Source: Candidatus Hodarchaeota archaeon
Lineage (GTDB): Archaea; Asgardarchaeota; Heimdallarchaeia; Hodarchaeales; Hodarchaeaceae
Reading direction: 5' to 3'
Length of the DNA stretch: 24,000 nucleotides
NCBI GenBank assembly: GCA_048886525.1
Contig: JBHLKP010000002.1
Span: 58,575-82,574 of the forward strand
The first letter of the stretch is position 1. Every line of letters starts with the position of its first letter. Positions 1-24,000 of this stretch are shown here, one piece after another. A model generated the notes under the pieces. It saw only the letters and a list, made by a program, of their open reading frames with translations, did not search any database and was not told the DNA's origin. The position numbers were made by a program, and so were the translations under genes.

Positions 1-558
1 TACTTCGTCTGCAGCTTGATGAACTGCAGCCCGACTAATCCGTTCATAACGTGGAGCAGACCATCCTCCTTTTCCATGGCTTTTTTTCTTTGAAATTATT
101 ATTCGAATTTCCTCTTCAAAAGCTATAATTTCATGACCTACTTGTTTTTGGCATAATCGAGCACAAGCTTCTGCTGTTTCTACTGAATTCATTTTTTGGG
201 AATTATACTGAAAACTAAGGTCCTTATTTATTCGATGTTTTCTAATGAGGGTTGTTATCTTTTCCATCCCAGTTCTGGGATTACCAGTAACTTGAATTAA
301 TCGTGTTGTCGGTGGAATGATATTAAGAAATCGTATTATACCATTAAAATCGGGAGCTAATTCAAATATATTGTCTATCGCAACCCTGTCAGGTTGAATA
401 TCTTGAATCCTTTTAAATAGCATTCTCTTATTGAGTTTGGGGTACTTATCGAGATGATCTCCCTTTAGGACTATAAGTGAAAAAAGAGTTGGATTTCGTT
501 TAGCTCGAGTGGAATGAGCAAGTATGTCTAATCCAAATATTATCGAATCTTCTGACAT
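1..558 (-). CDS. DUF460/COG2433-like protein (predicted RNase H-fold nuclease); N-terminal 186 codons, 3' end runs off the window
   Basis: Absent from the ORF track because it is truncated. A reverse-strand ATG at 558..556 opens a frame that stays open to base 1 (MSEDSIIFGLDILAHSTRAKRNPTLFSLIVLKGDHLDKYPKLNKRMLFKRIQDIQPDRVAIDNIFELAPDFNG...LIQVTGNPRTGMEKITTLIRKH...). The GLDI...DRVAIDNIFEL...QVTG pattern matches my recollection of archaeal DUF460 N-termini. It starts 20 nt after the RIO2 stop on the same strand. Confidence 0.5.
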   Translation of the reverse strand, partial: MSEDSIIFGLDILAHSTRAKRNPTLFSLIVLKGDHLDKYPKLNKRMLFKRIQDIQPDRVAIDNIFELAPDFNGIIRFLNIIPPTTRLIQVTGNPRTGMEKITTLIRKHRINKDLSFQYNSQKMNSVETAEACARLCQKQVGHEIIAFEEEIRIIISKKKSHGKGGWSAPRYERISRAAVHQAADEV

Positions 559-578
559 GACTACAAAACCAATTTTAT

Positions 579-1478
579 TCAAAAACTATCAAAATTTTCT
601 AGTATTTCTGATATATGCATTTTCGACTTCATTTGAAATTTTTTCTGAAAATAATTCAAGATGTTTTGAATATCTCGAGTTAATATTTCCTTGGATTGCT
701 CTGATTTAGTTTCAATATATTGAGGCCAGTCAAATAATACAGGATAATCATCTTCGTTCAAACGAATATTATATTCGCTTAAATCCCCATGAATATAGCC
801 GAGGTTCACAGCTGATTGTAATTCATTGATTATATTCTCGAATAAAGTAACAACTTCATCTTCATTAACAAACTCATTCTTTTTTATTCGGTACAGATCC
901 TGGCCTTTCACAATACACATTGCTAAAATGTGTCTATTCTGTGATATTGGCTTTGGAACACTAACTCCTGCGTTATAAAGGTCATAAAGAGCTTTGAATT
1001 CTCGTTCAGCTGATAATCGGCTTTCATATAAAGGAGAAATGTGTCTTTTTTCTGCGACAAATGCTCTTGCTCTTCGTGTTGATCTAAAATCTAATTTTCC
1101 TAATCTATGAAATTTTATGATAAATTCAAACTCATTGTCATCGATTGCTAGCCTAATATCACTTTCTTTTCCCGCGCCAATTTCAGGCCCAATTTGTGCA
1201 AGAAGCCCTTTTTCCACAAGAGCTTTTAGTGCTAGAGCATCATAACCAATAAATGTCAAAGCAACTCCTAAATAATGTTTTTGCACCATGAGAACCATTT
1301 TTTTACGTCTTAACTTATCTAATGCTAATTTAATTCTTTTCTCACTATATTTAAGACGAGAAGCAACCTCTTCTATTGGGACGAACTCATATCTTGCCAT
1401 TAAAACTTCGATAACTGAAAGAATTCTGAATTCAAGCTTTGTAAGATCACGAAAAAAATCTAAAATTGATAATGGCAT
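579..1478 (-). CDS. rio2: RIO2-type serine/threonine protein kinase (N-terminal winged-helix domain plus RIO kinase domain)
   Basis: From M45 of the 343-aa ORF the protein is colinear with archaeal Rio2. It has a winged-helix region (EFRILSVIEVLMARYEFVPIEEVASRLKYSEKRIKLALDKL), a glycine loop IGAGKESDI, IIKFHRLG, the catalytic IHGDLSEYNI and the metal-binding FDWPQ. The longest ORF extends to 1610, but those extra 44 codons show no RIO2-like sequence. The ATG at 1478 gives a typical length of about 300 aa. Confidence 0.85.
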   Translation of the reverse strand: MPLSILDFFRDLTKLEFRILSVIEVLMARYEFVPIEEVASRLKYSEKRIKLALDKLRRKKMVLMVQKHYLGVALTFIGYDALALKALVEKGLLAQIGPEIGAGKESDIRLAIDDNEFEFIIKFHRLGKLDFRSTRRARAFVAEKRHISPLYESRLSAEREFKALYDLYNAGVSVPKPISQNRHILAMCIVKGQDLYRIKKNEFVNEDEVVTLFENIINELQSAVNLGYIHGDLSEYNIRLNEDDYPVLFDWPQYIETKSEQSKEILTRDIQNILNYFQKKFQMKSKMHISEILENFDSF

Positions 1479-1849
1479 GATTAAGCCCTTATAGCGGTCA
1501 GTAAGTGCAACTTTCGTCATCAGTCTATGACAGAATCTAATCTGACACATCGACCTCCGTAGACCGTCTTTATCATCATTGGGGATAGTCTTAGAGAGAT
1601 TATTCTGCATTTATCCCTAAGTTTTACTTTACTGAACTTTTTTAATCCTGTCTTAAGTTAGTTTTTATAAAGAATTTTTATTGTAATGCACTCTAGTCCT
1701 AAAAGGGTATAGAACTAAAAATTTTTTATTTAAATAAAATTAAATATTCCTTAATATAAGATTGCTTAGTCTCACAGATAGTGTTTTCTTTGGAAATGGT
1801 AATGATTGTTTCATTAATTACGCAAAAAAATAGAAGATTTTTAATGAAC

Positions 1850-2983
1850 TTAGTTTACAGGGAAACTTCTATATTCACCGCCATATGCATAAGCTTGATG
1901 AGGATCAATTATTATTGAAACTTCTTCAGCGGCTTTAAGAGGCTTACCAGTGACTATTTTTCTGTGTACAGTTATAATAGTTTTATTAGAGAGCACAACT
2001 TTTATATACTCTAATGTACCCATGAACATTGACTCAAGTACTTTTCCAGAGATAGTATTTTGAGAAGTACCGATGTCTCGCGATAATTCCAACATTTGGG
2101 GTCTTAGAATTACTTGAGCTTTTTCATTAGCAACTAAATTTTTGATTTGATTAGTTTTAAAACATTGATTAGTATCCAGTAAACATAAAACAGCGTTTCC
2201 ATTTTCCACACTTTTAACAACGCATTCTATTAGATTTGCTTCTCCAATGAAAGCTCCCACAAAAGAATTTTGGGGTTGCTGCCAGATTTCTAGAGGGCTT
2301 CCAATCTGTTCAATTCTCCCTTTATTCATAATTGCTATTCTATCCGAAATAGATAGAGCTTCACTTTGATCATGAGTTACAAAAATAGCTGTTAATCCAA
2401 TTTTTTTTATAAGTGATCTTATTTCTGAGCGTGTTTCTATTCTTAATTTAGCATCAAGATTAGAAAATGGTTCATCAAGAAGTAAAATGGAAGGATTTAC
2501 CACAATAGCTCGAGCAACTGCAATTCTCTGTTGTTGGCCACCTGATAGTTCAGAAGGTTTCCTATCTATCAATTCATCTGCATATACCATTTTTAAAGCG
2601 TTGATAACACGCTTATTTCTCTCCGCTTTAGGAACACGTCTTTTTCCTATCGTTAATCCAAATTCAACGTTTTTCCTTACACTCATGTGTGGCCATAAAG
2701 CATATGATTGAAAAACCATAGCCATGTCTCTTTTACGGACCGCAAGTTCAGTAATTGGTTGAAGATTTTGATCACCTACTTCTCTAAAATATATCTCACC
2801 TCCGTCAACTTTCTCGAGTCCTGCTATTGATCTCAAAGTTGTAGATTTTCCACAACCTGAAGGACCCAATAAAGTGATTATTTCTCCTTCAAAAATATCA
2901 AGGTTTACAGCATCTACAGCTTTAACGTCACCAAACATTTTTGTTAAGTTTTCAAGTTTGAGTATAGGAATTCTTTCGCTCAA
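1850..2983 (-). CDS. ABC transporter ATP-binding protein (FbpC/PotA/MalK-like, with C-terminal TOBE-like regulatory domain)
   Basis: Walker A GPSGCGKST, Q-loop, signature LSGGQQQR, Walker B LLLDEP, H-loop VTHD. The TTG start at 2983 is preceded by GAGG 8 nt upstream and is needed to keep the conserved N-terminal strand ILKLENLTKMFG. Divergent from the binding-protein/permease genes. Confidence 0.9.
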   Translation of the reverse strand: MSERIPILKLENLTKMFGDVKAVDAVNLDIFEGEIITLLGPSGCGKSTTLRSIAGLEKVDGGEIYFREVGDQNLQPITELAVRKRDMAMVFQSYALWPHMSVRKNVEFGLTIGKRRVPKAERNKRVINALKMVYADELIDRKPSELSGGQQQRIAVARAIVVNPSILLLDEPFSNLDAKLRIETRSEIRSLIKKIGLTAIFVTHDQSEALSISDRIAIMNKGRIEQIGSPLEIWQQPQNSFVGAFIGEANLIECVVKSVENGNAVLCLLDTNQCFKTNQIKNLVANEKAQVILRPQMLELSRDIGTSQNTISGKVLESMFMGTLEYIKVVLSNKTIITVHRKIVTGKPLKAAEEVSIIIDPHQAYAYGGEYRSFPVN

Positions 2984-3496
2984 ATTTGTCGCCTCAATTT
3001 ACTCAGATAAAGATGAATATCGAAAAACTGAAATGGAGTATGTATATATCAATATTTTAAGTTTTGCTTAGTTCATTAATTTAAATTTCAAACAAATTAG
3101 CTCTTATTTTCCTGTATATATTAAGAAAGAATCATAGCCAAATTTCACACTTAATTATCCAGTTGAGCTTATTTCAACAAAAACCTAGTAAGATTGGAAT
3201 TAAATTTTGTATATTATAAAATATCATATGAAGGTAAATTCTTAACATCGTTGTCAAACAAGTTATTCAGAATTATTATTATTATTCCAAGATTTGATAA
3301 GGTTTCTTTTTTTATATATTTCTGTAGTGATTTCTTTTTATAAACAATAAAAGGCTAAAAATTTATATACCGATAGGGGAGCAAAGTTAGAATTTGATCT
3401 ATAGTTGATTATAACAAATACTATAGTTTGTATAAGTTTCAGAAGATAATTTAAATTTTAAAAAACGATCGATGACTTAAATTGAGGAAAAATATT

Positions 3497-5044
3497 ATGA
3501 AGAAAACTATTAAAATATCTATAGTTGGAATACTAGCCTTATTCTTAGTAATCCAATTTCAACCCCTCCTAGCATCAGTAACAAGCGTGGAATCACCAGC
3601 GCAGGATAGTATGGTTATAATTCATCCCCATAGCGCTGATTTTGCAGGTCATGTTATTAGTGGGTTCCGAACTTGGTATCAAAACAAAACTGGACACACC
3701 ATATCAGTTGACACCATCGAAAAGGATTCAGGGGCTTGTTACGATGAAGTCTTATCTTGGGGTGGTGTTAGTCCGCTAGCTGATATCTATTGGGGTGGTG
3801 GCCGCTATTATTTCGAACTAGCTAGAGTAAACAACTTGCTTCTTAATTATGTAGTCGCAGAAGATGAAAATATAACTGATTACCTAGGTGGCTGGAACCT
3901 GAAAGATTTCAATGCTACTGACGGTCCAGCATGGTATGCTGCTGCTATTTCTGGTTTTGGAATTATGTACAACATGGAAGTACTTGATGGTTTGGGTCTT
4001 CCATATCCAGAAACTTGGGATGATCTTACTAAGCATGAATACTCAGGGCAAATCTTCATGGCTACTCCTGATAAGAGTGGTTCCACCGTAGCCACAGTAA
4101 AACAAGTTATTATGGAGAAAAATGATCAAACCGACGAAGATAGTATCAATGATTCGGCTGATATTACAGAAGGATGGCAATACTGGGCAAAAGTCGCAGG
4201 AAATGTTGCAGAATATGCAACTGATAGCGCTGATGTTCCTAGTAAAGTTTATGAAGGACATTATGGAATTGGTATAACAATTGATTATTATGCTTGGGAT
4301 AAAATAGCATTATGGGATCAAATCGGATTTAATTATGGTGAAGCATCTACTTTTAGTCCTGATCCTGTAGCTATTGTTCGAGGTACTGCAAAAGTCGCAG
4401 AAGCACAGGCTTTCATGGATTATATAACCAGCACCGAAGGCCAACAAAGAGTTGGCAGATTTAGGATCCCTGCTAATAGTAAGGCTGTTCCTGAGAGTTT
4501 ACGTATTCCACGAGCGTGGACAGAAACAGGTGAAATAAATCCAGACTTTCCCGTAATAACTCCCTTTAATGTAACCCTTGATGACGCGTGGTATTATCCA
4601 TCAAGGAAAATGTTCCATTACTGGTTTGTAGAGAACCGTGAAGCAGCAGTAGCATCTTGGACTGCGATTGGTGCAGCAACAGATGCAACAGCACGCGATA
4701 ACGCTATTGCTATGCATACTAAGCTACCCAGAAACTTCAATGGGATTTCAGAGAATATGTCAGCTATGAACACTGGAACTGGAATATATGGTACTGGAAC
4801 TGAAGCACGAGAATACTGGAAACAAGAAGGTGCTTGGAACTTTGGTAATGCGACAATAGAAGCTGCCAGGACAGATTATTCAGATCCAATTATTCCTCCT
4901 ACCACGACCACAACACCTGGTAGTGGTACAACAACAACAGTGAGTACAACATCCGAAGGTGAAGGACAGATACCTGGCTTTGAGCTTTTTGTTATATTGG
5001 CAACCATAGGAACATTGGTAATTTGGCGCCGAAAAAGAGAATAA
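3497..5044 (+). CDS. ABC transporter substrate-binding protein (family 1, Fe3+/polyamine-like) with Thr-rich linker and C-terminal PGF-CTERM archaeal sorting signal
   Basis: N-terminal signal/anchor MKKTIKISIVGILALFLVIQF. The periplasmic-binding-protein-like body (IIHPHS...FRTWYQNKTGHTISVD...ADIYWGGG) is followed by PPTTTTTPGSGTTTTVSTTSEGEGQ, then PGFELFVILATIGTLVIWRRKRE. The ATG at 3497 is preferred over the TTG at 3482 given in the track. Confidence 0.8.
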   Translation: MKKTIKISIVGILALFLVIQFQPLLASVTSVESPAQDSMVIIHPHSADFAGHVISGFRTWYQNKTGHTISVDTIEKDSGACYDEVLSWGGVSPLADIYWGGGRYYFELARVNNLLLNYVVAEDENITDYLGGWNLKDFNATDGPAWYAAAISGFGIMYNMEVLDGLGLPYPETWDDLTKHEYSGQIFMATPDKSGSTVATVKQVIMEKNDQTDEDSINDSADITEGWQYWAKVAGNVAEYATDSADVPSKVYEGHYGIGITIDYYAWDKIALWDQIGFNYGEASTFSPDPVAIVRGTAKVAEAQAFMDYITSTEGQQRVGRFRIPANSKAVPESLRIPRAWTETGEINPDFPVITPFNVTLDDAWYYPSRKMFHYWFVENREAAVASWTAIGAATDATARDNAIAMHTKLPRNFNGISENMSAMNTGTGIYGTGTEAREYWKQEGAWNFGNATIEAARTDYSDPIIPPTTTTTPGSGTTTTVSTTSEGEGQIPGFELFVILATIGTLVIWRRKRE

Positions 5045-5067
5045 AACCTGAAAAGACAAATAATTAA

Positions 5068-5107
5068 GACTGTTTCTTGTGAAACAGTTCTTCCTAACTT
5101 TTTTTTT
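5068..5107 (+). terminator. Hairpin plus T9 tract between binding-protein and permease genes (candidate terminator/attenuator)
   Basis: GACTGTTTC (5068-5076) / loop TTGT / GAAACAGTT (5081-5089) forms an 8-9 bp stem. A run of nine T follows at 5099-5107. Oligo-T tracts are archaeal termination signals. Confidence 0.4.
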
Positions 5108-5237
5108 GATAATGAGTAATAATCTCTTACTGCAGAGTGTATCATGTCAGTTGGAGAATTTTAAACTATAAGAAACTTTTTAATTAATGTCAGTCAATTT
5201 CTTAGAATAATTTAGAAGATTCTTAGAAGGTTCTAAA

Positions 5238-7310
5238 ATGGTAACTCAAGTAACTACAGAGAAAGCAAGAGAAAAAACAGATGTTAGTACACGTAAAAAA
5301 GCTCGATTTTCCTTTGAAAATTACGATTTACGTTCATTAACCTTATTTTCACTTCTGATGTTTCTTTTTTCCTTTTTTATGTTCCTACCAATATTAAGTA
5401 TCTCAATCTCTTCATTCAACTTTGCTGATCCGAATAATCTCTTTAAATATTTTATATTTTGTTTTGAAAACCCAACTTATCGTCAGAGTCTTTGGAATAC
5501 TATTTTTACTGGCTTTACAACAACTTTCATCTGTTGCATTATTGGTCTTACTGTTACCATTATTTTCAGCCGATATCAATTTGTTGGGAAAGGTGTATTT
5601 CAAGTTTTAACCATTTTACCATTAGTTTCACCCCCTTTTGTAGGAGCATTTGCTTTATTTCGTTTGATGCATAATAATGGAATTCTAACTAATTTTGTTC
5701 AGCTTTTTATTCCTGAATTGGACAATCTGCTTGGTACTGGTACTAGTACTGCTATTTGGGGAATTATCCTCTTACAATCTATCCATCTCTGGCCACTAAT
5801 TTTCCTCAATACATCAGCCTCCTATAGCAAAATAGACCCCGCTCAAGAAGAACAGGCTAGAAATCTTGGAAGCTGGAGTCTAAGTCTTTATAGACAAATT
5901 ATTCTACCCTTGATTACACCAGGGTTTGTTGCAGGAGCTGTACTTGTTTTTATCTGGTCTATTAGTGACTTAGGTACTCCAATTGTTTTGAATTTCTATG
6001 AATATGCTCCTTTTCTCGCTTTTAGTGAAATTATTGATGAAAGAGCTGCTGATATCGAAACAGCCTACGCTCTTGTTATTATTTTATTAATTATTAGCCT
6101 TATTGCGCTTTTATTTGCATCCAAAGTCGTAGGAATGAAAGATTATGCACCTGAGAAAGTATCTGGAATGGAGCAATTACGACTTATGCATAAAGCATCA
6201 AGACCTAAAACAGTTTTAATCCTTTTTATCCTAATACTCTTATTGATGGTGTCTTTGTTACCTCATATTGGGATTATTATTGTTGCTTTTGTCGAAAGAA
6301 TCAAATATGGTGAAATAATACCAACACTTTGGACTCTAAGTGGGTTTGGGGCCGCTATAGAAAAGACAGATATGGTCTCGATGATTGTAAATTCGTTGAT
6401 CTATTCAGCATGTGCAATGCTTCTAGTAATAGTTATTGGAATAATAACTGCTTATCTTATAGTTAGAAAGAAAAACCTTAAAGGTATTAGCGTAGTTATG
6501 ACAATCATAGGAGGATACATTGGGTTATTACTTGGGGCCCAACTTTCAGGATCCTTCTCAGGTAATTTAGAAAAGATTTTAGTTATGATTGGAACAACAA
6601 TTATAATGATTTGTGTGTTTTTTATAATTGGCAGAACTTTTAATCTGAAATGTTTAGAGCTTTTTTCAACAATGCCATTTGCAGTTCCAGGAATTGTCCT
6701 AGCTGTAGGATATATTTTCTTTTTTAGCTCTACAACTTCCCTTTGGGGATTATTACCATCTGAATTGGATGTAATTCCAATACTTGGTTTCTTTACTGCA
6801 GCTATAAGAAATAGTCTTCTTTCGATACCAGATAATCCTCTTGGATTTCGATTCACTTCTTTTTGGTTTATTCTTGTTGTTTCATATGCAGTGAGAAGGA
6901 TGCCATATGCAGTTCAATCATCAACAGCTGTTCTTCGACAAATTCATACATCATTAGAAGAAGTTGCTCACAACCTGGGAGCATCTGCAACAGTCACGCT
7001 TAGGCGAGTAACTATTCCACTTATGGCTAGCGGGGTACTAGCTGGAGGAATCTTGTCATTTATAACAAGTTTCACAGAAGTTTCAACTTCTATAATGATC
7101 ACTCCTATTAAACAACCATTCTTACCTCTTTTTCCATTCTCTGGTATTTCAGATCCTTTAACAAAAGGTATTTATGATGAAATAAAGCGTGGTGGAGATG
7201 TAACACCTCCAGGAATTATGGGATTAGTTCAATTACTTGTCGCAGCTATCGGTATGATGATAACTAGAAAGTTACTAGGAGAAAAAACAGGAACAGCATT
7301 TGGAGGCTGA
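5238..7310 (+). CDS. ABC transporter permease, fused two-domain type (FbpB/AfuB/ThiP-like)
   Basis: 690 aa and highly hydrophobic, with two copies of the EAA-type coupling loop (EEQARNLGSWSLSLYRQIILPLITPG and EEVAHNLGASATVTLRRVTIPLMASG). This is typical of duplicated iron(III)/thiamine-family permeases. Confidence 0.85.
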   Translation: MVTQVTTEKAREKTDVSTRKKARFSFENYDLRSLTLFSLLMFLFSFFMFLPILSISISSFNFADPNNLFKYFIFCFENPTYRQSLWNTIFTGFTTTFICCIIGLTVTIIFSRYQFVGKGVFQVLTILPLVSPPFVGAFALFRLMHNNGILTNFVQLFIPELDNLLGTGTSTAIWGIILLQSIHLWPLIFLNTSASYSKIDPAQEEQARNLGSWSLSLYRQIILPLITPGFVAGAVLVFIWSISDLGTPIVLNFYEYAPFLAFSEIIDERAADIETAYALVIILLIISLIALLFASKVVGMKDYAPEKVSGMEQLRLMHKASRPKTVLILFILILLLMVSLLPHIGIIIVAFVERIKYGEIIPTLWTLSGFGAAIEKTDMVSMIVNSLIYSACAMLLVIVIGIITAYLIVRKKNLKGISVVMTIIGGYIGLLLGAQLSGSFSGNLEKILVMIGTTIIMICVFFIIGRTFNLKCLELFSTMPFAVPGIVLAVGYIFFFSSTTSLWGLLPSELDVIPILGFFTAAIRNSLLSIPDNPLGFRFTSFWFILVVSYAVRRMPYAVQSSTAVLRQIHTSLEEVAHNLGASATVTLRRVTIPLMASGVLAGGILSFITSFTEVSTSIMITPIKQPFLPLFPFSGISDPLTKGIYDEIKRGGDVTPPGIMGLVQLLVAAIGMMITRKLLGEKTGTAFGG

Positions 7311-7314
7311 TTTA

Positions 7315-7650
7315 ATGTCATTAGAATTGCTACCCAAAAAAATAGTACAGTATTCGAAGACGATAGGTAACAACCTCTTGCAATTAGCAAAAAGTGCACC
7401 TGATCTAATCATAGAATTTAAAAGTGCTATAATAGTAATCATAATATGGATTCTGATAAGTGAGAATTCTGGGTATCGCATGATTGATATTTTTCGGTCG
7501 ATTTTCAAACTTATTCTTTATCCTCTCAATTGGGTCCTATATAGAACAAATTTTGATTTAACTGGAATTCCTGTCATTTTTATCCTGCTGATGCCTCTTG
7601 TTATATTAATTTCAGTTACTTTCATTGTTTTAATTTCAACCGAGGATTGA
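7315..7650 (+). CDS. Small hypothetical membrane protein (about 2 TM helices), apparently translationally coupled to the permease
   Basis: The ATG at 7315 lies 8 nt after GGAGG (7302-7306), which sits within the last codons of the permease gene. Hydrophobic segments are AIIVIIIWILI and IPVIFILLMPLVILISVTFIVLI. I recognise no family. Confidence 0.45.
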   Translation: MSLELLPKKIVQYSKTIGNNLLQLAKSAPDLIIEFKSAIIVIIIWILISENSGYRMIDIFRSIFKLILYPLNWVLYRTNFDLTGIPVIFILLMPLVILISVTFIVLISTED

Positions 7651-7679
7651 GTTAAGGATGATATACCTTTCTATTCCTT

Positions 7680-8546
7680 TCATTTACTCGTTTGTACATT
7701 TACTGTTTCTACTTTTTGAATTGATGGCTTGGAATCTACTGAGGATAGGTTATTGAGATTTAGATATAGCTTAAGACATATTACGAATTGAGAGATTAAT
7801 CCAAACAGAATAAAGAAATAACTTATCAATTGAGCCTCAATTACATCTTCTAAAGGTATAATACGTGATAGACTATCAAGATCGGTTATTCTATTTAAGG
7901 GGTGAATTGTGTAAAAAGAAATTGGGGGAAATAAAATGGCTACTGAGATTAATGTGAAAATTGCGGCAAATAAATAGAATCCGCTTGATAATACTATAAA
8001 GTATGTACCTCTAGCTGATTTGTGTATTACTTCATCATTGAACCACATTGAGAATTTTACCATTAGAAGAAAGAGATAAAAATATAATATTAAATTAAAA
8101 ATAGCCCATAATCTCGCCCAATCCCTATATTTATTATTTGAAAAATATCTATTCGCAATCTCCATTATAGTTGAGGGCATATGGAAATCTCCGACTATTA
8201 ACGAAATAAAAAAGCCATATATATTGACTAAAAGTATTGAAATGAAGAATATAAGTAATAAGATTGACAAAAGTTTAATTTCGTTTTCCTTTTTCTTTTC
8301 ATGAACAGTAGAAAACGAATATAATCCGAGTGTAATTACAAGGAATCCAAATATTACTATCACAAAGCATACGAATTGTAATGTTGATAGAAAACCATAA
8401 TCTAATATTGTTTCAACCTGAAAAGAAAAGATAAATTGAAAGAGCATTACAATAATCTCTGGCAATGTAAATATGCCAAAACCTAAGATACTTAATTTTA
8501 AGCGAGTGAATTCCTTTGTATTAGTTTTTAATGTCATAATTTTCAC
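7680..8546 (-). CDS. Hypothetical polytopic membrane protein (about 7-8 TM helices)
   Basis: 288-aa ORF with repeated long hydrophobic stretches and no recognisable motif. Coding status rests on length and the absence of a competing ORF. Confidence 0.5.
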   Translation of the reverse strand: MKIMTLKTNTKEFTRLKLSILGFGIFTLPEIIVMLFQFIFSFQVETILDYGFLSTLQFVCFVIVIFGFLVITLGLYSFSTVHEKKKENEIKLLSILLLIFFISILLVNIYGFFISLIVGDFHMPSTIMEIANRYFSNNKYRDWARLWAIFNLILYFYLFLLMVKFSMWFNDEVIHKSARGTYFIVLSSGFYLFAAIFTLISVAILFPPISFYTIHPLNRITDLDSLSRIIPLEDVIEAQLISYFFILFGLISQFVICLKLYLNLNNLSSVDSKPSIQKVETVNVQTSK

Positions 8547-8720
8547 TTCACTTTATTTTCCATTTTCTTTTTAGAAGGAAGTGTGATTGACAGCTTCTGA
8601 CAAGAATAATTCAAAAGGCTTTTTTGAATTATCTTATATAAGTTTCCACCAATTCCTAGCAGTTTTCACTCTCAATTAGTAAAATATCAAGAAAAACTTT
8701 CTTCTTAATTAAAAAAAGCT

Positions 8721-9758
8721 TCAAGAATTTCCCTTTAATTTGCGTGATGGTATGAATTCTTCTTTTAAGAATTTTATTAGTTCATCTACAGAAATAAAGG
8801 TTTTATCTGCAAAAAATGAAGTAAAAGGACTATAATTCTCGGCAGGAAATACTGCAAAAACATATTTATTATTTCGAAAACCATACGCTTGTTCATTAAC
8901 CACTCCAGAGGAATGAACTATTTCGGGGTAAAAGATAACAACCATTGTTCCTTGATCAATTAATTGAAAATCACGATATACTGTCTGATAGAAGTCAAAA
9001 ATTCGAATATCTTCTGGGATATCTGAATAATGTGTTTCTAGTTCCATTGTTCCAGGATCAAAAACGACGAAACCAAGGTTCCTTAATTCTTGTGCGAGAG
9101 TTTCAATCTCTTTTTTTTTTGCTTTCTCTTTGATATGAGTCATTGGATATGAAAGATATACTTTCTCACTCACTTCATGTTCAAAAATGAGTTTATATAA
9201 AGTATTGGGAGGTTGTCTTCGTGCAACTATGTAAAATGGTTTTTTCATGATCTCAGCCATGAGTTTTGTAGTAAATGCTTCTTCTTCTTGCCAAATTCCA
9301 AGTTGTAGACGATTATTCATCCCGCCCCATAAAGGGTTGGCTTCTAAAGTTTCATAGATATCATTTATGATATTTATAATTGTGATGAAAAGATCTGGTT
9401 TCAATTTCGTTAGATAAAAAAAATCCCATCCTGGCATAAGATGTTGACGCCAGCGGAATGTGGCATGAGAATTAATGATAACAGCCACATCTTGATGTTT
9501 TTCTTCATATTCTTCGACTTCTCTAAGAATCCTCTCGAAAACAGTTGACCGTAATGCGTGTAATGTCGGGGGAGCGAGATCAAGCATTTTTTCACGTTTA
9601 ACATCCATACTCAGTTCTCTTGCAGTTTCCCACATCTTGCGATTAGTGTTCATAACTACAATTTTCTTTTCAGGAAAAGTTTTCTCGGTATATTTCTTTA
9701 AATCAGAAACTGCTGCAGATCTACCAGAACCACTAATGCCACTTATGATTACTCGCAT
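8721..9758 (-). CDS. Two-domain protein: N-terminal archaeal adenylate-kinase (AdkA)-like P-loop domain fused to a C-terminal nucleoside 2-deoxyribosyltransferase-like domain
   Basis: P-loop ISGSGRS at residues 7-14. AVIINSHATFRWRQHLMPGWDFFYLTKLKPDLFITII parallels the AdkA segment VAVDTHSTV..PKGYLPGLP..VLNELNPDLIIVVE. The C-terminal half (KVYLSYPMT...VVFDP...DQGTMVVIFYPEIVHSSGVVNEQAYGFRNNKYVFAVF) follows the Rossmann-like YLaGP...S.G...E.G.A...KpV pattern of that superfamily. SD GGTGA lies upstream of the ATG at 9758. Confidence 0.5.
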   Translation of the reverse strand: MRVIISGISGSGRSAAVSDLKKYTEKTFPEKKIVVMNTNRKMWETARELSMDVKREKMLDLAPPTLHALRSTVFERILREVEEYEEKHQDVAVIINSHATFRWRQHLMPGWDFFYLTKLKPDLFITIINIINDIYETLEANPLWGGMNNRLQLGIWQEEEAFTTKLMAEIMKKPFYIVARRQPPNTLYKLIFEHEVSEKVYLSYPMTHIKEKAKKKEIETLAQELRNLGFVVFDPGTMELETHYSDIPEDIRIFDFYQTVYRDFQLIDQGTMVVIFYPEIVHSSGVVNEQAYGFRNNKYVFAVFPAENYSPFTSFFADKTFISVDELIKFLKEEFIPSRKLKGNS

Positions 9759-9910
9759 TTTTTCTCACCATTTCTAATATGAGAATGTAAATCTTTATTA
9801 GAACGATCTTTTACAAATATTATTCTTTCTTTCGACAAATTTCAAGAATCTTGTATTTAATCTTTTCTTAATCGAAATGATTTTTTGATATTTTTAAATT
9901 TACCATTATC

Positions 9911-10576
9911 ATGCAAAAAAATAAGAAATTAATCCATCTTTCAAATAAATCTCTAATTGCTTTCGATTTAGATGGGACATTAACGATTAGCCGCTCTTCT
10001 TGGGAAGATATTCACAAATACTTTGGTACTTGGGAGAGTCACGGTAAAGTGATTTTGCAGCAGTTCTTACGAGGAGAACTCACATATGAAGAATTTGATA
10101 AGAAAGATGCAGAAGTGTGGATTGGCCGTACAAAAGTAGAATATATGGCTGCTCTTGAAACAATCAAATTTAGAGAAGGGATTGATGAATTAATTACTTT
10201 TCTAAAAGAAAGAAGATGTCTATTGGCATTAATATCGATGGGACTGAAAGATATTGTTGAAAGGGTTGCAAAAAAATATGCTTTTGATTATTGGATAGGA
10301 AATGAGCTGATATGGAATAACGGATTAATCACTGGTGAAGTAAAAATAAATGTTGGGTGGAAAGAGAAAGGGTTGATCTTAACAGATATCCTTGAACGAT
10401 TTAAAATTCCTGCTCAGAATTCTATTGCAATTGGGGATTCAACTGCAGATATTGATATGTTTGAAACTGCGGGAGTTTCAATAGCTATTGGTACTAGTTC
10501 AGAACAAGTAACAAAAGCAGCAGATTTTGTTTGTAAAACTGAAAATTTGAGCGAAATAATCACTTTTTTCGCTTAA
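9911..10576 (+). CDS. HAD-IB family hydrolase (phosphoserine phosphatase-like)
   Basis: HAD motif I FDLDGTLT, a cap region, and motif IV GDSTADIDMFETAGVSIAIG, which resembles SerB GDGANDLPML. Confidence 0.75.
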   Translation: MQKNKKLIHLSNKSLIAFDLDGTLTISRSSWEDIHKYFGTWESHGKVILQQFLRGELTYEEFDKKDAEVWIGRTKVEYMAALETIKFREGIDELITFLKERRCLLALISMGLKDIVERVAKKYAFDYWIGNELIWNNGLITGEVKINVGWKEKGLILTDILERFKIPAQNSIAIGDSTADIDMFETAGVSIAIGTSSEQVTKAADFVCKTENLSEIITFFA

Positions 10577-10587
10577 TTTGGGGAAAT

Positions 10588-11265
10588 TTATTTCATTTTA
10601 AGATAGTGGTGAAGAATTGCATTCACTTCATTAAGATTGACTTCCGTTGGTATAAGTGGATGTCCAGCTTCCTCGGCTCTTTCTTCTAATCCTAAATACA
10701 TCGCTTCTGAAACTTCACCACCAACCTCAACAGGAGGGAGAAAAGCTGCTCCCAAATTAGTCTTCGGTTTTATCTCAAAAAGATTTGTTATTATTGTATA
10801 TTCTCTCTGGTGGTCATAAGCTCGTGTTTGAACAAATTTTTCCCTTTTTTGAACATTTCGGACACGTACAACTCTAAGATCAATTCCAGTTCCTAAATTG
10901 TTATCAGAGACTCTTAACCTGCCAGTTATACCTTTAAAAATCTGTATTCCCCATTCAATAGTAGAATAAGCGAGTCTATTTGTGGATGGAGAGTTTTTTG
11001 CAGGTTGAATTGCCTCTAACAGTTCATTTGCTACTCTATCCAGCGTTTTGATTTCAATATGGTTTGATAACTCGTCTAAAGATAGATAAGAATATTTCAA
11101 TGCCATTATAGACGCTTCTAATTTATTAACTAGAGAGTTGAGTTCATTTTTTGATTTAGTTGGCCGAAATCCTAGTTTTAGCTTAAAAGTTTGGCGAATT
11201 CTTTTGATAGCATACTCAGCTACTAATATTACAGGATTTTTATCAGTTAGTACCAATTCTAACAA
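10588..11265 (-). CDS. Archaeal RNA-binding protein with C-terminal EMAP/Trbp111-like tRNA-binding OB fold (COG2517/DUF2110-like)
   Basis: The C-terminal segment LRVVRVRNVQKRE...IITNLFEIKPKTNLGAAFLPPVEVGGEVSEAMYLG follows the tRNA-binding-domain pattern (..v..v..hp..d.l....nl.p.kl.G..S.GM.l). The start is uncertain. TTG at 11265 abuts AGGAG, while TTG at 11256 has better spacing (9 nt). Confidence 0.45.
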   Translation of the reverse strand: MLELVLTDKNPVILVAEYAIKRIRQTFKLKLGFRPTKSKNELNSLVNKLEASIMALKYSYLSLDELSNHIEIKTLDRVANELLEAIQPAKNSPSTNRLAYSTIEWGIQIFKGITGRLRVSDNNLGTGIDLRVVRVRNVQKREKFVQTRAYDHQREYTIITNLFEIKPKTNLGAAFLPPVEVGGEVSEAMYLGLEERAEEAGHPLIPTEVNLNEVNAILHHYLKMK

Positions 11266-11353
11266 CTCCTTTTCAGAAACATAGATTCTTTTTAATAAAC
11301 ATTCACAATTTCGCTCTGATTAATCAATTACCCATTCCTCTTGTGGTAAGGAT

Positions 11354-13075
11354 ATGAAAACACCTAAACCAGTTAAAAACTTTGATTCATTAGAGCCAAC
11401 TGACTTCATTCGAAAAATCATAATGGATGATCTAAAAAAGGATAAGAATTTGCAAGTTCATACTCGTTTTCCTCCTGAACCAAATGGTTTCATCCATATT
11501 GGCCATATGAAAGCAATTAATCTTAATTTTACTGTTGCAGAAGAATTTGGAGGACTTTGTAATTTAAGATTTGACGACACTGATCCAGAAAAAGAAAGTA
11601 TGGAGTATGTAAAATCGATAATTAATGATATTCGATGGATGGGTTATGATTGGGAGGATCGTCTTTATTTCGCCTCAGATTATTTTGAACAATTATATGA
11701 TTTTGCAGTTGCATTAATAAAAGCTGGGAAGGCTTATGTCTGTGATTTAAGCGTAGATGAAATTAAAGCGCAACGTGGAACATTAACTGAACCAGGGATA
11801 GATAGTCCTTATCGTAATCGCTCTGTAGAAGAAAATCTAGAATTATTTGAAGCAATGAAAAATGGTGACTTCAATGAAGGCTCACGTGTTTTAAGAGCTA
11901 AAATAGATATGAATTCACCAAATTTATTATTGCGAGATCCAGTCATGTACCGTATAAAAGAAGTTCCACATTATAGAAGAGGAACCGATTGGATTATCTT
12001 TCCTTCATATGATTTCACGCATGGACAAAGTGATGTAATTGAGGGAATCACCCATTCACTCTGTTCTCTTGAATTCGAAACTCATAGACCCCTCTATGAT
12101 TGGTTTATCGGTCAATTATTAGAAATTGGAGTTATTGATCATCGTTCACGTCAATATGAGTTTTCACGTCTAAATTTAACTTATACAGTGATGAGTAAGC
12201 GTAAATTATTGCAATTGATTGAAGAAAAGTATGTTAGTGGTTGGGATGATCCCAGAATGCCAACAATATCAGGGATCCGAAGAAGAGGTTATCCTCCTAA
12301 AGCCATTAGGAATTTTCTTAACCGTGTAGGAATTTCAAAACGTGAAAATTATATCGATTTCGGTCTATTAGAATCTTGTGTGAGAGAAGAGTTGGATAAG
12401 GTCTGTCCGAGAGTCATGGGTATTATAAGACCATTAAAAATAATTATCGACAATTATCCAGAAGATAAAGTTGAATATCTAAAAGCTAGTAATCATCCGA
12501 AAGAAAAATCAATGGGTACACGAAAACTACCATTTTCTAAGGTTCTATTTATCGAACAAGACGATTTCATGGAACACCCACCAAGAAAATTCTATAGATT
12601 GACTCCTGGACGTGAAATAAGGTTAAGATATGCTTACTACATAAAATGTGAAAGCGTTATTAAGAATGACAATGATGAGATCATCGAAGTTCACTGTACT
12701 TATGATCCAAAAACGAAAGGGGGATATTCACCAGGTGGAAGGAAAGTTAAAGCAACACTGCACTGGTTATCTGCTAAACACGCCATAAAGGCTAAAGTAC
12801 GCTTATATGACAGATTATTTTTGAAAGAAAATCCATTAGAAGAAAAAATATTTACAAAGAGCATTAATACGAATTCATTTGAGGAAATAGATTGTTATAT
12901 TGAGCCAGATTTGAAAAAAGCCAAACAAGGAGACCGATACCAGTTTGAACGATTAGGATATTTTTGTGTTGATTTAGTTGATTCAACGGCTGAAGAATTA
13001 GTTTTCAACCGTACTATCACCCTGCGAGATACTTGGATGAAGATGAAAAAAGCTCAAACATCAAAAAAGAAATGA
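11354..13075 (+). CDS. glnS: Glutamine--tRNA ligase (glutaminyl-tRNA synthetase), bacterial-type architecture
   Basis: Colinear by eye with E. coli GlnS from the N-terminus: [12 protein letters not shown]...[20 protein letters not shown] (HIGH), [70 protein letters not shown] (KMSKS). A C-terminal anticodon-binding beta-barrel region is present (LHWLSA...YQFERLGYF). Confidence 0.93.
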
Positions 13076-13114
13076 TATCCCGAAGAATGAACATGTTTTG
13101 ATACAACAAAATAA

Positions 13115-13186
13115 CAGCCCCGAGCGGATTCGAACCGCTCTTGTTGGATTCAGAGTCCAAAGTGCTAACCGCTACACCACGGGGCT
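13115..13186 (-). tRNA. tRNA-Gln (anticodon CUG), no intron, no encoded CCA
   Basis: Reverse strand reads AGCCCCG-TG-GTGT-AGCGGTTA-GCAC-T-TTGGA-CTCTGAA-TCCAA-CAAG-AGCGG-TTCGAAT-CCGCT-CGGGGCT-G. It has a full cloverleaf with a 7-bp acceptor stem (A1:U72), GG in the D-loop, a TTCGAAT T-loop and the CTG anticodon at 13153..13151. It is a GC-rich island in AT-rich DNA. Confidence 0.92.
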
Positions 13187-13236
13187 TAATCATGCCTTCT
13201 AATTCTATCTTTTAACTAAAGTTATAGGAAAATTAA

Positions 13237-13339
13237 CAGCCCCGCCCCGATTCGAACGGGGGTTTCCGACCGATTCGATTCTATCGAACCTGTCTTCGGA
13301 GTCAAAGTCCGAAATGATAGTCCTCTACACTACGGGGCT
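13237..13339 (-). tRNA. tRNA-Gln (anticodon UUG) interrupted by a 30-nt intron after the anticodon arm (predicted position 45/46)
   Basis: Reverse strand reads AGCCCCG-TA-GTGT-AGAGGACTA-TCAT-T-TCGGA-CTTTGAC-TCCGA-AG[ACAGGTTCGATAGAATCGAATCGGTCGGAA]AC-CCCCG-TTCGAAT-CGGGG-CGGGGCT-G. The anticodon TTG is at 13305..13303. The acceptor stem and G73 are identical to the neighbouring tRNA-Gln(CUG). Confidence 0.85.
13264..13293 (-). other. Predicted tRNA intron (30 nt) with bulge-helix-bulge splice motif
   Basis: Central 4-bp helix is CCGA (exon nt 40-43) : UCGG (intron 3' end). It is flanked by 3-nt bulges AGA (5' strand) and AAA (3' strand). The inner intron helix is C-A-GGUUCGAU / AUCGAAUC-G-G, 10 positions with one A.G mismatch and an AGA loop. 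Cutting after the second bulge nucleotide gives a mature variable region AGAC. Confidence 0.6.
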
Positions 13340-13471
13340 TTAAATCAGTGTTTTTTCAATTCTTTATCAAGTTTATGTCATTGTTTATTATATTCAACGT
13401 TATAATTGATATCTTCTCTCATAACTCTTTTTCCATTTGTAGAATTCAAAAAATATAATTTCATTTCCCGC

Positions 13472-14167
13472 TCAATGAAGTACTTCCGCAAATGCTCTTA
13501 TAGGCATTGCAGCGACTTTTTTCCCCTTTATTGGCACTGCATAAAATCTAAAATTCTTTCCATGAAGCTTCTTTAGATTTGTTAAATTTTCAACAATTAA
13601 AATATTGTTTTCTAGAAACATCGTATGAGCTGGTCTAGTTAAATCTCTGGAATCATCGATATTGATTGTATCAACTCCTACAAGTTTAATTTTATGCTTC
13701 AGAAGTTTTTTTATGAGTTCTATGGATATAAATGGATACTCGTAATATTTTTCTGTTCCCCAATATTGATCCCAATTGAAATTAAATAAGATTGCTCGAT
13801 TGGATAGATCACTATTTTTAGGAAGTACCTCAACGCCAACTGATTCAAAAGGAGTATATTCACTAACGTCTATAACGATTCCTGATAATATTAACTCATC
13901 TAATTTTAATTGACTTATATCACGTTTCCCTGGAAAACGATGATAAGGAGAATCTAAATAAGTCCCAATAGAAGTCTGAAAAACCATTTCTGTTATTTCA
14001 AATGAGGCTTTTCCTTTATAAATTGGGAGTGATTGGTCATGAGTTAAGAATGGGTAAATTTTTGCAGTATACATTACAATAGATCCGTCTTCATTCCTCA
14101 TTCTAAACCCAGGCATATTATTTTCAAATGTATGACTTAAATCAATATATTTCAAATCGAATCCCAA
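13472..14167 (-). CDS. Cyclase-family protein (kynurenine formamidase/arylformamidase-like fold) with degenerate metal-binding motif
   Basis: N-terminal YIDLSHTF..NMP and the core SIGTYLDSPYH align with the family signature HxGTHxDxPxH, plus VGVDTINID near the C-terminus. The TTG start at 14167 is required to include the conserved IDLSH strand. Confidence 0.65.
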   Translation of the reverse strand: MGFDLKYIDLSHTFENNMPGFRMRNEDGSIVMYTAKIYPFLTHDQSLPIYKGKASFEITEMVFQTSIGTYLDSPYHRFPGKRDISQLKLDELILSGIVIDVSEYTPFESVGVEVLPKNSDLSNRAILFNFNWDQYWGTEKYYEYPFISIELIKKLLKHKIKLVGVDTINIDDSRDLTRPAHTMFLENNILIVENLTNLKKLHGKNFRFYAVPIKGKKVAAMPIRAFAEVLH

Positions 14168-14427
14168 TATCTAGAGAAAGTTAATGTAAGGAATATGTAC
14201 TTTATCAAAGATTCAAATAAACACGAATAAATGAACATAATTAGTAATATAATGGACTATTCTTACTCCTAGAATAAAATTTCAATTAGTAGTTAAAAGT
14301 ATCTTTTGACATATTTTTACGACTTACAGCAAATTATTTTTGAGATCTATTTTATGGATAGATCGATTGAAAACATTTGGGTACTATTCAGATACATTAA
14401 ATATTGGAATTAAAGCATCGTAGGTTC

Positions 14428-15282
14428 CTATGTAAATTTGTAAACATCAATATCAATTACTGGTTTATAACCAATCGTTTGATAGATCTTATTTGACGTT
14501 GGATTTTCTAAATCTGTAAACAAAAAACAGTACTTATTTCCTTCATTTAAAATTGTTTGAATTAATTTTGCTACCAATTCTGTGGCATAACCTTTTCTAC
14601 GGAAGTTAGGTGGAGTATATACGTAATTTATTGTTTAACCATTTTATGTTATATCTGCTTTTTTAGCCATAGTTACTATCTCCCCGTTTACTTTAAGTAG
14701 ATTTACCATATTTCGATTCAGATGTTGGATCATTCGTTTTCGAACATTCTCAACTTCTGATGTTGAAGTATTGGGGAATATTTCCATATAAAGGCTTTAT
14801 TCCATTCACAAATCAATTTCTTTTCAGATTTCGTTGCCTGCTCAAAATTATTTTTGCCTAAAGAACGAGGATTAACTTTATCTAGAAGATAAATCCGTTC
14901 ATTTTTTTCAAGAAAATACTCTTTACTATTTTTTCTAGTCCAAAGTTGAGTTAATTTTAAGGCTCCATTTTTGAATCCAACAATCCCTAGAATTTTCATT
15001 CTTTTTTTTGATACTGTATTAACCAGCACTGGAATCGTATTCATATCATTATTATATGAAATAATTTTTATATGGAGGTTATTGAATATATATGAGCTTC
15101 AAAACATTATCATCGGTCACTGTTAGCAATACTGGGAACTCAGTATCGCTGTAAGCTTGGTAATTTTGCTTTAGAGTATTTAAAATACCAAAGAGAAGAT
15201 AATTTTCAGGTTCTTTTATGATTAAGAAAGAATAACATAAATTAATTAATTTTTTTACATTAGCATGAAAACTGGCCTTCAT
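14428..15282 (-). pseudogene. Decayed GNAT-family N-acetyltransferase gene (at least 3 in-frame TAA stops and at least 2 frameshifts)
   Basis: Three reverse-strand pieces belong to one GNAT-type protein. Piece 1 is MKASFHANVKKLINLCYSFLIIKEPENYLLFGIL...LIYIQ*PPYKNYFI** (15282 downwards, GGAGG upstream). Piece 2, frameshifted, is MNTIPVLVNTVSKKRMKILGIVGF...WNKAFIW (15044..14730). Piece 3, shifted again, is EVENVRKRMIQHLNRNMVNLLKVNGEIVTMAKKADIT*NG*TINYVYTPPNFRRKGYATELVAKLIQTILNEGNKYCFLFTDLENPTSNKIYQTIGYKPV, ending at the TAG at 14430..14428. This last piece holds the acetyl-CoA-binding motif RRKGYA. Confidence 0.7.
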
Positions 15283-15352
15283 CCTTTTTCCTCCCAGACC
15301 TATTTTCACTGATTATCTTGAAAATAAACTAATTATTAATTAGGGGTCTTGA

Positions 15353-16408
15353 TTACTGGATATCGACTATTCCTTCAGCGGTTAATCCAAATATGGCTTC
15401 ATTTTCAGGTAATAGAGGGCTATCAACGACTCTAGCAATTCGGCGCTCTCCTTTAGATTTACGAAGATAAACCCGAGTCTGAGCAGCATGAGCGACTATA
15501 TGACCACCTACTGGAGCCGTGGGATCACCAAAAAATTGATCAGGTTTAGCATGAACCTGATTAGTGACAATTACAGCTAAATTTCCTATTTCTGCTGCTC
15601 GAAGAATTGTATGTATATGCTGATTTAGCTTTTGTTGGCGAGCAGCTAATGTTCCTCTCCCTACATATTCAGCTCTAAAATGAGAAATCAACGAGTCAAC
15701 TATAAGCAATTTCACATTCTCTGTTGGTAAATAATCTTTAACCATCTTTTCGACAAGAACCATTTGGTGATCGCTATTATGAGCTCGGCCATGTAGTATA
15801 TTCTCTAGAACCATATCTTCGTTAAGATCATCCTTCCATCGTGCTGCCATAGTAAGTATTCGTTCTGGCCGGAATGTTCCTTCGCTATCGACGTATATTA
15901 CTTTGGGAAAATTATCCTTATCACGTAATCCTCCTTTATCGCGAGGTAATTGAACAGTTACACAGAGTTGATGAGCTAATTGGGTTTTTCCTGTTCTAAA
16001 TTCACCATAAAGTTCTGTTACAGCCCCAGTTTCAATTCCACCTCCAAATAATTCATCTAATGTAGCACTACCTGTTGTAATTTTCTCTAGTTCTCTTCTA
16101 CGTTCTAAAACTTTTTTTGCAGTTTCAAAATCGATATCTAGAGCTTCTCTAGCTGCTTCAATTATTTTTTGTACCGTTTTTTCACCCATTCCTCCAATAG
16201 AGGCTAATTCTCCTATAGAAACTGTTGCTATTGATTCTAATGTAGAAAAACCAGCTTCAACTAATTTTGATGCAGTAGTAGGACCAATACCAGGTAAGTC
16301 AGTTATTGAATTTACTTTTTTACCTTGCTTACTACCTAGATTGGAATATTTTTCATTTTTTTCCTTGGTAGGTTCTTCAGTTGTATCAGCTTTTTTCTTA
16401 GGTGTCAT
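15353..16408 (-). CDS. radA: DNA repair and recombination protein RadA
   Basis: A Lys/Glu-rich N-terminal tail is followed by a helix-hairpin-helix domain (LPGIGPTTASKLVEAGFSTLESIA...GMGEKTVQKIIEAAREAL). Walker A is GEFRTGKTQ and Walker B is LLIVDS. NQV...GGHIVAHAAQTRVYLRK is typical of RadA/Rad51. Confidence 0.95.
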   Translation of the reverse strand: MTPKKKADTTEEPTKEKNEKYSNLGSKQGKKVNSITDLPGIGPTTASKLVEAGFSTLESIATVSIGELASIGGMGEKTVQKIIEAAREALDIDFETAKKVLERRRELEKITTGSATLDELFGGGIETGAVTELYGEFRTGKTQLAHQLCVTVQLPRDKGGLRDKDNFPKVIYVDSEGTFRPERILTMAARWKDDLNEDMVLENILHGRAHNSDHQMVLVEKMVKDYLPTENVKLLIVDSLISHFRAEYVGRGTLAARQQKLNQHIHTILRAAEIGNLAVIVTNQVHAKPDQFFGDPTAPVGGHIVAHAAQTRVYLRKSKGERRIARVVDSPLLPENEAIFGLTAEGIVDIQ

Positions 16409-16708
16409 TGTTTCGCCAACTCAGATCAGAGATGGATACATAGATTTATCAAAAACTATATTTTATTTGAATCCAATAGCTCCTTAAATCAATTTTGCTT
16501 TTTCGCTTTTTAGTAAAAATTTAACGGTAATTTTAACTTCTCCTTGAATTAGGATATTTACAATTTTAAGTATTAATGTCATTAAAATCTAGTATTTTCT
16601 TATTAATACAAAAATCCTTTTATTATTATTTCTTAGATATTTATTAGTATATCATTTGCATATTTAATGTAACTTCCTGTTGAAGAAAACGACATAAAGG
16701 GATCGAAC

Positions 16709-17626
16709 TTGACCAAACTATCTTTTCACAGAATTAAAACCAAGTATAACGGATTATTTACAAAAAAACGTCAAGCAGTCTCTCCCGTGCTAGCTACTGT
16801 TATAATTTTCGGATTGATAATTACTGGGGTAATGCTAACTTTTATTCAAGTTGTCCCGTATATCGAGAAAGCTCAAAGTGAGGAGACAATTTCATCCGTA
16901 CAAAATAGTTTTCTGGATTTGGATTGGACTATTCGATCTTTAATGAGTGAAAGTGGAGGACTAGGTGCTTTTCGTACCGTTCTAATTACAGCACCTGCAG
17001 GCAGAATCACATTCAAAGAAGAATATCACCATATTTCCTTAAAAATGGTAGACCAAGAGGAAAATGAGTTATATAGTATAATGGAGTCCCAAGGTATTGG
17101 AGTTCTTGATTGGATTTATAACAGTCCTCAGTCCATCCTCCCTAGAGGTACTACAATGTATTTAACTGGAGCTGATCCCTATAAAGTTAGAGATCCGGTC
17201 TTCATAACTGGGCCTTTTGCTAAATCAGGAGTAAATACAGAATTAACAAATCTAACGCTAAGTCATCAGAGATCTGACCGAAGACATCACATAACCTTAA
17301 ATTATCGCATATCGGTTTACATAACGATTTCTACAAACCCTGAACCAGAAATTCGTTTTCAGATATTTTTCATCCATCTTTCATCTGACTTCAATAGCAT
17401 TGTACGTTCATATGAACAAATTAAGATCCATTCATTACAAAATGTCTCCATCCCCCGAACAATAGCCATAAACTCTGATGTATCAACATTAGATCTCGTT
17501 TGGAGCTCAGGAGACACTCAAAATTCTCTTTGGAGTACACGAACAATACAAGGTCTTTCACAAGTCAATTTCTTCAATGTTATTGTACAAACATCAATAT
17601 TTGAGATTGGTCTCTCAATTTCCTGA
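16709..17626 (+). CDS. Archaeal type IV pilin-like protein (Pilin_N/DUF1628-type class III signal peptide) with a large extracellular domain
   Basis: The N-terminus ...FTKKRQAVSPVLATVIIFGLIITGVMLTFI matches the [KR]-x-AVSPV[IL]-hydrophobic archaeal prepilin signature. TTG start (no ATG in the 5' part). First gene of the same-strand cluster. Confidence 0.7.
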   Translation: MTKLSFHRIKTKYNGLFTKKRQAVSPVLATVIIFGLIITGVMLTFIQVVPYIEKAQSEETISSVQNSFLDLDWTIRSLMSESGGLGAFRTVLITAPAGRITFKEEYHHISLKMVDQEENELYSIMESQGIGVLDWIYNSPQSILPRGTTMYLTGADPYKVRDPVFITGPFAKSGVNTELTNLTLSHQRSDRRHHITLNYRISVYITISTNPEPEIRFQIFFIHLSSDFNSIVRSYEQIKIHSLQNVSIPRTIAINSDVSTLDLVWSSGDTQNSLWSTRTIQGLSQVNFFNVIVQTSIFEIGLSIS

Positions 17627-17654
17627 CAATTCACTGTTATAAGAGTAATTAACC

Positions 17655-18104
17655 ATGGCATCGCAATACATCACATTTATGATTGTGTTTACACTTGGTT
17701 TGACAATGGTTATTGTAACGAATAATATGTTTACAACAATGAGTAAGCAATTCCAATTAAACATCGCTGAATTTGAAATGAACCAAATACTTGAGGAAAT
17801 ACAAATGCAAATTCTACAAAACCTGTTACTCCTTAGTTCTTTTGATCAAACTATTGAACAGCACTTAAATCTGCCTGTAAATCTAGCTCAGGGATTTGGT
17901 TACACTATTGAAATTTCTAATTCTACTAATAATGATATAATCTTGTATGGTACCACTTTCAACAAAGATATTAGTCAAACAATGACCTTTTCAATCAGGT
18001 CAGGTTATTTAATAAAAGCTCAAGGTGAATTTCAAAGTACATCACTTATGCTTTCAGTACGAACTGAAAAAATTGGTACGGATATTCTAATTACAATTTC
18101 ATAA
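17655..18104 (+). CDS. Small N-terminally anchored protein of the pilus operon (possible minor pilin with a minimal MAS/Q leader)
   Basis: MASQYITFMIVFTLGLTMVIVTNN: Gln followed directly by a roughly 20-residue hydrophobic helix, then a soluble domain. It lies 28 nt after the previous gene. I recognise no family. Confidence 0.45.
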   Translation: MASQYITFMIVFTLGLTMVIVTNNMFTTMSKQFQLNIAEFEMNQILEEIQMQILQNLLLLSSFDQTIEQHLNLPVNLAQGFGYTIEISNSTNNDIILYGTTFNKDISQTMTFSIRSGYLIKAQGEFQSTSLMLSVRTEKIGTDILITIS

Positions 18105-18264
18105 CATTACTTCCTAAAATAACATAAACTTAAGTCATAGAGTCTTTAGATGTAAGAAAACTAAATCGGTAAATTATTAAGAAAAATAGACTAAAATAAA
18201 GATAAGAATTGGAATGATACTTTTTATCATAATTTCAACACAAAAAATTAGGAGTTGAAAATAA

Positions 18265-19773
18265 ATGGCAGAATCGAGTAGCCTAATACGAGAAACATAT
18301 CCTTTGATCCCACCATTCAGCTACGCTTTAGTGGCGACTGACCCTGAAACCAAACAAACAAAATATACAGTAGTTGAGGTGCCATTAAGCACTAAAGAGA
18401 AAGATATTCTAGAAATGATCAAAAATATTCTTGAAGAGGAACTGGATGTTGATTTCAACGTATTACAATCCCCTGAAATTGCACGTGATTATCTTCGAGG
18501 GAAGGTAATTGGAATAGCAAAGAATTATGGATTAAAATTGGATGAAAAAACTTTTGATAAGATAAATTATCATATTACGAGAGATTTTGTTGGTTTTGGT
18601 CCAATAGATGCCATGTTAAAGGATCATAACGTTGAAGATATTTCCTGCGATGGTGTTGGTATCCCTGTTTATATTTGGCACAGAAAATTTGAAAGTATTC
18701 AAACCAACATCAAATTTGATGAGGAGGATATATTAGACGCATTTATTATAAAATTGGCACAAAGGGCAGGGAGACACATCAGTGTTGCCAGACCACTTCT
18801 TGATGCCGCTCTTCCAGATGGTAGTAGGCTGCAACTTACCTATGGAAGAGAAGTTACTCAACGAGGAAGCACGTTCACTATAAGGAAATTCCGTTCGGAT
18901 CCATTAACTATTACTGACATGGTAATTTTTAACACTATAGATGAGGACTTAGCAGCTTTCTTGTGGTATATACTAGAGAATAGAAACTCCATTGTTATTG
19001 CAGGAGGAACCGCTGCAGGTAAGACGTCTTTACTGAATAGTTTAGCAATGTTTATTCGGCCTGGAATGAAAATTGTTTCAATCGAAGATACTGCAGAATT
19101 ACATATTCCTCATGAAAATTGGATTCCAGCCGTAGCGAGAGAAGGATATGGTGGACGAGAGGTAGATGGATCAAGAAGGGGAGAAGTATCGATGTATGAG
19201 TTACTACGTGCTGCTCTTAGACAGAGACCTGATTATCTTTTTGTCGGAGAAGTGAGAGGTGCTGAAGCATACAATCTTTTTCAAGCGATGGCAACAGGAC
19301 ATACTGGTATGGGAACAATTCATGGTGACAGTGTAACAGGCACGATTAGGCGACTAGAGAATGAACCAATGAATATTCCACGTACTTTGATACAAACGTT
19401 GAATCTTCTGCTAGTTCTTCGAAAAGTTCGTCGCGGGGATAAACAAGTACGACGAGTGATCGAGTGTACGGAAATTGTAGGTATTGATCCAGTTACTACT
19501 GAGCTCATTACAAACAAAGTATTTGGCTGGAATGCTCGTGAAGACGCCTTTATTAATTATGGACGATCTTATGCTCTCGAAGGTATTCAGGAATCTCAAG
19601 GTTTGACGGAAACTCAGGTCTATGATGAATTAGAAAGAAGAAAAACTATTTTGCGCTGGATGGTTAAGAAGAAGCTCGCTCATTATACTCAAGTTTCTGA
19701 GGTAGTGAATAGTTACTATCAAAGCGCTTTTGAGACTGTTGATAGAGCAAAAAGAGAATTGAAAGCTATATGA
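18265..19773 (+). CDS. Type II/IV secretion-family hexameric ATPase (archaeal FlaI/ArlI - TadA/CpaF - EpdL class)
   Basis: Walker A GGTAAGKTSLLNSL, Asp box IVSIEDTAEL, Walker B PDYLFVGEVRGAEA, His box GHTGMGTIHG. An N-terminal FlaI-like domain is present (IEDISCDG). AGGAG SD upstream. Confidence 0.92.
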   Translation: MAESSSLIRETYPLIPPFSYALVATDPETKQTKYTVVEVPLSTKEKDILEMIKNILEEELDVDFNVLQSPEIARDYLRGKVIGIAKNYGLKLDEKTFDKINYHITRDFVGFGPIDAMLKDHNVEDISCDGVGIPVYIWHRKFESIQTNIKFDEEDILDAFIIKLAQRAGRHISVARPLLDAALPDGSRLQLTYGREVTQRGSTFTIRKFRSDPLTITDMVIFNTIDEDLAAFLWYILENRNSIVIAGGTAAGKTSLLNSLAMFIRPGMKIVSIEDTAELHIPHENWIPAVAREGYGGREVDGSRRGEVSMYELLRAALRQRPDYLFVGEVRGAEAYNLFQAMATGHTGMGTIHGDSVTGTIRRLENEPMNIPRTLIQTLNLLLVLRKVRRGDKQVRRVIECTEIVGIDPVTTELITNKVFGWNAREDAFINYGRSYALEGIQESQGLTETQVYDELERRKTILRWMVKKKLAHYTQVSEVVNSYYQSAFETVDRAKRELKAI

Positions 19774-19798
19774 ATAAGAATTTTCGGAGTGTTTTCTT

Positions 19799-20707
19799 GT
19801 GAGTAAGGTTATAAGAAGGGTTGGTTACCTTAGATTTGGTAAATTCTTGGAATCGTGGATAGAAAAAGGGCGATTTGAAAGGTTAAACCGTAGTTTAAAA
19901 ACTGCAGGAATGGATATTTCAGTACGAGCGTACCTTGGAAGTGCGATTTTCAGTTCGATTCTTGTAGGATTTTTCACATTTACAATAACAGTAGTAATAA
20001 TTTACATTTTACTTCCAAATATTGCCCCTTCTACTCCTATGGAAAATTTACCCATAATTTCTATTGTGCTAGGATTGATATCAGGGGTAGTTTGTGGCAT
20101 TATAACCTATTTCCCTTTTCTATATTGGCCTCAGATGAAAGCAAGTGATAGAAAAATTCTAATTGAAGCTGCACTGCCTTCAACAGCGTCCTATTTGTCT
20201 GCAATGTCCAGTTCAGGAGTTCCACCAAACCGATTATTTTATTCACTAGCAGGAGAAGAGTCTGTTGCTCAAGAAATTTCCAAAGAAAGTAAAAGGATTA
20301 CAAGAGACATTGAGATTTTTGGTTATGATATTCTCAAAGCAATGCGTACGGCAAGTGATCGATCACCATCTGCTAAGTTTTCAAAATTCTTAGAGGGTAT
20401 GTCTGCTACAATTACAAGCGGAGGAGACCTTACATTCTATCTTTCTGCAGAATCAAAAGCATTAATGAAATTAAAAGAGGAAGAAACTAAGGAATTCATT
20501 GAACAACTAGGAGTTTTAGCAGAAATATTCATGATTCTGGGGGTTGTAGCTCCATTATTCTTTGTTGTAATTATTGCAATTCTAGCAGTAATATCACCCG
20601 AAACTACTTTCGGCGCAATTGCAATGATATTCTTAACTTACATTCTTATGCCTATTCTTTTGACCATGATGATTCTTTTGATTAGCACGATCACTAGAGA
20701 GATTTAA
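19799..20707 (+). CDS. Type IV filament membrane platform protein, single T2SSF domain (FlaJ/TadB/EpdJ-like), first of two
   Basis: The cytoplasmic T2SSF-type domain (LPSTASYLSAMSSSGVPPNRLFYSLAGEE...ISKESKRITRDIEIFGYDILKAMR...FSKFLEGMSATITSGGDL) is flanked by TM helices. GTG start lies 9 nt after GGAG. Confidence 0.8.
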   Translation: MSKVIRRVGYLRFGKFLESWIEKGRFERLNRSLKTAGMDISVRAYLGSAIFSSILVGFFTFTITVVIIYILLPNIAPSTPMENLPIISIVLGLISGVVCGIITYFPFLYWPQMKASDRKILIEAALPSTASYLSAMSSSGVPPNRLFYSLAGEESVAQEISKESKRITRDIEIFGYDILKAMRTASDRSPSAKFSKFLEGMSATITSGGDLTFYLSAESKALMKLKEEETKEFIEQLGVLAEIFMILGVVAPLFFVVIIAILAVISPETTFGAIAMIFLTYILMPILLTMMILLISTITREI

Positions 20708-20725
20708 TCTAATACTGGAGGTAAA

Positions 20726-21667
20726 ATGACTATGCCTAAACTATCAAAAAAGCGGGAAAAGGAATTCTGGATTCTTTCACTAATACTCTTCATAATATCA
20801 GCATTTATTTCATCATTTTTTTACATCCCAGTTTTAATACACATTCGTGATATAGCCACCCCTGAAGTGCCCTCATTCCTTAACTCTATTAGAGAAGTAT
20901 TTTCTTTTCAAAACATTTTTGATATAATAGACTTAACCGTAATTACAATATTTTCACTTATTTTAATTCCTGCTTGGGCTTACCATTCAAATCAAAAGTG
21001 GCGTGATGATATTGATGATAATATTCCTGCATTATTACGGGAGATTTCTGACGCTCAAAAAACTGGTCTTCCTTTACCTCGTGCTATTCTAGAAGCATCA
21101 AAACACCAATATGGTGCACTTACACCTGAATTAGGAAAAATGGCGGCAAAAATCAGCTGGGGAATCCCTTTTAGCAAGGCTTTGAGGAGTTTAACCGAAA
21201 CAGCAGATACTCCCTTGATGAAAAGAACTTCATTACTGATACTCGAAGCAGAACGTTCAGGAGGAGCAATCGAAGATGTTTTTGAGTCTGCTCATAACCA
21301 TGTTTCAGAAATCTTAGGATTAAAGAGAGAAAGATTAGGTTCGATGAAACCTTATAGATGGATAATTTATGCTTCCTTCATTGTCTTTTCTATTGTTATG
21401 ATAATTCTACTAATATCGTTCTTTAAAGAGCTAGCTATTCAAATGGTTGACGCTGTTATTAATGAACAGAAAGCAAATGCGAAGCTTCCTTTTAATCTTG
21501 CGGGTATTCAGTTGATATTCTTCCACCTAATGGTTATAGAGGCTATTTTTGCAGGTTTAATTGCTGGCAAGATGAGTCAAGGAGATGCAAAACTCGGTTT
21601 ACGAGATTCATGCATACTTCTAGCTATTTGTTATTTTTTCTTTAAACTTGCAGTCATTTTTACTTAA
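20726..21667 (+). CDS. Type IV filament membrane platform protein, single T2SSF domain (FlaJ/TadC/EpdK-like), second of two
   Basis: NIPALLREISDAQKTGLPLPRAILEASKHQYGALTPELGKMAAKISWGIPFSKALRSL...LILEAERSGGAIEDVF is a T2SSF-type domain. TM helices lie on both sides. GGAGGT SD precedes the ATG. Confidence 0.8.
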   Translation: MTMPKLSKKREKEFWILSLILFIISAFISSFFYIPVLIHIRDIATPEVPSFLNSIREVFSFQNIFDIIDLTVITIFSLILIPAWAYHSNQKWRDDIDDNIPALLREISDAQKTGLPLPRAILEASKHQYGALTPELGKMAAKISWGIPFSKALRSLTETADTPLMKRTSLLILEAERSGGAIEDVFESAHNHVSEILGLKRERLGSMKPYRWIIYASFIVFSIVMIILLISFFKELAIQMVDAVINEQKANAKLPFNLAGIQLIFFHLMVIEAIFAGLIAGKMSQGDAKLGLRDSCILLAICYFFFKLAVIFT

Positions 21668-21686
21668 TAATTGGAGGTATTCATTC

Positions 21687-22145
21687 ATGGGTAAAGAAGA
21701 AAAAATGTTGGCAGAATTATTAGAAAAGGTAGGTACTCTTGAGGATAAACTTACAAATATGGAATTCCTAATGGTTCAGGGAATGGGAGGCGGTGGAGGA
21801 GCGGTTCCTACATCACTTACTACAACTTCAACCCCATCCATTCAAACAGGACCAGTAGAAGTTAATTTAGCACCTCTAGAAAATAGGATTTCCCAACTTG
21901 AGACAAGTATTTCTAATATTATGAATAATCTAAATAGCTTGAGCGATTTAACTTCAAAATTAGCTACTGAAAAATCAAAAAAAGCAGATGAATTGATTAC
22001 ACAAGCAACATCACTGCTAGAAAAGGGACTCGCATTAACAGAACTAGAAACAACCATGTTGGAATTAAAAGACCGCATTGAAGAGATTATTGTACAACTT
22101 GAAGTATCTAATGTTGGTGCTGCTAGTGATGATCTACAATCCTAG
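21687..22145 (+). CDS. Soluble coiled-coil protein with Gly5 hinge and Thr/Ser-rich spacer, unknown family, embedded in the pilus operon
   Basis: The ATG at 21687 lies 9 nt after GGAGGT, so the track start at 21648 overlaps the previous gene and is less likely. It has no TM segment. Heptad-like regions are MLAELLEKVGTLEDKLTNMEF and LENRISQLETSISNIMNNLNSLSDLTSKLATEKSKKADELITQATSLLEKGLALTELETTMLELKDRIEEIIVQLE. Confidence 0.6.
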   Translation: MGKEEKMLAELLEKVGTLEDKLTNMEFLMVQGMGGGGGAVPTSLTTTSTPSIQTGPVEVNLAPLENRISQLETSISNIMNNLNSLSDLTSKLATEKSKKADELITQATSLLEKGLALTELETTMLELKDRIEEIIVQLEVSNVGAASDDLQS

Positions 22146-22181
22146 TTAGTTTATATTTAAATTTAAAGAAAGGCAGATAAG

Positions 22182-23363
22182 ATGTGTTTTTCAAGTCTTA
22201 AAAAACGACGACGTGGACAAATTAGAGCTGTCGACTTTGTTGTAAGTCTTTTTCTTTTCTTACTTATGTTATCTCAATTAATTCTTATTATTATCAATGT
22301 TCAAAACGATGTAACAAGAAGTGGAATTGCAGATATTACTTATGAAGAACTGGATATATTTGGGAGGCAATTACTTGAGCAAGAAGGAGGGGTTTTTTGG
22401 GGTTATCAGAAAAACCTCCCTGATTCATTTGGATTAGCTGATTCGACTTCTAAGATTCCCTTAAAACTATCTGCCGCAAAAATTGCTCGACTTATCACTG
22501 GCACGACATTTTCAATTTCTGGCATGACGGGTTATGAGATGTTTGATTATTCTACTGTTAAGGACATCACCAATTTAGATCAAAGATACAATTTTCAGTT
22601 AAGTTTTTCCCCCTGTTTAGTCGTTAACGTAGTTGTTTCAACTTTAAATGTAACAGCAAACCTTGTAGAAGTATTTGTTACCAATTATCAAGATATCTCT
22701 ATCTCTAATGCTCAAGTTCACTTCTACACCATTGATTTAACGAACGGTGACGCAATTCTGGAAGGAATTGTTTCAACAAATTCTACTGGTGGAGCCTCAC
22801 ATGAGTATCTTATTCCTAATATCAATGACCCTGATAGTGAACATATAACTTTCGTAATTGTAAGAAAAAACGCACTTTGGGGGATTAACTGGGCCTATGC
22901 AAAAGAAGGGTTACCCACAGAAAGAGTCACTATTGGGAATGAGTCCAACACTACAATCTGGGGTGGTGGGATTAATAGCTCCAGTATGTTGATATCCGAT
23001 AGTATAGAAATCAGTATTCCCCCTGATAACCATTTTTTATCTATTTTGTACGAGGATTCTTCTTTAAATTTTATTAATAAAACCATTGATTTAGGTAACA
23101 ACTATGAAAGTAATGAGACAATTTCAATCCCGAACAATGGATTAATATTCTTTTTTAGTATTGCACGAGAAAATAATTTATTTAAAGTAGGAATAGGGTC
23201 TTATCCAGCAATTTTAGATCAAGATTCGGTCAGTGGAAAGTTTTATCGAGTATTTGGACAGATTGACTCTGGCGACAACATTAAGGCAATGTTATCAAAG
23301 ATTTATCCTGTTATCGTCAGAGGGACTTTGATGCGATGCCAAGTAACTCTCTGGAGTAGATGA
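22182..23363 (+). CDS. Large pilin-like/pilus-associated extracellular protein with class III signal peptide (RRGQ)
   Basis: KKRRRGQIRAVDFVVSLFLFLLMLSQLILII is a basic leader, Gly-Gln, then a hydrophobic helix. The roughly 350-aa extracellular part carries at least seven N-x-S/T sequons (NVT, NST, NES, NTT, NSS, NKT, NET). Confidence 0.65.
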   Translation: MCFSSLKKRRRGQIRAVDFVVSLFLFLLMLSQLILIIINVQNDVTRSGIADITYEELDIFGRQLLEQEGGVFWGYQKNLPDSFGLADSTSKIPLKLSAAKIARLITGTTFSISGMTGYEMFDYSTVKDITNLDQRYNFQLSFSPCLVVNVVVSTLNVTANLVEVFVTNYQDISISNAQVHFYTIDLTNGDAILEGIVSTNSTGGASHEYLIPNINDPDSEHITFVIVRKNALWGINWAYAKEGLPTERVTIGNESNTTIWGGGINSSSMLISDSIEISIPPDNHFLSILYEDSSLNFINKTIDLGNNYESNETISIPNNGLIFFFSIARENNLFKVGIGSYPAILDQDSVSGKFYRVFGQIDSGDNIKAMLSKIYPVIVRGTLMRCQVTLWSR

Positions 23364-23367
23364 AGTT

Positions 23368-23880
23368 ATGAGTAGAAAGAAAAAGAATTCTCACAGAGGG
23401 CAGCTTCAGATTGCAGAAACTTTAGTTTCTGTTGCTCTAATGTTAGTTCTTGCACTTTTACTGATAAACGTAGCAAAACAGAGCGTTGTACCTTATTCCA
23501 ACGTTGAAAATCTAGATCGAGTAGCTTCAGATATACTCACTACCACGGATGAAGCTGGATTACTCCGACCGGTGATATATCTTTATAGCATTAATTCATT
23601 TGAGTTAGATTATTTATCATATAGAAGTTCGTTGGATAATTTTATTTCATCAGTAGTTTCAAATAAAATAGGTTATGCGATCATTGCTCATAGAATAATT
23701 AATGGTTCGGTAGATCAGAATTATTTCACACTAATTGGTACCCCCGCAGAGATTATTGCTTTGCAAAATACTGGTGAAGGAAGCGTTACAAATTATTTCC
23801 TTGGTTCCTTTTCATCAGCAACATATGGTTTGCATTACACGCAATTTCTCGTTCGATTATACTTATGGGAGAAGACCTAG
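23368..23880 (+). CDS. Pilin-like protein with class III signal peptide (HRGQ)
   Basis: MSRKKKNSHRGQLQIAETLVSVALMLVLALLLINV. Starts 4 nt after the previous stop. Confidence 0.65.
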   Translation: MSRKKKNSHRGQLQIAETLVSVALMLVLALLLINVAKQSVVPYSNVENLDRVASDILTTTDEAGLLRPVIYLYSINSFELDYLSYRSSLDNFISSVVSNKIGYAIIAHRIINGSVDQNYFTLIGTPAEIIALQNTGEGSVTNYFLGSFSSATYGLHYTQFLVRLYLWEKT

Positions 23881-24000
23881 ATGTTGTACATTAGGAAACT
23901 AACTCAATTTCGTCGTGGACAAATGTTTATTCTAGCCACAATGCTGATTGCAGTTTATATAGTAACAATGGCAGCTGCTTTGATGAGTATTGGATCTCAA
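23881..24000 (+). CDS. Pilin-like protein with class III signal peptide (RRGQ), 5' part only; continues beyond the window
   Basis: The ATG directly abuts the previous TAG. MLYIRKLTQFRRGQMFILATMLIAVYIVTMAAALMSIGSQ stays open to the window end. Confidence 0.55.
   Translation, partial: MLYIRKLTQFRRGQMFILATMLIAVYIVTMAAALMSIGSQ

What the first reader, a model, noticed from the sequence alone, without database searches (positions are those of the whole stretch)
10588..13339. Bacterial-architecture GlnRS clustered with both tRNA-Gln isoacceptors and an EMAP-domain tRNA-binding protein in an archaeal genome
Seen in sequence:
- A 573-aa ORF is colinear with E. coli GlnS from residue ~15 on (HIGH, VMSKR and several long identical blocks). 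It has no eukaryote-type appended N-terminal domain.
- Convergent, 39 nt past its stop, lie tRNA-Gln(CUG) and tRNA-Gln(UUG). Together they decode both Gln codons.
- The two tRNAs share an identical acceptor stem (A1:U72, G2:C71), G10 and a G73 discriminator.
- Divergent, 88 bp upstream, is a protein whose C-terminus looks like an EMAP/Trbp111 tRNA-binding OB fold.
- The flanking genes are archaeal (RadA, RIO2, BHB intron, class III signal peptides).

Established knowledge:
- Archaea as a rule lack GlnRS. They make Gln-tRNAGln with a non-discriminating GluRS plus the GatDE amidotransferase.
- GatDE reads the archaeal A1:U72 pair.
- The E. coli GlnRS identity set includes G73, G2:C71, G10 and the anticodon.
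- EMAP-type domains act as tRNA-delivery cofactors for aaRSs (Arc1p, Trbp111).

Inference: this may be a self-contained direct-glutaminylation module (enzyme, both substrates and a possible tRNA-binding cofactor). It could have been acquired horizontally or be a lineage-specific replacement of the transamidation route.
Basis: partly seen in the sequence, partly recalled or inferred. Interest (0 to 1): 0.7.

Follow-up and report, generated by a model that had tools for sequence, protein, structure and literature searches.

The report
Archaeal GlnRS linked to retuned tRNA-Gln
An Asgard archaeon, a group long said to lack this enzyme, carries a bacterial-type glutaminyl-tRNA synthetase gene next to both glutamine tRNA genes; those tRNAs have the bacterial-style G73 discriminator base, and the same arrangement arose separately in Thermoplasmatota archaea.

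Summary
The window comes from a Candidatus Hodarchaeota (Asgard) MAG. It holds a complete bacterial-type GlnRS gene (11354-13075). Tail to tail with it, 39 nt past the stop, lie tRNA-Gln(CUG) and an intron-bearing tRNA-Gln(UUG). Both tRNAs have A1:U72, G2:C71, G10 and G73.

- glnS, then tRNA-Gln(CUG), then tRNA-Gln(UUG) recurs in 8 of 10 Asgard glnS loci, in unrelated gene neighbourhoods.
- A separately acquired Thermoplasmatota GlnRS is flanked by both isoacceptors.
- None of 79 bacterial glnS loci has both.
- 19 of 20 glnS-linked archaeal tRNA-Gln genes carry G73, against 10 of 54 in a metagenome sample.
- Asp235, the residue that reads the acceptor stem in E. coli, is usually replaced.

The cofactor part fails. 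The 225-aa protein does have a Trbp111-like OB fold. However, it belongs to a conserved RadA / COG2517-like / HAD backbone, into which the glnS-tRNA segment was inserted.

The gene came from bacteria: the Asgard clade has 94% bootstrap support and nests among bacterial sequences. Whether gatDE persists in the genome could not be tested. Reviews still state that archaea lack GlnRS.

The parts
11354..13075 (+). glnS: bacterial-type glutaminyl-tRNA synthetase, 573 aa, with HIGH at residues 48-51 and VMSKR at 279-283
   Evidence: TIGR00440 scores 710 bits against a cut-off of 426. The three Pfam domains PF00749, PF03950 and PF20974 are present. PDB matches: 5bnz 692 bits, E. coli 661 bits. Glutamine-pocket residues R30, Y211, Q255 and C229 and anticodon readers R341, R402, R410, Q517 and R520 are conserved; the Asp235 equivalent is Thr.
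13115..13186 (-). tRNA-Gln(CUG), 72 nt, with A1:U72, G2:C71, C3:G70, G10 and G73; no encoded CCA
   Evidence: ARAGORN; Rfam RF00005 at 62.1 bits; sequence read directly.
13237..13339 (-). tRNA-Gln(UUG) precursor gene, 103 nt, with the same acceptor stem and G73; it contains an intron
   Evidence: Rfam RF00005 at 46.3 bits, with a 31-nt insertion after position 44/45. Sequence read directly. The intron-less orthologue in L088 has the same AGAC variable loop.
13264..13293 (-). 30-nt non-canonical tRNA intron at position 45/46, with a relaxed bulge-helix-bulge motif
   Evidence: The 4-bp helix H pairs C41-A44 with U71-G74, between 3-nt bulges AGA and AAA. Cutting after the second bulge nucleotide gives a 73-nt tRNA (and manual model). 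In L225 the G43:C72 pair becomes U43:A72, both bulges are conserved, and h' is a helix of unrelated sequence.
11266..15352 (.). Roughly 4.1-kb segment (glnS, two tRNA-Gln genes, a cyclase/arylformamidase-like gene, orf104) that is present here but absent from otherwise collinear relatives
   Evidence: tblastn of all window ORFs against L090 and L091 shows both flanks collinear. RadA is 79% and AAA_17 84% identical, and T2SSE is 91-94% identical. glnS, the cyclase gene and orf104 are absent (gene tables). No flanking repeats were found.
10588..11265 (-). Neighbouring backbone gene, not part of the unit: a COG2517/PH0536-family protein with an N-terminal helical domain and a C-terminal Trbp111-like OB fold
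   Evidence: PF18489 scores 29.9 bits, below threshold. PDB 2e8g is matched. 14 of 28 family members hit PF01588. AlphaFold2 pLDDT is 95. Foldseek matches 2e8g, 3ers, 8vtz, 5h34 and 2cwp. Synteny in L090 and L091 places it in the backbone.
13472..14167 (-). Cyclase / arylformamidase-like gene, a passenger in the inserted segment
   Evidence: PF04199 at 86.6 bits; TIGR03035 below threshold. It is present next to the tRNAs in L225 only and absent from the other Asgard glnS loci.
14730..15044 (-). orf104, an uncharacterised ORF within the inserted segment
   Evidence: No Pfam or NCBIfam hit. Absent from L090 and L091.

Best explanation
This is a working direct-glutaminylation unit in an archaeon.

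- A GlnRS of bacterial origin charges two archaeal tRNA-Gln isoacceptors with glutamine, with no need for the GluRS/GatDE detour (inferred).
- The enzyme reads the anticodon with the same residues as E. coli GlnRS (conservation shown).
- It is expected to open the weak first base pair, here the native archaeal A1:U72 (inferred from the E. coli mechanism).
- It relies on a G73 discriminator. The tRNAs have acquired G73 in place of the usual archaeal A73 (shown).
- The residue that reads G3:C70 in E. coli, Asp235, is replaced by Thr, matching the archaeal C3:G70 pair (correlation shown, causation inferred).
- Enzyme and tRNAs work only as a matched pair, so their genes stay together and move as a block. 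That is why the block sits in different neighbourhoods in different genomes (inferred from conserved linkage).
- In this lineage the block was dropped between RadA and a housekeeping tRNA-binding-protein gene (shown by synteny).
- Not shown: aminoacylation activity, and whether GatDE has been lost.
For: Enzyme integrity
- The glnS equivalog HMM is passed; the archaeal gltX model is not (346 bits against a cut-off of 402).
- Glutamine-pocket residues R30, Y211, Q255 and C229 are invariant in 24 of 24 Asgard enzymes.
- Anticodon readers R341, R402, R410, Q517 and R520 are also invariant.

Linkage
- Both isoacceptors, always in the order CUG then UUG, lie 29-60 nt from the glnS stop in the window, L082 and L085 (29-39 nt in the window, L085 and L088).
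- In L225 they lie about 130 nt away, in L239 about 600 nt, and in L083 and L087 1.3-2.8 kb away.
- The protein-coding neighbours are unrelated between these loci.
- L081 and L086 lack the pair. L086 is cut about 2 kb beyond glnS by the contig end.

Control
- None of 79 bacterial glnS loci has both isoacceptors; 5 have one.

Convergence
- The Thermoplasmatota GlnRS never groups with the Asgard clade (0 of 100 bootstraps; the Asgard clade has 94%).
- Yet it is flanked by tRNA-Gln(CUG) and tRNA-Gln(UUG) on the same strand in L054 and in the closed genome CP070712 (L242, GlnRS 74% identical to L054), again with A1:U72 and G73.
- L054's tRNAs are closer to A73 tRNAs (0.87 identity) than to any Asgard G73 tRNA (0.79).

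Discriminator base
- 19 of 20 glnS-linked archaeal tRNA-Gln genes have G73.
- In a metagenome sample of A1:U72 tRNA-Gln genes with the same acceptor stem, 10 of 54 have G73. Fisher's exact test gave p = 6e-8 on the earlier 15 of 16 count.
- Archaeal tRNA-Gln normally has A73 (PMC9499178).
- Neither E. coli nor yeast GlnRS charges archaeal tRNA-Gln (PMC2330236).

Residue 235
- It is Thr, Ser or Asn in 20 of 24 Asgard enzymes and Asn in both Thermoplasmatota enzymes.
- It is Asp in 33 of 51 bacterial enzymes.
- One bacterial enzyme whose neighbouring tRNA has C3:G70 (L039) also has Thr.

Origin and age
- The Asgard clade nests among bacterial-type sequences; E. coli and the outgroups are excluded at 85%.
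- G+C matches the flanks, so the transfer is old.
Against: - No biochemical data exist for any of these enzymes or tRNAs.
- gatD/gatE, GluRS and any further tRNA-Gln genes in the genome could not be examined, so replacement of the indirect route is not shown.
- G73 is not absolute. In the closest relative, L088, the linked CUG isoacceptor has A73.
- Several G73 tRNA-Gln genes in the metagenome sample have no glnS on the DNA fetched, for example L199 and L232.
- Four Asgard enzymes keep Asp235.
- L081 has glnS with no tRNA within 10 kb.
- The statistics count loci, not independent evolutionary events.
- The tree is neighbour-joining with approximate rooting. The giant-virus outgroup sequences are not clearly eukaryote-type.
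Confidence: 0.72

Rival explanations
1. Two parallel glutamine-charging systems coexist. GlnRS serves the linked G73 tRNAs. The ancestral non-discriminating GluRS plus GatDE still serve other A73 tRNA-Gln genes elsewhere in the genome. The cassette then adds capacity or is used conditionally, rather than being a replacement.
For: - All linked tRNAs keep A1:U72, the pair that GatDE recognises (PMC2330236).
- L087 carries a third tRNA-Gln-like gene with A73 about 3.4 kb from the linked pair.
- L088 and L237 have mixed pairs, one A73 and one G73.
- Many bacteria keep both direct and indirect routes (PMC8762117).
Against: - gatD and gatE were never observed here, in either direction.
- The third L087 tRNA has an abnormal anticodon loop (CCUUGGA, with C33 and G37), which looks more like a decaying gene.
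- A1:U72 is also a weak pair of the kind GlnRS needs, so keeping it does not require GatDE.
Confidence: 0.25
2. The divergently transcribed COG2517-like/EMAP-like protein is a dedicated tRNA-delivery cofactor for this GlnRS, and the two share the 88-bp promoter region.
For: - The protein has a confident Trbp111-type OB fold.
- The divergent adjacency is kept in the window's sub-clade: the window and L088 directly, and the P0002/P0122 and P0006/P0125 pairs inferred from shared contig lengths, with consecutive accessions for P0006/P0125. In L225 the gene lies on the same side but about 1.8 kb away.
- Some bacterial GlnRS proteins are fused to a PF01588 domain (708-aa proteins). A GlnRS plus Trbp111 partnership therefore has precedent.
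Against: - The family is archaea-wide, including Pyrococcus and Desulfurococcales, which are reported to lack GlnRS.
- L090 and L091 keep the gene in the same RadA...HAD...AAA_17 backbone with no glnS there.
- More distant Asgard glnS loci have no such neighbour: L081, L082, L083, L085, L086, L087.
- The Thermoplasmatota units lack it.
Confidence: 0.07
3. The linkage is a by-product of integration, not of selection. Foreign DNA often integrates at tRNA genes, so a bacterial glnS simply landed beside a pre-existing tRNA-Gln pair and has not yet been separated from it.
For: - tRNA genes are common integration sites (general knowledge).
- The site between RadA and the COG2517-like gene varies between relatives: 43 bp in L090, but a rubredoxin gene plus an ORF in L091.
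- L087 has a TnpB-like gene and a resolvase gene nearby.
Against: - The linkage survives at 65-72% GlnRS identity while every other neighbour has changed.
- It arose twice with different geometry: convergent in Asgard, same-strand sandwich in Thermoplasmatota.
- The tRNAs move together with glnS: L090 and L091 have no tRNA-Gln at the empty site.
- The window shows no integrase gene or att-like repeats.
- This model does not explain the G73 enrichment.
Confidence: 0.08

Closest known systems
Bacterial glutaminyl-tRNA synthetase with tRNA-Gln (E. coli GlnRS:tRNA-Gln, PDB 1gtr/1qtq; P. aeruginosa 5bnz)
   Same: - Same three-domain architecture with no appended N- or C-terminal domain.
- 52.5% identity to E. 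coli over 554 aligned columns.
- HIGH and VMSKR motifs, the glutamine pocket and the anticodon-reading residues are conserved.
- The tRNAs share G73, G2:C71, G10, a YUG anticodon, A37 and a weak first base pair.
   Different: - The host is an archaeon.
- The tRNAs are archaeal in body: A1:U72 rather than U1:A72, C3:G70 rather than G3:C70, G15, and no encoded CCA. One has a bulge-helix-bulge intron.
- Asp235 is Thr.
- Both isoacceptor genes sit beside glnS. That was seen in none of 79 bacterial loci.
Archaeal indirect route: non-discriminating GluRS plus GatDE acting on tRNA-Gln (M. thermautotrophicus transamidosome)
   Same: - Same end product, Gln-tRNA-Gln.
- The tRNAs keep the A1:U72 pair that GatDE recognises (PMC2330236).
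   Different: - Here a dedicated GlnRS is present.
- The tRNAs have G73 instead of the archaeal A73 (PMC9499178).
- Whether GatDE is still encoded is unknown.
Thermoplasmatota unit: tRNA-Gln(CUG), glnS, tRNA-Gln(UUG) (L054; CP070712 = L242)
   Same: - A bacterial-type GlnRS in an archaeon, beside both isoacceptors.
- The tRNAs have A1:U72 and G73, and residue 235 is not Asp.
   Different: - Independent acquisition: it groups with the Asgard clade in 0 of 100 bootstraps.
- All three genes are on one strand, with spacers of 28-79 nt, so the arrangement looks like an operon. The Asgard arrangement is convergent instead.
Trbp111 / EMAP II / Arc1p / MetRS C-terminal tRNA-binding OB domains (PF01588), and PH0536 (PDB 2e8g)
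   Same: - The 225-aa neighbour has the same OB barrel: 3ers and 8vtz give TM about 0.60 normalised to the target, with rmsd 2.6-3.5 Å.
- It shares the whole two-domain architecture of PH0536 (TM 0.87).
   Different: - This protein itself does not reach PF01588 by sequence; only 14 of 28 family members do.
- It carries an extra N-terminal helical domain (PF18489).
- It is a syntenic backbone gene, not tied to glnS.
Engineered orthogonal aaRS/tRNA pairs and other natural linked pairs (for example pylS-pylT)
   Same: An enzyme and its matched tRNA are encoded side by side. They behave as a transferable unit because the enzyme needs tRNA identity elements that the host's standard tRNA lacks.
   Different: - There is no new amino acid and no codon reassignment.
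- The pair re-implements a standard codon assignment by a different route.
- Orthogonality to the host GluRS/GatDE system is untested.

Membership tests
Glutaminyl-tRNA synthetase (class Ib; TIGR00440 glnS) | Equivalog HMM score above the curated cut-off, and better than the GluRS models | tested here: met
   TIGR00440 scores 710 bits against a cut-off of 426. Archaeal gltX TIGR00463 scores 346 bits, below its cut-off of 402.
Glutaminyl-tRNA synthetase (class Ib; TIGR00440 glnS) | Class I signature motifs HIGH and KMSKS, with the catalytic domain and two beta-barrel anticodon-binding domains | tested here: met
   HIGH at residues 48-51 and VMSKR at 279-283. PF00749, PF03950 and PF20974 are all matched full-length.
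Glutaminyl-tRNA synthetase (class Ib; TIGR00440 glnS) | Glutamine-pocket residues (E. coli R30, Y211, Q255, C229) and anticodon readers (R341, R402, R410, Q517, R520) | tested here: met
   All are conserved in the window protein and in 24 of 24 Asgard homologues. The roles of these residues are recalled from the E. coli structural literature.
Glutaminyl-tRNA synthetase (class Ib; TIGR00440 glnS) | Specific glutaminylation of tRNA-Gln | not testable with these tools
   Needs an aminoacylation assay.
Bacterial-type (as opposed to eukaryotic) GlnRS | No appended N-terminal domain, and phylogenetic placement within the bacterial radiation | tested here: met
   The alignment to the human enzyme starts at its residue 262. 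The Asgard clade (94% bootstrap) sits inside the bacterial-type sequences, with E. coli and the outgroups excluded at 85%. The rooting is approximate.
E. coli-type GlnRS tRNA identity set | G73 discriminator, G2:C71, G10, YUG anticodon and A37 | tested here: met
   Read directly from both genes.
E. coli-type GlnRS tRNA identity set | U1:A72, G3:C70 and U38 | tested here: not met
   The tRNAs have A1:U72 (still a weak pair), C3:G70, and A38 (CUG isoacceptor) or C38 (UUG isoacceptor). The enzyme's Asp235 equivalent is Thr.
Canonical archaeal (GatDE-route) tRNA-Gln | A1:U72 together with an A73 discriminator | tested here: not met
   A1:U72 is present, but position 73 is G in both genes. In a metagenome sample with the same acceptor stem, 44 of 55 genes have A73.
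Canonical archaeal (GatDE-route) tRNA-Gln | gatD and gatE encoded in the same genome | not tested
   No seed sequence was available and there was no whole-genome access. No gatD or gatE was seen in the 24-kb window.
Trbp111/EMAP tRNA-binding domain (PF01588), for the 225-aa protein | OB-fold barrel superposable on Trbp111 or the MetRS C-terminal domain | tested here: met
   Foldseek hits at probability 1.00 (TM normalised to the target): 3ers (0.60), 8vtz (0.60), 5h34_B (0.61) and 2cwp (0.64). The model has pLDDT 95.
Trbp111/EMAP tRNA-binding domain (PF01588), for the 225-aa protein | Sequence match to the PF01588 model | tested here: inconclusive
   The window protein gives no hit. 14 of 28 family members do, with a best E-value of 1e-8. 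The family profile matches YgjH and the MetRS C-terminal domain only at E of about 0.06.
aaRS-dedicated tRNA-delivery cofactor (Arc1p-like), for the 225-aa protein | Conserved genomic or physical association with the synthetase | tested here: not met
   It is a backbone gene that is present without glnS in L090 and L091. It is absent from 6 of 10 Asgard glnS loci and from the Thermoplasmatota units.
Archaeal bulge-helix-bulge tRNA intron | Two 3-nt bulges separated by a 4-bp helix, with excision restoring a standard tRNA | tested here: met
   Helix H pairs C41-A44 with U71-G74, between bulges AGA and AAA. The product is 73 nt with an AGAC variable loop, as in the intron-less L088 gene. A compensatory G:C to U:A change occurs in L225.
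Archaeal bulge-helix-bulge tRNA intron | Outer helix h that completes the strict hBHBh' motif | tested here: not met
   No pairing flanks helix H. The bulge-helix-bulge conformer scores -32.2 kcal/mol against -41.9 kcal/mol for the cloverleaf-plus-hairpin MFE. The motif is therefore the relaxed type.
Integrative mobile element | Integrase or recombinase gene and flanking att-like direct repeats | tested here: not met
   No such genes lie in the window. The only repeats found in 10500-16500 are those between the two tRNAs themselves.

The most novel reading that the evidence does not exclude
The linked glnS and G73 tRNA-Gln genes are a natural orthogonal synthetase/tRNA cassette. It broke the barrier that archaeal tRNA-Gln poses to GlnRS at least twice independently.

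In some hosts it may run in parallel with the ancestral GluRS/GatDE system, which would act on A73 tRNA-Gln. One cell would then hold two insulated routes to the same codons.

A still bolder variant is not excluded by my approximately rooted tree. The Heimdall-group clade could be an early branch of the bacterial-type GlnRS lineage rather than a late recipient. That would bear on where GlnRS arose relative to eukaryogenesis.
Probability: 0.2. Interest if true: 0.8.

Novelty: new variant of a known kind. Interest (0 to 1): 0.66.

Why it matters
**What the field currently says.** Reviews up to 2022 state that no archaeon has GlnRS. They explain this by the unusual archaeal tRNA-Gln, which E. coli and yeast GlnRS cannot charge (PMC9499178, PMC8762117, PMC2330236).

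**What these sequences show.** The barrier has been crossed in at least two archaeal lineages, and the sequences suggest how:
- the discriminator base switched from A73 to G73;
- the native weak A1:U72 pair was kept;
- the enzyme residue that reads the 3:70 pair changed;
- the enzyme and tRNA genes stay physically linked.

**What it makes testable.** The old hypothesis can now be tested directly with four transcripts and two enzymes. It also offers a natural example of a co-adapted, portable synthetase/tRNA pair, which is relevant to genetic-code engineering.

**Evolutionary context.** One host lineage, Hodarchaeales, is the proposed sister group of eukaryotes. Its GlnRS needs to be placed properly in the debate over the eukaryotic origin of GlnRS. 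My tree indicates it is a bacterial import, not an ancestor of the eukaryotic enzyme.

Tried and rejected
1. **Genome-contig scan with the GlnRS protein.** I reused the loci as a named bacterial control and outgroup set. It also turned up L054.
2. **Exact look-up of the window GlnRS.** Nothing was on record, although P0001 is 100% identical.
3. **Eukaryotic outgroup.** Giant-virus GlnRS genes from viral contigs are not clearly eukaryote-type. They score 332 bits to Thermus and 266-290 bits to eukaryotic enzymes. The tree root is therefore only approximate, and I could not obtain real eukaryotic GlnRS or GluRS sequences.
4. **gatD/gatE.**
   - No seed sequence was available from any accessible collection.
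   - Literature searches found no gene-content statement for Heimdall-group archaea, and no supplementary files were held for PMC12222021.
   - I considered a synthetic motif query for the last homology search. I rejected it because only the top 120 hits are listed, so the relevant genomes were unlikely to appear.
5. **Strict hBHBh' search.** It did not list the correct motif, because h' has a mismatch after its first pair. I built the model by hand and then checked it by covariation.
6. **Mobile-element signatures around the insertion.** None were found.
7. **EMAP cofactor as part of the module.** Rejected on synteny.
8. **Contig chimerism or a bacterial contig.** Rejected:
   - composition is even across the region;
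   - archaeal genes lie on both sides;
   - two related contigs are collinear with both flanks;
   - L225 and L088 share the same junctions.

Full report
**1. What is in the window**

- The 24-kb window has even G+C of about 28-41%, with no step at the region of interest.
- Its genes are archaeal: RadA (NF003301, 454 bits), a RIO2-type kinase, and a type IV pilus ATPase with two T2SSF membrane proteins. An ABC transporter is also present.
- The 573-aa ORF at 11354..13075 is identical to a protein deposited as glutamine--tRNA ligase of a Candidatus Hodarchaeota archaeon MAG (MFX0084187.1, 94.5-kb contig).
- The host is therefore an Asgard archaeon of the Heimdall group.

**2. The enzyme**

- The ORF passes NCBI's glnS equivalog model (710 bits, cut-off 426). 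It fails the archaeal GluRS model (346 bits, cut-off 402).
- It has the catalytic domain and both beta-barrel anticodon-binding domains.
- It aligns over its whole length with P. aeruginosa GlnRS (692 bits) and E. coli GlnRS (661 bits).
- Eukaryotic enzymes score about 400-440 bits and match only through their C-terminal bodies.
- It has no eukaryotic N-terminal extension and no YqeY tail.
- In an alignment with E. coli (52.5% identity), two sets of residues are invariant in all 24 Asgard homologues examined:
  - the glutamine-pocket residues R30, Y211, Q255 and C229;
  - the anticodon-reading residues R341, R402, R410, Q517 and R520.
- The functional roles of these residues are recalled from the E. 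coli structural literature.

**3. The tRNAs**

- Rfam finds two tRNAs on the minus strand, at 13115..13186 and 13237..13339. ARAGORN finds only the first.
- They are tRNA-Gln(CUG) and tRNA-Gln(UUG).
- Both begin AGCCCCG and end CGGGGCU-G. This gives A1:U72, G2:C71, C3:G70, G10 and G73, with no encoded CCA.
- The first tRNA starts 39 nt after the glnS stop, tail to tail with glnS.

**4. The intron**

- The UUG gene is 103 nt long. Removing 30 nt (window 13264..13293) gives a 73-nt tRNA. Its AGAC variable loop is identical to that of the intron-less orthologue in L088.
- The excision sites sit in two 3-nt bulges (AGA and AAA), separated by a 4-bp helix.
- In that helix, the 3' strand of the anticodon stem (CCGA) pairs with the intron segment UCGG. 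An internal hairpin follows (and a manual model).
- The orthologue in L225 carries an intron at the same place. There:
  - exon position G43 has become U, and its intron partner C72 has become A;
  - both bulges are unchanged;
  - the internal helix has an unrelated sequence but still forms 6 bp.
- This is comparative support for a relaxed bulge-helix-bulge intron at non-canonical position 45/46.
- The outer helix of the strict motif is missing. The bulge-helix-bulge conformer is about 10 kcal/mol less stable than the cloverleaf-plus-hairpin fold.

**5. Is the enzyme-tRNA clustering more than chance?**

I fetched the neighbourhoods of Asgard GlnRS homologues that are 65-79% identical to the window enzyme.

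| Locus | Position of the tRNA-Gln pair relative to glnS |
|---|---|
| Window | 39 nt past the stop |
| L082 (closed Heimdall-group genome CP070695) | 60 nt |
| L085 | 29 nt |
| L088 | 36-38 nt |
| L225 | about 130 nt |
| L239 (1.1-kb fragment) | about 600 nt |
| L083 | 2.8 kb, after an inserted NosD-like gene |
| L087 | 1.3 kb, after an inserted kinase-like gene |
| L081 | none within 10 kb |
| L086 | none; cut by the contig end about 2 kb beyond glnS |

- The order is always glnS, then CUG, then UUG.
- Apart from glnS, these loci share no protein-coding genes with the window, except the close relatives L088 and L225.
- As a control, I scanned 79 bacterial glnS loci with up to 10 kb on each side. 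None has both isoacceptors and five have one.

**6. A second, independent archaeal case**

- One of the 80 genome hits, L054, is binned as Thermoplasmatota. There glnS lies between tRNA-Gln(CUG) and tRNA-Gln(UUG), all on one strand.
- L054 also holds a TolC-like ORF, so I checked the assignment.
- Its GlnRS belongs to a large clade whose named members are almost all Thermoplasmatota or Thermoplasmatales, one being labelled Methanobacteriota and one Petrotogales. The clade includes members on contigs of 1.82 and 1.92 Mb.
- In the 1.82-Mb closed genome CP070712 (L242, GlnRS 74% identical to L054), the same sandwich is present, with spacers of 28 and 65 nt and different neighbours.
- All four Thermoplasmatota tRNAs have A1:U72 and G73.

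**7. Phylogeny**

- I built a neighbour-joining tree: 92 sequences, 539 columns, Kimura-corrected distances and 100 bootstraps.
- The 24 Asgard sequences form one clade (94%).
- That clade lies within the bacterial-type sequences. E. coli and the distant outgroups are excluded at 85%.
- L054 never joins the Asgard clade (0 of 100). It sits weakly near Planctomycetes (22%).
- Archaea therefore acquired bacterial-type GlnRS at least twice.
- Caveats:
  - the bacterial sample is biased toward the best hits;
  - the method is simple;
  - the giant-virus sequences used for rooting are not clearly eukaryote-type.

**8. The discriminator base**

- Reviews give A73 as the archaeal tRNA-Gln discriminator, G73 as the bacterial one and U73 as the eukaryotic one (PMC9499178).
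- They also report that E. coli and yeast GlnRS cannot charge archaeal tRNA-Gln, and propose this as the barrier to GlnRS acquisition (PMC2330236).
- I sampled metagenome contigs for tRNA-Gln genes with the same acceptor and D-arm start (69 loci). Of the 55 genes whose ends could be read as A1:U72, 44 have A73 and 11 have G73.
- Three of those 11 G73 genes (one in L225, two in L239) turned out to be glnS-linked.
- Among glnS-linked genes, 19 of 20 have G73. The exception is the CUG gene of L088.
- Fisher's exact test on an earlier count (15 of 16 against 10 of 54) gave p = 6e-8. It is not corrected for shared ancestry.
- The Thermoplasmatota tRNAs are closer to A73 tRNAs (0.87 identity) than to any Asgard G73 tRNA (0.79). 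G73 therefore arose more than once.

**9. A matching change in the enzyme**

- E. coli Asp235 contacts the G2:C71 and G3:C70 pairs, and mutations there relax specificity (recalled from the literature).

| Group | Residue at position 235 |
|---|---|
| Asgard (24 enzymes) | Thr 15, Asn 4, Ser 1, Asp 4 |
| Thermoplasmatota (2 enzymes) | Asn in both |
| Bacteria (51 enzymes) | Asp 33, Asn 12, Thr 1 |

- The archaeal tRNAs have C3:G70.
- One bacterial locus whose neighbouring tRNA-Gln has C3:G70 (L039) also has Thr.
- This suggests co-adaptation, but the sample is small.

**10. The EMAP-like neighbour**

  - The 225-aa protein is a PH0536-family (COG2517-type) protein. JGI annotates relatives as "predicted RNA-binding protein with EMAP domain".
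  - Half of the family members reach PF01588.
  - The AlphaFold2 model (pLDDT 95) matches 2e8g overall. Its C-terminal barrel matches Trbp111, the MetRS C-terminal domain and YtpR.
- The functional inference does not hold.
  - L090 and L091 are collinear with the window on both sides. T2SSE is 91-94% identical, AAA_17 is 83-85% and RadA is 78-79%. Their gene order is RadA, COG2517-like gene, HAD, AAA_17.
  - They have no glnS, tRNA-Gln, cyclase gene or orf104. In L090, RadA is 43 bp from the COG2517-like gene.
  - Window 11266..15352 is therefore an insertion into a conserved backbone (or a deletion in the others).
  - The COG2517-like gene belongs to the backbone. Its family also occurs in Pyrococcus and Desulfurococcales.
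- The adjacency to glnS is confined to the window's sub-clade. It is direct in the window and L088. For the P0002/P0122 and P0006/P0125 pairs it is inferred from shared contig lengths, with consecutive accessions for P0006/P0125. In L225 the gene lies on the same side but about 1.8 kb away.
Some bacterial GlnRS proteins are fused to a PF01588 domain, so GlnRS can benefit from such a domain.

**11. Mechanism proposed**

- Shown:
  - an intact bacterial-type GlnRS;
  - two archaeal-bodied tRNA-Gln genes carrying most of the bacterial identity set;
  - conserved linkage;
  - convergent linkage and G73 in a second lineage.
- Inferred:
  - GlnRS directly glutaminylates these tRNAs;
  - G73, and probably residue 235, are the adaptations that made the imported enzyme usable;
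  - because enzyme and tRNAs work only as a matched pair, selection keeps them together and they relocate as a block.
- Open: whether the GluRS/GatDE route has been lost.
  - The retained A1:U72 pair fits either GatDE recognition or the GlnRS need for a weak first pair.
  - A third A73 tRNA-Gln-like gene in L087 and the mixed A73/G73 pairs in L088 and L237 leave room for coexistence.

**12. Novelty**

- The GlnRS annotation is already public.
- A 2024 preprint mentions GlnRS in Hodarchaeales in passing, as a neighbour of cox genes. None of my eight protein-annotated Asgard loci shows that neighbourhood.
- One essay asserts transfer of GlnRS "to Archaea and Bacteria" (PMC8879553).
- Specialist reviews of 2022 still say no archaeon has GlnRS.
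- My full-text searches found no description of archaeal GlnRS, of its linked tRNA genes, or of the G73 switch.
- I therefore rate this as a new variant of a known system, of real interest to the aaRS/tRNA-identity field, and directly testable.

Noticed in passing
window 13264-13293 (-); L225 4037-4138 (-): The tRNA-Gln(UUG) gene carries a 30-nt intron at non-canonical position 45/46. The intron's 3' end mimics the 5' strand of the anticodon stem to form the central bulge-helix-bulge helix. Only the window and L225 have the intron; the orthologue in L088 lacks it. ARAGORN misses the gene.
   Followed up: yes
L054 6562-8517; L242 9901-11826: Thermoplasmatota archaea have their own large GlnRS clade, including members on contigs of 1.8-1.9 Mb. 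There glnS is sandwiched between tRNA-Gln(CUG) and tRNA-Gln(UUG) on one strand, with short spacers that suggest a single transcript.
   Followed up: partly
L089 2863-4989 (P0079; also P0048-P0113): Many 700-708-aa GlnRS proteins, about 65% identical to the window enzyme, carry a C-terminal PF01588 (Trbp111/EMAP) tRNA-binding domain. The one locus examined has a sigma-54 activator as a neighbour, so these are bacterial.
   Followed up: partly
L087 16505-16577 (-): A third tRNA-Gln-like gene lies 3.4 kb from the linked pair. It has the archaeal A73 discriminator but an abnormal anticodon loop (CCUUGGA, with C33 and G37). It may be a decaying copy of the ancestral GatDE-route tRNA.
   Followed up: no
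window 11266-15352 compared with L090 9958-10000 and L091 9130-10000: The gap between RadA and the COG2517-like gene is a variable spot. It is 43 bp in L090. L091 holds a rubredoxin gene plus a 143-aa ORF there. The window holds 4.1 kb (glnS, two tRNAs, a cyclase-like gene and orf104). No repeats or recombinase genes mark the boundaries.
   Followed up: partly
L088 11772-11843; L237 738-886: Some adjacent tRNA-Gln pairs are mixed, one isoacceptor with A73 and the other with G73. In L088, the window's close relative, the UUG gene also has G1:U72 instead of A1:U72.
   Followed up: no
Foldseek hit 9a77_B: The OB domain of the 225-aa protein also matches B. subtilis YtpR in an integrative model of a GatB-YtpR complex. 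This hints that Trbp111-like proteins can partner with the amidotransferase route rather than with GlnRS.
   Followed up: no
L081-L088 gene tables: A 2024 preprint states that GlnRS consistently neighbours coxABC in Hodarchaeales and Kariarchaeaceae. None of the eight Asgard glnS loci with gene tables shows cox genes within 10 kb.
   Followed up: no
L087 48-2197: A TnpB/Cas12f-like gene (OrfB_IS605) and a serine resolvase gene lie about 8 kb upstream of glnS on the contig labelled Thorarchaeota.
   Followed up: no
L054 55-1356 and 3886-4662: The contig binned as Thermoplasmatota encodes a heliorhodopsin (345 bits) and a sub-threshold TolC-like ORF (128 bits). A TolC-like protein is unexpected in an archaeon.
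   Followed up: partly
L092 (E. coli K-12, 696.4-707.8 kb): In E. coli the four tRNA-Gln genes (glnX, glnV, glnW, glnU) lie only about 9 kb from glnS. This is a looser version of the same proximity.
   Followed up: no
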